Shown: one piece after another, positions 1 through 64,000 of the stretch
How the letters are laid out: the number at the start of each line of letters is the position of its first letter
Numbering within the stretch: the first letter of the stretch is position 1
Assembly (NCBI RefSeq): GCF_041886205.1
Contig: NZ_CP169029.1
Direction: 5' to 3' (one strand)
DNA length: 64,000 nucleotides
Source: Escherichia coli
Lineage (GTDB): Bacteria; Pseudomonadota; Gammaproteobacteria; Enterobacterales; Enterobacteriaceae
Made by a program: the position numbers and the translations under genes
Notes under the pieces: generated by a model
What the model was told of the DNA's origin: nothing
Seen by the model: only the letters and a program-made list of their open reading frames with translations
Databases searched by the model: none

Positions 1-368
<368 letters not shown>

Positions 369-447
369 CTATCCAACCGAAGTGTACTATACATTCGGTG
401 GGCCAGTTTAGCACAAAGAGCCTCGAAACCCAAATTCCAGTCAATTC

Positions 448-1599
448 TTAATCAGCTTGCTTACGCAGGAATGCTGGGATATCCAGATAATCCGGCTCTT
501 TCGCAGTTTGCGGCGCATTGTCATTCACGACTTTAGCAACCGGCTTCTGCTCCTGGGTCAGCGGAGCCATCCCGTGCTGCTGGTAGCGATCCATCACTGG
601 CTGCTGAACCTGCTTATTGGTCACCAGAGTGATTTCAGGACGTTTGTCCATGCCGATACCTGTCGCAACAACGGTTACGCGCAGCTCGTCATTCATATCC
701 GGGTCAAGAGAAGTACCGATAACCACAGTCGCGTTGTCGGAAGCAAATGCACGGATGGTGTTACCTACCGTTTCGAACTCATCCAGACGCAGGTCGAAGC
801 CCGCCGTGATGTTAACCAGCACGCCGCGCGCGCCAGACAGGTCGATATCTTCCAGCAGCGGAGAAGAGATAGCCATTTCAGCAGCTTCTTCCGCACGGTC
901 TTCACCGCTCGCCACGCCAGAACCCATCATTGCGTAGCCCATTTCAGACATTACGGTGCGTACGTCTGCAAAGTCCACGTTCATCAAACCCGGACGAGTA
1001 ATCAGTTCGGCGATACCTTGCACAGCGCCTTTGAGTACATCGTTCGCTGCGCCAAACGCATCCAGCAGGGAGATACCGCGGCCCAGAACTTTCAGCAGTT
1101 TGTCGTTCGGGATAGTGATCAGAGAGTCCACATGCTTGGACAGTTCAGTGATCCCCTGCTCCGCGAATGCCATACGCTTCTTGCCTTCAAAGTTGAAGGG
1201 CTTAGTGACGACAGCAACGGTCAGGATACCCAAATCTTTTGCCACTTCAGCGACGACTGGTGCTGCACCTGTACCGGTACCACCACCCATACCCGCAGCA
1301 ATAAAGACCATGTCTGCACCTTCCAGCGCCGCACGCAGTGCATCGCGATCCTCATCAGCCGCATTGCGGCCAACTTCTGGATTAGCGCCAGCTCCCAGTC
1401 CTTTGGTGATACCGCTACCGATTTGAATCGTCTGTCCAACCGCTGTTTTACGCAGCGCTTGTGCATCGGTATTTACCGCGAAGAATTCAACACCTTCAAT
1501 GCGCTCGCGCACCATGTGTTCAACAGCATTACCGCCGCCGCCGCCGACGCCGATGACTTTAATCACCGCGTCATTGGTAAGTTCCATTGGTTCAAACAT
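448..1599 (-). CDS. ftsZ: Cell division GTPase FtsZ (383 aa)
   Basis: ORF track 383 aa; tubulin-like GGGTGTG signature; full-length match to E. coli FtsZ from memory. Confidence 0.97.
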
Positions 1600-1659
1600 A
1601 GTTTCTCTCCGATTTGTGCCTGTCGCCTGAGACCGTAATCATTGTCGGCCTCATAAAAA

Positions 1660-2922
1660 TTAAAACTCTTTTCGCAGCCAACTATTGAGTCGCTTGATCC
1701 ACGAGCCAACTGATGCTGTAACACGTTTTTCTACTTCAGCTTCACCGTTAAGATGTGACTCTTTCCCGTAATGAAGCAATCCCACCGCCGTCGAATAATA
1801 CGGCTCCTGAGCATAATCCGTTAAACCGGTAATGTTCAGTGGCGCGCCGATACGCACCTGCGTATGAAACACGCGCTGAGCACAGGCTGCAAGACCTTCA
1901 ATCTGCGCTGCGCCACCGGTTAATACAATGCCTGCCGCCAGGTGATGTTTAACCCCTTGTTGGCGAAGCTTTTCCTGCAACTGCAATATCTCTTCGTTGA
2001 CCAGGTTGAGCAGCTCGGTATAGCGCGGCTCGATCACCTCTGCCAGGGTCTGACGTTGCAGACTCCGCGGCGGACGACCGCCTACGCTCGGCACTTCCAC
2101 GCTCTCATCTTTTCCAACGATGGAACCCAGCGCACAACCGTGGCGAACTTTAATCGCTTCGGCGTCGCTTGGCGGCGTGCCAAAGGCGTAAGCGATATCA
2201 CTGGTCACGACATTGCCAGCATAAGGAATTACCTTAGTGTGGCGCAATGCCCCACCGGTATAAACGGCGATATCCATTGTACCACCACCGATATCGACGA
2301 CGCAGACACCCAGTTCACGTTCATCTTCCGTCAATACCGAATAACTTGATGCCAGACCGGCAAATATCAGTTGGTCAACTTTCAGCCCACAACGTTCAAC
2401 CGCTTTGACGATGTTTTTCGCCATATCGTTGTGGCATGTGATCAGGTGCACTTTTGCCTGCATCCGCACGCCCGAAAGTCCTACCGGATTCTTGATCCCT
2501 TCCTGATAGTCAATCGCATACTCTTGCGGGATCACATGCAGCACACGATGCTCATCGCGCACACGCACCGATTTCGCGGTATGGACGACGTTTTCCACAT
2601 CTTCTTGCGTTACTTCTTCTTCAGAAATAGGCACCATACCAATTTCATTCTGGCAGCTGATGTGCTTACCAGAAAGCGCCAGATATACCGAAGAGATCTG
2701 ACAATCTGCCATCAATTCTGCCTGGTCAATGGCGCGTTGTACGCACTTGACCACGGATTCGAGGTCGTTCACCCCGCCTTTATCCATACCACGCGACGGG
2801 CAGCTGCCCACGCCAATGATATTGACCATACCGTCGGGCAGAACTTCCCCTACTAAAGCGGCAACCTTCGCGGTACCAATCTCCAGTCCTACTACCAGTT
2901 TTCTGTCCGTCGCCTTGATCAT
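1660..2922 (-). CDS. ftsA: Cell division protein FtsA (actin-like ATPase, 420 aa)
   Basis: ORF track 420 aa, [20 protein letters not shown]...; conserved dcw order. Confidence 0.96.
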
Positions 2923-3749
2923 TGTTGTTCTGCCTGTGCCTGATTTTGTTGCTGAGTAGATTCCTCTGGCGGCAAGGGCGCCCAGCCTACTGCCGCTCCA
3001 GAGTCATAACGCAAATCAACGTAGCTAATCCGTTTGCCATCGGTTTGCGCCTGCTGCTGTAAAACCGGATAAAGTTCTACAAAGCGAGCCAAACGTTTCA
3101 TCGTATCGCCCCGGCCAAGATTGAGCTTAATATCGTTATTCAGCGTCAACTGCCAGGAACGCCGCGCGGTCATCGCCGCTTCCTTCAGAGTAAATCTGTC
3201 CTTTGCCAGCATCTGCCCCATTTCGCGATAGCCCTGCAACACTTCATTGGCGCTGCCTTCCGGGCCATACAGCATTGGAAGCACCTGCTTGCTGGTGCGA
3301 TCTGGCGGCACGCTAAAGGTGTTTCCTTCCGCGTCTACCATATGTTGATCATTCCACCGCGCAATCGGCACATATTCAACCAGATGAATCTTCAATTCAT
3401 CTGGCCACTGCTTTCTGACGCTCACCTGCTTAATCCACGGCAGGCGTTGTTCTATTTGCGTCTGGATGATGTTGACATCCTGGGTCATAAAGGTACCCGG
3501 CTCACCCAATGCCAGGATCGATTGCCGGATATCGTCATTACGCGTGTAATGGCGTTCACCGGTCAACACCAGCTTTGAGAGCGGCAGGCGTTGCGCATCT
3601 TCCATCCAGCCCAACACGACCCAGCCGCTCACCAACACTGTCGTTAAAACGGTCAGCAGGAAAAGGATCCCCGCCAGACGCGTTCCATTATTGCGGCGAG
3701 AAGAAACCTCTTCTTCGCTGTTTCGCGTGTTCAGAGCAGCCTGCGACAT
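2919..3749 (-). CDS. ftsQ: Cell division protein FtsQ (276 aa)
   Basis: ORF track 276 aa; 4-bp overlap with ftsA start; position in dcw cluster. Confidence 0.95.
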
Positions 3750-3750
3750 A

Positions 3751-6139
<2,389 letters not shown>

Positions 6140-6192
6140 TCTTTACGCCATTAACTTCTTAAATTCATACGATGCAAAAGGCATCGCTACAA

Positions 6193-7260
6193 TTACGCCC
6201 GGGCAGCCCGGCTCACTTCATTTGCCACTCGCTCGGTGGCATCCGGAATGGATGCAGCGCGGGCGCGTTCTGCCATGGTTAATAAGGTTTCTCGCGACCA
6301 CCCGGCCAGGGTGTTGGCGACAGCATCCACGCTAAGCTGTGGCTGCTCGATAATTTTGGCTGCGCCCGCTTTTTCCAGCGGTAGCGCATTCCAGTATTGC
6401 TGGCGGTCTTTATGTTGAAACGGTACAAACAACGCCGGTAGTCCCGCCGCGGCGATTTCACTCACCGTTAACGCACCAGAGCGGCAAACGACGACATCCG
6501 CCCACGCATACGCCGCCGCCATATCATCAATAAATTCCGTCACTTTATGCTGCGGTTGCCCCGCTTCGGCATACGCCTGTTCAACGGATTGTTGCGAACC
6601 TTTGCCGCTCTGATGCCAGATAGTGACTGAATCACCCAGTTTCGCAGCAACCTGCGGCATTGTCTGGTTAAGAATGCGTGCGCCCTGGGAACCACCCACT
6701 ACCAGCACACGAACCGGACCTTCACGTCCAGCCAAACGTTGCTGCGGCAACGGTAGCGCCAGCACATCGGTACGCACCGGGTTACCCACCACTTCCGCAT
6801 TAGGGAAAGCGCCTGGAAACGCCTGCATCACTTTGGTGGCAATCTTCGCCAGCCATTTATTGGTTAAGCCCGCAATACCGTTTTGTTCATGAAGTACAAC
6901 CGGAATGCCTAACGACCACGCGGCCAGACCACCAGGACCTGATACGTAGCCGCCCATACCGAGCACCACGTCAGGTTTGTACGCTTTCATAATCGCCCGC
7001 GCCTGACGCCAGGCATTGAAGATACGCAGCGGCGCAGCTATCAGTGCTTTTATACCTTTTCCACGCAGACCAGAGATACGAATGAAATCAATTTCGATGC
7101 CATGTTTTGGCACTAAGTCCGCTTCCATACGGTCGGCAGTCCCCAGCCAGCGAACTTGCCAACCCTGAGCCATTAGATGGTGCGCAACCGCCAGTCCCGG
7201 GAATACATGTCCACCGGTTCCGCCTGCCATCACCATTAATCGCTTTCCTTGACCACTCAT
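6193..7260 (-). CDS. murG: Lipid II synthase MurG (UDP-GlcNAc transferase, 355 aa)
   Basis: ORF track 355 aa, [26 protein letters not shown]... Confidence 0.96.
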
Positions 7261-8501
7261 CGTGAACCTCGTACAAACGCCTGCGCTTTCTCCAGACGCG
7301 TTTCATAATCAATACGCAACAGCATCATGATGGCTGTCGACATAATCAGTAAGCTCGAACCACCGTAACTGATCAGCGGCAATGTCAGACCTTTGGTCGG
7401 TAACATCCCCGCCGCCGCGCCTACGTTAACCAGCGCCTGGAAGCTAAACCAGATGCCAATGGAACAGGCGAGAAAACCGGAAAAACGGTGGTCAATTTCT
7501 AACGCTTTGCGGCCAATCGACATCGCACGAAAAGCGACGAAGAATACCATTAAAAGTGCCAGCACCACACCGACATACCCCAGTTCTTCGCCGATAATGG
7601 CGAAAATAAAGTCAGTGTGCGCTTCCGGCAGATACTCCAGTTTTTGTACCGAGTTACCTAAACCTTGCCCCCAAAGTTCGCCGCGACCAAACGCCATCAG
7701 CGATTGCGTTAACTGATAGCCGCTGCCAAAGGGATCTTCCCACGGGTTCCAGAATGCGGTAACACGGCGGATACGGTACGGTTCGGCGAGTATCAGCAAC
7801 ACAACCGCTGAAATGCCCATACCGATAATGGCAATGAACTGCCACAATTTCGCTCCCGCCAGGAACAACATCGCCAGCGTAGTCACAAACAACACCACCA
7901 CCGTACCAAGGTCTGGCTGTGCCAGCAGTAACACTGCCAACACCAGAATCACGCCCATCGGTTTCAGGAAGCCGCGCAGGTTATTACGTACTTCGTCGCC
8001 TTTACGCACCAGATAGTTGGCGATATAGCAAAACAGCGACAGTTTTGTCAGCTCCGCAGGCTGGATACGCAGCAAACCGAGATCGATCCAACGCGATGCC
8101 CCTTTAACCGAGCTACCCACTACCAGCACGATCATCAGCAGGATGATAGATCCGAGCAGCATCGTGGCACTGTAGCGTTGCCAGAACTCCATCGGCAGAC
8201 GCAGCGTAATGATCGCCAGAATAAACGCCAAAATCAGATAGACGCCATCACGCTTCGCGAAGAAGAACGGATCGTTGGTTAAGCGTTGCCCTATGGGCAT
8301 TGACGCCGAGGTCACCATGATAAAGCCAATCGCCGCGAGGCCGAAGGTCAGCCACAGTAAGGTGCGATCGTACATGATCAGGCTGTCGGTATCTTTTTCC
8401 CGCGAGCCCATCACCCAGCCCTTTAGCGCCGTGGAGATCCAGACCAGGATACTGAATCCTGGCAGGCGCGGCATTTTCAGGCGAGGGAGAGATAAACGCA
8501 T
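7257..8501 (-). CDS. ftsW: Peptidoglycan glycosyltransferase FtsW (SEDS family, 414 aa)
   Basis: ORF track 415 aa starting MM; known protein starts at the second Met ([15 protein letters not shown]...); polytopic membrane protein. Confidence 0.93.
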
Positions 8502-9817
8502 CAACCTAACTCCTTCGCCAGACGGGCAAACTCATTGCCTCGTTGTTCAAAGTTCTTGAACTGATCAAGGCTGGCACAGGCCGGGGAGAGCAGAACCATA
8601 TCGCCCAGCTGAACACGCGGAGCCAGCAAGCGCATCGCCTGTTCCATAGTTTCGGTTTGTTCTGCCACTTCCGGACGTAGCGCCGCCAGCTGCGCGCCGT
8701 CACGACCGAAACAATACAGACGTACGTTATCGCCATTCAGGTAACGCGCCAGTGGGCTAAAGTCCGCCGATTTACCATCGCCGCCCAGCAACAAATGCAG
8801 CGTGCCGTCTACGTGCAGGCCATTCAGCGCCGCTTCCGTACTGCCGACGTTGGTCGCTTTTGAATCGTTAATCCAGCGCACACCGTTATGCTCCAGCACC
8901 ACTTCAAAGCGATGCGGCAGACCAGTGAATGTGGTTAACGCTTTCAGGCTGCTGGCGCGCGGTAACCCTGCGGCATCTGCCAGCGCCAGCGCCGCCAGCG
9001 CATTGGTGTAGTTATGCTGCCCGGAAATTTTCATTTCTTTCACGTTCAGCACTTTCTCGCCTTTCACCCGCAGCCAGGTTTCGCCCTGCTGATGATTCAG
9101 GTGATAGTCACCCATGTTGACGCCAAAGCTGACGCAGCGTTCATCCGCACCACGAATCGGCATTGTTAAGGCATCATCAGCATTAACCACGCAAACTTTT
9201 GCGTTTTCGTAAATGCGCAGTTTTGCTGCACGATACTGTTGTAAACCAAACGGATAGCGATCCATATGATCTTCAGTCACGTTCAGAATGGTCGCTGCAA
9301 CCGCCTGTAAGCTGGAGGTGGTTTCCAGCTGGAAGCTCGACAGTTCCAGCACGTACAGTTCACACTCATCATCCAGTAGCATCAACGCAGGCAAGCCAAT
9401 ATTGCCACCCACACCAACGTTAACCCCCGCCGCTTTCGCCATTTCACCCACTAGCGTGGTGACCGTGCTTTTGCCGTTAGAACCGGTAATCGCCACAATC
9501 GGTGCTTGTGCTTCGCGACAGAACAGCTCGATATCGCCAACGATTTCGATTCCGGCATCAGCGGCAGCGCTTAAGGATGGATGCGCCAGTGCAATACCGG
9601 GACTGGCGACAATTAGATCTGCCGCCATCAGCCATTCATCATTCAGACTGCCCGTGTGGCGTTCTACGGCTTCGGGTAATTTATCCAGGCCTGGCGGTGT
9701 CATACGCGTATCCATAACGCGCGGCGTCACACCGCGAGCGAGGAAAAAGTCCACGCAGGAAAGCCCGGTGAGGCCCAGGCCGATAATGACAACATTTTTA
9801 CCCTGGTAATCAGCCAT
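8501..9817 (-). CDS. murD: UDP-N-acetylmuramoylalanine--D-glutamate ligase MurD (438 aa)
   Basis: ORF track 438 aa, [25 protein letters not shown]... Confidence 0.96.
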
Positions 9818-9819
9818 GA

Positions 9820-10902
9820 TTAACGTACCTTCAGCGTTGCCAGACCAATCAGGACCAGCATCAGCGAAATAATCCAGAAACGCACAATGACGCGCGGTTC
9901 CGGCCAGCCTTTCAGTTCATAGTGGTGATGAATCGGTGCCATGCGGAAAATTCGTTGTCCGCGCAGTTTAAAGGAGCCGACCTGCAGGATGACAGAAAGC
10001 GTTTCTACCACGAACACTCCCCCCATAATCACCAGCAGGAATTCCTGACGTAGCAGTACGGCGATAATGCCTAACGCACCACCTAACGCCAGCGAACCTA
10101 CATCGCCCATAAAGACCTGCGCCGGATAGGTGTTAAACCACAGGAAGCCCAGTCCTGCCCCGACTATCGCGGTACAGACAATAACCAGTTCCCCGGCGTG
10201 TCGCAGATACGGTATGTGTAAATAGCTGGCAAAGTTCATGTTGCCGGTCGCCCACGCCACCAGCGCAAAACCACCGGCGACAAATACGGTCGGCATAATT
10301 GCCAGACCGTCAAGACCATCGGTCAGGTTTACCGCGTTGCCAGTACCCACAATGACGAAGTAAGCCAGCAGAATGTAGAACAGCCCCAGTTGCGGCATCA
10401 CATCTTTAAAGAATGGGACCACCAGCTGCGTTGCGGGCGTGTCTTTGCCGACAAGGTACAAAGCGAAAGCAACACCCAGCGCAATGACCGACATCCAGAA
10501 ATATTTCCAACGAGCGATCAACCCTTTGGTGTCTTTACGCACCACTTTGCGATAATCATCAACAAAGCCAATAACACCGTAACCTACCAGCACCACCAAC
10601 ACGCACCAGACGTACGGATTGGACGGGTAAGCCCACAGCAGTACGGAGATCACAATCGCCGTCAGGATCATAATCCCGCCCATGGTCGGCGTACCGCGCT
10701 TGCTGAAGTGTGATTCAGGACCGTCGTTACGCACCACCTGACCAAAGGAAAGTTTTTGCAAATGAGCAATCATACGCGGGCCCATCCACAATGAGATGAA
10801 CAGCGCGGTCAGCAGGCTGACGATGGCGCGAAACGTCAGATAGGAAAAGACGTTAAAGCCGGAATAATATTTGACCAAATGTTCGGCCAGCCAAACTAAC
10901 AT
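9820..10902 (-). CDS. mraY: Phospho-N-acetylmuramoyl-pentapeptide transferase MraY (360 aa)
   Basis: ORF track 360 aa; polytopic membrane protein; dcw order. Confidence 0.96.
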
Positions 10903-12254
10903 GTCCCATTCTCCTGTAAAGCGCGTACTACCTCTTCCATGGCGGCACTACGTGAACCCTTAACTAAAATCGTAATTACCTGTTGCTCAGCAATCAGTGA
11001 TTTAAGACGCGCGATAAGCGCTGTTTTATCTGCAAAATGCTCGCCAACGCCGCTGGCGGTGCTGATAGCATGGCTTTGTTTACCCACGCTTAACACGCGG
11101 TCAATACCAGCAGCTTTTGCCGCCTCGCCCACCTGTACATGGCAGGCTTCGCTTTCAGCGCCCAATTCCGCCATATCGCCCACCACCAGCACGCGGTAGC
11201 CCGGCATTTCAGCCAGTACCTGAACAGCGGCGGTCATTGAACCGACATTGGCGTTGTAGGAGTCGTCGAGCAGCAACTGGTTTTCCGCCAGTTGGATGGG
11301 GAACAGACGGCCTGGAACGGCTTTCAGATTTGCCAGCCCCGCTTTGATAGCATCAAGCGTTGCGCCCACGGACATGGAGAGCGCAGCGGCTGCCAGCGCA
11401 TTCGCAATATTGTGACGCCCTGGAAGCGGTAGTAGAACATCCACACTACCGGTTGGGGTTTGCAGGGTAAATTCCGTACCGTGCGAGGTCACATGGATAT
11501 TGGTGGCGGTGAAATCGCTGTTGGCGGCATTGGGTGAGAAACGCCACACTTTGCGTGAGCCAATTACGCTCTGCCAGTTCAGCCAGTCGTTGTTGTCGGC
11601 GTTCATAATGGCGATACCGTTTTCCGGCAGGCCGCTAAAGATTTCACCTTTCGCTTTCGCGACCCCCGCAAGCGAGCCAAAACCTTCCAGATGTGCCGCT
11701 GCCAGGTTGTTGACCAGCGCCGCTTCCGGGCGAGTCAGACTCACAGTCCAGGCAATTTCGCCCTGATGGTTCGCGCCAAGTTCAATAACTGCGTAATCGT
11801 ATTCCGGCGTTAAGCGCAACAGCGTCATCGGTACACCGATGTCGTTGTTGAGATTGCCTGCCGTATAAAGCGTGTTGCCGCACTGGCTTAAAATCGCCGC
11901 CGTCATCTCTTTAACGGAGGTTTTGCCGGAGGACCCCGTCAGAGCAACCACGCGCGCCGGAACTTGCTGGCGAACCCATGCAGCCAGTTCACCAAACGCC
12001 AGACGCGTATCCTTGACGATTAACTGCGGCAGGTCGATGTCCAGCGGACGGCTAACCAGTAGTGCGCCTGCGCCGCCAGCTTTCGCCTGGTCGGCAAAAT
12101 CGTGGGCATCAAAACGTTCGCCTTTCAGGGCAACAAACAGGCAGCCCGGCATCAGTTTTCGCGTGTCAGTGGTTACAGCATCAAGGGTGATATCTGCACC
12201 TTGCAGTTCACCGTTGAGAATATCGGTAAGTTGGCTAAGGGTTACGCTAATCAT
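10896..12254 (-). CDS. murF: UDP-MurNAc-tripeptide--D-alanyl-D-alanine ligase MurF (452 aa)
   Basis: ORF track 452 aa; Mur ligase P-loop GSSGKTS; overlaps mraY start. Confidence 0.96.
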
Positions 12255-13738
12255 GCAATCACCCCCAGCAGACGCGCCACCGTGACGCGATCGGAGTAGT
12301 CCAGACGCTGATTGCCAACAATCTGGTAATCTTCATGGCCTTTGCCCGCGACCAGTACCACATCATTCTCTTTGGCCTGCATAACGGCGCAAGTCACCGC
12401 TTCAGCACGGCCTTCCATCACTTTGGCATGTCCGGCATCTAACATTCCCGCCAGAATATCGTTGATGATGGCACGCGGTTCTTCGGTACGCGGGTTATCG
12501 TCCGTCACCACCGCCACGTCAGCAAACTCTTCGGCAATTGCGCCCATCAGTGGACGCTTACCTTTATCGCGATCGCCACCACAGCCAAAGACGCACCACA
12601 GCTTGCCCGCACAGTGCAGGCGCGCCGCCTGTAAGGCTTTTTCCAGTGCATCCGGCGTATGCGCGTAATCCACCACCACCGTCGGTTTGCCTGGCGCAGT
12701 GAACACTTCCATACGTCCGCAAACCGGTTGCAGACGCGCGGCGGTTTTTAACAGATCAGCCAGCGGGTAGCCAAGTGCCAGCAGTGTCGCCAGCGCGAGC
12801 AGCAGGTTGCTGACGTTAAAAGCGCCCATCAGATGGCTTTCAATTTCGCCATCGCCCCAACTTGAACTAAAGCGAATGGTCGCGCCGCTGTCGTGATAGT
12901 TCACTTCGGTCGCTTTCAACCAGCGTCCGTGACAGTTCGGATTGATATGATCTTCCATTGATACCGCAACCGCGTCCGGCAGTTTTGCCAACCAGCGGCG
13001 GCCCACTTCATCGTCGGCGTTAATAATCGCCTGACCGCAATGATGCTCAGAATAAAGCAGCCATTTCGCGGCTTCGTAGTGTTCCATATCACCATGATAA
13101 TCAAGGTGATCGCGGCTTAAGTTGGTAAAGACCGACGCCGCAAATTTCAATGCCGCCACACGGTGCTGTACCAGCCCGTGGGAGGAAACTTCCATTGCGC
13201 AAAAAGTCGCGCCCTGATCCACCAGCCCCGCCAGCTCATGCTGAACATCGACTGCCGAACCGGTGGTATTTTCTGTCGGGATCACTTTCCCCAGCAGACC
13301 GTTACCAACGGTGCCCATTACCGCGCTGGTTTCGCCAAGCAGTTGGCTCCACTGCGCCAGCAGCTGGGTCGTCGTGGTTTTGCCGTTGGTGCCCGTTACG
13401 CCTACGAGACGTAAATTGTCAGAGGGTTCATGGTAAAAGCGGCCCGCCAGTGCAGATAAACGCTCATTGAGCTGGCTGAGATAGATGACCGGTACGCCGT
13501 GCATTTCACGGATTTCACCGTCGGTCGCCTCATCTTTCGCCTCTGCAATAATGGCAGCCACACCTTGCGCTATCGCCTGCGGGATATATCGACGCCCGTC
13601 CGCCTGATGACCTACTACAGCTACAAAGAGATCGCCCGCCGCAGCCACACGGCTGTCGAGTGTCATCTCTCGCAGTGCTCGCGAAGGTGCGTCTGGCACC
13701 CACGGAGCAAGAAGGTCGCGCAAATTACGATCTGCCAC
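12251..13738 (-). CDS. murE: UDP-MurNAc-L-Ala-D-Glu--meso-diaminopimelate ligase MurE (495 aa)
   Basis: ORF track 495 aa; [10 protein letters not shown]-loop; dcw order. Confidence 0.96.
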
Positions 13739-15491
13739 CTGTCCCCTCGCCTTGATTAATCACAAATTCATTTTTATCGCCCGTTGTCAGCGCATCCGGC
13801 TCGATGTTCATGGTACGCAATACGCCGCCCATGATGGCACCAAAGACCGGCGCGGAAACGGCGCCGCCGTAGTATTTACCCGCCTGCGGATCGTTGATAA
13901 CAACAACCAGCGCGAAGCGCGGCTGACTCGCAGGCGCAACGCCTGCGGTATAAGCAATATATTTATTGATGTAGCGACCGTCCGGCCCGACCTTTTTCGC
14001 GGTACCGGTTTTAATGGCAATACGATAGCCTTTAATCGCCGCCTTCACGCCGCCGCCACCCGGTAGCGCCACGCTTTCCATCATATGCACCACAGTGCGG
14101 ACAATGGATTCCGGGAAGACACGTTCACCGGGAACCGGGGGGTCAACTTTGGTAATCGACAGCGGGCGATAAATGCCATAGCTGCCGATAGTTGCGTAGA
14201 CTCGCGCTAACTGTAACGGTGTTACCATTAGCCCGTAGCCGAAAGAGAAGGTGGCCCTCTCTATGTCAGACCACCGTTGTTTTTGAGGATATAAGCCACT
14301 GCGTTCTCCGACCAACCCCAAATTGGTCGCTTTTCCCAGTCCAAAACGTGAGTAAGTATCTACTAACGCTGAGGACGGCATCGCTAACGCCAGCTTGGAA
14401 ACACCGACGTTACTCGACTTCTGTAATACCCCGGTCAGGGTTAATTCGCTGTAGCGTGCCACGTCTTTGATTTCGTGGCCGTTAATTCGATAAGGAATGG
14501 TATTGAGTACCGAGTTTTCCCGCACCACGCCACGTTGCAACGCGGTCATCACCACCATCGGTTTAACCGTTGAACCCGGTTCAAACACGTCGGTGATGGT
14601 ACGGTTACGCATCGCCTCTTTCGGCGTGCCACTCAGATTGTTGGGGTTGTATGACGGGCTGTTAGCCATCGCCAACACTTCACCGGTGTTGACATCCACC
14701 AGCACGGCGCTACCAGATTCAGCCTTGTTAAAGGCCACCGCGTTGTTCAGTTCGCGATAAACCAGCGCCTGCAGGCGTTCATCAATACTCAGCGCCAGGT
14801 TGTGCGCAGCCTGGCTGTCAGTAGAAGAAATATCTTCAATTACGCGACCATAGCGGTCTTTACGCACAATGCGCTCACCCGGCTGCCCGGTAAGCCATTT
14901 ATCGAAACTCTTCTCGACGCCCTCAATCCCCTGGCTATCGACATTAGTAAAGCCGATGAGGTGAGCAGTCACTTCGCCGGATGGATAATAACGGCGAGAT
15001 TCTTCACGCAGATGAATCCCCGGCAGTTTCAGTTTTTTGATGTAGTCCGCCATGTCAGGGTTTACCTGACGCGCCAGATAAATAAAGCGCCCTTTCGGGT
15101 TGGCGTTAATGCGGGCAGAAAGCTGATCCAGCGGAATATTGAGCGCGTTAGCCAGCGCCTTCCAGCGGTCACCGACGCTGATACCGCCAGCGTCATGCAC
15201 TTCTTTCGGGTCAGCCCAAATCGCTTTTACCGGCACGCTCACCGCTAACGGGCGACCAGAACGGTCAGTAATCATGCCGCGGGAGGTGGAAACTTGCTGA
15301 ACGCGAAGAGAACGCATGTCGCCCTCTTTCACCAGCATATCCGGGGAGATAACTTGTAACCACGCTACGCGTCCGAGCAGAAAAGCCAGCGCCAGGAGAA
15401 TACAGCCGCATAACAACGCAAAACGCCAACTGATAAAGTTGGCATGTTCTTCCTGACGTTTTGGTTTCTGCGTTTTCGCCGCTGCTTTCAT
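13725..15491 (-). CDS. ftsI: Peptidoglycan transpeptidase FtsI / PBP3 (588 aa)
   Basis: ORF track 588 aa; STVK and KTG penicillin-binding motifs visible in the translation. Confidence 0.96.
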
Positions 15492-15506
15492 GCGTCGCGT
15501 TTATCC

Positions 15507-15872
15507 TTATTTTTGCACTACGATATTTTCTTGTGACGGATCAACATGCTGCATTTGCAGCTTTTCCGTGGCGATCCTTTCCACCCGGCTATGGTCGCCG
15601 AGCGCATTCTCTTCAAGGATCAGGTTGCGCCATTCAATGTCTAAAGCATCTCGCTCCAGCACCAGTTGTTCGCGCTGAGCGGTCAGTAAACGGGTATGGT
15701 GCGCCGTGGTTACCACGGTCACCGCCGTCAAAATAATGCAAATGAACAGGCAGAGTGGCAGCTTCCCAAATCGCAAAAGATCGTCACCGATAACACCAGG
15801 CAATGCATGGCGCTCGTGGCTTCCCATCGATCCTTTAACTTTGCTTAGAGCTTCTGTCACTCTGCTGATCAT
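15507..15872 (-). CDS. ftsL: Cell division protein FtsL (121 aa)
   Basis: ORF track 121 aa; start overlaps rsmH stop (ATGA); single TM segment plus leucine-zipper-like region. Confidence 0.93.
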
Positions 15873-16810
15873 GCGTTCGTCCTCTCTGCAATACGCAGAA
15901 CTGAACTACGGGCACGAGGGTTCTCAGCCACCTCTTCTTCGCCCGGCATTAACTTGCCTAGTGCTCGCAGCTGACGGCCACCCAGTTTTTTGAGCTGCTC
16001 TTCAGTCATCGGTAACCCTGCCGGAACTTGTGGACCGCGGCTGTTTTCACGCATAAAGCGTTTCACAATGCGGTCTTCCAGTGAGTGGAAGCTGATGATC
16101 GAAAGCCGCCCACCCGGGGCCAGCACGTTGAGCGAGCTTTTTAGCGCCTGCTCTATCTCCTCCAGTTCACTGTTTACCCAAATGCGCACCGCCTGGAAGG
16201 TACGGGTCGCGGGATGTTTGAACTTGTCTTTCACCGGCGTTGCGGCAGCCACGACTTCCGCCAGTTCTTTGGTGCGGGTCATCGGCTGTTCGCGGTTACG
16301 CTCGACAATGGCGCGGGCAATGCGTTTGGCAAAACGCTCTTCACCATAGGTTTTCAATACCCAGGCGATATCCGCTTCTTCTGCGGTTTGTAGCCATTCA
16401 GCGGCTGACTGCCCACGGGTTGGGTCCATACGCATGTCCAGCGGACCATCGCGCATAAAGGAAAAGCCGCGTTCAGCATCATCAAGTTGCGGTGAAGAGA
16501 CGCCAAGATCGAGGAGAATGCCGTCGATCTTGCCGATAAGATCGCGCTCGGCAACGTATTCGCCCAGCGCGGAGAAAGGTCCGTGGATGATGGAGAAGCG
16601 CGGATCATCAATAGTCTTCGCAACGGCGATAGCCTGCGGGTCGCGATCGATCGCCAACAAACGCCCCTCTTCGCCAAGCTGCGAGAGGATCAGACGTGAG
16701 TGACCACCGCGACCAAAAGTCCCATCAATGTAGATGCCATCAGGACGGATATTGAGGCCATTAACGGCTTCATCCAGCAGCACCGTAGTATGTTTATAGT
16801 TTTCCATCAT
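15869..16810 (-). CDS. rsmH: 16S rRNA m4C1402 methyltransferase RsmH/MraW (313 aa)
   Basis: ORF track gives 356 aa; known protein begins at internal [15 protein letters not shown] (43 codons in), giving 313 aa. Start coordinate derived from ORF-track arithmetic. Confidence 0.9.
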
Positions 16811-16811
16811 T

Positions 16812-17270
16812 TTATAGAGACAAGTCCTGCAGTCGCTCCGATAAGTCTCCGGTAGCCAACTGCTCTGCGTCGATATCTTCCTTGACCTGTTGATGCCAGG
16901 TTGTTTCATCCCACAGCTCAAACTTGTTGAACTGTCCAACCAGCATCACTTCTTTTGTCAGCCCGGCATGTTGCCGCAGTACTGGCGCGATTAACAATCG
17001 ACCTGCGCCATCCATCTGACATTCGCTGGCATGACCTAACAGTAGGCGCTGCACACGGCGCTCAACCGGGTTCATGCTCGACAGACGCGATAATTTTTGC
17101 TCGATAATTTCCCATTCAGGCAGGGGGTAAAGCAGCAGGCACGGGTGATGAATGTCAATGGTGCAAACCATTTGACCGGCAGCGTTCTCAAGCAGCTGTT
17201 CCCGATAACGGGTAGGCACTGATAAGCGCCCTTTGCTGTCGAGATTGACTAACGTTGCTCCCCGGAACAT
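16812..17270 (-). CDS. mraZ: Transcriptional regulator MraZ (152 aa)
   Basis: ORF track 164 aa; known protein starts at internal [19 protein letters not shown]...; first gene of the dcw cluster. Confidence 0.92.
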
Positions 17271-17400
17271 GCCAGCCTCACCCCTTATTCCCACTTTGCC
17301 CCACAATTTCCCACTGAAAGGAGTTTACGGAGCGGAGGAAAAGCTTGTCAAGCCAGTCACAAGGCATACCGAGGTAAAAAACCCGATGTTTACGGCTAAT
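17271..17400 (-). promoter_or_regulatory. Pmra promoter region of the dcw cluster, containing the MraZ operator repeats
   Basis: Immediately upstream of mraZ; three TGGGN direct repeats at 10-bp spacing (minus strand TGGGA-N5-TGGGG-N5-TGGGA, about 17289-17313). Promoter elements themselves not mapped. Confidence 0.7.
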
Positions 17401-17826
17401 ATCCGCGTTGTTTATTTTACGTCCAACGAGCGCAGCAAATTAACGTTATGAATAGCTGTAAGAAAAAATCCCTCATCGTCATCACCGTTTTAAAATGACT
17501 CACTATTTTCCACAGCAAATATAAAGTGTCAGTTTGCGACGCGAGCGGCATTTTAGGACATATCTTCCCCGGTTAACAGTCCCTGTTGCGTCTGTGTGGC
17601 GCTTGATGCCAGCGGGTTTGCGCAAAAGCAAAGAAAAGTGCTTGTTAAATCGGCAATTCATCTCTGCATGTAACAAAATAATGCAAAAACGCGCTGTCGA
17701 TATCACTTAATTATTGTGAATTTCAGCTGATGAGTTAAGTAACGGGCGGGTTTAAAAGGACTTATCAATAATAGTCAGGAATAGTCTTATTTACTTTAAG
17801 GATATTGATGTCCATTCCCGTACTCT

Positions 17827-17867
17827 ACGCGCCAGAGGGAAATTAACCTGGCGCGTATTTTTGTTTG
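17827..17867 (+). terminator. Intrinsic-terminator-like hairpin (9-bp perfect GC-rich stem, 12-nt loop, then ATTTTTGTTTG) at the cra 3' end, oriented for the + strand
   Basis: acgcgccag-agggaaattaac-ctggcgcgt followed by a T-rich tract on the + strand; on the minus (cra) strand the hairpin is preceded by an A-tract and has no U-tract after it. Confidence 0.5.
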
Positions 17868-17871
17868 CGGC

Positions 17872-18876
17872 TTAGCTACGGCTGAGCACGCCGCGGCGAT
17901 AGAGATTACGTTTAATGCGCGTTAAACCAGGTTTTGGCTTACGCGGTTCGTCCAGGCTTGCCAGGACAATCTCCAGCACACGCTCTGCGACATCGCGGTG
18001 ACGTTGAGCCACTGCCAGTACCGGGCATTGCAGGAAATCCAGAAGTTCGTTATCACCAAAAGTAGCAATAGCCAGATCGGAAGGTAACTTACCGTCACGA
18101 CGCAGTGTGACATCCATTACCCCTTGCAACAAAGCAAACGAGGTGGTGAACAGCGCCTGCGGCATCGGATGCGTTTCCAGCCATTTTTCGAATAACTGGG
18201 CAGCCGCCTCCCGCTCATAGCTGTTGGCATAAAGGAAATGCACTTCGCGCGGATCATCTTTCCAGGCAGTACGGAAACCTTGTTCACGCAGGAAGCTGAC
18301 AGAAAGCTCCGGCAGCGCGCCAAGATAAAGCACCGTCTCGGCGGGAAACTTACGTAACTCTTCCGCCAGCATTTCGGCATCATCCTGATCGGCACCAACC
18401 ACGCTGGTAAAGTGTTCACGATCGAGGGCGCGGTCCAGCGCGACAATCGGGAACGGGTCGTTAGCCCAGCGTTGATAAAAAGGATGCTCAGGAGGCAACG
18501 ACGTCGAAACAATAATGGCATCAACCTGACGCTGTAAAAGGTGCTCAATGCACCGCATTTCGTTGTCTGGCTGATCTTCTGAGCAGGCAATCAGCAGTTG
18601 ATAACCCCGTTGCCGCGCCTGGCGTTCAAGATAGTTAGCGATGCGGGTATAGCTGGTGTTCTCCAGATCGGGGATCACAAGACCAATAGAACGTGTGCGT
18701 CCAGCACGAAGCCCAGCTGCCACGGCGTTCGGGTGGTAATTGTGCTCACGCACCACAGCCATGACTTTTTCAACGGTTTTGTCGCTCACACGGTATTGCT
18801 TCGCTTTGCCGTTAATAACATAGCTTGCAGTGGTCCGCGACACTCCCGCCAGCCGAGCGATTTCATCCAGTTTCAC
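17872..18876 (-). CDS. cra: Catabolite repressor/activator Cra (FruR), LacI family (334 aa)
   Basis: ORF track 334 aa, [25 protein letters not shown]... HTH; full-length match to FruR. Confidence 0.96.
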
Positions 18877-19055
18877 AATTGCCCCTTGCGTAAAATGTAA
18901 AAACCATAGCCATTGTACTGGTATGGGTTAAATTCATTAACATCTAAGCGCAGAAAATTAACTGCGGCAACTGCTTTTATTCCAGGTTCCCACTGATTTC
19001 GCAAAAATAGCCCAACGTGACATGTTGGGCTGCAAATTGCGCATTGAGATCATTC

Positions 19056-19547
19056 TCAACGCATTATTTTATCGCCGCGTGAAAGTCCGACCACACCAGA
19101 GCGAGCAACTTCCACAATTTTTGCCACATCACGAATCGATGCTAAAAATGCATCAAGCTTATCGCTGGTGCCTGCTAATTGAACGGTATAAAGCGAGGGT
19201 GTGACATCGATAATTTGCCCACGGAATATTTCCGTATTACGTTTCACTTCGTCACGCCCGTAACCGCTGGCCTGAATTTTCACCAGCATGATTTCCCGCT
19301 CAACATGCGCGCCCTGCCCCAACTCACTCACGCGCAAGACATCGACCAGCTTGTGTAATTGCTTTTCGATCTGCTCAAGTACTTTTTCATCGCCCACGGT
19401 CTGGATGGTCATACGCGATAATGTCGGATCGTCGGTTGGCGCAACGGTCAGGCTTTCAATGTTGTAGCCACGCTGGGAAAAAAGGCCAATCACGCGGGAT
19501 AACGCGCCTGATTCATTTTCGAGTAAGACTGATAATATCCGGCGCAT
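19056..19547 (-). CDS. ilvH: Acetolactate synthase III small (regulatory) subunit IlvH (163 aa)
   Basis: ORF track 173 aa; known start at internal [19 protein letters not shown]...; ACT domain. Confidence 0.93.
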
Positions 19548-19549
19548 AA

Positions 19550-21274
19550 TCAGGTTCTCTCCGTTTTGCTTAACCACATTTCATCCATTCCGCCCCCGCG
19601 AATCTGCATCGGGTAGACGTGCTCACTGCCATCGACGGTAACATCAACAAACACCAGGCGATTATTGCGCACCTGTTCCAGCGCCTCGCTAAGTTTGCTT
19701 TCCAGTTCTTGCGGATGAGAGATCTGGATCCCGACGTGACCATAGGCTTCCGCCAGACGGACGAAATCGGGTAGTGATTGCATATAAGATTGTGAATGAC
19801 GGCCGGAATAGATCATGTCCTGCCACTGTTTTACCATCCCCAGATAGCGGTTATTGAGATTCACCACCAGTACAGGCAACTCGTATTGCAATGCGGTAGA
19901 CAGTTCCTGGATGTTCATCTGAATACTGCCGTCGCCAGTGACGCAAACCACGATTTCTTCTGGCAACGCCATTTTGACGCCCAGTGCCGCAGGTAAACCA
20001 AAACCCATCGTGCCGAGGCCGCCGGAATTGATCCAGCGACGCGGTTTGTCGAATGGATAATAAAGCGCAGCAAACATCTGGTGCTGCCCGACATCGGACG
20101 TCACGTAAGCGTCCCCCTTCGTCAACCGCCAAAGAGTCTCGATCACCGCCTGCGGTTTAATCTTTTCACTGTGAGTGTCATATTTCAGGCACTGACGAGC
20201 GCGCCACTGTTCAATCTGCTGCCACCAGTCGCGGATCTCATCCAGCGGTTGATGGGCGGATTCTTGTGACAGGAGTTCAAGCATTTGTTCGAGGACCTGG
20301 CGAGCATCCCCCACAATCGGGATATCAGCAGTCACGGTTTTAGAAATGGAAGTAGGATCAATATCGATATGCAAAACAGTGGCATTTGGGCAGTACTTTG
20401 CCAGATTGTTCGTCGTTCGGTCATCAAATCGTACCCCGACGGCGAAAATCACATCCGCGTTATGCATCGTCATATTGGCTTCGTAGGTACCATGCATTCC
20501 CAGCATGCCCAGTGCCTGACGATGCGTTGCCGGAAACGCCCCCAGCCCCATCAATGAGGAAACAACGGGCAGATTCAACGCCTCCACCGTTTCTTTCAAC
20601 TGCTGATGGCAGCCCGCCGTGATTGCCCCACCGCCTACGTAGACAACCGGTTTTTTTGCCGCTACCAGCGTTTGCAGAGCACGCTTAATTTGCCCTTTAT
20701 GTCCGGTAGTAGTGGGATTGTAAGAACGCATACTGACCGACTCCGGCCAGACATAGGGTAATTTGTTCGCCGGATTAAGAATATCTTTCGGTAAATCAAC
20801 GACCACTGGTCCTGGGCGACCACTTGCCGCCAGCCAGAAAGCCTTTTTCAGCACCTGCGGAATGTCTTCCGTTTGCTTAACCAGAAAACTGTGTTTAACC
20901 ACCGGTCGCGAAATCCCCACCATGTCGCACTCCTGAAAGGCATCGTAACCTATCAACGAGGTCGCTACCTGCCCGGAAAGGACAACTAATGGAATGGAAT
21001 CCATATAAGCGGTGGCGATGCCAGTAATCGCATTGGTCGCCCCTGGACCCGACGTTACCAGCACGACGCCAACTTCCCCGGTCGCGCGCGCCAGGCCATC
21101 GGCCATATGCACCGCCGCCTGCTCATGACGAACTAAAACATGATCGATACCACCCACGGTATGCAATGCATCATAAATATCAAGGACTGCGCCTCCGGGA
21201 TAACCGAATACTTGTTTAACGCCCTGATCGATAAGCGATCGGACGACCATCTCGGCTCCAGACAACATCTCCAT
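19550..21274 (-). CDS. ilvI: Acetolactate synthase III large subunit IlvI (574 aa)
   Basis: ORF track 604 aa; known start at internal [28 protein letters not shown]...; TPP-binding enzyme. Confidence 0.94.
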
Positions 21275-21591
21275 GGCCTGCCTCACTGTTTGACGGAAAA
21301 AATGTGTAAAACACATTAACCGTCCGATCTTGCTTAAGCAATTGGCAGACAGAGACATAAACACGGGGTAATAAGAATAAACAGGAGGAAAGGTGAAAAG
21401 AAACGATAAAATCCTCCATTACAGAGGATTAAATTGATAATAAATCGGCTCAATCCCACAACTTACAGCAATTTCTCTATTTTTTTAATTAATCCTAAAA
21501 TAGAGAGCCCACACATTCAGGATAAAATCCTACATTCAATAAAAAATGCAGAATAAACCAGACATTGATGTCTGACCTATTCTGCATTCAG
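21275..21591. promoter_or_regulatory. ilvIH upstream regulatory region (Lrp-controlled promoter expected here)
   Basis: Position between leuO 3' end and ilvI start; established knowledge that ilvIH is Lrp-activated from upstream sites. Individual sites not mapped. Confidence 0.4.
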
Positions 21592-22536
21592 TTAGCGTTT
21601 GCAAATTGAGACTAATTGCTCTTCCATCCACTGATGACCTTTATCGCGCCCGGCAGCCTCATGCCAGGAGAGATAACAGGTTCTGCTATTTTGTTTTAAC
21701 GGCAGCGGTAATACCTGTAATTCTAAGGATTCAGCGAACTCTTCAGCCAGCCAACGCGGCGCAATAGCGACCAGATGCGTTTGCGACACCACGCTAAGTA
21801 CGCTCATCATTGCCATGCCCTGATACGCGATACTGGCTTGCTTATCTACCGTGTCATACCACGGTTGACTAAATGATGCGAAACGATCGAGCGAAACCGC
21901 CGCATGTTGTTCGTTATAAACATCATGTTTCAGTAACGGGCCTTTAATTGTTGGATGATTTTTGCTGGCTACCAGCACCATTTCATCTTTAAATAATGGC
22001 ACGCTGGTAAATTCAGGACGATGGAAGTCTTCATAACTAATCACAAACTCCGTTTCCTGATAACGCAGCTGATGTTCAGTGTTCTGATTTAATGAAGACT
22101 TGAACATGACATGTATATTTGGCGCAATCTGCTCAATGTGATTATAAATCTGCGAGGTCAGAATGCTGTCTAACGGGCTGCAAACACAAAGATGAAATAC
22201 ACGTTCACTGCTCGCGGGTTCAAAACCTGAACCAGGCAATTCATTTTGTACTAGTTGCAATGCCTGACGAACTGAACCAAAAAGTTGAAATGCGCGAGCA
22301 GTCGGTTGAATACCACGGCCATAACGAACAAAAAGCTCGTCATTAAACATCACCTTCAGGCGTGCAACAGCGTTACTGACCGCAGGTTGCGACATTCCCA
22401 GAACATGAGCGGCACGGGTAATGTTTTGCTCCTGCATCACGGCATCGAAAACGGTTAATAAGTTGAGATCGACCATGCGTAGCTGTGGCTTGCTTAACTC
22501 CGCCGTCTCTGGATGATCTGTTTGTACCTCTGGCAT
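21592..22536 (-). CDS. leuO: LysR-family transcriptional regulator LeuO (314 aa)
   Basis: ORF track 342 aa; known start at internal [30 protein letters not shown]... Confidence 0.93.
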
Positions 22537-23194
22537 ACTTAACTCCACTGTCACACTTAACTCCCTTTCCCTTATTGGAATGCAGAGAAATAATCCTGAA
22601 GAATATGATTTATCATGCATATAAAATAAGAAAAAGGAAAATGAGTAAAATTAGGAAAACATAAAGATACGGGTTCTTATAAAAACAGAATCCATTGCCG
22701 TGGAAAGCGTCATTTACCACAGCATAATAATCCATAATGTTTTTGTTGCGAAAACAATCTAATCATAACTACCGCGAATACTCAATCATCTACAAAATGG
22801 ATTAAATGTGCTTATTTAATAATTAATTTATATATTTAATGCATTAATTCTTAACATTAATCGATCAATAATATTCACCATATCAATATCAAAAAACTCG
22901 CAAAACATATAATTCAATACAAATCATAAGGATAGGTTTTTCTACCTGTGCATTTTGTCCCCTTTTTCCTCGTTGATTAGATGCAAAAATTTATTCTGAA
23001 ATATGTCAACCTATGAAAAGCGTCGGTAGTTAAGCAGAAATTAATATCGCTTGTTTTAACCACAGCAGCACAATTAGCTAATTTTACGGATGCAGAACTC
23101 ACGCTGGCGGGACGTTTTTGTTACGTCAGGGTTGACATCCGTTTTTGTATCCAGTAACTCTAAAAGCATATCGCATTCATCTGGAGCTGATTTA
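22537..23194. promoter_or_regulatory. leuO–leuL divergent intergenic region (658 bp, strongly AT-rich; H-NS-silenced leuO promoter and leu promoter)
   Basis: Long AT-rich tracts (e.g. aattaatttatatatttaatgcattaattcttaacattaatcgatcaataatattc); matches the known leuO regulatory region. Confidence 0.65.
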
Positions 23195-23281
23195 ATGACT
23201 CACATCGTTCGCTTTATCGGTCTACTACTACTAAACGCATCTTCTTTGCGCGGTAGACGAGTGAGCGGCATCCAGCATTAA
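23195..23281 (+). CDS. leuL: leu operon leader peptide LeuL (28 aa; four consecutive Leu codons)
   Basis: [28 protein letters not shown]; GGAG Shine-Dalgarno before the ATG; the 63-aa track ORF is an upstream extension. Confidence 0.92.
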
Positions 23282-23302
23282 GCCAGCACGCAGTCAAACA
23301 AA

Positions 23303-23331
23303 AAACCCGCGCCATTGCGCGGGTTTTTTTA
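23303..23331 (+). terminator. leu attenuator (intrinsic terminator)
   Basis: cccgcgc-cattg-gcgcggg followed by T7 immediately after leuL and before leuA. Confidence 0.88.
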
Positions 23332-23373
23332 TGCCCGAAGCGAGGCGCTCTAAAAGAGACAAGGACCCAAACC

Positions 23374-26036
<2,663 letters not shown>

Positions 26037-26038
26037 TC

Positions 26039-28055
<2,017 letters not shown>

Positions 28056-28061
28056 TTCCCT

Positions 28062-28090
28062 TGCCCGGTCAAATGACCGGGCTTTCCGCT
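28062..28090. terminator. Hairpin between the convergent leuD and setA genes (probable terminator)
   Basis: cccggtc-aaat-gaccggg followed by ctttcc; located in the 48-bp convergent gap. Confidence 0.5.
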
Positions 28091-28103
28091 ATCGTCCACG
28101 TCA

Positions 28104-29282
28104 TCAAACGTCTTTAACCTTTGCGGTTAAAAATAATGAGACAACAGAAATAACCGCAATTACCCAGTAGACAGCAAAGTGCCCCCAACTTTGTGCAATT
28201 GCTCCCTGAATAACGCCAGCCAGAATTACCCCGGTAGAAATACTGTTGGTAAATAAGGTGGTAGCTGCCCCCGCTCTTCCAGGCATTAAATCCTGAAACC
28301 ATAGCATCCCAATACCCGCAACAATGCCGATAAATACAGCGTTAAAAAGTTGCAGCGTCATCAACGCCAGACGGCTATGAAAGAAAATCAATCCGGTGTA
28401 AAACAGCACACCTGCCGCCACTGCTATGACCATCATTCGCCGCTTACCATAACGTTTTACATAGTAGCCAGCCAGAATCATTGCTGGGATTTCCAGTCCA
28501 GCTGCCGTCCCCATCAGGAAACCCGCCAGTTTGTCTGGCAATCCTAACTCGCTACTGATCCACAACGGCATATCAATAATGTACATGGTGTTGCAGGTCC
28601 ACATTAACGTCGAGGCGACAAATAACATCCGTACGTTACTATCCTGCCAGCCACCTTGCATTGATAAAGCATTTTCCGACGGCAGTTCTACCCGCGCCAC
28701 AGACGGAAGCATAAATGCAATCAATACCAGACTGATTGTGAATATCCCGGCGGCAATCGAAAACATCACTGTAAAGCCGTAATTCAACGCCAGCATAAAG
28801 GCCAGCGGTGGACCGATAACCCATGCCAGAGAAAGCTGCGCACGCATCACCGAGCTAAACATCACCACTTCTCGCGCCGAGTTATCCGCGTATTCCCGCG
28901 CCAGAGCAAATAACTGTGGCATTGCCGTATTGGCCAGAGATGCCAGAAGTACACCACAGGTGATAAGCGTCAGATAATGACGATTAAATGCAAACAATAG
29001 CGCATTGCCGATAGCCATCAAACAGCAAAATATAATCAGTTTTCGCCGATCGCCCTGACTGTCAGAACGTTTTGCCAACCAGAGGCTTACGCCGATCCCA
29101 GCAATAGCATTCACCGTATAAAAGAGTCCGATCCAGAAAGGTTGCGCGCCAACCTCACGACTCAGAAATAAGCTCAAAGTAGGAGCCTGTAGCGCCCCGG
29201 CCACCCCCATCATAAAAGCGACCAGCATAAATGCCGCGTAAACACCGTTCATACGGCGAGCCATCGTCATTATCCAGATCAT
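28104..29282 (-). CDS. setA: Sugar efflux transporter SetA (MFS, 392 aa)
   Basis: ORF track 392 aa; 12-TM-like hydrophobic profile; lies downstream of sgrS as in K-12. Confidence 0.93.
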   Translation of the reverse strand: MIWIMTMARRMNGVYAAFMLVAFMMGVAGALQAPTLSLFLSREVGAQPFWIGLFYTVNAIAGIGVSLWLAKRSDSQGDRRKLIIFCCLMAIGNALLFAFNRHYLTLITCGVLLASLANTAMPQLFALAREYADNSAREVVMFSSVMRAQLSLAWVIGPPLAFMLALNYGFTVMFSIAAGIFTISLVLIAFMLPSVARVELPSENALSMQGGWQDSNVRMLFVASTLMWTCNTMYIIDMPLWISSELGLPDKLAGFLMGTAAGLEIPAMILAGYYVKRYGKRRMMVIAVAAGVLFYTGLIFFHSRLALMTLQLFNAVFIGIVAGIGMLWFQDLMPGRAGAATTLFTNSISTGVILAGVIQGAIAQSWGHFAVYWVIAVISVVSLFLTAKVKDV

Positions 29283-29309
29283 ACGTTCCCTTTTTAGCGC
29301 GGCGAGAAT

Positions 29310-29536
29310 AAAAAAAACCAGCAGGTATAATCTGCTGGCGGGTGATTTTACACCAATACTCAGTCACACATGATGCAGGCAAGTCAACTTTCAGAATTGC
29401 GGTCATCCCACTGCATCAGTTCTTCAAGCATGGTTAATCGTTGTGGGACGCTTAACCAACGCAACCAGCACAACTTCGCTGTCGCGGTAAAATAGTGCTG
29501 ATAAAACTGACGCATGGGGCACCTCCTTGCTTCATC
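29310..29536 (-). ncRNA. sgrS: Small RNA SgrS (glucose-phosphate stress sRNA, about 227 nt) with intrinsic terminator at its 3' end
   Basis: Minus-strand sequence GATGAAGCAAGG...GUGUGACUGAGUAUUGGUGU...CCAGCAGGUAUAAUCUGCUGG-U8 matches my recollection of SgrS, including the ptsG-pairing region and terminator. Confidence 0.9.
29384..29515 (-). CDS. sgrT: SgrT small protein (43 aa) encoded within SgrS
   Basis: MRQFYQHYFTATAKLCWLRWLSVPQRLTMLEELMQWDDRNSES; the 99-aa track ORF is an upstream extension into the promoter region. Confidence 0.85.
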   Translation of the reverse strand: MRQFYQHYFTATAKLCWLRWLSVPQRLTMLEELMQWDDRNSES

Positions 29537-29603
29537 GTTAGGAATTATTGACTTAATATAGGGAAAATAAAATTGCTGTCTTTTGCGCAGGAGTTCCCCT
29601 TTT
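29537..29603. promoter_or_regulatory. Divergent sgrS / sgrR promoter region (SgrR binding expected)
   Basis: 67-bp gap between the SgrS 5' end and the sgrR ATG; established divergent arrangement. Confidence 0.6.
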
Positions 29604-31262
29604 ATGCCATCTGCTCGTCTGCAACAACAGTTCATCCGCCTGTGGCAATGCTGCGAGGGTAAATCGCAGGACACAACGCTCAACGAACTGGCAGCGTTAT
29701 TGAGCTGCTCGCGTCGTCATATGCGTACCCTGCTCAACACCATGCAGGATCGCGGCTGGCTGACGTGGGAAGCGGAAGTCGGGCGCGGTAAACGCTCGCG
29801 TCTGACATTCCTCTATACCGGGCTGGCGCTTCAGCAACAGCGGGCGGAAGACCTGCTGGAGCAGGATCGTATCGACCAACTAGTGCAGTTGGTTGGCGAC
29901 AAAGCGACTGTGCGGCAAATGCTGGTTTCTCATCTGGGCCGCAGCTTCCGCCAGGGGCGGCACATCCTGCGCGTGCTCTACTATCGTCCGTTGCGTAATC
30001 TGCTACCTGGCAGCGCATTGCGCCGTTCCGAAACCCATATCGCCCGGCAAATCTTCAGTTCGCTAACGCGCATAAATGAGGAAAATGGGGAACTGGAAGC
30101 AGACATCGCCCACCACTGGCAGCAAATATCACCGCTTCACTGGCGTTTCTTTTTGCGTCCAGGAGTCCATTTTCATCATGGTCGTGAACTGGAAATGGAC
30201 GATGTGATCGCCTCTTTAAAACGGATCAATACGCTGCCGCTCTATTCGCATATTGCTGAAATTGTATCGCCGACGCCCTGGACGCTGGATATCCACCTCA
30301 CGCAGCCGGACCGCTGGTTGCCGTTACTGCTGGGACAAGTTCCGGCGATGATCCTGCCGCGCGAATGGGAAACCATCAGTAACTTTGCCAGCCATCCCAT
30401 CGGCACCGGTCCGTATGCAGTGATCCGCAACAGCACCAATCAACTGAAAATTCAGGCATTCGATGACTTCTTCGGTTACCGGGCATTAATCGACGAAGTT
30501 AACGTCTGGGTTCTGCCGGAAATTGCCGACGAGCCAGCCGGAGGTCTGATGCTAAAAGGGCCACAGGGCGAGGAAAAAGAGATTGAAAGCCGCCTGGAGG
30601 AAGGTTGCTACTATTTACTGTTCGACAGCCGCACCCATCGCGGGGCGAATCAGCAAGTCAGGGACTGGGTAAGCTATGTGCTTTCTCCAACTAATCTGGT
30701 CTATTTCGCTGAGGAACAGTACCAGCAACTGTGGTTCCCGGCTTATGGACTGCTCCCCCGTTGGCACCATGCCCGCACCATAAAGAGCGAAAAACCGGCT
30801 GGTCTGGAAAGCCTCACCCTGACCTTTTATCAGGATCACAGTGAGCATCGGGTGATTGCCGGGATCATGCAGCAGATTCTGGCAAGTCACCAGGTCACGC
30901 TGGAAATCAAAGAGATCAGCTACGATCAGTGGCATGAAGGAGAGATTGAGAGCGATATCTGGCTTAACAGCGCCAACTTTACGCTACCGCTGGATTTTTC
31001 GCTGTTCGCGCACCTGTGCGAGGTGCCGCTGCTCCAACACTGTATTCCGATCGACTGGCAAGCCGACGCCGCCCGCTGGCGCAATGGCGAAATGAATCTG
31101 GCGAACTGGTGCCAGCAACTGGTCGCCTGCAAAGCAATGGTGCCGCTCATCCATCACTGGCTGATCATTCAGGGGCAACGCAGTATGCGCGGCCTGCGTA
31201 TGAATACCCTCGGCTGGTTCGATTTTAAATCAGCGTGGTTTGCGCCGCCGGATCCTGAGTAG
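29604..31262 (+). CDS. sgrR: Transcriptional regulator SgrR (551 aa)
   Basis: Known start [44 protein letters not shown]... (7 codons into the track ORF); N-terminal HTH plus solute-binding-like domain. Confidence 0.94.
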
Positions 31263-31725
31263 CTGGCGCCTTTTTGCGGTCATGAGCGCGTTTTTTATAT
31301 TTTCTCTGTTTTATGCATCGTCTGATTAGCGTCGCAAATAAGATTATCTCGAATCGTGTGCGATTCATTGTCTGAAAAATAACGACTCCGCACTCTCTGA
31401 AAACAAGACAGAGTCTGGATTCGACTCCAGACACCAACTCAATTTTCTTTTGCAAGAATAAAAATACACGCTCATAATTTCAGTAACACGCTGGTGTTTC
31501 AGGCTAATCAGACGAGATTTTATCTTGCGTGGGTGTGGGGTGTTGATGTTAAGTGACAGGCATATGAAAATTAGCGCACCGGGTAGGATTCAGTATTTCT
31601 GCGCAATATTGTTTTATCTAAAAAAAATAAGTCAGTGTGTTTTTTACCTTATTTTATATATAGTGGTCAGTACCAACTTAAAAAAGAAAGGGCGTTCCTG
31701 CCCCTTCCCTATTTCTTATTCTGGC

Positions 31726-42648: not shown

Positions 42649-45000
42649 GTGGCGCAGGCAGGTTTTATCTTAACCCGACACTGGCGGGATACCCCGCAAG
42701 GGACAGAGGTCTCCTTCTGGCTGGCGACGGACAACGGGCCGTTGCAGGTCACGCTTGCACCGCAAGAGTCCGTGGCGTTTATTCCCGCCGATCAGGTTCC
42801 CCGCGCTCAGCATATTTTGCAGGGTGAACAAGGCTTTCGCCTGACACCGCTGGCGTTAAAGGATTTTCACCGCCAGCCAGTGTATGGCCTTTACTGTCGC
42901 GCCCATCGCCAATTGATGAATTACGAAAAGCGCCTGCGTGAAGGTGGCGTTACCGTCTACGAGGCCGATGTGCGCCCGCCAGAACGCTATCTGATGGAGC
43001 GGTTTATCACCTCACCGGTGTGGGTCGAGGGTGATATGCACAATGGCGCTATAGTTAATGCCCGTCTGAAACCGCATCCCGACTATCGTCCGCCGCTCAA
43101 GTGGGTTTCTATTGATATTGAAACCACCCGCCACGGTGAGCTGTACTGCATTGGCCTGGAAGGTTGCGGGCAGCGCATCGTTTATATGCTGGGGCCAGAG
43201 AATGGCGACGCCTCCGCGCTCGATTTTGAACTGGAATACGTCGCCAGTCGCCCGCAGCTACTGGAAAAACTCAACGCCTGGTTTGCCAACTACGATCCTG
43301 ATGTGATCATCGGTTGGAACGTGGTGCAGTTCGATCTGCGAATGCTGCAAAAACATGCCGAGCGTTACCGTATTCCGCTGCGGCTGGGGCGCGATAACAG
43401 TGAGCTGGAGTGGCGCGAGCACGGCTTTAAAAACGGCGTCTTTTTTGCCCACACTAAAGGTCGGCTAATTATCGACGGTATCGAGGCGCTGAAATCCGCG
43501 TTCTGGAATTTCTCTTCATTCTCACTGGAAACTGTCGCTCAGGAGCTATTAGGCGAAGGAAAATCTATCGATAACCCGTGGGATCGAATGGACGAAATTG
43601 ACCGCCGTTTCGCCGAAGATAAACCTGCGCTGGCGACTTATAACCTGAAAGATTGCGAGCTGGTGACGCAGATTTTCCATAAAACTGAAATCATGCCGTT
43701 TTTGCTCGAACGAGCAACGGTGAACGGCCTGCCGGTAGACCGCCACGGGGGATCGGTGGCGGCGTTTGGTCATCTCTATTTTCCCCGTATGCACCGCGCT
43801 GGTTATGTCGCGCCTAATCTCGGCGAAGTGCCGCCACACGCCAGCCCTGGCGGCTACGTGATGGATTCACGGCCAGGGCTTTATGATTCAGTGCTGGTGC
43901 TGGACTATAAAAGCCTGTACCCGTCGATCATCCGCACCTTTCTGATTGATCCCGTCGGGCTGGTGGAAGGCATGGCGCAGCCTGATCCAGAGCACAGTAC
44001 CGAAGGTTTTCTCGATGCCTGGTTCTCACGGGAGAAACATTGCCTGCCGGAGATTGTGACTAACATCTGGCACGGGCGCGATGAAGCCAAACGTCAGGGT
44101 AATAAGCCGCTTTCGCAGGCGCTGAAGATCATTATGAATGCCTTTTATGGCGTGCTCGGCACCACCGCCTGCCGCTTCTTCGATCCGCGCCTGGCATCGT
44201 CGATCACCATGCGTGGTCATCAGATCATGCGGCAAACCAAAGCGTTGATTGAAGCGCAGGGCTACGACGTTATCTACGGCGATACCGACTCGACTTTTGT
44301 CTGGCTGAAAGGTGCACATTCGGAAGAAGAAGCGGCGAAAATCGGTCGTGCACTGGTGCAGCACGTTAACGCCTGGTGGGCGGAAACGCTGCAAAAACAA
44401 CGGCTGACCAGCGCATTAGAACTGGAGTATGAAACCCATTTCTGCCGTTTTCTGATGCCAACCATTCGCGGAGCCGATACCGGCAGTAAAAAGCGTTATG
44501 CCGGGTTGATTCAGGAGGGCGACCAGCAGCGGATGGTGTTTAAAGGGCTGGAAACCGTGCGCACCGACTGGACGCCGCTGGCCCAGCAGTTTCAGCAGGA
44601 GCTGTACCTGCGCATCTTCCGCAACGAGCCATATCAGGAATACGTACGCGAAACCATCGACAAACTGATGGCGGGTGAACTGGATGCACGGCTGGTTTAC
44701 CGTAAACGCCTTCGCCGTCCGCTGAGCGAGTATCAGCGTAATGTGCCGCCTCATGTACGCGCCGCTCGCCTTGCCGATGAAGAAAACCAAAAGCGTGGTC
44801 GCCCCTTGCAATATCAGAATCGCGGCACCATTAAGTACGTATGGACCACCAACGGCCCGGAGCCGCTGGACTACCAACGTTCACCACTGGATTACGAACA
44901 CTATCTGACCCGCCAGCTACAACCCGTGGCGGAGGGAATACTCCCTTTTATTGAGGATAATTTTGCTACACTTATGACCGGGCAACTTGGGCTATTTTGA
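42649..45000 (+). CDS. polB: DNA polymerase II PolB (783 aa)
   Basis: ORF track 783 aa; B-family polymerase motifs (DxxSLYPSII, YGDTDS) present. Confidence 0.97.
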
Positions 45001-45163
45001 GCAAAAAAAGAGTTCGCCAGATACCATTTTGATGCGTGACGAATGCTTTGCCATCCAGTACCATAGCGCCCTTTCCATTCCTGGACCTGAATAACACCAC
45101 TACCTCATAAGCACGGTAGCGGGTGGTTATTGCCTGCAATTAAAGATATAGAGCCGAACACAT

Positions 45164-48070
45164 ATGCCTTTTACACTTGGTCAACGCTGGATCAGCGATA
45201 CAGAAAGCGAATTGGGACTTGGAACCGTTGTCGCGGTGGATGCGCGAACTGTCACTTTACTTTTCCCATCTACTGGTGAAAACCGTCTGTACGCACGCAG
45301 TGATTCCCCCGTGACCCGCGTGATGTTCAACCCTGGTGATACCATTACCAGCCATGACGGCTGGCAGATGCAAGTCGAAGAAGTAAAAGAAGAAAATGGC
45401 TTGCTGACCTATATCGGTACTCGCCTGGATACTGAAGAGTCCGGCGTAGCCCTGCGTGAAGTTTTCCTTGATAGCAAACTGGTGTTCAGCAAACCGCAGG
45501 ACCGCCTGTTTGCCGGGCAGATTGACCGTATGGACCGCTTTGCGCTGCGTTATCGCGCGCGTAAGTATTCCAGCGAACAGTTCCGTATGCCGTACAGCGG
45601 CCTGCGCGGTCAGCGTACCAGCCTGATCCCGCACCAGCTGAACATCGCTCATGATGTTGGCCGCCGCCACGCGCCGCGCGTCCTGCTGGCTGACGAAGTG
45701 GGTTTAGGGAAAACCATTGAAGCCGGGATGATCCTGCATCAGCAACTGCTCTCTGGCGCTGCTGAACGTGTGCTGATTATCGTCCCGGAAACCTTACAAC
45801 ATCAGTGGCTGGTAGAAATGCTGCGCCGTTTCAACCTGCGTTTTGCGCTGTTTGATGATGAGCGTTATGCCGAAGCTCAGCACGATGCTTACAACCCGTT
45901 CGACACCGAACAACTGGTGATTTGCTCGCTGGATTTTGCCCGTCGTAGCAAACAGCGTCTGGAACACCTCTGTGAAGCCGAGTGGGACCTGCTGGTTGTC
46001 GATGAAGCGCATCACCTGGTGTGGAGCGAAGATGCGCCGAGCCGTGAATATCAGGCCATTGAACAACTGGCTGAGCACGTGCCGGGCGTTCTGCTGCTGA
46101 CCGCAACCCCGGAACAGCTGGGGATGGAAAGCCACTTCGCCCGTCTGCGTCTGCTGGACCCGAACCGTTTCCACGATTTTGCGCAATTCGTTGAAGAGCA
46201 GAAAAATTATCGTCCGGTTGCGGACGCCGTTGCCATGCTGCTGGCAGGTAACAAACTGAGCAATGACGAACTGAACATGCTTGGCGAGATGATCGGCGAG
46301 CAGGATATCGAGCCGCTGTTGCAAGCAGCAAACAGCGACAGGGAAGATGCCCAGAGCGCCCGTCAGGAACTGGTTTCGATGCTGATGGATCGCCACGGCA
46401 CCAGCCGCGTGCTGTTCCGTAACACCCGTAACGGTGTGAAAGGCTTCCCGAAACGCGAGCTGCACACCATTAAGCTGCCGCTGCCGACGCAGTATCAGAC
46501 GGCTATTAAAGTCTCCGGCATTATGGGCGCACGTAAAAGTGCGGAAGACCGCGCCCGCGATATGCTCTACCCGGAGCGTATTTATCAGGAATTTGAAGGT
46601 GATAACGCCACCTGGTGGAACTTCGATCCGCGCGTTGAGTGGCTGATGGGCTACCTGACCAGCCATCGCTCTCAGAAAGTGCTGGTGATCTGCGCTAAAG
46701 CTGCCACTGCGCTGCAACTGGAGCAAGTACTGCGCGAACGTGAAGGTATTCGCGCTGCGGTGTTCCACGAAGGTATGTCGATTATCGAACGTGACCGCGC
46801 TGCCGCCTGGTTTGCTGAAGAAGACACCGGCGCACAGGTACTGCTGTGCTCGGAAATCGGTTCTGAAGGACGTAACTTCCAGTTCGCCAGCCACATGGTG
46901 ATGTTTGACCTGCCATTCAACCCGGATCTGCTGGAGCAGCGTATTGGTCGTCTGGATCGTATCGGTCAGGCGCACGATATTCAGATCCATGTGCCTTATC
47001 TGGAAAAAACCGCTCAGTCGGTGCTGGTGCGCTGGTATCACGAAGGTCTGGATGCATTCGAGCACACCTGCCCGACCGGACGCACTATTTACGATAGCGT
47101 ATACAACGATCTGATTAACTATCTGGCTTCACCGGATCAAACCGAAGGCTTTGACGATCTGATCAAAAACTGCCGCGAGCAACATGAAGCGCTGAAAGCA
47201 CAGCTGGAACAGGGTCGTGACCGCCTGCTGGAAATCCACTCCAACGGTGGCGAAAAAGCCCAGGCACTGGCAGAAAGCATTGAAGAGCAGGATGACGATA
47301 CCAACCTGATCGCCTTCGCCATGAACCTGTTCGATATTATCGGTATCAATCAGGACGATCGCGGCGACAACATGATCGTGCTGACGCCGTCCGATCATAT
47401 GCTGGTGCCGGACTTCCCTGGCCTGTCGGAAGATGGCATCACCATCACCTTTGATCGTGAAGTGGCGCTGGCGCGTGAAGATGCACAGTTTATTACCTGG
47501 GAGCATCCGCTGATCCGCAACGGTCTGGATCTGATCCTTTCTGGCGATACCGGTAGCAGCACGATTTCACTGTTAAAAAACAAAGCGTTGCCGGTAGGTA
47601 CGCTGTTGGTGGAACTGATTTATGTGGTTGAAGCCCAGGCTCCGAAGCAGTTGCAGCTCAACCGCTTCCTGCCACCGACGCCGGTACGTATGCTGCTGGA
47701 TAAAAACGGCAACAACCTGGCGGCGCAGGTAGAGTTTGAAACCTTTAACCGCCAGCTTAACGCGGTTAACCGTCACACCGGCAGCAAACTGGTTAACGCC
47801 GTGCAGCAGGATGTTCACGCTATCCTTCAACTGGGTGAAGCGCAGATCGAGAAATCTGCCCGTGCATTGATTGATGCAGCGCGTAACGAAGCCGACGAAA
47901 AACTGTCTGCCGAGCTGTCTCGTCTGGAAGCGCTGCGTGCAGTGAACCCGAACATTCGTGACGACGAACTGACCGCTATTGAGAGCAACCGTCAGCAGGT
48001 AATGGAAAGCCTGGATCAGGCTGGTTGGCGTCTGGATGCCCTGCGTTTGATCGTTGTAACGCATCAGTAA
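45164..48070 (+). CDS. rapA: RNA polymerase-associated Swi2/Snf2 ATPase RapA/HepA (968 aa)
   Basis: ORF track 968 aa; helicase motifs [13 protein letters not shown]. Confidence 0.97.
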
Positions 48071-48081
48071 CGGAGCCGAAA

Positions 48082-48741
48082 ATGGGGATGGAAAACTACA
48101 ATCCACCGCAGGAACCCTGGTTGGTTATCCTGTATCAGGATGACCACATTATGGTGGTCAACAAGCCGAGCGGTTTGTTGTCTGTGCCGGGTCGTCTGGA
48201 AGAGCACAAAGATAGCGTGATGACGCGCATTCAGCGTGATTATCCGCAGGCAGAATCGGTGCATCGTCTGGATATGGCTACCAGCGGCGTGATTGTAGTG
48301 GCGCTGACCAAAGCCGCGGAGCGGGAGTTAAAACGCCAGTTCCGCGAGCGCGAGCCGAAAAAGCAGTATGTGGCCCGCGTCTGGGGGCATCCATCCCCCG
48401 CAGAAGGTCTGGTGGATCTGCCGCTGATTTGCGACTGGCCAAACCGCCCGAAACAGAAAGTCTGTTACGAAACGGGTAAACCTGCGCAGACGGAATATGA
48501 AGTGGTGGAGTATGCGGCGGATAACACGGCAAGAGTGGTGTTAAAACCGATTACCGGGCGTTCGCATCAATTGCGTGTGCATATGCTGGCGCTGGGTCAT
48601 CCGATTCTCGGCGATCGTTTTTATGCATCACCAGAAGCGAGAGCGATGGCACCACGTTTGTTGCTACATGCAGAGATGTTGACGATTACCCATCCGGCGT
48701 ATGGCAATAGTATGACGTTTAAAGCGCCAGCGGATTTTTAA
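48082..48741 (+). CDS. rluA: Pseudouridine synthase RluA (23S U746 / tRNA U32; 219 aa)
   Basis: Known start MGMENYNPPQEPWLVILYQDDHIMVVNKPSGLLSV... (19 codons into the track ORF); catalytic HRLD motif. Confidence 0.94.
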   Translation: MGMENYNPPQEPWLVILYQDDHIMVVNKPSGLLSVPGRLEEHKDSVMTRIQRDYPQAESVHRLDMATSGVIVVALTKAAERELKRQFREREPKKQYVARVWGHPSPAEGLVDLPLICDWPNRPKQKVCYETGKPAQTEYEVVEYAADNTARVVLKPITGRSHQLRVHMLALGHPILGDRFYASPEARAMAPRLLLHAEMLTITHPAYGNSMTFKAPADF

Positions 48742-48744
48742 TCG

Positions 48745-48852
48745 TCACGCTGGCGCAGTTCGGTAGGCGGATAAGGCGTTCACGCCGCATCCGGCAATTG
48801 TGCGCCGATTGCCTGATGCGACGCGGGCCGCGTCTTATCAGGCCTACAGTTT
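48745..48852. repeat. REP elements between rluA and djlA
   Basis: cggtaggcggataaggcgttcacgccgcatccggca ... gcctgatgcgacgcgggccgcgtcttatcaggcctac. Confidence 0.85.
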
Positions 48853-48857
48853 AAAAC

Positions 48858-49673
48858 TTATTTAAACCCTTTCTGCTGCTTTATCAGCTCATATGCCTGC
48901 TGAATTTCCTGCGCTTTCTGCTTCGCCATCTCCATCATCTCAGGCGGCAAACCTTTCGCCACCAGCTTATCGGGATGGTGTTCACTCATCAGCTTACGGT
49001 AGGCACGTTTGATGGTGGTCGCATCATCCGTCGGCTTCACGCCCAGCACATTACAGGCATCTTCCAGCGTCGGGCCACGCTGCGCTTGCTGCCAGTTACC
49101 ACCGCCAGATTGCTGCTGATAACCGCCGCCAAACTGTGCACCGCCCTGCATCATGCGCAAAAACTGGTCAAACTGGGCGCGGGAGATCCCTAATTCTTCA
49201 GCAATGACATACAGCACCGCCCGTTCATTCGGGTGCAGTGAACCATCAGCAAACGCCGCCTGAATCTGGATCTCCAGAAACATACGAATTAAGTCAAAAC
49301 GACCAAAGCAGACACTGCGAAACTGGCGCATCTTTTCGCGCAGCGGGTAATTGTCTGATTTTCCCACCCGGAACGCGTTTTGCGCCGCAGTACGGGAAGC
49401 GCCATGAAGATTCATTCGGTCCATCAACTGGCTGGCGATATGAATATCAGCCTCCGTGACGCGACCTTTGGATTTGGTTAAATGCCCCATCACTTCAAAA
49501 GTGGTGGCAAAAAACAGCGACTGACGCTCACGCTGGTTGGCGAACCACGCCATTTTACGGCTACGGGCTTTATCAAACATATGGCCAATTAACAGGCCTA
49601 ACACTACGCCCCAAAAGCCGCCGCCCATCAGTAAGGCCACGGCCACGCCAATGATTTTTCCCCAATACTGCAT
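48858..49673 (-). CDS. djlA: DnaJ-like membrane co-chaperone DjlA (271 aa)
   Basis: Known start [33 protein letters not shown]... (15 codons into the track ORF); C-terminal J domain with HPD. Confidence 0.94.
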
Positions 49674-49927
49674 ATATTCCCCAAATCGACACACGGATAT
49701 CAGGGCTATCTCCCACAATATAAAGGTGCTTTTACCGTTTTCCGGCTGCGGTCAATTGTGGGACATCGCCTATAATTTGCATTATCATACCTGTCATTCA
49801 ATGCCGTGCCTAACACCACTGACGCTATTCGGACAGGATTAACACTAGCGTAGAGATGACGAGTACGTTAGTCTCTGACCGTTTGTCACGCGCAACGTTA
49901 CCGATGATGGAACAATAAAATCAACGT

Positions 49928-52285
49928 ATGAAAAAACGTATCCCCACTCTCCTGGCCACCATGATTGCCACCGCCCTTTATAGTCAACAGGGACTGGCAG
50001 CCGACCTCGCCTCACAGTGCATGTTGGGCGTGCCAAGCTATGACCGTCCTCTGGTACAGGGCGATACCAATGACTTACCCGTGACTATCAATGCTGACCA
50101 CGCGAAAGGGGACTACCCGGATGACGCCGTGTTTACTGGCAGCGTGGATATCATGCAGGGTAACAGCCGTCTGCAGGCCGACGAAGTGCAGCTCCATCAA
50201 AAAGAGGCACCAGGACAACCGGAGCCGGTACGTACCGTTGATGCGCTCGGTAATGTCCATTATGACGATAACCAGGTGATCCTCAAAGGGCCGAAAGGCT
50301 GGGCGAATCTGAACACCAAAGATACCAACGTCTGGGAAGGTGATTACCAGATGGTGGGTCGCCAGGGTCGCGGTAAAGCGGACCTGATGAAACAACGTGG
50401 CGAAAACCGCTATACCATTCTGGATAACGGTAGCTTTACCTCCTGTCTGCCGGGTTCTGACACCTGGAGCGTGGTAGGTAGCGAAATTATTCATGACCGC
50501 GAAGAACAAGTTGCGGAGATCTGGAACGCCCGCTTTAAGGTGGGTCCGGTACCGATCTTTTATAGCCCCTATCTGCAGTTGCCGGTGGGTGACAAACGTC
50601 GCTCTGGTTTCTTGATCCCGAACGCCAAGTACACCACCACCAACTACTTCGAGTTCTACCTGCCATATTACTGGAACATCGCGCCAAATATGGATGCCAC
50701 CATCACGCCGCATTATATGCATCGTCGTGGCAACATCATGTGGGAGAACGAATTCCGCTACCTCTCCCAGGCGGGCGCTGGCTTGATGGAACTGGACTAT
50801 CTGCCTTCAGATAAAGTCTATGAAGATGAACACCCGAACGATGACAGTTCACGTCGTTGGTTATTCTACTGGAACCACTCCGGGGTCATGGATCAGGTGT
50901 GGCGTTTCAACGTCGACTACACCAAGGTCAGCGATCCTAGCTACTTCAATGATTTCGATAACAAGTACGGTTCCAGTACTGACGGCTACGCAACGCAAAA
51001 ATTCAGCGTTGGCTATGCGGTGCAAAACTTTGACGCCACGCTTTCGCATAAACAATTCCAAGTTTTTGATGATACCAGTGGCAACAGCTATGCCGCTGAG
51101 CCGCAGTTAGACGTCAACTACTACCATAACGATCTCGGCCCGTTTGATACCCGATTTTATGGTCAGGCAGTGCATTTTGTTAATACAAACAGCAATATGC
51201 CGGAGGCTACTCGCGTTCATCTGGAGCCGACGATCAACCTGCCGTTATCTAACACCTGGAGCAGTATCAATACCGAAGCGAAGCTGATGGCTACCCATTA
51301 TCAGCAGACCAATCTCGACTGGTATAACAGCAATCCACAAAACAATAAGTTGGCAGATTCTGTTAACCGTGTAATGCCACAATTTAAAGTTGACGGCAAA
51401 ATGGTCTTCGAACGCGATATGGAAATGCTGGCACCGGGTTATACCCAGACGCTGGAGCCGCGTGCGCAATACCTGTATGTGCCGTATCGCGATCAGAGCG
51501 ACATCTATAACTATGACTCATCATTGCTGCAATCCGACTACTCGGGCCTGTTCCGGGACCGGACTTATGGCGGTCTTGACCGTATTGCTTCCGCAAACCA
51601 GGTCACGACCGGCATCACAACTCGCGTATATGATGATGCAGCCGTTGAACGTTTTAATATTTCCGTTGGTCAAATCTACTATTTCACGGAGTCTCGCACT
51701 GGCGATGACAACATAACATGGGAGAATGACGACAAAACGGGCTCACTGGTGTGGGCAGGCGATACTTACTGGCGTATCTCCGAGCGTTGGGGATTGCGTG
51801 GCGGGATTCAGTACGATACACGTCTGGATAACGTAGCGACCAGTAACTCCAGCATTGAATACCGTCGGGATGAAGACCGTCTGGTACAGCTGAATTACCG
51901 TTACGCCAGCCCGGAATATATTCAGGCGACGCTGCCTAAGTACTATTCCACTGCTGAGCAATATAAGAATGGTATTTCGCAGGTAGGTGCTGTCGCCAGC
52001 TGGCCAATTGCCGATCGTTGGTCCATTGTTGGGGCCTACTACTACGACACCAATGCGAACAAGCAAGCCGACTCTATGTTAGGTGTGCAATACAGCTCCT
52101 GCTGCTATGCAATTCGCGTCGGTTACGAGCGGAAGCTGAACGGTTGGGATAACGATAAACAACATGCGGTATATGACAACGCAATCGGCTTTAACATCGA
52201 ACTTCGCGGCCTGAGCTCCAACTACGGTCTGGGTACGCAAGAGATGCTGCGTTCGAACATTCTGCCGTATCAAAACACTTTGTGA
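49928..52285 (+). CDS. lptD: LPS assembly outer-membrane protein LptD (Imp/OstA)
   Basis: ORF track 785 aa, [24 protein letters not shown] signal peptide; full-length. Confidence 0.96.
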
Positions 52286-52337
52286 TTTGTTGATTTACCA
52301 CGTAATCCGCAGTGCGGTTAATTGAAATGGAAAAAGT

Positions 52338-55431
<3,094 letters not shown>

Positions 55432-55433
55432 CG

Positions 55434-55811
55434 ATGATCAATTCGCCCCGAGTGTGTATTCAGGTTCAAAGCGTCTACATTGAGGCACAATCTTCACCTG
55501 ATAATGAACGTTACGTTTTTGCTTATACCGTAACCATACGCAATCTGGGGCGAGCGCCAGTGCAGTTGTTGGGGCGTTACTGGCTGATCACCAATGGCAA
55601 TGGCCGTGAAACCGAAGTCCAGGGCGAAGGAGTGGTTGGCGTCCAGCCACTTATCGCGCCTGGCGAAGAGTACCAGTACACCAGCGGTGCAATCATTGAA
55701 ACCCCGCTGGGCACCATGCAGGGTCACTACGAAATGATCGATGAAAATGGCGTCCCTTTCAGCATCGACATTCCCGTATTCCGACTCGCCGTTCCCACAC
55801 TCATTCATTAA
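55434..55811 (+). CDS. apaG: ApaG (DUF525) protein (125 aa)
   Basis: Known start [33 protein letters not shown]... (18 codons into the track ORF). Confidence 0.93.
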
Positions 55812-55817
55812 AAGAAT

Positions 55818-56666
55818 ATGGCGACATACCTTATTGGCGACGTTCATGGTTGTTACGATGAACTGATCGCATTGCTGCATAAAGTAGAATTTACCCCTGG
55901 GAAAGATACCCTCTGGCTGACGGGCGATCTGGTCGCGCGCGGCCCGGGTTCGCTGGATGTTCTGCGCTATGTGAAATCCTTAGGCGACAGCGTACGTCTG
56001 GTGCTGGGCAATCACGATCTGCATCTGCTGGCGGTATTTGCCGGGATCAGCCGCAATAAACCGAAAGATCGCCTGACACCGCTGCTGGAAGCGCCGGATG
56101 CCGACGAGCTGCTTAACTGGCTGCGTCGCCAGCCTCTGCTGCAAATCGACGAAGAGAAAAAGCTGGTGATGGCCCACGCAGGGATCACGCCGCAGTGGGA
56201 TCTGCAGACCGCCAAAGAGTGCGCGCGCGATGTAGAAGCGGTGCTGTCGAGCGACTCCTATCCCTTCTTCCTTGATGCCATGTACGGCGATATGCCAAAT
56301 AACTGGTCACCGGAATTGCGGGGGCTGGGAAGACTGCGTTTTATCACCAACGCCTTTACCCGTATGCGTTTTTGCTTTCCAAACGGTCAACTGGATATGT
56401 ACAGCAAAGAATCGCCGGAAGAAGCCCCTGCCCCACTGAAACCGTGGTTTGCGATTCCTGGCCCTGTCGCTGAAGAATACAGCATCGCCTTTGGTCACTG
56501 GGCATCGCTGGAAGGCAAAGGTACGCCGGAAGGTATTTACGCGCTGGATACCGGCTGCTGCTGGGGTGGGTCATTAACCTGCCTGCGCTGGGAAGATAAG
56601 CAGTATTTTGTCCAGCCGTCGAACCGGCATAAGGATTTGGGTGAGGGAGAGGCGGTCGCGTCTTAA
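55818..56666 (+). CDS. apaH: Bis(5'-nucleosyl)-tetraphosphatase (symmetrical) ApaH (282 aa here)
   Basis: ORF track 282 aa, [16 protein letters not shown]...; metallophosphatase GDx[14 protein letters not shown] motifs. C-terminus ...[10 protein letters not shown] differs from my recollection of K-12 (...DLGEAAAS). Confidence 0.95.
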
Positions 56667-56690
56667 CGAATTACCATTCAGGGAGGAATA

Positions 56691-57290
56691 ATGGCTGACT
56701 ATTTTGAAATACGTGCTGATTACAATCAGCACACCATCACGGTTTATCAGGCTTACAATGATGCAATCGCTGACGTCGCCGTACGTAACGGGCGATTTGG
56801 CGCACCTTTTTCATTCAACCGCATGACCTGGATTAAACCCTCTTTTATGTGGATGATGGAGCGTAGCAACTGGGGACTGAAAAAAGATCAACAACACATT
56901 CTCGCAATCCGAATCAAACGCACCTTCTTTGATACATTGCTGGAACAAGCGGTGCTAACCACGCCGGAAGCCCATGTGTATCCACATGCAGGCATTTGGG
57001 AAACGTTATTTGCACAAGCAAATGTGTATGTTCAGTGGGATCCCGAACGCAGTATAAATGGTAAAAAACTGGAGCACCGATCATTACAGCTTGGTATTTC
57101 CCGTAACTTGATCAGTCAATTTAACGAAGACGCCATTGTTGCCATTGATGATCTGACTCCGCTGGTGCGAAAGTGTCATAACCTTTTGATAAACGGTAAA
57201 ACAACACAGGCGAAATCCTTCCTGCCGCCAGAAAAAATTTACCCTGTTAGTGCAGCTGCGAGAAAGGCTTTGGGAATGAAAAATTCCTGA
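56691..57290 (+). CDS. Hypothetical protein (199 aa), first gene of the apaH–folA insertion; possibly DUF4291-like
   Basis: ORF track 199 aa; strong GGGAGG Shine-Dalgarno 7 nt before the ATG; low GC (~40-45%); TWIKPSFMWMMERSNWG motif. DUF assignment is from memory only and is low confidence. Confidence 0.8.
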   Translation: MADYFEIRADYNQHTITVYQAYNDAIADVAVRNGRFGAPFSFNRMTWIKPSFMWMMERSNWGLKKDQQHILAIRIKRTFFDTLLEQAVLTTPEAHVYPHAGIWETLFAQANVYVQWDPERSINGKKLEHRSLQLGISRNLISQFNEDAIVAIDDLTPLVRKCHNLLINGKTTQAKSFLPPEKIYPVSAAARKALGMKNS

Positions 57291-57325
57291 GACAAATACG
57301 CGCCTATTAAGCGGAAAATATTTAA

Positions 57326-57775
57326 GTGCGACAAATCAACACCGGGCTTAATACCAGAGAAATTATTCTGGAAATGATTGACGAAGCAGATGCCCCCCCA
57401 TTTGCTGAGCAGCGGACCTGGCATCGCAGGCGAATCGCTTTTCTATGTGATTGCATCAGCGTTGCTGTCGACTACGGCTTCTTCTGTTCTGTTTCTCAGC
57501 AGTCAATAATGAACATAACCAGGATGGCTGAAGATGTATGGATAATAGAAAGTAAAATGACACAACTCATTGATATCTGGCAACAACTTCAGCGGCTTTA
57601 TCCGCCAAACATTATTCCCTGCACCCAGCAGTTACCCGCTAAAGAATTGCTTGAACTGCTACTTTCCAGTCCTGACGATCTTCGAATAGTTGAAATCCCT
57701 GACATCATCGGTGATGTTTTTGATGACCAAACCTGGATTCGATTATTCAAAAAACACTTTGCTGATATTATCTAA
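57326..57775 (+). CDS. Hypothetical protein (149 aa from GTG 57326, or 133 aa from ATG 57374), second gene of the apaH–folA insertion
   Basis: ORF track 149 aa; co-oriented 35 bp after the first ORF; weak RBS at both candidate starts; acidic, Cys-containing, no recognisable motif. Confidence 0.6.
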   Translation: MRQINTGLNTREIILEMIDEADAPPFAEQRTWHRRRIAFLCDCISVAVDYGFFCSVSQQSIMNITRMAEDVWIIESKMTQLIDIWQQLQRLYPPNIIPCTQQLPAKELLELLLSSPDDLRIVEIPDIIGDVFDDQTWIRLFKKHFADII

Positions 57776-58012
57776 CTACGATGTGATGTGTAACAATCCA
57801 AAATACATCGCCAGACGATAGACCAAAAAGAAAGTATTTAGCAGATACTCAACATTCTGACTTCTGTACAGAAATAGCAGAGTTTAAAAACTTAAAACTT
57901 CCGGTACTCATTAGAGAAACATCCAGTTTCTTCTGCAAATTCATTTAATGCCGAGATGGCATCCTCGTTTACTTCAGTCCACTGTAGAGTAGCTTGAGGA
58001 TTTAGACCTACG

Positions 58013-58045
58013 CAGTGAGCGCGACTCACAAAATCGCGCTCACTG
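58013..58045. other. Perfect 11-bp inverted repeat (stem-loop) about 47 bp downstream of the folA stop
   Basis: cagtgagcgcg-actcacaaaat-cgcgctcactg; no U-tract on either side. K-12 has a REP element in the equivalent position (recollection). Confidence 0.6.

Positions 58046-64000: not shown

Follow-up and report, generated by a model that had tools for sequence, protein, structure and literature searches.

Three phased repeats just upstream of mraZ very probably form the MraZ operator at the head of the Escherichia coli dcw cluster

[quoted passage not shown] The repeats lie in a stretch of 64,000 nucleotides of E. coli DNA that was analysed as a whole and is called the window in the following. 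The original prediction described them as three TGGGN units at 10-bp phasing between positions 17289 and 17313, and equated them with the autoregulatory binding repeats that have been described for MraZ in the Pmra region. The evidence assembled here speaks for this reading, and we consider it very probable (about 0.93) that the repeats serve the MraZ repressor as its operator at Pmra. The site as such is already known; the annotation is correct and does not represent a discovery. What may be regarded as mildly new is the GTGG register of the boxes with its evolutionary footprint, their placement at positions +2 to +25 of the transcript, and the coincidence of a proposed conserved G-quadruplex (G4) with the MraZ boxes.

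The repeats are located on the minus strand, on which the sequence runs ...TAAACTCCTTTCA GTGGGAAATT GTGGGGCAAA GTGGGAATAA GGGGTGAGGCTGGC ATG up to the start of mraZ, or, in a wider form of the region upstream of the gene, ...TTGACAAGCTTTTCCTCCGCTCCGTAAACTCCTTTCA-GTGGGAAATT-GTGGGGCAAA-GTGGGAATAA-GGGGTGAGGCTGGC-ATG. The units TGGGA (17313..17309), TGGGG (17303..17299) and TGGGA (17293..17289) follow each other with a period of 10 bp and are separated by the spacers aattg and caaag, and both the predicted span and the predicted spacers are exact. Since the A of the mraZ start codon is at 17270, the TGGGN units lie 19-43 nt upstream of the ATG, for which the original prediction had given "roughly 20-45 bp". 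When the array is read one base further 5', it becomes GTGG-gaaatt-GTGG-ggcaaa-GTGG (17314..17291, minus strand). In this register, box 1 (GTGGGA, 17309..17314), box 2 (GTGGGG, 17299..17304) and box 3 (GTGGGA, 17289..17294) have their GTGG cores at 17314..17311, 17304..17301 and 17294..17291, respectively, all on the minus strand.

Could such an array have arisen by chance? The pattern TGGG-N6-TGGG-N6-TGGG occurs once in the 64-kb window when both strands are considered, as compared to 0.04 matches expected from dinucleotide shuffles, and at least one match was obtained in four of 100 such shuffles of the window. The pattern GTGG-N6-GTGG-N6-GTGG also has a single exact match in the window. With one mismatch allowed, the sole additional match to the three-box GTGG pattern was the same array shifted by one period (0.30 expected); a second three-box site is absent from the 64-kb window at this level of stringency. 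Weaker patterns do not exceed the level of chance, as the two-box scan yielded three matches in the window (2.0 expected) and the scan for three GTG units yielded one (0.58 expected). Thus, the case rests on full boxes of four nucleotides in a complete array, on their position and on their conservation, and the two weaker scans are unusable for finding further MraZ targets in the window.

Apart from chance, the repeats could be the site of another regulator such as PdhR, for which a 1.7-fold ChIP enrichment and a very weak gel shift have been reported with a fragment upstream of mraZ. However, a sequence resembling the PdhR box with up to three mismatches is absent from the mraZ-cra intergenic region, the matches to the PdhR box across the entire window are at the level of chance (27 versus 25.4 expected), and the repeats are unlike the palindromic PdhR consensus. 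Given also the low chance expectation per window and the invariance of the boxes in 81 of 81 species, the probability of either explanation is practically negligible.

The gene downstream of the repeats is indeed mraZ. Its coding sequence (16812..17270, minus strand) comprises 152 codons and a stop codon; the TTG start at 17306 in the list of open reading frames is a mechanical upstream extension of the same gene. The gene product contains two PF02381 domains (E=4e-47) and matches the MraZ chains 9qlr, 9qlg, 9sx6 and 1n0e of the PDB with E values of about 1e-11. It is named "division/cell wall cluster transcriptional repressor MraZ" in the matched sources and "DNA-binding transcriptional repressor MraZ" in the annotation of the K-12 genome. 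Both DXXXR motifs are present in the translation (D11-S-K13-G-R15 and D87-GAG-R91), and a cognate repressor is therefore encoded immediately downstream of the boxes. The Shine-Dalgarno (SD) sequence GAGG (17276..17279, minus strand) precedes the ATG by 5 nt, and the sequence GGTGAGGCTGGCATG is highly conserved. The genes rsmH, ftsL and ftsI follow downstream of mraZ on the minus strand, and cra, ilvH and ilvI are located upstream.

The order cra-mraZ-rsmH-ftsL-ftsI is the same as in E. coli K-12, and over the stretch that runs from the -35 hexamer to the start codon of mraZ, a single SNP separates the window from K-12 MG1655 (NC_000913.3). This SNP, a C in the window and an A in K-12, lies in the spacer between the -35 and -10 hexamers, and the sequence from the -10 hexamer through the ATG does not differ at all. 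Because the window is E. coli DNA that shares this region with K-12, the site is the published MraZ operator of Pmra, and there is no functional difference between the two. The window nevertheless represents a non-K-12 lineage, as its 751-bp mraZ-cra stretch is 100% identical to that of the strains 6EVA and wlxctx60 and 95-99% identical to that of most genomes. This stretch is present in 5422 of 5426 complete E. coli genomes. The 88 nt from the -35 hexamer to the ATG are identical in 3513 of the 5423 matched E. coli genomes, and nearly all others deviate at one to four bases.

What has been published on the K-12 site agrees with the identity of the repeats. Eraso and co-workers are said to have found in 2014 that purified MraZ binds a region, situated between Pmra and its gene, in which there are three direct repeats, and that an excess of MraZ, but reportedly not of a DNA-binding mutant, represses an mraZ-lacZ fusion. 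According to secondary sources, among them PMC7761207, the MraZ protein of E. coli recognises repeats (the "MraZ boxes") that follow the -10 hexamer of Pmra, and represses this promoter. The predicted equation of the repeats with the described autoregulatory sites of MraZ is thus borne out by the identity to K-12, by the position after the -10 hexamer and by the secondary literature.

Where do the boxes lie with respect to the promoter? A promoter scan identified a -35 hexamer TTGACA (17346..17351, minus strand) and a -10 hexamer TAAACT (17322..17327, minus strand) with 10 of 12 matches and an 18-nt spacer, which points to a near-consensus sigma-70 promoter directly upstream of the boxes. The -35 hexamer is invariant in 76 distinct sequences of Enterobacteriaceae and the -10 hexamer is invariant in the same footprint; TAAACT also precedes the boxes in two distantly related loci (L084 and L092). 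In K-12, the mraZ transcription start site (TSS) has been mapped to position 89589 by 29 reads, giving a 5' untranslated region of 45 nt (Kim et al. 2012; PMC3415461, supplement file 2), and the 51-mer listed upstream of this start ends with ...TAAACTCCTTTCA (Kim et al. 2012; PMC3415461). The mraZ leader of Klebsiella pneumoniae is also 45 nt long and its start is the base just 5' of box 1 (PMC3415461). When the K-12 start is transferred to the window by alignment, +1 is the A immediately 5' of box 1 at position 17315 (minus strand), 7 nt downstream of the -10 hexamer. The GTGG cores are therefore located at +2 to +5, +12 to +15 and +22 to +25. An older start, given as "38 bp upstream of mraZ" in PMC7761207 with reference to Hara 1997, would correspond to about 17308, in the gap that separates box 1 from box 2. 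The two leader lengths are in conflict and the 45-nt leader fits the spacing from the -10 hexamer; either reported start (17308 or 17315) falls within the box array.

The boxes are thus found directly upstream of mraZ, after the -10 hexamer and adjoining the TSS. The open complex of RNA polymerase covers roughly positions -55 to +20, and the boxes at +2 to +25 lie inside the footprint of the polymerase. This placement, which derives from genome-wide TSS data, supports a simple occlusion model of repression.

Several further observations were made at this promoter. The core promoter (17322-17351, minus strand), including its 18-nt spacer (AGCTTTTCCTCCGCTCCG), is almost invariant in at least 17 genera, and the sequence upstream of the -35 hexamer drifts freely. 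Such a strong conservation of the spacer between the -35 and -10 hexamers is unusual and might indicate another bound factor or a spacer-dependent property of the promoter. A second K-12 TSS at 89701 (23 reads), which lies inside mraZ and corresponds to about 17203 (minus strand) of the window, has been assigned to rsmH (PMC3415461), and K. pneumoniae has internal starts at 101396 and 101438 (PMC3415461). Either internal promoters or sites of processing may lie behind these starts. One of the 5423 E. coli genomes, that of strain WS3294A (NZ_CP035819.1, about 3576785-3576867; L095), has a 5-bp deletion of CAGTG, equivalent to 17312-17316 of the window, by which box 1 loses its GTG and the base of the TSS is lost as well; this is either a natural knockout of box 1 or an assembly error.

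As to structured RNAs, no Rfam family was found in the cra-mraZ intergenic region. Elsewhere in the window, the Rfam matches above the gathering score that are expected in this part of the E. coli chromosome are the leucine operon leader, SgrS, a TPP riboswitch and two copies of naRNA4, and they are located at 23181-23330 (+), 29310-29536 (-), 32819-32918 (+), 41754-41819 (+) and 48765-48844 (+). The window also contains a match of 104.9 bits to PssrA ("Plasmid-encoded Shigella sRNA A") at 1591-1680 (minus strand) in the distal dcw cluster, approximately at the ftsA/ftsZ junction as judged by the K-12 offset. A chromosomal place is odd for a family whose name describes it as plasmid-encoded.

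Which part of the repeat is under selection? To define the footprint, 80 mraZ loci from species-representative genomes of at least 17 named genera of Enterobacteriaceae were compared with the window, which gives 81 sequences in total. The array GTGG-N6-GTGG-N6-GTGG is present upstream of the ATG in 81 of the 81 species-level sequences, and all 12 box columns are invariant among the 76 distinct upstream sequences. The mean fraction of the majority base is 1.00 in the boxes and 0.89 in the spacers, which differ at several positions. It drops to 0.69 over the 6 nt that follow box 3, where variation is greatest, and the three bases in front of box 1 are not constrained. The invariant columns define the conserved unit as GTGG, to which a G as the fifth base of the first two boxes, a TT in front of box 2 and an invariant AAA in front of box 3 are added. 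By contrast, the window from E. coli is alone in having TGGG in each of its three boxes. The predicted unit TGGGN is therefore present in the window, but the register that is conserved begins one base further 5'. As the core promoter and its spacer are almost invariant as well, general conservation of the promoter contributes to the footprint. However, variable spacers between invariant boxes are, on the evidence of the alignment, a signal specific for the boxes.

Past box 3, at exactly one further period, there is a GGGG (17281..17284, minus strand), which may be a degenerate fourth box or part of the translation-initiation region. The slot is occupied by GGGG in 69 of the 81 loci. In twenty loci, an insertion of about 10 bp, i.e. 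one box period, separates box 3 from the ribosome-binding site and widens the gap to 28-30 nt as compared to 19-21 nt (L054, L056, L057, L060, L063, L064, L066-L071, L073-L075 and L077-L081). The genera concerned include Buttiauxella, Cedecea, Siccibacter, Pseudescherichia and Entomohabitans, and the insertion in Buttiauxella resembles a duplicated G-rich unit (GGGGAATTTA-AGGG). In these twenty loci, a conserved (A/G)GGG stays beside TGAGG-ATG, and the slot in the fourth phase varies. The idea of a fourth box is weakened because the (A/G)GGG tracks the SD sequence and the ATG rather than the box phase in the lineages with the insertion, and the GGGG at 17284..17281 more probably belongs to the translation-initiation region.

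The comparison also brought up a doubtful database entry. One locus (L022; CACSKA010000010.1), which is titled "Chryseobacterium sp. 18061", carries an mraZ gene of Enterobacteriaceae (93% identity), and over the aligned stretch of about 95 nt from the promoter to the start codon it does not differ from "Citrobacter sp. 18056" (L020), which comes from the same study. Mislabelling or contamination of the assembly is the probable cause.

Since the boxes at +2 to +25 are transcribed, the repeats might act mainly at the level of the RNA or the polymerase, that is by affecting promoter escape, pausing, translation or mRNA stability, with MraZ being incidental. The leader and the early coding region can be folded into a hairpin over the SD sequence and the AUG (-16.1 kcal/mol, z = -2.2), in which the region of the GGGG, the SD sequence and the AUG pairs with codons 2-10 of mraZ (17241-17284, minus strand). 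However, none of the three boxes is part of this hairpin. Support from sequence comparison is weak, with a consensus energy of -5.5 kcal/mol and one base pair with a compensatory change. Because of the modest z score of -2.2 and the scarce covariation, the hairpin is not claimed here.

Distantly related loci bear on the same alternative. In all of nine mraZ loci for which contig DNA was available and whose MraZ proteins are 36-63% identical, the sense strand upstream of mraZ carries a minimum of two GTGG-N6 boxes in succession or of three GTG units at a 10-bp period. Such arrays are absent from the antisense strand of the nine loci, and the frequency in shuffled controls was at most 0.012 per locus. 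The number of boxes ranges from two to five per locus, and in most cases the arrays come after a -10-like hexamer (TAAACT or TATAGT) or overlap with it. The distance from the array to the start codon varies between 33 and 255 nt with the 10-bp period of the boxes being kept; for instance, one array is located about 225-255 nt upstream of the gene and consists of two plus two boxes (L094). A binding site on the DNA fits this variation better than a fixed RNA element. Moreover, the literature, including PMC7761207, describes direct binding of MraZ to the DNA and repression that depends on the boxes. An action mainly at the RNA or polymerase level is thus extremely improbable.

Could the G-rich character of the array be what selection maintains? 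In this case, a G4 in the non-template DNA or in the 45-nt mRNA leader, rather than the binding of a protein, would explain the footprint. The minus strand from 17312 to 17281 indeed reads GGG-N7-GGGG-N6-GGG-N5-GGGG, a canonical motif with four tracts and loops of at most 7 nt, and with +1 at 17315 all four G-tracts are part of the transcribed leader. The canonical motif is rare, as the operator copy is one of only two in the 64 kb; the other is found at about 8421 (minus strand), inside the dcw cluster. A study from 2025 proposed a functional G4 for the G-rich sequence downstream of PmraZ in Staphylococcus aureus, described its formation and ligand-dependent repression at this promoter, and claimed that the G4 motif of PmraZ is conserved in Gram-negative bacteria (PMC11796246). 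However, among the 81 species-level sequences of Enterobacteriaceae only one, the window itself, has the canonical motif, and the third tract is only GG elsewhere. What completes the motif (17312..17281) in the window is solely the G at the fifth base of box 3, a position at which the 80 further loci, including that of Escherichia albertii, have T, C or A. Furthermore, the invariant G-T-G-G includes a T that a G4 does not need, and the length of the G-runs that it does need varies. When G-quadruplexes were allowed in ViennaRNA, the minimum-energy fold of the leader did not contain one. The strict 10-bp register and the strand specificity in the distant, AT-rich loci rather fit a protein that reads one face of the DNA. 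A G4 was therefore rejected as the conserved function of the array, and it is very unlikely that its formation is what selection keeps.

A narrower variant would be a G4 that is specific for E. coli, spans the operator and the leader and, if it folds in vivo (in the mRNA, or in the open complex on the non-template strand), might compete with MraZ or modulate the translation of mraZ. We regard this variant, too, as very unlikely. If it were true, Pmra would be subject to a second level of control that is peculiar to E. coli, and the G4 ligands reported at PmraZ of S. aureus would owe at least part of their effect to the displacement or imitation of bound MraZ. The S. aureus study mentions neither MraZ boxes nor the phrase "MraZ binding" (PMC11796246), and the ligand effects described therein may need to be re-read as effects on MraZ occupancy.

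The reading as an MraZ operator can also be compared with other MraZ systems, in which the general operator consists of three GTG(G/T) boxes with 6-nt spacers. The MraZ-binding repeats (MBRs) of Pmra in Bacillus subtilis are likewise three direct repeats that contain GTGG and have a 10-bp period; they are required for MraZ-dependent repression, for which both DXXXR motifs are needed. Unlike in the window, their unit is GTGG[A/T]G with a 4-nt spacer, and the position relative to the -35 and -10 hexamers as well as the flanks differ. At PmraBc of Burkholderia cenocepacia, GTG repeats are also located downstream of the -10 hexamer and overlap the TSS, and purified MraZ caused a gel shift, but there are four repeats of 7 nt with 3-nt spacers and the leader is 100 nt long (PMC7761207).

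The operator of the Mollicutes, (AAAGTG[T/G]-N3) in three to four copies, shares with the window the 10-bp period, the GTG core, the A-rich 5' flank, to which AAAGTGG at box 3 of the window corresponds, and a TSS that lies in box 1 or beside it. A cryo-EM structure of Mycoplasma genitalium MraZ on four-box DNA (2026) revealed one subunit per box, with contacts from Lys13, Arg15 and Arg86 to TG(T/G) in the major groove. The protein binds cooperatively and in a manner that depends on the boxes, its closed ring opens on the DNA, and the TSS is inside box 1. The MraZ protein encoded in the window keeps K13, R15 and the Arg of the second motif (R91), as compared to K13, R15 and R86 in M. genitalium. 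However, the Mollicutes operator has four boxes rather than three and mostly a T as the fourth base, the protein is an octamer as opposed to the dodecamer proposed for E. coli, and the protein identity is only about 28%. For Mycoplasma gallisepticum, MraZ has been reported to be an activator. Beyond the MraZ family, MetJ, Arc, CopG and the proteins with the SpoVT/AbrB-MazE fold also insert a beta-strand into the major groove, recognise short tandem boxes and form cooperative oligomers. They belong to other protein families and bind other box sequences, so that the analogy concerns the mechanism and not membership.

How might MraZ act at this site? In the most likely mechanism, the three GTGG boxes, being approximately one helical turn apart, would share one face of the DNA at +2 to +25. 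The two DXXXR motifs of each MraZ subunit (D11/K13/R15 and D87/R91) would make up a beta-sheet "cradle" that reads one box in the major groove, and adjacent subunits of the oligomer would cooperatively occupy adjacent boxes. We infer by analogy that the one-subunit-per-box geometry of the Mycoplasma protein may carry over to the E. coli oligomer. As the boxes lie within the region that the polymerase has to occupy at initiation, bound MraZ would block initiation or escape at Pmra, presumably by steric occlusion of the polymerase rather than as a roadblock after initiation. The outcome would be decreased transcription of mraZ and the proximal dcw genes, and hence negative autoregulation. Binding to Pmra, repression and the one-subunit-per-box geometry have been reported for the identical K-12 sequence or for homologues.

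What does the operator mean for the dcw cluster? The original prediction had it controlling the cluster as a whole, which applies to the proximal genes but goes too far for the distal ones. According to PMC7761207, Pmra drives the first nine genes and MraZ represses the first 11, from mraZ to murC. The distal dcw genes have further promoters. An E. coli mraZ null mutant has no apparent phenotype, and the physiological weight of the repression of Pmra is thus uncertain.

Not TGGGN but GTGG, repeated every 10 bp, is the recognition unit that is conserved among the Enterobacteriaceae and in more distant loci. What has been called a conserved G4 motif of mraZ promoters is most simply the array of MraZ boxes read in a different way, which matters for antibacterials that target a G4 at the mraZ promoter. 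[quoted passage not shown]

What the first reader, a model, noticed from the sequence alone, without database searches (positions are those of the whole stretch)
17827..17867. Terminator-like hairpin at the cra 3' end is oriented for the opposite strand
A 9-bp perfect GC-rich stem with a 12-nt loop is followed by ATTTTTGTTTG on the + strand, the signature of an intrinsic terminator for transcription running into the cra 3' end. On the cra sense strand the hairpin has an upstream A-tract but no U-tract. This would fit an unannotated + strand transcript from the 600-bp mraZ-cra spacer, or an inefficient or Rho-assisted cra terminator.
Basis: seen in the sequence. Interest (0 to 1): 0.3.

Follow-up and report, generated by a model that had tools for sequence, protein, structure and literature searches.

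The report
cra mRNA 3'-end hairpin, backwards T-tract
The hairpin just after the cra gene is real and conserved, and it marks where cra messages end, but in E. coli its run of T's faces the opposite strand, which is a small unexplained oddity and not evidence of a new gene.

Summary
A perfect 9-bp stem (10 bp with a U-A pair) and a 12-nt loop lie at 17826-17857. TTTTTGTTTG follows on the + strand. The cra (-) strand has an A-run before the stem and no U-tract after it. Chance gives about 0.02 such hairpin-plus-tract sites per 64 kb.

The window is an Escherichia ilvIH-cra-mraZ region, with all genes on the - strand.

Evidence that the hairpin serves the cra transcript:
- Published long-read data for K-12 place a cra 3' end 4 nt past the stem, with further ends scattered over the next 50 nt.
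- 74 Enterobacteriaceae loci carry a hairpin just after the cra stop. It folds better on the cra strand (47 v 15), because the wobble pairs fit only that strand.
- By an approximate score, 13 loci have a canonical cra-sense terminator, 58 have no good U-tract on either strand, and only three E. coli-type sequences score as terminators on the opposite strand.

The best reading is a U-tract-less 3'-end stem-loop of cra. Termination is probably Rho-assisted and diffuse, and the RNA is then trimmed back to the stem.

The + strand transcript is unsupported but not excluded. I found no good promoter, conserved ORF, Rfam match or called Term-seq 3' end. No TSS data for that strand could be read.

Overall this is ordinary, with a minor lineage-specific twist.

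The parts
17826..17857 (-). GC-rich stem-loop 14 nt after the cra stop codon: 10-bp stem (9 perfect pairs plus a closing U-A) and a 12-nt loop. Read as the 3'-end stem-loop of the cra mRNA.
   Evidence: Sequence; folding; rarity; compensatory changes and sense-only wobble pairs in Escherichia and Citrobacter; a positional equivalent in 74 Enterobacteriaceae loci.
17858..17867 (+). T-tract TTTTTGTTTG directly after the stem on the + strand. On the cra strand it is the A-run before the stem.
   Evidence: Sequence. An A4-A5 run is kept in all Escherichia sequences examined while the neighbouring bases vary. It is shortened to A4 plus G in B2-type E. coli and absent in all other genera.
17822..17822 (-). 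Window position equivalent to the published K-12 cra transcript 3' end (NC_000913.3 89082), 4 nt 3' of the stem on the cra strand.
   Evidence: PMC6131387, Supplementary Data 1, Rich_TTS sheet. Coordinates were transferred through the gap-free window/K-12 alignment.
17872..18876 (-). cra (fruR) coding sequence, 334 aa.
   Evidence: ORF list. The sequence is identical to RefSeq WP_000762401.1, 'catabolite repressor/activator', in strain 6EVA. K-12 annotation.
17712..17791 (-). C-rich, G-poor stretch (C 24%, G 10%) 40-120 nt downstream of the hairpin on the cra strand. Candidate Rho loading region (inferred).
   Evidence: Composition. The class description comes from PMC6061677.
17776..17789 (-). 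Conserved TAAGACTATTCCTG motif, 37 nt from the hairpin, resembling an RcsB/RcsAB box. It is a neighbour of the hairpin and is not shown to be part of its function.
   Evidence: The pattern TNRGAN4TCY occurs in 68 of 69 loci 35-130 nt after the cra stop, against 5 hits in 55.9 kb elsewhere in the spacers. Consensus strings are from PMC4325325 and PMC7913699.
17800..17813 (+). Small 5-bp hairpin GGATATTGATGTCC, which folds only on the + strand because it needs a U.G pair. It would lie inside a hypothetical + strand RNA of about 70 nt.
   Evidence: It does not vary in the stem in 7 of 8 Escherichia sequences, and K-12 breaks one pair. There is no covariation, so this is weak evidence.
17762..17790 (+). 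Best + strand promoter-like match near the hairpin (TTATCA-N17-TCTTAT). It scores at background level and is listed only as the candidate start of the rival sRNA reading.
   Evidence: Own position-weight scan: score 8.7, and matches this good occur 2.6 times per kb per strand in the window.
16812..17270 (-). mraZ, the next gene on the same strand. Its promoter Pmra (TTGACA-N18-TAAACT) is at 17351-17322.

Best explanation
The hairpin is the 3'-end stem-loop of the cra mRNA.

RNA polymerase transcribing cra (window - strand) passes the stop codon and transcribes the stem-loop. No U-tract follows, so it mostly does not release there by the classical intrinsic route. Release happens over the next tens of nucleotides, most likely with the help of Rho loading on the C-rich, G-poor RNA just downstream. 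3'-to-5' exonucleases then trim the tail back to the stable stem, so steady-state cra transcripts end at or just after the hairpin.

The A-run before the stem is a feature of the Escherichia lineage. As a by-product or a secondary adaptation, it makes the same DNA read as a good intrinsic terminator on the opposite strand.

Shown here:
- The structure exists and is non-random.
- It is conserved with compensatory changes.
- Its variants fit the cra strand.
- Published cra 3' ends lie at it.

Inferred:
- Involvement of Rho and of exonuclease trimming.
- The secondary status of the T-tract.
For: 1. Published K-12 long-read data (PMC6131387). From the cra TSS 87968, 20 reads end at 89082 (4 nt past the stem), 24 end within 50 bp downstream and 6 pass further. 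For comparison, the canonical ompX terminator in the same table has 306 reads at the site and 11 within 50 bp. The cra ends are anchored at the hairpin but spread out.

2. The cra strand has no U-tract, and the approximate terminator score there is about -49 to -61.

3. C/G is 2.3 at 40-120 nt downstream on the cra strand. PMC6061677 describes this class: Rho-dependent transcripts end immediately after stable stem-loops without U-rich tails, with C-over-G enrichment downstream, and are trimmed by PNPase and RNase II.

4. All 74 Enterobacteriaceae loci have a hairpin just after the cra stop. When each strand is optimised on its own, the best hairpin is more stable on the cra strand in 47 loci and on the opposite strand in 15 (mean difference -2.3 kcal/mol, Wilcoxon p = 3e-6). 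A control region 120-220 nt downstream shows no bias.

5. In the Escherichia plus Citrobacter alignment, 85% of cells are paired and 4 pairs change on both sides. In the core stem the single-sided changes are C-G to U.G and A-U to G.U. Both are tolerated only on the cra strand.

6. In E. albertii the hairpin is -17.2 kcal/mol on the cra strand but -8.2 on the opposite strand.

7. By the approximate score, 13 loci (assigned by eye to Kosakonia, Phytobacter, Franconibacter, Cedecea and others) have a canonical cra-sense terminator at the same place and 58 have no good U-tract on either strand. PMC6061677 proposes that terminators switch between the Rho-dependent and intrinsic classes through changes in uridine content downstream of the stem-loop, and this spread fits that proposal.
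Against: - Rho dependence is not demonstrated. The bicyclomycin study lists no Rho region on the cra strand between K-12 79798 and 107527. Its 800-nt windows overlap the strong mraZ promoter, so this is inconclusive.
- Term-seq did not call a dominant cra 3' end here, although only about 900-1200 dominant ends are listed per condition.
- The cra TTS was called only in rich medium, not in M9.
- PMC6061677 reports that stem-loops of this class are not associated with upstream A-tracts. This one has an A-tract, and the A4-A5 run is kept across Escherichia while the flanking bases vary. 'By-product' does not explain that.
- The species used in the strand-bias test are related, so the p-value overstates independence.
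Confidence: 0.7

Rival explanations
1. The T-tract is itself selected. The element is a working one-way intrinsic terminator for the + strand. It stops antisense transcripts that start in the AT-rich cra-mraZ spacer before they enter cra, and so shields cra expression. This can coexist with the stem's role on the cra mRNA.
For: - On the + strand there is a 10-bp GC stem followed directly by U5GU3. The approximate terminator score is +11 to +20, similar to the two-sided terminator at 23303-23326 in the same window.
- An A4-A5 run next to the stem is kept in every Escherichia sequence, although the 16 nt between the cra stop and the stem are otherwise among the least conserved in the spacer.
- In MOD1-EC7003 the stem grows by compensatory changes and the T-run still follows it directly.
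Against: - No + strand transcript is documented. There is no dominant Term-seq 3' end at K-12 8903x-8904x and no reverse-strand TTS there.
- + strand promoter matches are at background level.
- The antisense terminator quality is confined to E. coli-type sequences. The score is about -3 in E. whittamii and -33 in E. albertii, where an A.C mismatch halves the stem energy.
- B2-type E. coli interrupt the run, giving ACUUUUGUU on the + strand.
- Wobble variants across relatives fit the cra strand only.
Confidence: 0.2
2. The hairpin is the terminator of a discrete unannotated + strand small RNA of about 70 nt. It would start near 17797, after a TTATCA-N17-TCTTAT promoter that overlaps the RcsB-like box, and end near 17866. 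It would have a 5' mini-hairpin, a single-stranded middle and a terminator with a U-tail.
For: - The sRNA-like layout folds on the + strand.
- The mini-hairpin needs a U.G pair, so it folds only on the + strand.
- The 60 nt between the stem and the conserved box are 75-80% invariant among Escherichia, against 69% for the whole alignment.
Against: - The promoter match is weak: score 8.7, with 2.6 such matches per kb per strand. Its -35 decays to TTATCG in E. albertii and TTATGG in E. whittamii (read from the alignment).
- There is no Rfam family.
- No Term-seq 3' end was called, although that method detects abundant sRNAs well.
- K-12 breaks a pair of the mini-hairpin.
- Two natural E. coli isolates carry IS1 inside this stretch.
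- The segment is not conserved outside Escherichia.
Confidence: 0.05
3. The hairpin alone terminates cra transcription without Rho, as a weak, U-tract-less intrinsic terminator. The ends seen downstream would be read-through products that stop at pause sites.
For: - cra 3' ends lie 4 nt after the stem.
- No Rho region was called here.
- 13 of 74 related loci have a true intrinsic terminator at the same position, so the site is a termination point across the family.
Against: - By established knowledge of E. coli RNA polymerase, efficient intrinsic termination needs the U-tract.
- More reads end in the 50 bp after the site (24) than at it (20), unlike canonical terminators in the same table.
- The 4-nt distance is shorter than the usual 7-9 nt tail (own knowledge). 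It suits an exonuclease stop better.
Confidence: 0.12
4. Chance palindrome or repeated element (REP/BIME) with no role in RNA.
For: None beyond the fact that palindromes do occur by chance.
Against: - Expected frequency is 0.02 per 64 kb.
- It is single-copy in 5,423 E. coli genomes.
- Compensatory changes keep the stem.
- A hairpin sits at the same position in 74 loci from many genera.
Confidence: 0.01

Closest known systems
Protective 3' stem-loops of Rho-dependent E. coli transcripts (Dar and Sorek 2018, PMC6061677)
   Same: - A stable GC-rich stem-loop lies right after the gene.
- The steady-state 3' end is a few nt after the stem.
- There is no U-rich tail.
- C exceeds G downstream.
- Ends beyond the stem are diffuse.
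- Relatives switch between U-tract and no U-tract at the same site.
   Different: - Bicyclomycin sensitivity and exonuclease trimming were not shown for cra.
- This hairpin has an A-run upstream, which that study says the class lacks.
Canonical intrinsic (Rho-independent) terminator
   Same: On the + strand it has every sequence feature: a 10-bp GC-rich stem, a loop, and a U-rich tail starting directly at the stem.
   Different: - It faces away from the only known transcription unit that reaches it.
- On the cra strand the defining U-tract is missing.
- No RNA ending at the + strand U-tract has been seen.
- The 12-nt loop is large for this family.
Bidirectional terminators (A-tract, hairpin, U-tract), such as the can/hpt example in PMC6131387 and the hairpin at window 23303-23326
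   Same: One hairpin could serve both strands, and an A-run sits on one side.
   Different: - Only one of the two tracts is present, so it is at most one-way.
- The flanking genes are co-directional, not convergent.
cra terminators of other Enterobacteriaceae (for example GGCAGCGCAAGCTGCC-TTTTTTG in locus L071, assigned by eye to the Kosakonia group)
   Same: Same position just after the cra stop, and the same role expected for the cra transcript.
   Different: - Those have a sense-strand U-tract.
- Their stem sequences are not homologous to the Escherichia/Citrobacter CGCCAG...CTGGCG stem.

Membership tests
Intrinsic terminator, read on the + strand | GC-rich stem-loop of adequate stability | tested here: met
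   10-bp stem, -18.3 kcal/mol for the hairpin alone and -22.7 in the 66-nt context.
Intrinsic terminator, read on the + strand | U-rich tract of about 7-8 nt directly 3' of the stem | tested here: met
   TTTTTGTTTG at 17858-17867. Approximate score +11 to +20.
Intrinsic terminator, read on the + strand | Transcripts arrive on that strand and RNA 3' ends fall in the U-tract | tested here: inconclusive
   No 3' end was called at K-12 8903x-8904x in Term-seq or in long-read TTS tables. Both miss rare or short RNAs. TSS tables for that strand could not be read.
Intrinsic terminator, read on the cra (-) strand | U-rich tract directly 3' of the stem | tested here: not met
   The tail is AGAGUACGGGAAUGG, with 2 U in 11 nt. 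Approximate score -49 to -61.
Protective 3' stem-loop of a Rho-dependent transcript | Steady-state 3' end immediately downstream of a stable stem-loop | tested here: met
   Published TTS at K-12 89082, 4 nt after the stem. This rests on one dataset in one condition.
Protective 3' stem-loop of a Rho-dependent transcript | No U-rich tail, and C-over-G bias downstream | tested here: met
   C/G is 2.3 at spacer positions 81-160.
Protective 3' stem-loop of a Rho-dependent transcript | Read-through rises when Rho is inhibited | tested here: inconclusive
   No Rho region is listed on the cra strand here in PMC7815308 supplementary file 2. The 800-nt windows include the mraZ promoter.
Protective 3' stem-loop of a Rho-dependent transcript | Longer tails accumulate in pnp or rnb mutants | not testable with these tools
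   This needs RNA-seq from exonuclease mutants. The supplementary tables of PMC6061677 are not held.
Bidirectional terminator | A-tract upstream and U-tract downstream of one hairpin | tested here: not met
   Only the A-tract is present on the cra strand.
Small RNA gene on the + strand | Own promoter, defined 5' and 3' ends, and conservation of the unit | tested here: inconclusive
   The terminator is present. The promoter is at background level. There is no Rfam hit and no Term-seq end. Conservation is limited to Escherichia.
REP/BIME repeated palindromes | Many copies per genome | tested here: not met
   Median of one place per genome in 5,423 E. coli genomes.

The most novel reading that the evidence does not exclude
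In the E. coli lineage the cra 3' stem-loop gained an A-run. That turned it into a one-way intrinsic terminator facing backwards. It would be a dedicated shield that stops antisense transcription from the AT-rich, highly conserved regulatory region upstream of the cell-division (dcw) cluster from running into cra. Alternatively it would be the end of a short + strand RNA whose start overlaps a family-wide RcsB-like box.
Probability: 0.15. Interest if true: 0.4.

Novelty: new member of a known kind. Interest (0 to 1): 0.17.

Why it matters
For the finding itself, very little changes. It assigns an unannotated hairpin to the end of the cra message. It also gives a clear example, across 74 related loci, of one gene's 3' end varying between a classical terminator and a U-tract-less stem-loop.

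If the backwards T-tract proved functional, it would be an example of a terminator kept to block antisense transcription between two co-directional genes.

The more useful leads are next to the hairpin. The roughly 600-nt cra-mraZ spacer keeps its length across the family. It contains an RcsB-like box in 68 of 69 loci and a nearly invariant block of about 50-65 nt. None of these is annotated, and all lie upstream of the main cell-division gene cluster.

Tried and rejected
1. Coding reading on the + strand. A 12-codon ORF (17808-17846) has an AAGGA ribosome-binding site and stops in the hairpin loop. By my own reading of the and alignments, K-12 loses both the site (AAGCA) and the stop (giving 25 codons), and E. 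albertii shows non-conservative changes. Rejected.

2. Coding reading of the conserved spacer block. The ORF starting at ATGCCGCTCGCG varies from 10 to 75 aa among loci, while its first 11 codons do not vary even at third positions. It is a DNA-level element, not a gene.

3. Conserved structured RNA in the spacer. RNAalifold consensus energies are 0 to -1.7 kcal/mol on both strands. Rejected.

4. Rfam search of 16500-19500. Only a weak, sub-threshold osmY match inside mraZ.

5. Repeated element. The sequence is single-copy.

6. An outer helix enclosing the A-run (CCG/CGG in E. coli, AUUACG/CGUAAU in E. whittamii). RNAalifold did not keep it. Not pursued.

7. Literature dead ends.
- No held supplements for PMC6061677, PMC9023263, PMC8848933 or PMC4161252.
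- The Cappable-seq TSS file of PMC4782308 is truncated to one strand.
- Two papers requested by PMC id were not held.
- The TERMITe tables have no entry for this site.
- Full-text searches for the intergenic region found nothing relevant.

8. My first strand-bias test chose hairpins on the cra strand and was therefore biased. I repeated it with each strand optimised separately and with a control region.

9. An RcsB-dependent promoter next to the box. No convincing -10 at the right spacing in either direction, from my own reading of the listing.

Full report
**Where this is.** The window is an Escherichia chromosome segment, the reverse complement of the K-12 ilvIH-cra-mraZ-rsmH region.
- The spacer is 100% identical to E. 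coli strains 6EVA and wlxctx60, and 95-99% identical to nearly all of 5,423 E. coli genomes.
- It aligns to K-12 without gaps at 99%.
- All genes lie on the - strand: mraZ 16812-17270, cra 17872-18876 and ilvH 19056-19547.
- cra transcription therefore runs from high to low coordinates, and the hairpin lies just downstream of the cra stop.
- Nothing is annotated in the 601-bp cra-mraZ spacer in K-12 or in 6EVA.

**Checking the observation.** The description is accurate.
- On the + strand the order is T-ACGCGCCAG (17826-35), a 12-nt loop, CTGGCGCGT-A (to 17857), then TTTTTGTTTG (17858-67).
- The cra strand has CAAACAAAAAT before the stem and AGAGTACGGGAATGG after it.
- Both strands fold into the hairpin.
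- Only four distinct hairpins of this quality exist in the 64 kb. Such a hairpin with a T- or A-rich flank is expected 0.02 times in shuffled sequence.
- An approximate terminator score (formula recalled from memory) is clearly positive on the + strand and strongly negative on the cra strand.
- The neighbouring ilvH gene has an ordinary sense-facing terminator at 19031-19009.

**What experiments already say.**
- SMRT-Cappable-seq of K-12 (PMC6131387) lists, in rich medium, a cra transcript from TSS 87968 to a 'novel TTS' at 89082.
- The column key gives 94 reads at the TSS, 20 ending at the TTS, 24 ending within 50 bp downstream and 6 passing further (median 119 nt).
- Position 89082 is 4 nt after the stem on the cra strand (window 17822).
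- In the same table, the canonical ompX terminator has 306 reads at the site against 11 within 50 bp. The cra ends are anchored at the hairpin but spread out.
- No reverse-strand TTS is listed at 8903x-8904x. That library favours long RNAs.
- Term-seq (PMC7815308) lists no dominant 3' end between 83641 and 89783 on either strand. It reports only about 900-1200 dominant ends per condition.
- Its bicyclomycin table has no Rho region on the cra strand between 79798 and 107527. The 800-nt test windows overlap the strong mraZ promoter, so this is inconclusive.

**What relatives say.** I fetched 80 Enterobacteriaceae cra loci.
- Every one that could be parsed has a hairpin within a few tens of nt after the cra stop, although the stems are not homologous between genus groups.
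- By the approximate score, 13 loci have a canonical cra-sense terminator, 58 have no good U-tract on either strand, and 3 score as terminators only on the opposite strand. Those 3 are the window, K-12 and Escherichia sp. MOD1-EC7003.
- E. whittamii is borderline (-3). E. albertii fails (-33) because a C-to-T change gives U.G on the cra strand but A.C on the other.
- With each strand optimised on its own, the hairpin is more stable on the cra strand in 47 loci and on the other strand in 15 (p = 3e-6). A control region shows no bias. The species are related, so the p-value is generous.
- In an Escherichia plus Citrobacter alignment, 85% of cells pair and four pairs change on both sides. In the core stem the single-sided changes are wobbles that work only on the cra strand.
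- Selection therefore acts on the hairpin as part of the cra RNA.

**The backwards T-tract.**
- The A-run (A4-A5) next to the stem is present in all Escherichia sequences, although the 16 nt between the stop codon and the stem are otherwise poorly conserved.
- B2-type E. coli have AAAAG and a 9-bp stem.
- No other genus has the run.
- The tract is real and limited to one lineage. Any polymerase arriving on the + strand would probably stop there.
- I found nothing that sends polymerase that way. + strand promoter matches are at background level. There is no conserved ORF (and my own reading of the 12-codon ORF). There is no Rfam family and no called 3' end.
- A hypothetical + strand RNA of about 70 nt (17797-17866) has an sRNA-like fold. 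It lies in a stretch that is somewhat better conserved within Escherichia.
- Against that RNA, its promoter is weak, K-12 breaks its small hairpin, and two natural isolates carry IS1 inside it.

**Mechanism.**
- The best fit is the class described by Dar and Sorek (PMC6061677). These are stable stem-loops without U-tails that mark the steady-state ends of Rho-terminated transcripts. They have C-over-G bias downstream and are trimmed by PNPase and RNase II.
- The cra site shows the stem, the missing U-tract, the nearby 3' end, the diffuse ends and a C/G of 2.3 downstream.
- It departs from the class in having an upstream A-run.
- Rho dependence and trimming are inferred, not shown.
- That paper proposes that terminators switch class through changes in uridine content downstream of the stem-loop. 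The spread of states at the cra 3' end across genera fits this.

**Verdict.** The + strand transcript is unsupported but untested. The element is an ordinary member of a known kind, with a small lineage-specific oddity.

**Seen on the way.**
- The spacer is not empty. Its length is kept at 559-662 nt in 69 loci.
- It holds several blocks conserved across the family.
- One is an RcsB/RcsAB-box-like motif 37 nt from the hairpin, present in 68 of 69 loci (consensus strings).
- Another is a nearly invariant block of about 50-65 nt that is neither coding nor structured as RNA.

Noticed in passing
window 17776-17789 (- strand reading TAAGACTATTCCTG): A motif matching the RcsB box core TNRGAN4TCY, and the capitalised positions of the RcsAB box TaAGaatatTCcta, lies 35-130 nt after the cra stop in 68 of 69 Enterobacteriaceae loci. 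Elsewhere in the same spacers there are 5 hits in 55.9 kb. It is not annotated. I found no convincing promoter next to it in either direction.
   Followed up: partly
window 17517-17582 (spacer positions 290-355 from the cra stop): A nearly invariant block, GATATGTCCTAAAATGCCGCTCGCGTCGCAAACTGACACTTTATATTTGC, is conserved across the family and 100% identical among Escherichia species. It has no conserved RNA structure and no conserved ORF. It contains promoter-like CTGTTA-N18-TAAAAT and CTGACA-N16-GAAAAT matches facing mraZ. It is probably a DNA-level regulatory element about 230 nt upstream of Pmra.
   Followed up: partly
window 17669-17687, 17640-17657 and 17432-17467: Further family-wide conserved blocks in the cra-mraZ spacer: TTTTGCATTATTTTGTTACAT, ATTGCCGATTTAACAAGCAC and TTTTTTCTTACAGCTATTCATAACGTTAATTTGCTG. 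Function unknown.
   Followed up: no
window 17271-17871: The cra-mraZ spacer keeps its length (559-662 nt) in 69 loci from many genera. That is unusual for a region with no annotated feature.
   Followed up: partly
loci L090 (E. coli 23CRST031) and L086 (E. coli 1585m1); window equivalents about 17824 and 17802: Two natural isolates carry an IS1 element inserted 2 nt after the hairpin stem and 24 nt after it, respectively. This separates the hairpin from the rest of the spacer.
   Followed up: partly
window 17710-17738 (- strand): The second-best promoter-like match in the spacer after Pmra is TTAACT-N17-AATAAT (score 11.2). It faces mraZ, and its AATAATTAAGT does not vary among Escherichia.
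   Followed up: no
window 23303-23326: A perfect 10-bp hairpin, AAACCCGCGC-loop-GCGCGGGTTT, has an A-tract on one side and a T-tract on the other. It scores as a terminator on both strands. It served as an in-window comparison.
   Followed up: no
window 58015-58043 and 58673-58701: Two more perfect GC-rich hairpins of at least 9 bp with 9-11-nt loops and no T- or A-rich flanks.
   Followed up: no
window 17808-17846 (+ strand): A 12-codon ORF (MSIPVLYAPEGN) has a good AAGGA ribosome-binding site and stops in the hairpin loop. K-12 lacks both the site and the stop, so it is not a conserved gene.
   Followed up: yes
locus L002 4188-4274 (window about 18958-19044, - strand): RefSeq annotates a 28-aa 'hypothetical protein' (WP_032314075.1) between ilvH and cra in strain 6EVA. 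K-12 has no such gene there. It overlaps the ilvH terminator hairpin at 19009-19031.
   Followed up: no

Follow-up and report, generated by a model that had tools for sequence, protein, structure and literature searches.

Introduction

The spacer that separates leuO from the leucine operon is a textbook case of H-NS silencing and of promoters that are coupled through supercoiling. LeuO, the regulator under the control of this locus, antagonises H-NS and activates CRISPR-Cas, bgl, efflux and virulence genes. Transcription of leuO starts from two promoters, both of which are repressed by H-NS and StpA; the site from which BglJ-RcsB activates the proximal promoter, P2, is ~70 bp upstream of it, and the LeuO autoregulation sites are located more than 100 bp from the BglJ-RcsB site (PMC5025477, PMC3950696). 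In Salmonella, H-NS nucleates upstream of leuO, and transcription entering from outside or supercoiling generated nearby lifts the silencing, which is the modern form of promoter relay (PMC6797219, PMC10981669). In EMSA, a 344-bp fragment from the leuO–leuL spacer is shifted by SlyA, and three independent ChIP datasets show leuO bound by H-NS (PMC5797941). The spacer of Escherichia coli K-12 is also listed as an H-NS-associated promoter island, 83898_426 (PMC3661553 Table 1), and the spacer binds RpoD holoenzyme in vitro (PMC3946193). Toward the leucine operon, LeuO, which is responsive to 2-isopropylmalate, binds the promoter region of leuLABCD (PMC12494820), and a MarA ChIP-seq site within leuL<>leuO, gcacaattagctaat, shows strong binding in vitro (PMC5684230).

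Here we describe the corresponding spacer within 64 kb of E. coli DNA (the whole stretch analysed, called the window; all positions refer to it unless stated otherwise). The feature itself is already known from K-12 and Salmonella, and the modest value added by our analysis is comparative: across the Enterobacteriaceae, the long AT-rich spacer, the marbox and a promoter-like module that includes a putative RcsB-type half-site are kept, the high-affinity LeuO palindrome is restricted to Escherichia, and the leuO start may have been placed 6 codons too far downstream.

Results

The leuO–leuL gap is the G+C minimum of the window

ORF calls place the gap between leuO and leuL at exactly 22537-23194, a length of 658 bp. 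The order of genes in the window, whose orientation is the reverse of that in K-12, is ilvH and ilvI (minus strand), yabR, leuO (minus strand), the gap, leuL (plus strand), leuA, leuB and leuC. With leuO on the minus strand opposite leuLABCD on the plus strand, the locus has the divergent architecture of LysR-type regulators. Its left boundary is the leuO coding sequence (21592..22536, minus strand, with ATG at 22534-22536), recognised from the ORF and its translation as encoding a 314-aa LysR-type regulator that has no differences from LeuO of K-12. The right boundary is leuL (23195-23281, plus strand), which encodes a 28-aa leader peptide with four consecutive CTA Leu codons, and the leucine operon leader and attenuator match Rfam RF00512 (Leu_leader) at 23181..23330 on the plus strand with a score of 145.8 bits (gathering score 50; E = 2e-33). 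RefSeq annotation of K-12 and of strain VE-T9 gives the same gene order and no feature of any kind in the gap. A first-pass annotation of this DNA had called the stretch a 658-bp divergent leuO–leuL control region, and the ORFs, the K-12 and VE-T9 annotation and the Rfam leader match together confirm that assignment.

The same annotation had described the region as extremely AT-rich with long AT tracts, and this is borne out by its composition. The spacer has a G+C content of 32.2%, compared with 52.9% for the 64-kb window, and is the G+C minimum for its length: only 9 of the 63,343 windows of the same length are lower, all of them overlapping the spacer, and the next lowest non-overlapping 658-bp region has 39.8% G+C. 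Within the spacer, the lowest 50-bp window falls to 14% G+C, a pure A/T run of 29 nt occupies 22812-22840, and ten A/T-only runs reach at least 8 nt. Tracts of at least 4 A/T nucleotides occur at 3.4 times, and TpA steps at 2.4 times, the density found in the window. This composition is far beyond chance for the 64-kb window. Hexamers resembling -10 elements (TANNNT) are present at 21-33 per kb in the spacer versus 8.8 per kb in the window; a strict two-hexamer promoter scan of the spacer found 4 promoters against 5.9 expected, and thus no excess. The AA/TT dinucleotides of the spacer gave no clear 10-11 bp periodicity or curvature signal.

Several features of the neighbouring DNA were also recorded. 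The spacer between leuO and ilvI (21300-21600) is likewise AT-rich, with 32-34% G+C in 200-bp windows, and it contains a real hidden small gene that is located next door to, and outside, 22537-23194: the small protein gene yabR (21393-21437, plus strand), identical to K-12 YabR. Directly past leuO there is a long hairpin resembling a terminator (21544-21589).

The spacer allele is rare among E. coli genomes

The first-pass annotation had pointed to K-12 as a comparison to make. The spacer is 96.8% identical to the leuL–leuO region of K-12 (83709-84367 of NC_000913.3), with 21 differences that include a 1-bp change in length; in the flanking coding DNA, identity to K-12 is 98.8% for leuO and 99.4% for leuA. 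Locus and flanking genes are the same in both genomes, and the promoter-like block, the marbox and the leu promoter (described below) are unchanged. The RcsB-type box differs by one base, at the degenerate k position of its core (T here, G in K-12), and the LeuO palindrome by one base within its 5-bp spacer. The window therefore carries a slightly divergent allele of the known feature in which every recognised element is intact. Four of the differences from K-12 are clustered within 7 bp, in a hypervariable patch at 22941-22947.

A query that includes the spacer (22437-23300) matched 5,399 of 5,426 complete E. coli genomes. Identity reached at least 99% in 7 of the 5,399 and 100% in strain VE-T9 only, and this allele of the spacer is therefore rare in E. 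coli. Partial matches in about 27 genomes and split matches in 18 suggest further insertions or deletions at the leuO–leuL locus. In E. coli FDAARGOS_943 (locus L083, 5288-6160), IS1A stands in place of leuO, yabR and most of the spacer, of which only the leuL-proximal ~160 bp (window position 23034 onward) is kept. Carriage on plasmids was considered and rejected, as all nine plasmid matches are to non-mobilizable records of 0.4-4.9 Mb that are probably chromosomal sequence filed as plasmids.

A long AT-rich spacer with six conserved blocks is found across the Enterobacteriaceae

With LeuO as the probe, we fetched 80 loci, each from a different species of Enterobacteriaceae. The divergent leuO–leuL arrangement is present in all 80, and the spacer ranges from 549 to 753 bp in length (median 633) and from 31 to 44% in G+C content (median 34%), while the leuO and leuA genes of the same loci have 42-58% G+C. 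The similar length and low G+C content of the spacer in all 80 species indicate that a long AT-rich spacer is ancestral and not a recent acquisition. Low G+C is typical of foreign DNA, and one E. coli strain carries IS1 at the leuO–leuL locus, which could be taken to mean that the AT-rich stretch was acquired horizontally as an insert or is left over from a mobile element. We give that explanation next to no chance, however, since a spacer of similar length and composition occupies the same place in 80 species of many genera, its ends carry conserved regulatory blocks of the host, and it contains no transposase or repeat-element features.

Sequence conservation within the spacer is limited to short blocks, and the centre is poorly conserved among the 80 species. 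Three of the blocks are read on the leuO (minus) strand: block 1 (22537-22570) is the leuO ribosome-binding region; block 2 (22602-22636) is promoter-like and near-invariant, with no indels across genera; and block 3 (22647-22666) contains a putative RcsB-type half-site. The spacing between blocks 2 and 3 is free of indels in nearly all genera. Block 4 (22757-22786) reads ATCTAATCATAAC...AATAC.CAAT and includes, on the leuO strand, a -10-like hexamer, TATGAT, that lacks a suitably spaced -35. On the plus strand, block 5 (23066-23082) is the marbox and block 6 (23129-23176), which is strongly conserved, is the leu promoter.

Blocks 2 and 3 resemble a leuO promoter with an upstream RcsB-type site

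On the leuO strand, block 2 (22602..22636, minus strand) has the form CTTTTTCT-N13-TGATAAATC, that is, a weak -35-like element (22629-22636) followed by an extended -10 (22607-22615), from which transcription is predicted to start near 22600. Block 2 is a candidate for the proximal leuO promoter, P2. Block 3 (22647..22666, minus strand) is a candidate for the BglJ-RcsB site, since TTTTCCTA, at 22652-22659 on the leuO strand, matches wwTTCykA, the RcsB-side core of the BglJ-RcsB box (PMC3950696). This core is unspecific by itself, as the window has 28 matches where 26 are expected, and the assignment of block 3 is a putative one.

A consensus scan yielded a candidate for the distal leuO promoter, a sigma-70-like TTCGCA-17-TATTAT at 22724..22752 on the minus strand. 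Its two hexamers are those listed for leuO in a SELEX study with RpoD holoenzyme (PMC3946193), and it is poorly conserved across genera.

The AT-rich core is a likely H-NS nucleation zone adjoining a LeuO palindrome

The AT-rich core of the spacer (22801..22870) combines three adjacent ATTAAT-type palindromes, the 29-nt A/T run, candidate SlyA sites and decamers resembling an H-NS motif. Three matches with up to 2 mismatches to TCGATAAATT, which we take to be the H-NS high-affinity motif, fall within 46 bp of this core (22825-22870); the spacer contains no exact copy. Judged from these features, 22801-22870 is likely to be an H-NS nucleation zone. Two published candidate SlyA sites map here, to 22828-22839 and 22836-22847 (sequences from PMC5797941), the fragment used in the SlyA EMSA likewise maps to the spacer, and the equivalent of promoter island 83898_426 (leuL/leuO) extends over approximately 22580..23005 when its K-12 coordinates are converted.

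The first-pass annotation had described this region as known for H-NS silencing of leuO and for promoter-relay effects. Published work on the K-12 spacer, to which ours is 96.8% identical, and on Salmonella supports both (PMC5025477, PMC3950696, PMC6797219, PMC10981669), and association with H-NS agrees with the three ChIP datasets that flag leuO (PMC5797941) and with the listing of the K-12 spacer as an H-NS-associated promoter island (PMC3661553).

Adjoining the core is the candidate LeuO binding-site I core (22871..22889), a 7-N5-7 palindrome, ATATTCACCATATCAATAT, with T-N11-A, so that the spacer contains a palindromic box of the LysR type. It shares 16 of 19 bases with the perfect palindrome of the K-12 casA-cas3 spacer, ATATTCACAGTATGAATAT, and agrees with the description of this LeuO core that Fragel et al. 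gave (PMC6698644). Among the 80 loci, the palindrome is confined to Escherichia, where 13 of 14 half-site bases match; other genera are at chance, with no better-than-chance matches in Salmonella, Citrobacter, Klebsiella, Enterobacter and others. High-affinity autoregulation by LeuO may therefore be lineage-specific.

The leuL end carries a marbox and the leu promoter

A marbox of the MarA/SoxS/Rob type occupies 23065..23084 on the plus strand. Its core, GCACAATTAGCTAAT (23068-23082), is a 15-mer that is the same in sequence as the published MarA ChIP-seq site in leuL<>leuO. The core is kept in 61 of the 80 species, and its distance from the leuL ATG is fixed at 117-137 bp. A regulatory role for this marbox, whether at leuL or at leuO, seems to be unstudied in the literature. 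[quoted passage not shown]

Small ORFs and RNAs in the spacer

Because AT-rich silenced regions can hide small genes, the first-pass annotation had raised, as marked speculation, the possibility of hidden small proteins or antisense RNAs. The two strands of the spacer contain 36 ORFs of 10 codons or more; we screened all of them against the 80-species alignment, and all except one are intact in no more than 17 of 79 species. The exception, a 19-codon ORF at 22605-22664 on the plus strand, is intact in 48 of 79 and is the sole small ORF that is preserved widely. A small protein gene at this position would be antisense to the leuO promoter, and its frame is stop-free in 60 of 69 indel-free sequences, compared with 52 ± 2.4 (maximum 58) under column-preserving permutation; this excess, however, can stem from shared ancestry. 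The ORF falls exactly on blocks 2 and 3, whose conservation fixes the start, stop and first six codons of the ORF: the ATG is within the conserved -10 element, the stop is within block 3, and the constant spacing between them keeps the frame. In about 20 species the ATG has become ATC or ATT and the frame is usually open regardless, which means that its openness is independent of translation. Residues 7-19 of the 19-aa peptide change radically between genera, and entropies of 0.57/0.54/0.73 at codon positions 1/2/3 show no clear excess at the third position. The Shine-Dalgarno sequence is weak, K-12 has no annotated gene at this position, and the peptide sequence was not found in the searchable literature. 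We consider it extremely unlikely that the ORF is a gene and conclude that it is, by all these sequence features, most probably a by-product of DNA-level constraint on the A-rich strand. A separate candidate, a uORF starting from the ATG at 22616, was rejected because only 2 of the 79 species keep it intact.

A functional small RNA or antisense RNA encoded in the spacer appears to us very unlikely. The density of -10-like TANNNT hexamers, together with the promoter island listing and RpoD holoenzyme binding in vitro, makes short or spurious transcripts plausible when H-NS is absent. Against a functional product, no Rfam family other than the Leu leader was matched, with none inside the spacer even at E <= 1, and no terminator-like site was found inside it. 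In addition, the promoter scan gave no excess, the centre of the spacer is poorly conserved, and no conserved RNA structure was detected in the leuO 5' region (consensus energy -0.44 kcal/mol, z = 0.02). The ORF screen, Rfam search, structure analysis and terminator search thus leave the suggestion of hidden small proteins or antisense RNAs unsupported, and we regard the spacer as probably non-coding.

Two conserved in-frame start modules at the 5' end of leuO

The translation-initiation region of leuO (22537..22568, minus strand), within block 1, consists of two tandem, in-frame Shine-Dalgarno/start modules that are 18 nt apart. In the upstream module a strong Shine-Dalgarno sequence, AGGGAG (22561-22566), precedes GTG (22552-22554), and in the downstream module GGAG (22543-22546) precedes the annotated ATG (22534-22536), both on the minus strand. 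The conserved sequence on the leuO strand is AAAGGGAGTTaAGt GTG ACA GTG GAG TTA AGT ATG. The motif is present in 75 species. Of these, 72 have a start codon at the upstream position (58 GTG, 14 ATG), and at the downstream position 63 have ATG and 5 have GTG. A downstream start is lacking in seven of the species, from Kluyvera and Pseudocitrobacter, and every one of them has ATG upstream; the downstream start stands alone in 3 of the 75. This pattern of codons across the 75 species argues that both positions act as start codons somewhere in the family.

It is possible, though we would put it at somewhat less than an even chance, that leuO has two conserved in-frame starts, that the gap is really 640 bp, and that LeuO is wholly or partly a 320-aa protein. 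In E. coli records, the 320-aa form is annotated in 101 contigs, compared with at least 1,000 for the 314-aa form. A leuO start that is mis-set by 6 codons would be a question of annotation and would not add a new kind of feature. A third in-frame ATG farther upstream, at 22620, which would give a 342-aa LeuO, was rejected, as its frame is open in some genera only and is unconserved.

An 18-nt unit (GGAGTTAAG-type) is present in three direct copies within 22482-22562, with start-to-start distances of 45 and 18 nt. The copies are located, one each, in the 5' UTR, across the annotated leuO start and within leuO codons 12-18. The arrangement suggests that the translation-start region was duplicated in tandem long ago.

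Discussion

We are highly confident that 22537-23194 is a non-coding, divergent regulatory spacer that contains H-NS/StpA-silenced leuO promoters and counter-silencing sites, with a marbox, a promoter and an attenuator at its leuL end; none of our observations contradicts this. This reading builds on the coordinates and composition of the spacer, its identity to K-12 and the family-wide conservation of its length, composition and blocks, all of which are observed here; protein binding and silencing are taken from the K-12 and Salmonella literature and would apply to this allele by analogy. According to that literature, the AT-rich centre would recruit H-NS (and StpA), and the resulting filament would silence the leuO promoters. 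The leuO end would have a conserved promoter, preceded by an activator site of the RcsB type and, farther upstream, by the LeuO palindrome and the SlyA sites. Silencing of leuO would be overcome by BglJ-RcsB, LeuO, SlyA and LrhA, which have been described as its activators or counter-silencers, and also by supercoiling from neighbouring transcription, i.e., promoter relay. LeuO with 2-isopropylmalate would bind the leu promoter region, and at the leuL end the marbox would be followed by a strong leu promoter and then by the leucine attenuator that controls leuLABCD.

Among related systems, the region of the Salmonella leuO / leu-500 promoter relay is the orthologous spacer. It is 645-655 bp long, with 33-34% G+C and the same end blocks, yet it is only about 60% identical and lacks the near-perfect Escherichia LeuO palindrome. 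The K-12 ortholog of our spacer is listed among the E. coli promoter islands of Panyukov and Ozoline (2013) and is H-NS-associated, and -10-like hexamers are dense in our spacer; whereas most promoter islands are linked to horizontally acquired genes, the leuO–leuL island is ancestral to the family. The spacer also resembles bgl, cas and yjjQ-bglJ, which are silenced by H-NS and counter-silenced by LeuO or BglJ-RcsB, in having AT-rich regulatory DNA and the same regulators, and the LeuO core palindrome is common to the cas promoter and the leuO–leuL spacer. Unlike at bgl, cas and yjjQ-bglJ, however, the silenced gene here is the counter-silencer itself, and it is transcribed divergently from a biosynthetic operon that has an attenuator.

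Follow-up and report, generated by a model that had tools for sequence, protein, structure and literature searches.

The minus-strand interval 29310..29536 of a 64,000-nucleotide stretch of Escherichia coli DNA, hereafter referred to as the window, is almost certainly the E. coli sgrS gene, with a presumed K-12-like dual action, the common A13 allele in the start region of its embedded sgrT gene, and an artefactual 99-amino-acid (aa) open reading frame (ORF) overlying it. SgrS/SgrT is a textbook dual-function small RNA, and its occurrence at the sgrR–setA locus is already known and has been thoroughly characterised.

Identity and architecture of the sgrS RNA

The original prediction placed SgrS on the minus strand from sequence inspection, and proposed an Rfam scan and an alignment to K-12 sgrS as checks. 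We carried out both. The Rfam family RF00534 (SgrS) covered 29310..29536 (-) completely, from position 1 to position 232 of the 232-position model, with a score of 232.9 bits (gathering score 37 bits; E = 2.7e-66), and scanning the whole 64-kb window with Rfam returned the same match. Alignment to the K-12 MG1655 gene b4577 showed that the two genes are both 227 nt in length and identical at 225 of 227 positions. The SgrS assignment thus held at exactly the coordinates that had been proposed. The 5' end of the RNA at 29536, whose position we carried over from the K-12 b4577 annotation, reads GATGAAGCAAGG on the minus strand, and a hairpin with a run of eight U residues after it forms the 3' end. 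Horler and Vanderpool (2009; PMC2760817) recognised SgrS by a divergent sgrR with a conserved promoter region, an SgrT ORF, complementarity to ptsG, and a terminator with a U tail, and every one of these sequence characters was found at 29310..29536 (-).

Within this 227-nt dual-function small RNA, the single-stranded base-pairing region spans sgrS nt 157-187 (29350..29380, -) and is identical to that of K-12. It contains the pairing core C174-U181, CUGAGUAU (29356-29363, -), the numbering of which agrees with that used previously (PMC3089445). A small stem-loop upstream of the terminator, the role of which has been described (PMC4021124), occupies nt 183-196 (29341..29354, -) and appears in both the minimum free energy and centroid folds. 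It is followed by a Rho-independent terminator (29310..29339, -) with an 8-bp GC-rich stem, a 7-nt loop and a U8 tail, which was recovered by a terminator scan, by folding, and by identity to K-12. The terminator folds with an energy of -13.2 kcal/mol (z = -5.7), and none of 200 shuffled sequences was as stable. The full-length SgrS fold has an energy of -78.8 kcal/mol (z = -4.9 relative to shuffled controls), and in this structure sgrT folds into a long helix, nt ~168-182 remain open, and the stem-loop at nt 183-196 precedes the terminator. No base differs from K-12 in the pairing core, in the Hfq/terminator module, or in the spacer between sgrS and setA.

The RefSeq records of strains E2865, EC958, and wlxctx60 annotate the sgrT coding sequence and a thiamine pyrophosphate (TPP) riboswitch but lack an sgrS ncRNA feature, which is present in the K-12 record. 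As this feature is absent from all three of the non-K-12 RefSeq records that we inspected, the RNA is easily missed.

Complementarity to ptsG and manX

Comparison of the pairing region with the ptsG and manX mRNAs of this strain had also been suggested. The expected duplexes were recovered, with the strain's own ptsG and manX, which lie outside the window, represented by the nearest genome and by species-wide conservation. The nearest complete genome is that of wlxctx60, which is 99.9% identical over 24 kb and whose ptsG region from -110 to +40 is 100% identical to that of K-12. Across the species, identity reaches at least 99% in 5379 of 5424 genomes for this ptsG region and in 5392 of 5423 for the manX region from -40 to +120.

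The SgrS core CUGAGUAU (nt 174-181) and ptsG positions -22 to -15 are exact reverse complements of each other. Pairing of C174-U181 with ptsG, including G176 and G178, has been demonstrated by genetics and footprinting (PMC3089445). Using short windows around the published ptsG and manX sites, we calculated a local SgrS-ptsG duplex of -27.8 kcal/mol, which was equalled by none of 1000 shuffled targets, and an SgrS-manX duplex over the published coding-region site of -29.6 kcal/mol, which was equalled in six of 1000 shuffles. Longer inputs, namely all of SgrS or 46 nt of it against targets of 150-320 nt, produced extended, loop-ridden pairings that were not better than shuffles: a score of -64.6 was obtained with ptsG against a shuffle mean of -69.8, and equally good pairings arose in 11/500, 59/500, and 109/500 shuffles.

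sgrT and its translation-initiation region

A 43-aa SgrT had been predicted within SgrS, and both a family match and the RefSeq annotation of identical DNA bear this out. The sgrT coding sequence, comprising 43 codons and a stop codon, occupies sgrS nt 22-153 (29384..29515, -), with its ATG at 29515..29513 and both start codon and frame intact. Its translation, MRQFYQHYFTATAKLCWLRWLSVPQRLTMLEELMQWDDRNSES, scored 50.5 bits against Pfam PF15894 (cut-off 27) and matched none of the NCBIfam models, and the protein annotated in RefSeq on the same sequence is WP_001248767.1, a 43-aa 'glucose uptake inhibitor SgrT'. SgrT of the window is identical to K-12 SgrT at 42 of 43 residues, the exception being E32, which is G32 in K-12 owing to an A rather than a G at sgrS nt 116.

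The region where sgrT translation initiates, AGGAGGUGCCCC, was delimited by K-12 alignment and folding to sgrS nt 10-21 (29516..29527, -). In K-12, a GGGGGUGCCCC hairpin ahead of the sgrT AUG has been shown genetically to repress sgrT translation, and mutants in which this hairpin is opened have raised SgrT levels and blocked glucose uptake (Wadler and Vanderpool, PMC2760806). The hairpin was present in only three of the 15 strains compared by Horler and Vanderpool, who also described start-codon mutants of sgrT in O157:H7 (PMC2760817). The window carries A13 where K-12 has G13, and this substitution abolishes the GGGGGUGCCCC hairpin and yields an AGGAGG Shine-Dalgarno sequence five nt from the AUG, with the energy of the local hairpin at the sgrT start being -0.4 kcal/mol compared to -6.0 kcal/mol in K-12. 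Partition-function calculations gave an openness for nt 10-24 of 0.61 for A13 versus 0.35 for K-12 in nascent contexts of 40-60 nt. In the full-length equilibrium ensemble the values did not differ (0.29 for A13 versus 0.27 for K-12) because the long sgrT helix buries the start codon in both alleles. As A13 removes the repressing hairpin, SgrT output from this allele is expected to be higher than in K-12, an expectation founded on the published mutagenesis and not on folding.

A 99-aa ORF overlying sgrT

The ORF list of the window includes a mechanically derived 99-aa ORF (29384..29683, -), composed of sgrT and a 56-codon upstream extension, that is not a gene. This ORF starts with a TTG codon and shares its frame and stop codon with sgrT, and its extension spans sgrS nt 1-21, the 67-nt intergenic region, and, in the antisense direction, 80 nt of coding sequence in sgrR. 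Its TTG codon, at 29683, lies 147 nt upstream of the K-12-annotated 5' end of sgrS. Codons 1-27 are the antisense of codons 1-27 of sgrR with coinciding third codon positions, a register that is a classic shadow frame. In strain EC958 (ST131), a TCG to TCT change that is synonymous in sgrR places a TGA codon in the 99-aa frame, and the only K-12 differences within the extension, R33C and R54G, are both non-synonymous in that frame. Searches of Pfam and NCBIfam identified no family covering the extension, and inspection of the sequence before the TTG codon revealed no Shine-Dalgarno-like purine run.

Given that its start lies outside the sgrS transcript, that it runs as a shadow frame of sgrR, that it is interrupted by a stop codon in EC958, and that no family covers its extension, the 99-aa ORF is an artefact. 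The original prediction had described it in these terms, as a merger of sgrT with an extension through the promoter into the 5' region of sgrR, and the start codon 147 nt upstream and the EC958 TGA codon both agree with that description. It had further warned that the ORF would mislead annotation, which has already happened: the exact 99-aa sequence has been deposited once, as the 'conserved hypothetical protein' CAQ96960.1 of E. coli IAI1, and variants of 65-95 aa have been deposited in other records. At least 1000 contigs show the 43-aa form, compared to a single one for the 99-aa form. Six-frame ORF tracks therefore over-extend sgrT, and a spurious protein, along with its shorter variants, stands in public records.

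The divergent activator gene sgrR and the sgrS promoter

The divergent neighbour of sgrS is sgrR (29604..31262, +), which encodes the 552-aa transcriptional activator of sgrS. It was identified by the Pfam domains SgrR_N and SBP_bac_5 and by the NCBIfam equivalog NF010149, against which SgrR scored 1125.6 bits (cut-off 476). The 67-nt intergenic region between the two genes (29537..29603, -) differs from that of K-12 at a single position, -51, which is C here and T in K-12, and from this near-identity it is predicted to hold the SgrR-dependent sgrS promoter at the K-12 position. A consensus promoter scan did not recover the SgrR-dependent sgrS promoter. The only minus-strand match that the scan returned in the promoter region, AAGACA-16-TATATT (29582..29555), would put the start of transcription ~12 nt ahead of the annotated 5' end, and we rejected it as mis-registered. 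A better-placed candidate -10 element, AATAAT, is located at -13 to -8 of sgrS and has no recognisable -35 element accompanying it, an arrangement that fits an activator-dependent promoter.

The sgrS–setA junction

The gene downstream of sgrS on the same strand is setA (28104..29282, -), which encodes a sugar efflux transporter of 392 aa and is the predicted distal gene of an sgrS–setA operon. SetA was identified by Pfam MFS_1 and by TIGR00899, with a score of 600.1 bits against a cut-off of 522.3. The U-tract of sgrS and the ATG of setA are separated by a 27-nt spacer (29283..29309, -), read directly from the sequence, which contains the setA ribosome-binding site and is identical to that of K-12. 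In K-12, setA is activated by SgrR (PMC4021124), and the sgrS–setA operon gives rise to read-through transcripts seen with both sgrS and setA probes (PMC4509938). On plasmids, approximately half of the transcripts pass the sgrS terminator, and stress enhances termination (PMC4509938). The sgrS–setA arrangement is confirmed in the window. Read-through into setA, which is documented for K-12 (PMC4509938), would by analogy also take place in this strain. The proposal that sgrS lies directly upstream of setA on the same strand, consistent with read-through, accordingly finds support in the published operon and in a terminator and 27-nt spacer identical to those of K-12.

Alternative interpretations of the locus

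It is conceivable that SgrS of the window acts as a riboregulator only, with an sgrT that is present but effectively untranslated, nearly as in K-12, whose SgrS makes little SgrT (PMC2760806). Folding of the full-length RNA at equilibrium leaves the AUG largely paired in both alleles, with an unpaired probability of 0.07 here and 0.10 in K-12, and the Rfam consensus pairs the sgrT start region with the sgrT end. However, the repressing GGGGGUGCCCC hairpin of K-12 is absent from this allele, in which A13 takes the local structure from -6.0 to -0.4 kcal/mol and creates AGGAGG, and opening of that same hairpin by mutation led to more SgrT and blocked glucose uptake (PMC2760806). As the start codon and 43-codon frame are also intact, unlike those of the O157:H7 start-codon mutants (PMC2760817), we consider a purely riboregulatory SgrS unlikely. 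At the opposite extreme, the 99-aa ORF could be a real gene whose product is SgrT with an N-terminal extension, made from a longer transcript originating within sgrR. Its frame does run without a stop through the 56 codons that precede the sgrT ATG, an occurrence with an estimated random chance of ~7%, (61/64)^56, and both the exact IAI1 deposit (CAQ96960.1) and the 65-95-aa variants are on record. Set against this, the TTG codon precedes the annotated 5' end of sgrS by 147 nt, with a promoter that equals that of K-12 except at -51 and no Shine-Dalgarno-like run ahead of the codon. Codons 1-27 are a wobble-aligned antisense shadow of sgrR, an sgrR-synonymous change puts a TGA codon in the frame in EC958, and the only differences from K-12 in the extension, R33C and R54G, are non-synonymous. 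No NCBIfam model matched the whole 99-aa ORF, and for identical DNA the RefSeq annotation pipeline PGAP annotates the 43-aa protein. The 43-aa form also outnumbers the 99-aa form, by at least 1000 contigs to one. A genuine 99-aa protein is thus extremely improbable, and the 43-aa SgrT remains the product that we assign to this frame.

The adjacency of sgrS and setA could likewise be mere synteny, with setA driven by its own promoter and not by read-through from sgrS. Judged by its calculated energy and U tract (-13.2 kcal/mol, U8), the sgrS terminator should be strong, and termination there is enhanced under stress (PMC4509938), as would suit such an arrangement. The 27-nt gap downstream of the terminator nevertheless contains the ribosome-binding site and is too short to accommodate a promoter as well, and the promoter scan found none on the minus strand between 29536 and 29282. 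In K-12, whose sequence from the terminator to the setA ATG is identical, read-through was detected with both probes and setA is SgrR-activated (PMC4509938, PMC4021124). The genomes with setA also equal in number those with a K-12-like sgrS 3' half, at 3240 each of 5426. An independently transcribed setA is therefore very unlikely, and we favour an sgrS–setA operon.

Proposed action of SgrS and SgrT

By analogy with experiments in K-12, SgrR would activate the sgrS promoter under glucose-phosphate stress. The 3' region of the resulting RNA, displayed by the Hfq-binding stem-loop and U8 terminator module, would pair with ptsG at its ribosome-binding site and also with manX at about codons 4-11, and this pairing would block translation of the sugar transporters. 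The 5' half would be translated into the 43-aa SgrT, a presumed inhibitor of PtsG transport activity. Polymerases that pass the sgrS terminator would continue across 27 nt into setA, making sgrS and setA an operon. We propose a K-12-like function for SgrS of the window because its sequence is identical to the characterised K-12 elements, and it is from this identity together with the literature that we infer stress induction via SgrR, dependence on Hfq, repression of ptsG and manXYZ, and inhibition of PtsG by SgrT.

Distribution of sgrS alleles amongst E. coli genomes

We next considered 5426 complete E. coli genomes, in which the alleles at nt 13 were counted by exact 31-mers. The A13 31-mer found in the window was present in 3508 of the 5426 genomes and the K-12 G13 31-mer in 1426, with the remaining genomes having other sequence at this site. 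These remaining genomes may include O157:H7 start-codon mutants of the kind described previously (PMC2760817). An sgrS gene was found in 5399 of the 5426 genomes, comprising 3240 in which it is at least 95% identical to that of the window and 2159 in which identity is at or below 95%, mostly ~89%. We found setA in 3240 genomes and no setA match in 2186. That the setA total equals that of the K-12-like sgrS class suggests that the 3' half of sgrS and setA are completely linked.

A three-way alignment with EC958 showed that the window and EC958 share their bases at -51, nt 13, and nt 116, which marks the K-12 state as derived at each of these sites. Whether K-12 is an outlier, with the A13, AGGAGG-containing, hairpin-free allele being the norm for the species, we judge to be about evenly balanced. 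If this is correct, then SgrT would reach physiologically relevant levels in most E. coli, and a picture drawn from K-12, with base pairing as the dominant part of the stress response, would understate the peptide arm of the system. Any extrapolation of SgrT expression from K-12 starts from a repressing hairpin that is a minority, derived state. The survey of 15 strains by Horler and Vanderpool (PMC2760817) had already hinted that the hairpin-free form is the norm, and what is added to that hint here is only the scale of the count and its polarity, namely that the K-12 states are derived.

Other features of the window

Downstream of sgrR, an insertion of ~1.5 kb in the window (~31256-32784) separates the stop codon of that gene from the TPP riboswitch of thiB, two features that are only 35 nt apart in K-12. 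The GC content of the insertion is 0.40-0.44 compared to 0.52-0.58 in its flanks, its junctions carry an imperfect 11-bp direct repeat (TGAGTAGCTGG / TGGATTGCTGG), and through it the C-terminus of SgrR changes from ...PPDP* to ...PPDPE*. At least 80% of the insertion segment is covered in only 207 of the 5426 complete genomes. The insertion carries an ORF of 283 aa (31726..32577, -) with pentapeptide repeats (Pfam PF00805, 97.5 bits). The N-terminal ~150 aa of this ORF had no family match, and models of PipB, PipB2, and Qnr scored far below their cut-offs and aligned to the repeat region only. Inside the pentapeptide gene, a 15-bp tandem array of 5.1 copies (31874-31949) encodes repeats of the motif DMSDI. 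Over the corresponding segment, the closest genomes measure 1736 bp against 1751 bp here, and the missing 15 bp would correspond to one repeat unit of this array. RefSeq splits the gene at the array into a 'partial' pseudogene and a 97-aa coding sequence, although the frame appears continuous.

Along with sgrS, several other structured RNAs were identified in the window. The TPP riboswitch upstream of thiB (32819-32918, +; RF00059, 65.8 bits) corresponds to the sroA region of K-12, and the leucine operon leader (RF00512, 145.8 bits) is located upstream of leuA at 23181-23330 (+). PssrA, the 'plasmid-encoded Shigella sRNA A' (RF02797), matched in full length at 1591-1680 (-) with 104.9 bits against a cut-off of 69. 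This match lies in an apparently chromosomal context and may be part of a mobile element. The naRNA4 family (RF02564) matched at 41754-41819 (+) and 48765-48844 (+), with 60.2 and 75.8 bits, respectively.

Comparison with known sgrS loci

The K-12 MG1655 locus (b4577/b4662) shares with the window its pairing region, Hfq module, terminator, spacer, and gene order, the K-12 order of thiQPB, sroA, sgrR, sgrS/sgrT, setA, and leuD being preserved in the window in reverse orientation. Within the 321-nt interval between sgrR and setA, the two sequences differ at three bases, located at -51, nt 13, and nt 116, and they are identical from sgrS nt 117 to the setA ATG. Amongst the flanking proteins, SetA of the window differs from K-12 SetA at four residues, and SgrR has one extra C-terminal residue, which arises from the 1.5-kb insertion abutting its stop codon.

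EC958 represents the B2/CFT073-type sgrS, which has in common with the window the divergent arrangement with sgrR, the invariant pairing core CATCATGTGTGACTGAGTATTGGTGT, and an sgrT annotated as 43 aa. The first 125 nt of its sgrS are identical to those of the window, including A13 and A116. Overall identity is nonetheless ~89.5%, with all of the divergence beginning abruptly after nt 125 and sparing the pairing core. The C-terminus of SgrT reads EGSHSDY in EC958 and DDRNSES in the window, and the EC958 terminator also differs in sequence. EC958 lacks setA, and its sgrS abuts leuD. Salmonella Typhimurium SgrS, the diverged homologue of another species, resembles the window allele, going by its published description, in being a dual-function RNA without the K-12 5' hairpin, and the SgrT that it yields suffices to rescue growth when base pairing is lacking (PMC2760806).

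Follow-up and report, generated by a model that had tools for sequence, protein, structure and literature searches.

How should the absence of yabP and yabQ between rluA and djlA in an Escherichia coli genome be read: as the loss of a locus, or as the sequence that stood there before the locus arrived? The question is raised by a 64,000-nucleotide stretch of E. coli chromosome (the window), for which the original prediction had rluA passing from its stop codon through 116 bp of REP sequence directly to the stop codon of djlA, without yabP or yabQ, at coordinates that proved exact (48742-48857). The comparison with K-12 made there was checked in MG1655, where the spacer measures 1,507 bp and does contain yabP (b0056) and yabQ (b0057). 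The further suggestion that only REP repeats remain from a vanished locus is the part that we dispute. We propose instead, with a probability of roughly 85%, that the spacer in the window is the ancestral Y/Z2 REP region, presumably serving as a bidirectional 3'-end element, that the island carrying espY1, the source of yabP and yabQ, is the derived state, and that the window is island-free.

The gene order rapA-rluA-djlA-lptD in the window is that of K-12 reversed (Table 1), and the names rluA and djlA are also those given in the RefSeq annotation of a genome that is 100% identical over positions 48300-49300. Between the two convergent genes the ORF list of the window has no reading frame of note. 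The sequence there consists of a Y unit, which begins 21 nt from the rluA stop codon and lacks one C compared both to the consensus and to the outgroup sequences described below, and a Z2 unit, which has one extra loop base and one substitution compared to the consensus. The two units stand head to head (Y reversed, Z2 forward) across a 14-nt linker, ATTGTGCGCCGATT, and the tail of the Z2 unit, 10 nt from the djlA stop codon, includes the IS621 target ATCAGGCCTAC.

Table 1. Positions of the features discussed, in window coordinates
Feature	Position	Strand	Details
Low-GC island at sgrR-thiB	31267-32783		1,517 bp; GC 0.42 vs 0.53 for the window; delimited by comparison with an empty-site genome
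EspY2-type gene, long form	31726-32577	-	intact, 283 aa; WEX5F domain and C-terminal pentapeptide-repeat beta-helix
Extra in-frame 15-bp unit	31914-31928	-	one more SDIDM than wlxctx60; placement within the repeat tract arbitrary
rapA	45164-48070	+	upstream of rluA
rluA, pseudouridine synthase	48082-48741	+	3' end toward the spacer; stop TAA 48739-48741; from the ORF list
rluA-djlA spacer	48742-48857		116 bp; one Y/Z2 REP pair (BIME) with 21-nt and 10-nt flanks
REP unit, Y type	48763-48796	-	GTAGGCGGATAAGGCGTTCACGCCGCATCCGGCA on the + strand; error-tolerant match to the Y consensus
naRNA4 match (Rfam RF02564, Y/Z2 REP-pair unit of REP325)	48765-48844	+	75.8 bits vs gathering score 59.5
REP unit, Z2 type	48811-48847	+	GCCTGATGCGACGCGGGCCGCGTCTTATCAGGCCTAC; error-tolerant match to the Z2 consensus
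djlA, DnaJ-like co-chaperone	48858-49673	-	convergent with rluA; stop TAA 48858-48860 (TGA in K-12)
lptD	49928 onward	+	beyond djlA

Both units are imperfect palindromes of about 35 nt that follow the Y or Z2 consensus and end in GTAG/CTAC. They are extragenic, lying between two stop codons, they alternate in orientation across a short linker, and they have many dispersed relatives: when a 1-kb query that includes the spacer is searched against E. coli genomes, its REP part has matches at 19 places per genome (median). Shuffled 100 times, the window gave 0 matches to a degenerate REP pattern of fixed length. That pattern overlooked the local Z2 unit, whose loop has one base more, and the Y and Z2 units were defined by an error-tolerant search. 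The spacer matches the naRNA4 model over its full length (model positions 1-77 of 77) and folds as a long composite hairpin on either strand (-52.7 kcal/mol on the + strand, z=-3.2; -50.7 kcal/mol on the - strand, z=-3.4). We take the pair to be of BIME-2 type in the nomenclature of Gilson and Bachellier. Other REP clusters lie elsewhere in the window: at 36206-36296 there is a Y/Z2 pair, and at 41617-41822 a tandem of three units containing Z2, of which one attains the gathering score for naRNA4 (60.2 bits). Positions 1591-1680 (- strand) match another Rfam family, PssrA ('Plasmid-encoded Shigella sRNA A'; 104.9 bits vs 69), in what is apparently chromosomal sequence.

The K-12 genes themselves had been described in the original prediction as a decayed pentapeptide-repeat or EspY-type gene, and this description is borne out by O157:H7, which has at the same site an intact 255-aa gene annotated 'T3SS effector EspY1', adjoining a frameshifted fragment of an IS4/Tn5-family transposase (as annotated). 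Alignment of K-12 with O157 reveals 14-bp indels in K-12 within the 15-bp tandem repeats that code for the pentapeptide tract, and because of these indels the espY1 frame is split in K-12 into yabP and yabQ. The translations of YabP and EspY1 share the WEX5F motif (WETLRHLF), and EspY1 (ECs0061) belongs to the family of WEX5F-domain effectors of Tobe et al. 2006, as summarised in PMC6313403 and PMC3256949. K-12 YabP scores 13.4 bits against the PF00805 cut-off of 20.2, because it is truncated ahead of the repeats. Homology and alignment together identify yabP/yabQ as espY1, a T3SS effector gene, in frameshifted form.

The GC content of this island is 0.44, compared to 0.53 for the window. K-12 and O157 are 94.0% identical across it and 99.1–99.9% identical in djlA, rluA, lptD and rapA, and other E. 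coli strains have island alleles down to about 92–93% identity to K-12. Since it diverges far more than its flanks and is found in distant lineages, the island is, to judge from these identities, old within E. coli.

The 58 bp of the K-12 island that lie nearest djlA (3681-3738 of the fetched locus) recur near yjhR with ~91% identity. K-12 has both copies, and about 550 island-free genomes have the one beside yjhR (in strain 190, at 1501-1558 of the fetched locus). These ~550 additional genomes were considered as possible carriers of an intermediate allele and rejected, as the match lies near yjhR and not between djlA and rluA. The 58-bp stretch could represent one end of some old mobile element.

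If yabP and yabQ had been deleted in place, leaving the REP repeats behind, the island should contain the repeats. We found no REP sequence in the island alleles of K-12, O157 and strain S1-CHI-01-A, and the REPs are therefore not a remnant of a decayed island. The two alleles have nothing in common between the stop codons, and the djlA stop codon itself differs between K-12 and the window (Table 1). The one observation in favour of such a deletion is that K-12 has more DNA between djlA and rluA. The djlA neighbourhood was fetched from 80 species representatives (E. fergusonii and other close outgroups not being among them), in 67 of which rluA adjoins djlA within the fetched flank. The spacer is about 30–480 bp long in 66 of these 67 species and ~2 kb in the other, a Pluralibacter MAG, and tblastn detected no EspY homologue at the djlA locus of any of the 80 representatives. 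The Y/Z2 spacer of the window is present, alignable base for base, in E. whittamii (116 bp) and Escherichia sp. MOD1-EC7003 (117 bp), and also in E. albertii (169 bp), which has additional REP copies. The spacers of Citrobacter and Salmonella are short, with other REP arrangements, and that of Enterobacter is a short plain hairpin; none of these has an EspY gene. As the Y/Z2 pair is found in outgroup Escherichia species, the REPs are the ancestral occupant of the site and the island is derived. Deletion in place can accordingly be given very little credence, the spacer of the window being nearly identical to that of other Escherichia species with no EspY gene. On this comparison the ancestral Escherichia state is the REP spacer, which a low-GC island has replaced over its full length between the two stop codons.

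Of the 5,426 complete E. coli genomes, 3,182 have the short REP allele as a contiguous match and 2,080 (about 38%) have the island allele (at least 80% of the K-12 island), the remainder being mostly disrupted by IS elements or rearranged in other ways; the K-12 state is a derived minority condition and the short allele that of the majority. These counts also bear on whether the island might be present in the strain but have been dropped from the assembly at a repeat. REPs are repeats and are able to break assemblies; against this, the identical contiguous arrangement recurs in the 3,182 complete genomes, and the matches to the window include unbroken alignments with an identity of 100% across 1 kb and of 99.9% across 18.2 kb, so that we attach practically no weight to an artefact of assembly.

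In strain 210205630 the spacer is interrupted by IS621 (4443-5837 of the fetched rluA-djlA locus), which lies within the Z2 unit at ATCAGGCCT^AC, equivalent to window position 48845/48846. The natural target of IS621 lies in REPs (PMC11208160), and the insertion is exactly there. The spacer is thus a live landing site for REP-specific IS elements.

A consensus scan of positions 48500-49100 found no hairpin-plus-T-run terminator and no promoter, and we rejected the spacer as a terminator of that classical kind; any termination would therefore be REP-type or Rho-assisted. REPs have been described as partly Rho-dependent terminators and mRNA stabilisers, those between convergent genes behaving as bidirectional terminators and stabilisers, and ~30% of E. 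coli convergent gene pairs have a REP between them and display elevated expression (bioRxiv 10.64898/2026.03.23.713779). By analogy, the REP pair in the window would give stable hairpins to both transcripts, and would act as a bidirectional 3'-end element of the rapA-rluA and djlA mRNAs, with likely roles in termination or attenuation and in shielding from 3' exonucleases. A role in chromosome compaction was proposed for naRNA4 (PMC4550694) but is disputed by a 2026 preprint, which favours the terminator and stabiliser function (bioRxiv 10.64898/2026.03.23.713779).

REPs located at most 15 nt from a stop codon are reported to be capable of stalling ribosomes at termination, with reduced expression of the gene upstream (Liang et al. 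2015, cited through PMC12306157), and the Z2 unit, starting 10 nt past the djlA stop codon, lies inside this range. The 3' untranslated regions of djlA and rluA are wholly different between the two alleles: in the island allele djlA runs into island-borne sequence, and a hairpin-plus-T-run is brought in beside rluA (read by eye from the K-12 sequence). Expression of djlA may differ between the alleles. One could imagine from this that the two-allele polymorphism, old and species-wide, constitutes a natural switch of DjlA dosage, and thereby of Rcs/capsule signalling, beyond the presence or absence of an effector, but we regard this as improbable.

Taken together, these observations suggest a sequence of events in which a horizontally acquired low-GC island of 1.4–1.5 kb, bearing espY1 and the IS4/Tn5-family transposase remnant, would have displaced the whole REP spacer while supplying terminator-like hairpins of its own. 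In K-12, espY1 would afterwards have decayed to yabP/yabQ via the 14-bp indels in the 15-bp repeat tract. A second island, inserted separately at the stop codon of sgrR, would have supplied the intact EspY2-type gene of the window.

This second locus had also been noticed in the original prediction, which placed an apparently intact member of the same family between sgrR and thiB. The stop codon of sgrR is the point of insertion of the island there, and the TPP riboswitch of thiB (32819-32918) lies downstream of it. Because the insertion starts inside the original stop codon, SgrR ends in ...PPDPE* in the window (31256-31262) compared to ...PPDP* in empty-site genomes (4560-4575 of the fetched locus). 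The junctions form an imperfect direct repeat of 7–9 nt (TAGCTGG / TTGCTGG), a doubtful candidate for a target-site duplication, and the empty site and the junctions overlap by ~9 nt. No transposase remnant was found in the sgrR-thiB island of the window. Mobile-element scars common to the two islands were looked for and rejected, the similarity between them being limited to the coding region of the EspY N-terminal domain (64% identity) and to 58 bp where the gene ends. By sequence comparison both islands are gains, the one at sgrR-thiB probably so, as judged against an E. coli genome in which the site is empty.

The identification of the sgrR-thiB gene as an intact member of the family stands. 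Its product carries the WEX5F motif (WETLRNLF, residues 46-53), shares 37% identity with YabP in the N-terminal domain (E=6e-29), and exceeds the PF00805 cut-off (97.5 bits vs 20.2, E=3e-28) in six stretches across residues ~150-270. Pentapeptide beta-helix proteins in the PDB match it down to E=2.5e-20. It is also 74–79% identical to EspY2 over 64–65% of the query, at the same sgrR-thiB site. The alternative assignment to the PipB2/PipB equivalogs was rejected, the scores lying far under the family cut-offs (41.2 vs 354 bits for NCBIfam NF011743, 40.3 vs 274 for NF011744) and only the repeat region aligning. On the strength of these homologies the 283-aa protein is a member of the EspY family and a predicted T3SS effector homologue. 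A 154-aa ORF lies on the opposite strand of the pentapeptide-repeat gene (31525-31989, +); it probably reflects the repetitive sequence and not a gene.

Homologues of this protein in E. coli are 268, 273 and 278 aa long and that in the window 283 aa, in steps of one 15-bp (5-aa) unit. By this comparison the gene is full length with one repeat more, and the steps look like slippage in an in-frame tandem repeat. The repeat tract lies at 31860-31960; the analogous tract of espY1 is frame-broken in K-12 by the 14-bp indels. Among complete genomes the closest is wlxctx60, with 99.9% identity across 18.2 kb, which differs in this gene by a single 15-bp unit. RefSeq names the protein of the window type only as 'pentapeptide repeat-containing protein', and elsewhere splits the long gene into a 97-aa CDS and a 'pseudogene missing C-terminus' (627-1463 of the fetched locus in wlxctx60, 927-1763 in ET201). 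We rejected the pseudogene call in wlxctx60, where the translation is one uninterrupted 278-aa ORF and the split is an artefact of annotation, which probably arose because the only named model is the 189-aa EspY2 of O157.

Compared to the window, O157 espY2 lacks 211 bp (31816-32026) and a further 336 bp downstream (31347-31682), and the DNA beyond its stop codon retains 71% similarity to the last part of the long gene. The O157 protein therefore looks like a truncated derivative of the longer form, to judge by this residual similarity. The long form occurs in 207 of the 5,426 complete E. coli genomes and the O157-type espY2 in very roughly 800 (estimated from 6 of 40 rows taken at even intervals from the ranking), and the remaining genomes have an empty site. 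Presence or absence of espY genes from strain to strain has been reported before, espY2 having been found in 27% of EAEC isolates (PMC3256949).

The two loci can be combined in every way, and all four combinations of presence and absence occur. Both sites lack an island in AMSCJX02; K-12 has an empty sgrR-thiB site and the yabP/yabQ island; sgrR-thiB and djlA-rluA are both occupied in O157:H7 (O157-type espY2 with espY1) and in RM14516 (long form with espY1); and the window and wlxctx60 combine the long form with the REP spacer. The idea of independent gain and loss at two backbone sites is supported to this extent. Most sampled carriers of the sgrR-thiB island, however, also have espY1: when the 18.2-kb stretch that covers both loci was searched, about 15 of the 60 best-matching genomes had the combination of the window, and the other long-form carriers spanned ~1.3 kb more with espY1 annotated, and the O157-type espY2 carriers in a spread sample have espY1 as well. 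Co-occurrence was judged by alignment span in these sampled genomes. The islands are positively associated and usually found together, and the combination in the window is uncommon.

This association admits another history for the window itself, in which an ancestor carrying the espY1 island recombined with homologous island-free DNA and the ancestral REP allele was restored. The co-occurrence just described speaks for it, as do the short distance between the loci, merely 16 kb, and the 100% identity of the 1-kb djlA-rluA segment to a strain without either island. Import of the sgrR-thiB island into an espY1-free background would however give the same pattern, and we consider secondary loss possible but somewhat doubtful. 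It does not conflict with an ancestral REP allele in the species as a whole; if true, the word 'loss' would hold for the lineage of the window. Because the island is old within E. coli, outgroup parsimony is silent on the history of that particular lineage. The evidence is of an island gain at djlA-rluA, and the lineage of the window either never had espY1 or reverted by allelic replacement. Under either history, our preferred reading of the spacer as the ancestral REP region is the same.

A locus described as absent relative to K-12 may therefore be ancestral sequence and not the product of a deletion, and at djlA-rluA an acquired effector island has taken the place of a REP spacer with the two stop codons as its exact limits, a clean case of its kind. 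The EspY2 named from O157 appears in turn to be a shortened form of a longer pentapeptide-repeat protein, which is kept intact in some commensal-type strains and whose gene is wrongly split by automatic annotation. All of the elements involved are of known kinds (REP/BIME, EspY1/yabPQ, EspY2, IS621 targeting) and amount to a common, ordinary difference between strains; beyond correct bookkeeping of the state of djlA-rluA, their importance is small.

Compared to the REP elements and BIMEs of E. coli in general, the spacer is alike in its opposite ~35-nt palindromes, its extragenic position and its many copies per genome, but consists of a single Y/Z2 pair instead of a multi-copy array, with a Y unit one base short and a Z2 loop one base longer. 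It shares the Y/Z2 hairpin-pair architecture of naRNA4 and REP325; however, REP325 has six units in array within the yjdMN operon and the spacer is one such unit at another locus. IS621, an IS110-family bridge-RNA recombinase, has inserted into this spacer in strain 210205630, whereas the window carries no IS there. Among the effectors, the models of Salmonella PipB2 and PipB match the pentapeptide half of the 283-aa protein weakly (E about 1e-10). EspY2 of O157:H7 (ECs0073, 189 aa) occupies the same sgrR-thiB site as the 283-aa gene but is without the pentapeptide-repeat domain of about 130 aa that the window protein keeps, owing to the 211-bp internal deletion. EspY1, or its remnant yabP/yabQ, is the occupant of exactly this djlA-rluA site in O157 and K-12, for which the window displays the pre-insertion sequence.

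Follow-up and report, generated by a model that had tools for sequence, protein, structure and literature searches.

A DUF4291 gene in the apaH-folA interval of Escherichia coli encodes a protein with a predicted ART fold nearest to the RNA-targeting toxin RhsP2

RhsP2 is a T6SS toxin that ADP-ribosylates the 2'-OH of structured RNAs and carries an R1490-Y1524-E1576 triad together with a basic patch that includes K1574 (PMC12340436); the 2'-O-ADP-ribose of the RhsP2 type is removed from RNA by bacterial PARG (PMC11833690). Departures from a complete triad are on record among active ARTs: VopU is an active natural H-Y-Q mono-ART (bioRxiv 10.64898/2026.05.07.723553), Tpt1 and several PARPs are active without Glu (PMC12522546), and KptA/Tpt1 (PF01885), an ART-fold enzyme whose acceptor is an RNA phosphate, dispenses with the catalytic Glu. 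The DUF4291 family, common in fungi and other eukaryotes, was predicted in a 2025 survey to be an atypical ART, with NAD docked, in which the motifs QA[YF], W[IV]K and [AS]IQ replace H/R, Y/S and E; the survey placed the family nearest to exotoxin A and RES, guessed at a protein substrate and makes no mention of RhsP2 (PMC12522546). This survey was the only literature that we found under the name DUF4291, and what it offers on NAD binding is docking. The family, its RefSeq annotation and the ART prediction were already known; what is added here are the active-site positions, the gene context elsewhere, the selection on the gene and the likeness to RhsP2.

The DNA analysed here, referred to as the window, is a stretch of 64,000 nucleotides from E. 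coli (contig NZ_CP169029.1), in which the setting is that of an Escherichia chromosome, with lptD-surA-pdxA-rsmA(ksgA)-apaG-apaH on the plus strand and folA-kefC-kefF convergent on the minus strand. The last gene of the plus-strand array, apaH, ends with a TAA at 56664-56666, read directly from the sequence, and is the upstream neighbour of the DUF4291 gene. From this stop to the folA stop runs an islet of 1425 bp and three ORFs (56667-58091; Table 1), which in the alignment with K-12 wholly replaces the 77-bp apaH-folA spacer of that strain, described previously as REP-containing (PMC7167474). The GC content is 35-48% in the islet versus 52-59% in the flanks. Of 5426 complete E. coli genomes, megablast of positions 56600-58150 recovered the flanks in 5370 and the full stretch in 536 (about 10%), and in all of these 536 the order is constant, DUF4291 being followed by a hypothetical protein and a CcdA-family antitoxin between apaH and folA. 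The description of the gene in the original prediction as the first of an island is thus borne out, since it opens a low-GC islet that replaces the K-12 spacer and is variable among complete E. coli genomes.

Table 1. Coordinates of the islet features and of the genes at its edges in the window.
Feature	Coordinates	Strand	Basis and remarks
apaH (Ap4A hydrolase)	55818..56666	+	282-aa ORF; RefSeq annotation of identical locus; ORF at the apaH position in Superficieibacter has a Metallophos Pfam match and matches the window's apaH at E 1.3e-181
apaH-DUF4291 spacer, 24 nt	56667..56690	+	Holds Shine-Dalgarno GGGAGG; left islet edge
DUF4291 (PF14124) gene, 199 aa, pI 9.3	56691..57290	+	ATG start; predicted ART fold
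ORF2, 149-aa orphan all-helical protein	57326..57775	+	GTG start
CcdA-family antitoxin ORF, shortened, orphan, 59 codons	57892..58071	-	TTG start; 3' of folA; RefSeq annotation
folA (dihydrofolate reductase)	58092..58571	-	Right islet edge; RefSeq annotation and K-12 alignment

Because ccdAB occupies the same folA-apaH site in O157:H7 (PMC7167474), this site is a known insertion hotspot. The islet shares with the O157 insertion its position between convergent folA and apaH, and it keeps a CcdA-family ORF after folA; it differs in that ccdB is missing and in that DUF4291 and ORF2, which are unrelated to ccd, lie on the opposite strand after apaH. An adjacent ccdA-ccdB pair of the type II kind is absent, the sole trace being the shortened CcdA-family ORF, and neither the ORF list nor tblastn with putative CcdB query sequences gave a ccdB remnant or CcdB-like ORF in the islet. 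The DNA of the CcdA-family ORF occurs solely together with the islet (543 genomes), and no direct repeats or att-like sites were found flanking the latter. As a separate observation, the CcdA-family ORF contains a perfect 12-nt inverted repeat (58013-58024 and 58034-58045).

A 199-aa gene with an ATG start and a possibly DUF4291-like product had been proposed for this position. The frame is present in the ORF list, and its product matches Pfam DUF4291 (PF14124) with an E-value of 2.2e-68 (230 bits) over model positions 1-180 of 180 and query residues 6-184; RefSeq names the protein of the identical locus 'DUF4291 domain-containing protein' (WP_000796363.1). The quoted peptide RMTWIKPSFMWMMERSNWG, put forward as a family motif, corresponds to residues 44-62, the best-conserved block of the family, which holds R44, W47, K49, P50, F52, W54 and R58 in an alignment of 57 homologous sequences. 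This full-length match and the conservation of the peptide together establish that both the observation and the suggested family were correct, and the gene is securely a real, intact and full-length member, already annotated as such. Compared with the Pfam family, the protein is a typical single-domain member in which all family-conserved residues are kept, and it is basic (pI 9.3; family median 8.8).

Across the 57 homologues, some 20 positions with polar or aromatic residues vary little or not at all between phyla. Conserved residues comprise Y19, Q20, A21, R44, W47, K49, P50, F52, W54, R58 and Q67, and in the C-terminal half Q115, W116, D117, P118, Q133, G135, P179 and E181; W47 and K49 never vary, and for Y19, Q20 and A21 conservation reaches at least 90%. 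Three conserved blocks stand out, YQA[YF] (19-22), TW[IV]K (46-49) and [AS][IL]Q.G (131-135), the first two represented in the window protein by VYQAY at 18-22 and TWIK at 46-49. A word-index search collected 7790 relatives; at 50% identity the family has 1864 clusters, and it is present in bacteria, fungi and some animals. NCBIfam, PADLOC and PHROGs returned no match for the protein, and the PDB, queried with the sequence alone and with a profile, yielded chance-level matches (best E 0.086 and 1.4). A phage origin was rejected, as tblastn found no match in 50,697 phage records. Among the plasmid matches listed, the 60 below 60% identity lie mostly on megaplasmids, chromids and large linear plasmids, not on small mobile plasmids, and two near-identical E. 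coli matches are in records of 0.4 and 1.3 Mb.

An AlphaFold2 model computed without templates (pLDDT 97.1, pTM 0.92) has the ART core fold, a split beta-sheet with an NAD+ cleft, and in a Foldseek search the C-terminal toxin domain of RhsP2 from Pseudomonas aeruginosa (PDB 7RT7) was the sole match at E <= 0.001 (E 7e-5, probability 1.00, TM 0.68-0.70 on the target), at 10-11% sequence identity. Since model and search agree with the published prediction, the ART fold is confirmed at the level of prediction, and we regard both the predicted fold and the position of RhsP2 as its nearest solved structure as secure. The Pfam search and the structure prediction with Foldseek had both been proposed in the original prediction, and neither uncovered homology to a characterised enzyme unrelated to accessory functions. 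Likeness to diphtheria toxin, exotoxin A (both H-Y-E) and the RES-domain proteins ParT and MbcT is far weaker than that to RhsP2, and their canonical His/Arg and Glu are absent from DUF4291. The published proposal of a protein substrate followed from this weaker similarity of the exotoxin A and RES type, whereas the nearest characterised relative is, judged on the model, an ART that targets RNA and not protein.

Neither an H-Y-E nor an R-S-E triad is found in the protein; the equivalent positions, by the published structural alignment, are Q20 in strand 15-22, W47 in strand 46-49 and Q133 in strand 126-136. Judging by the published alignment and by residue spacing, these probably correspond to R1490, Y1524 and E1576 of RhsP2, and the spacing fits once an extra helical segment of DUF4291 (~87-110) is allowed for. 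The original prediction saw no recognisable catalytic motif; this has to be qualified, since the published alignment equates the three conserved blocks with ART motifs I-III. In sequence order, R120, K125, K126 and R130 precede Q133, much as R1563, K1564, K1567 and K1574 precede E1576 in RhsP2. The two proteins differ in the triad (Q-W-Q versus R-Y-E), in the helical insert and a C-terminal helical tail found in DUF4291, and in setting: DUF4291 is a stand-alone chromosomal gene, present in eukaryotes too, without a Rhs cage, PAAR, T6SS context or RhsI2-like immunity gene. We know of no characterised precedent for Gln at two of the three catalytic ART positions. A third-position Gln does not by itself preclude activity: VopU carries one, and Tpt1 and several PARPs lack the Glu. 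VopU itself was considered as a member of the same family and rejected, its E. coli homologues residing on pO55-type plasmids.

We next consider the genes around DUF4291 elsewhere, sampled as one genome per species, which gave 80 loci from at least eight phyla. Seeded HMM searches placed ADP-ribose-related neighbours in ~12 of the 80 loci, mostly in Bacteroidota, whose relatives are 50-60% identical to the E. coli protein. Clusters headed by NrtR occur in Chryseobacterium, Prevotella, Dysgonomonas, Bacteroides and Kordia (relatives 53-60% identical) and, in one case, in Crocinitomix (43%), and they contain NADAR, one to three ADP-ribosylglycohydrolase (ARH) genes, a macro-like phosphatase, bacterial PARG, SIR2 and KptA/Tpt1, the last of these found in ~10% of DUF4291 neighbourhoods in the published survey (PMC12522546). 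In Chryseobacterium and Prevotella these clusters are long and co-directional, begin with an NrtR-type Nudix regulator and also hold DUF2971, a 2OG oxygenase and an adenylosuccinate-synthetase-like gene; between genera the gene content is kept and the order shuffled. Elsewhere there are isolated instances: in Kitasatospora NADAR lies upstream at a distance of 15 nt, and in Blastopirellula SIR2 follows downstream. A homologue with 37% identity is part of an NrtR-DUF4291-PARG trio. The Bacteroidota clusters also contain several conserved ORFs of 94-295 aa without a Pfam family, among them a 136-aa ORF in 7 loci.

There is no universal partner: the ORF clusters within 3 kb of the 80 loci are shared by at most 8 loci and reflect the synteny of related genera, and a Pfam scan of 124 co-directional adjacent ORFs gave NADAR (5) and TetR (4) as recurrent families, with the rest scattered. 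Judged by these neighbourhoods, DUF4291 is mostly stand-alone, and its association with ADP-ribose genes, while real, is lineage-limited, since it involves ~12 of 80 loci, mostly of one phylum, with NADAR and TetR recurring only to this extent. The association figures of 10-28% in the published survey are in line with the present scan (PMC12522546). The E. coli locus itself has neither an eraser nor NrtR nor any further ADP-ribose gene next to DUF4291.

The RhsP2-like predicted fold, the ADP-ribose-related neighbours in other phyla, fusions to macro-like, MJ1316 and MqsA domains and the basic pI lead us to infer NAD+/ADP-ribose chemistry for the DUF4291 protein. The best explanation as a whole, which we hold tentatively and with a little less than even confidence, is that of a cytoplasmic NAD+/ADP-ribose enzyme, a divergent ART acting on RNA or on a phospho-nucleotide. 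Such a protein would use the cleft between strands 15-22, 46-49 and 126-136 to bind NAD+ or a derivative of ADP-ribose and would transfer or process ADP-ribose on RNA or a phosphorylated nucleotide acceptor; an acceptor independent of a general base, for instance a phosphate, is attractive because Gln replaces the catalytic Glu. R120, K125, K126 and R130 would contact the nucleic acid in the manner of the RhsP2 basic patch that precedes E1576. The E. coli gene would on this account be an orphaned component, moved horizontally into the apaH-folA hotspot.

The same active-site substitutions can be read differently. Since Gln stands where the R/H of motif I and the catalytic Glu would be expected, the protein might have kept the ART fold and lost transferase chemistry, serving as a pseudo-enzyme or reader that binds NAD+, ADP-ribose or ADP-ribosylated RNA as a sensor, adaptor or protective decoy beside erasers. 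The inactive ART-fold proteins PARP13, TASOR and RCD1 are indeed among the structural matches, and erasers (NADAR, ARH, PARG and macro) predominate in the Bacteroidota clusters, with NrtR/WYL-regulated clusters of this kind having been proposed as a counter-measure to foreign ADP-ribosylation (PMC9503650). We nevertheless consider loss of catalysis unlikely: the near-invariance of Q20, R44, W47, K49, R58, Q115, D117, Q133 and E181 is more typical of a catalytic site, the third-position Q of VopU is compatible with catalysis, and Tpt1 and several PARPs remain active without the Glu.

The second islet gene bears on the possibility that DUF4291 is a toxic ART like RhsP2, with ORF2 as its cognate immunity protein and the islet as an addiction or competition module. 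ORF2 has no family match, PADLOC and PHROGs included. It shares 48% identity with the C-terminal part of a 218-aa gene that follows DUF4291 in Superficieibacter and that has an extra N-terminal CxxC...CxxC segment, so that ORF2 is kept 3' of DUF4291 in both genera. Two E. coli strains show 29 differences in the 450 nt of ORF2 (17 residues) and 2 in the 600 nt of DUF4291, a diversification within E. coli that is ~20 times faster for ORF2. Both features would suit a toxin-immunity module, as would the orphan ccdA on the islet and the fact that the nearest structure is a T6SS toxin. However, DUF4291 is a bare 199-aa domain for which neither a PAAR, Rhs, secretion or delivery fusion nor a cognate immunity gene was found, it matches no PADLOC model, and members of its family are common in eukaryotes, fungi among them (PMC12522546). 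A conserved downstream partner is missing from most of the 80 loci, and the copy in Listeria has no co-directional downstream gene. Homologues of ORF2 were found in Escherichia, Superficieibacter and metagenome sequences and nowhere else, so ORF2 was rejected as a general DUF4291 partner. Taken together, we judge a toxin-immunity pair improbable.

A different line of evidence concerns phosphoesterases. In Listeria costaricensis, a Firmicute, a His_Phos_1 phosphatase gene is followed at 15 nt by a DUF4291 gene (locus 5290-6597). The DUF4291 product shares 68% identity with the E. coli protein; it and the Bacteroidota copies are the nearest relatives outside Enterobacteriaceae, and it is closer than any of the latter, which suggests inter-phylum transfer and a second case of phosphoesterase adjacency. 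In three genera the gene directly upstream thus encodes a phosphoesterase: ApaH in both Escherichia and Superficieibacter, His_Phos_1 in Listeria. Additionally, fusions among 38 longer family members join DUF4291 to a macro-like domain, an MJ1316 RNA cyclic-end recognition domain, MqsA or a HEAT-like N-terminal domain, and the fused macro-like domain belongs to the same family as the Prevotella neighbour of DUF4291, matching phrog_335 'phosphatase' at E 1.6e-34. The upstream phosphoesterase genes and the macro-like phosphatase match would accord with a small-molecule NAD+ enzyme of the RES/MbcT kind, a phosphorylase or glycohydrolase using phosphate or water as acceptor, whose product, ADP-ribose-1''-phosphate or ADP-ribose, would be processed by the neighbouring phosphatases or sensed by NrtR, a known sensor of ADP-ribose (PMC9503650). 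Gln in the place of a general base would suit an anionic phosphate acceptor. We regard this reading, too, as improbable. Finally, an active, non-toxic writer with a previously unseen Q-W-Q active site that places reversible ADP-ribose on an RNA 2'-OH or terminal phosphate, to be erased by the neighbouring PARG, macro, ARH or NADAR in Bacteroidota, and that in Escherichia works with apaH (Np4A-cap/Ap4A hydrolase) in one RNA-end or nucleotide-stress pathway is very unlikely in our estimation. The adjacency to apaH may reflect the insertion hotspot alone.

How the gene could be expressed can be read from the spacer. The gap after the apaH stop is exactly 24 nt, as had been noted, and holds a strong and well-placed Shine-Dalgarno motif, GGGAGG at 56681-56686. 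The motif had been placed 7 nt upstream of the ATG; its presence is confirmed and the distance is not, since the initial A of the start codon is 4 nt away from its last G and 10 nt from its first, and 7 is reached only from the middle of the motif. The spacer sequence departs from that of K-12 right after the apaH stop and shows no difference over its 24 nt from strain AMSHJX01. No terminators or structured RNAs were detected in the gaps after apaH, DUF4291 and ORF2 (best fold z -1.96, no U-tract). A single promoter-like match (9/12) covers the apaH-DUF4291 gap, and the whole region has 6 such matches versus 3.9 +/- 2.0 expected by chance. With no terminator-like site in the gap, the K-12 REP spacer gone and promoter matches at chance frequency, transcription running on from the rsmA(ksgA)-apaG-apaH operon, as the original prediction suggested, is plausible from the sequence, and apaH transcription probably drives the DUF4291 gene. 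Translation would then most likely proceed from rsmA-apaG-apaH read-through transcripts through the gene's own strong Shine-Dalgarno.

Comparisons within Enterobacteriaceae indicate that the gene is maintained. The orthologue of Superficieibacter electus is 81% identical and also lies directly after apaH, with a pN of 0.116 and a pS of 0.80 at saturated synonymous sites, while in two E. coli islets that are ~3% different overall the DUF4291 gene differs at only the two nucleotides given above. By these substitution counts the gene is under strong purifying selection, and the conserved residues that it keeps, its low pN and the 2/600 nt differences argue for a maintained gene and not debris. 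Separately, pS against Superficieibacter is higher for DUF4291 (0.80) than for folA (0.62) and apaH (0.56), which hints at a history of the islet genes separate from that of the flanks. The apaH-folA site of S. electus (locus 6001-8178) carries DUF4291, the longer ORF2 and, in place of ccdA, a PRiA4_ORF3-domain gene.

The study of RNA ADP-ribosylation is recent and few writers are known, and a housekeeping-type relative of RhsP2 that one E. coli strain in ten carries would offer an easy experimental entry point: the protein is small and soluble, the host is tractable, and natural strains with and without the gene differ at one defined locus. Activity with two triad Gln residues would widen the accepted chemistry of the ART fold, inactivity would make the protein a candidate ADP-ribose or NAD sensor, and either outcome would help to interpret the NrtR-regulated 'eraser' clusters of gut Bacteroidota.

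Among the longer family members, a domain of ~165 aa with a WALADIGT-type HEAT-like motif and weak HEAT_2 Pfam matches recurs fused to DUF4291 (members P0132, P0150, P0162, P0166, P0193, P0235, P0258 and P0268, and the C-terminus of P0198). Other long members, for example P0205/P0236/P0256 and P0144/P0208, bear unannotated N- or C-terminal domains.

Follow-up and report, generated by a model that had tools for sequence, protein, structure and literature searches.

A 5'-truncated gene of a putative orphan immunity family in the apaH-folA hotspot of Escherichia coli

Background

An open reading frame of 149 codons, here called ORF2, lies between apaH and folA in a stretch of 64,000 nucleotides of Escherichia coli DNA, referred to as the window throughout. 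RefSeq annotates its product as a hypothetical protein. A preliminary description, made from the nucleotide sequence, regarded it either as the immunity- or antitoxin-like partner of the gene upstream or, because of its weak start signals, as a gene in decay. The locus raises the question of whether ORF2 is still a gene and, if so, what kind of function its product may have.

Results

The apaH-folA island

The gene order of the window, a segment of the E. coli chromosome, is lptD-surA-pdxA-rsmA-apaG-apaH, followed by a variable island and then by folA-kefC-kefF on the opposite strand. The island is made up of three features, namely a DUF4291 gene, ORF2 and a CcdA remnant, which are listed below with window coordinates.

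56667..58091, no strand assigned: variable island of 1.4 kb, filling the apaH-folA intergenic hotspot
56691..57290, + strand: DUF4291 gene, the "first ORF" of the preliminary description; 199 aa, pI 9.3, strong Shine-Dalgarno (SD) sequence; Pfam PF14124, E 2.2e-68
57291..57325, + strand: spacer of 35 nt, ending in an in-frame TAA; no SD, promoter-like site or + strand terminator
57326..57775, + strand: ORF2; 149 aa, acidic, assigned by sequence comparison to an unnamed family with a zinc ribbon and a helical part, as a member truncated at the N-terminus
57374..57376, + strand: alternative in-frame ATG, with a 133-aa product; kept in all alleles
57773..57793, + strand: TAA stop of the window allele and six codons translated in the other sampled alleles
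57892..58071, - strand: remnant of a CcdA-family antitoxin, without ccdB; Pfam CcdA, E 8.8e-8

The GC content of the island is 0.40-0.45, as compared with 0.53 for the window. Among 5,426 complete E. coli genomes, 536 carry the whole island, and in only three of them is it at least 99% identical to that of the window. The site is empty in K-12-type strains, with a gap of 77 bp in K-12, and is occupied by ccdAB in O157-type strains (O157:H7). It is a plastic site, known for decaying ccd genes (Mine et al. 2009, cited in PMC3184786 and PMC7232551).

For the CcdA remnant, the Pfam match is limited to the C-terminal half (model positions 39-71 of 71), which is the CcdB-binding one. The remnant is 45% identical to residues 12-77 of CcdA-O157, with an internal deletion of 14 aa; among alleles its dN/dS is 0.49, and one of them (L023) carries a nonsense codon. 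No CcdB-like sequence was found in the island, either under or beside ORF2 or with the remnant itself, which may descend from an older ccd module other than ccdO157, in view of the 45% identity. It also contains, near the 3' end of folA, a perfect 12-bp inverted repeat (58013-58024 and 58034-58045, CAGTGAGCGCGA ... TCGCGCTCACTG, 9-nt loop), a possible terminator, REP-like hairpin or operator relic.

The right half of the island was also found mobilised, together with chromosomal folA, in three other places: plasmids pPK5074-69kb (L003) and pSW2367-1 (L004), where it lies between IS1 and IS26 and adjoins blaTEM-1, and a second site of the E. coli EF7-18-58 chromosome (L005), between two IS1 copies. 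The kefC-kefF genes have moved along with folA in L004 and L005, and in L003 the end of IS1 has removed the GTG start of ORF2. Chromosomal folA seems to have been captured in these cases, perhaps in connection with trimethoprim selection. The plasmid matches were rejected as an ancestral mobile module, since they correspond to IS1/IS26-captured chromosomal folA segments. No homologue of ORF2 was found in a phage collection.

Composition and start codon of ORF2

ORF2 occupies positions 57326-57775 of the + strand and opens with a GTG, directly preceded by an in-frame TAA (57323-57325) and separated by 35 nt from the end of the co-oriented upstream ORF (56691-57290); a second in-frame start, the ATG at 57374, would give a product of 133 aa. 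In these respects, as well as in the following ones, the preliminary description proved accurate. The 149-aa product is acidic (pI 4.66, 22 D+E vs 14 K+R) and has several cysteines (positions 41, 43, 54 and 99). It was said to have no recognisable domain, and scans of ORF2 against Pfam, NCBIfam and PADLOC gave no match; scans of ORF2 and its family members against the same collections and PHROGs assigned no family, PHROGs yielding only hits with E 0.03 or weaker. The cysteines do not form a conserved metal site, since C54 (C/W) and C99 (C/Y) are polymorphic among E. coli alleles, and C41 and C43 become K/Q and M, respectively, in distant relatives.

Neither start has a convincing SD, as had been stated: the calculated energy of the anti-SD duplex is -3.5 kcal/mol for the GTG and -2.9 for the ATG, as compared with -11.1 kcal/mol for the upstream DUF4291 gene. 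The background mean is -1.8, and values of -3 or lower are reached at 32% of all positions. A weak SD is not diagnostic for ORF2, since bona fide genes of the neighbourhood are equally weak in this respect (lptD -3.3, surA -3.3, pdxA -1.9, rsmA +0.6, apaH +0.3).

GTG 57326 is favoured, with moderate confidence, as the likelier start, because it is the only in-frame ATG, GTG or TTG between the upstream stop and codon 7, and because codons 7-16, which lie upstream of the ATG, are conserved. In the ten alleles described below, only 2 of the 30 sites of these codons are variable, and the encoded residues are invariant save position 16; they align with the conserved 'GL...' first core helix of full-length relatives. 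Variable sites are 6 of 35 in the spacer and 4 of 15, mostly non-synonymous, in codons 2-6, which represent new junction sequence. Both the TAAGTG junction and ATG 57374 are invariant in the same alleles. PGAP also chooses GTG 57326, turning to the ATG only in L003, where the GTG is lost to IS1. Scans for a promoter, terminator or RNA element specific to ORF2 remained at chance level, with no Rfam match; given that no promoter or terminator separates them, DUF4291 and ORF2 are likely to be co-transcribed.

Coding status and selection

ORF2 is a genuine protein-coding gene. Ten alleles were compared: that of the window, that of E. whittamii and eight more from E. coli, taken from complete genomes and from assembled sequencing runs. 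The frame is intact in all of them, with 74 variable sites, no gap columns and no internal stops. Variable sites are distributed as 19/17/35 over the three codon positions, with an enrichment of the third (chi-square p = 0.016). Mean dN/dS is 0.34 in frame, as compared with 1.22 and 0.73 for the two remaining + strand frames. For the three - strand frames the values are 0.98, 0.41 and 0.66; all three contain stops, by which an overlapping antisense gene was ruled out as the cause of conservation. When the observed differences were placed at random, all alleles were stop-free in 0.3% of the trials, a figure that is anti-conservative because of the ancestry common to the alleles.

These patterns indicate that the frame is translated, either now or throughout the diversification of Escherichia, under a selection clearly weaker than that acting on its neighbour. 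In the same alleles, dN/dS is 0.10 for the DUF4291 gene and 0.08 for the 3' end of apaH, so that the ORF2 value is three times that of the neighbouring DUF4291; the nucleotide diversity of ORF2 (0.051) is also the highest among the coding parts of the island. Amino-acid polymorphism within E. coli clusters at 57587-57640 (codons 88-105), where 11 of the 35 variable codons are found. The segment is indel-rich across the family and might form a surface loop on which diversifying pressure acts.

A family of longer proteins

ORF2 is nearly an orphan: when 1.84 billion cluster representatives were searched in full with HMMER, only five matches were obtained, with phmmer E-values of 4.8e-47 for P0014 and 2.6e-4 for P0016. 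Profile searches added about 30-40 clusters to the family, with E-values down to 1e-97, and a profile search of 100,044 species representatives, based on the alignment of the enterobacterial subset, found only E. whittamii and Superficieibacter electus. The family, absent from Pfam and NCBIfam, is now defined.

Full-length members (189-249 aa) consist of a CxxC-x9-10-CxxC zinc ribbon, a variable linker and a conserved helical core, extending from 'NGLSA' through WH[KR]RR[IV]xF to W[IV]xLxxKHFxxEIxxW, with invariant W, H and F columns. The homology of ORF2 covers the whole helical core, including WH[KR]RR[IV]xF and W[IV]xLxxKHF. The zinc ribbon is found in every full-length member, including those of S. 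electus (218 aa) and of another enterobacterium, L006 (189 aa), and is missing, together with the linker (about 35-70 codons in all), in every Escherichia allele, where the protein starts 5 residues ahead of the conserved 'GL'. At the other end, the Trp of a C-terminal I-x-x-W tail is present in all non-Escherichia full-length members and lost in Escherichia, where proteins terminate with ...IQLRCDV or at an earlier stop. The difference depends on codon 150, which is CAA/CAG in eight sampled alleles, TTA in one and TAA in the window; the longer form has 155 aa, and protein clusters of both 149 and 155 aa exist.

In S. electus, the order is apaH, DUF4291, a 200-bp interval, the 218-aa full-length copy with its own SD, another gene and folA; in L006 it is apaH, the 189-aa full-length copy and folA, without DUF4291. 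The additional gene of S. electus (L022, 8557-9195, - strand) encodes 212 aa, has no NCBIfam match and is a further, different cargo gene of the same hotspot. Since full-length copies occupy the same site in other enterobacteria, the Escherichia ORF2 is a 5'-truncated derivative, and its poor start signals are explained by the truncation. These comparisons place ORF2 in a small, unnamed family of acidic, all-helical proteins, as a member that has lost its N-terminal part. The breakpoints of the deletion are not definable by comparison with S. electus, as the DNA is too diverged. Between enterobacterial genera, identity is 48-56% for ORF2, 87-89% for ApaH and 81% for DUF4291.

Relic or selected gene

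A comparison with homologues had been proposed as a means to recognise a fragment of a longer, disrupted gene, and homologues do show ORF2 to be such a fragment. The suspicion of decay was correct as far as the loss of zinc ribbon, linker and C-terminal Trp is concerned; the remaining frame, on the other hand, is under purifying selection. The main rival to a truncated orphan immunity gene, to which a minor yet appreciable probability is assigned, is that ORF2 no longer functions and is a relic: the rearrangement that brought DUF4291 next to it would have beheaded a full-length gene, and what is left would be drifting towards loss, its frame being still open only through recency or hitch-hiking. 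Besides the missing native start, ribbon, linker and Trp, the window allele has an additional premature stop, which leaves it six codons shorter. Start signals are weak, and both the dN/dS (0.34 vs 0.10 for the neighbour) and the diversity described above fit a relic, as do the decaying ccd genes for which the site is known (Mine et al. 2009, cited as above) and the ccdA remnant carried by the island itself.

Yet all of the sampled polymorphism postdates the truncation, and it is free of stops and indels and biased to third positions; moreover, no break in the frame is found in E. whittamii or among E. coli alleles differing by up to 16% in protein sequence. Apparently truncated database proteins were rejected as evidence of decay: the assembly containing P0007 is error-ridden, with apaH and folA fragmented too, and P0006 ends at a contig edge.

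Relationship to DUF4291

Another explanation is that ORF2 serves as a dedicated antitoxin or immunity protein for the DUF4291 product encoded upstream, the two genes forming a toxin-antitoxin-like module. It is considered quite improbable, in spite of several features that fit it. The genes are co-oriented and 35 nt apart, without a terminator between them; a basic protein (pI 9.3) is paired with an acidic one (pI 4.7), and the DUF4291-ORF2 order is kept in E. coli, E. whittamii and S. electus. The DUF4291 family is predicted to be ADP-ribosyltransferase-like by a bioinformatic survey (PMC12522546). In addition, at one locus (L028, 312-898, E. coli O111:H8 strain 1056-1) DUF4291 is annotated as frameshifted and ORF2 is intact, so that DUF4291 would have been lost first and ORF2 kept, in the order of loss expected of a toxin-antitoxin pair. 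At another locus (L027), DUF4291 carries a 3-nt insertion.

The two families, however, occur apart. Over the 46 loci compared, they are found together only at the apaH-folA site of Escherichia and of S. electus, whose DUF4291 is 81% identical to that of the island. L006 has the ORF2 family at the same site without DUF4291, none of the Bacteroidales loci with ORF2 family members contains DUF4291, and no ORF2-family relative lies within 3 kb of DUF4291 in the records of Flammeovirga, Ralstonia, Proteus and Streptomyces. The three of these records that are annotated have no co-oriented small gene directly downstream of DUF4291, the nearest gene in Flammeovirga being a transcriptional repressor about 220 bp away. 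Being widespread as a stand-alone gene, fungi included (PMC12522546), DUF4291 fits poorly with a toxin that needs a cognate antidote. Even in S. electus the pair is 200 bp apart, with an SD proper to the ORF2 copy. Finally, DUF4291 is strongly conserved (dN/dS 0.10), whereas ORF2 diverges about four times faster. Of the immunity/antitoxin-like partner initially proposed, the immunity-type kind is retained, in view of the polyimmunity arrays that contain distant members, and the upstream ORF is dropped as the partner.

Distant relatives in Bacteroidales arrays

Distant relatives of ORF2, 22-30% identical, come from Dysgonomonas and from Bacteroidales-type metagenome contigs, and sit in long runs of co-oriented small genes. 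Four array groups were informative (L011-15, L016, L017-20 and L035-38); L039-42 are short contigs and uninformative. In all four, the neighbours include Imm5, Imm12, Imm17, Imm43, Imm44, Imm-NTF2, SMI1_KNR4/SUKH, PoNi, DMP19 and Ank genes. In two of the four groups (L017-20 and L035-38) the run is headed by a XerC/D- or integron-integrase-like recombinase (E about 1e-47 to 1e-64), which was found in L017-L020, L035 and L038. The GC content of the arrays is 33-37%, vs 41-50% for the recombinase.

The same two groups show a repeated intergenic A(A/G)CCATTA motif. The exact sequence AACCATTA is found in 17 of 19 spacers of L017 and in 9 of 13 of L019, and AGCCATTA in 4 of 12 spacers of L035. An imperfect hairpin and, after it, A(A/G)CCATTA recur in spacers of L017, L019 and L035, about 20-30 nt before the next start codon. 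The element is attC-like and consistent with an integron-style capture of cassettes.

Published rAID-1 clusters are defined by a 5' XerD-like recombinase, for which the threshold is 44% identity to a B. fragilis reference, at least two co-oriented genes of 100-300 codons, a GC content of at most 41% and a repeated intergenic motif; validated orphan immunity genes are among their cassettes (Ross et al., bioRxiv 10.1101/471110; PMC12247911). The features described above for the Bacteroidales arrays with ORF2 relatives match this definition.

Structure predictions

AlphaFold2 (AF2) gave an unusable model for ORF2 itself (6-sequence alignment, pLDDT 44) and a good one for a full-length relative, 56% identical (19-sequence alignment, pLDDT 89, pTM 0.86). 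The latter shows a small beta ribbon followed by ten helices; ORF2 corresponds to its residues 42-183, and would retain about seven to eight helices.

A Foldseek search of AFDB with this model retrieved members of the family from E. coli O26 and Bacteroides uniformis and, it would seem, from Salmonella, with Imm5-like and SMI1/KNR4 proteins recurring among the weak matches. The Salmonella proteins, A0A718RIX2 (S. Typhimurium SL1344, 244 aa, E 1e-6) and A0A6C8GD57 (S. Infantis, 279 aa, E 1e-5), are about 20% identical to the family model and were missed by sequence searches; they may be further members of the family. Against PDB, Foldseek found nothing with E < 0.4, and no PDB chain matched the ORF2 family by single-sequence or profile search. 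Pfam, including Imm5 (PF14423), had no match for 19 family members, and an hhalign comparison of the family with an Imm5 protein gave a probability of 0.2%. The predicted fold offers a weak lead towards an immunity role.

Discussion

The reading preferred here, held with somewhat more belief than doubt, is that ORF2 belongs to a new, unnamed family of orphan immunity-type genes and, although truncated, is still subject to a relaxed purifying selection. An immunity-type, toxin-binding role is the best-supported function, in view of the rAID-like polyimmunity arrays in which distant members are found. The fast divergence of ORF2 between genera (48-56% identity) also fits immunity-type proteins. 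In none of the loci examined does a toxin gene adjoin a family member, so that the role is assigned by guilt by association.

According to this reading, a protein of the ORF2 family would act as an orphan immunity protein in the cytoplasm, where it would bind and block an incoming interbacterial toxin domain. In the Escherichia lineage, the zinc ribbon and linker, together with the start and SD of the gene, would have been lost by a deletion or rearrangement beside the DUF4291 gene. Translation of the 149-155 codons that are left most likely begins at GTG 57326, on the transcript of DUF4291 (or of the apaH operon). Initiation may be weak, or it may be coupled to the end of DUF4291 translation, 35 nt upstream, and the gene would be kept under relaxed purifying selection. 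The E. coli product, without zinc ribbon and C-terminal Trp and with a dN/dS threefold that of its neighbour, could also be inactive.

A wider proposal, regarded as unlikely, is that the family, combining a zinc ribbon and an SsdAI-like helical domain, is a new class of interbacterial immunity proteins, common to Bacteroidales rAID arrays and Enterobacteriaceae, of which about 10% of E. coli keep a truncated, protective copy at apaH-folA against a toxin of other gut bacteria. If so, the truncated ORF2 would be an enterobacterial counterpart of acquired interbacterial defence. Should the truncated copy still protect, the zinc ribbon would be dispensable for neutralisation, and the family would exemplify interbacterial defence genes shared across gut phyla; should it not, ORF2 would be a dated example of gene decay at a hotspot. 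A testable identity is in this way proposed for a hypothetical protein present in about a tenth of E. coli genomes, many O111 and O26-type STEC included, and the folA-apaH toxin-antitoxin hotspot would also hold immunity-type cargo in several enterobacterial genera. An interesting feature is the link between Bacteroidales rAID arrays and the enterobacterial hotspot.

Comparison with known systems

ccdO157 (CcdA/CcdB) shares with ORF2 the folA-apaH hotspot, and a C-terminal CcdA remnant adjoins ORF2 in the island. ORF2, however, has no similarity to either CcdA or CcdB and lies on the strand opposite to the ccdA remnant, in an island without ccdB.

Among helical proteins, those of the DUF416/YjaG-like type (PDB 3F7C, 2Q9R) have no sequence relationship to ORF2. 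DUF416 has no known function, so that a match to it says nothing on mechanism. SsdAI (PDB 7JTU, chain B), the immunity protein of the T6SS single-stranded DNA deaminase toxin SsdA, differs from the ORF2 family in that identity is only 7%; no Imm5 Pfam match or profile-profile signal was obtained, and the Foldseek search of PDB missed it. SsdAI also has no zinc ribbon, and no deaminase gene adjoins any ORF2 family member. The Imm5 family is said to have been associated, in work by Zhang et al. of 2012, with DYW-type deaminase and CdiA-CT toxins.

The closest comparison is with rAID-1 clusters. The E. coli ORF2 differs from them in being a single copy at apaH-folA, without recombinase, cassette motif, array or zinc ribbon: no 5' XerD-like tyrosine recombinase is present in the island of the window, the GC content of ORF2 is 0.43, DUF4291 is its only co-oriented neighbour in the island, and A(A/G)CCATTA is not found on the + strand of the island. 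The family, moreover, belongs to no named Imm family, and none of its members has been matched to a toxin. Its likeness to rAID-1 lies in the ORF2 relatives themselves, which are small, acidic and fast-evolving, and occur as cassettes with a recombinase, low GC content, a repeated motif and Imm/SUKH neighbours; through them, the ORF2 family is linked to the orphan-immunity arrays of gut Bacteroidales.
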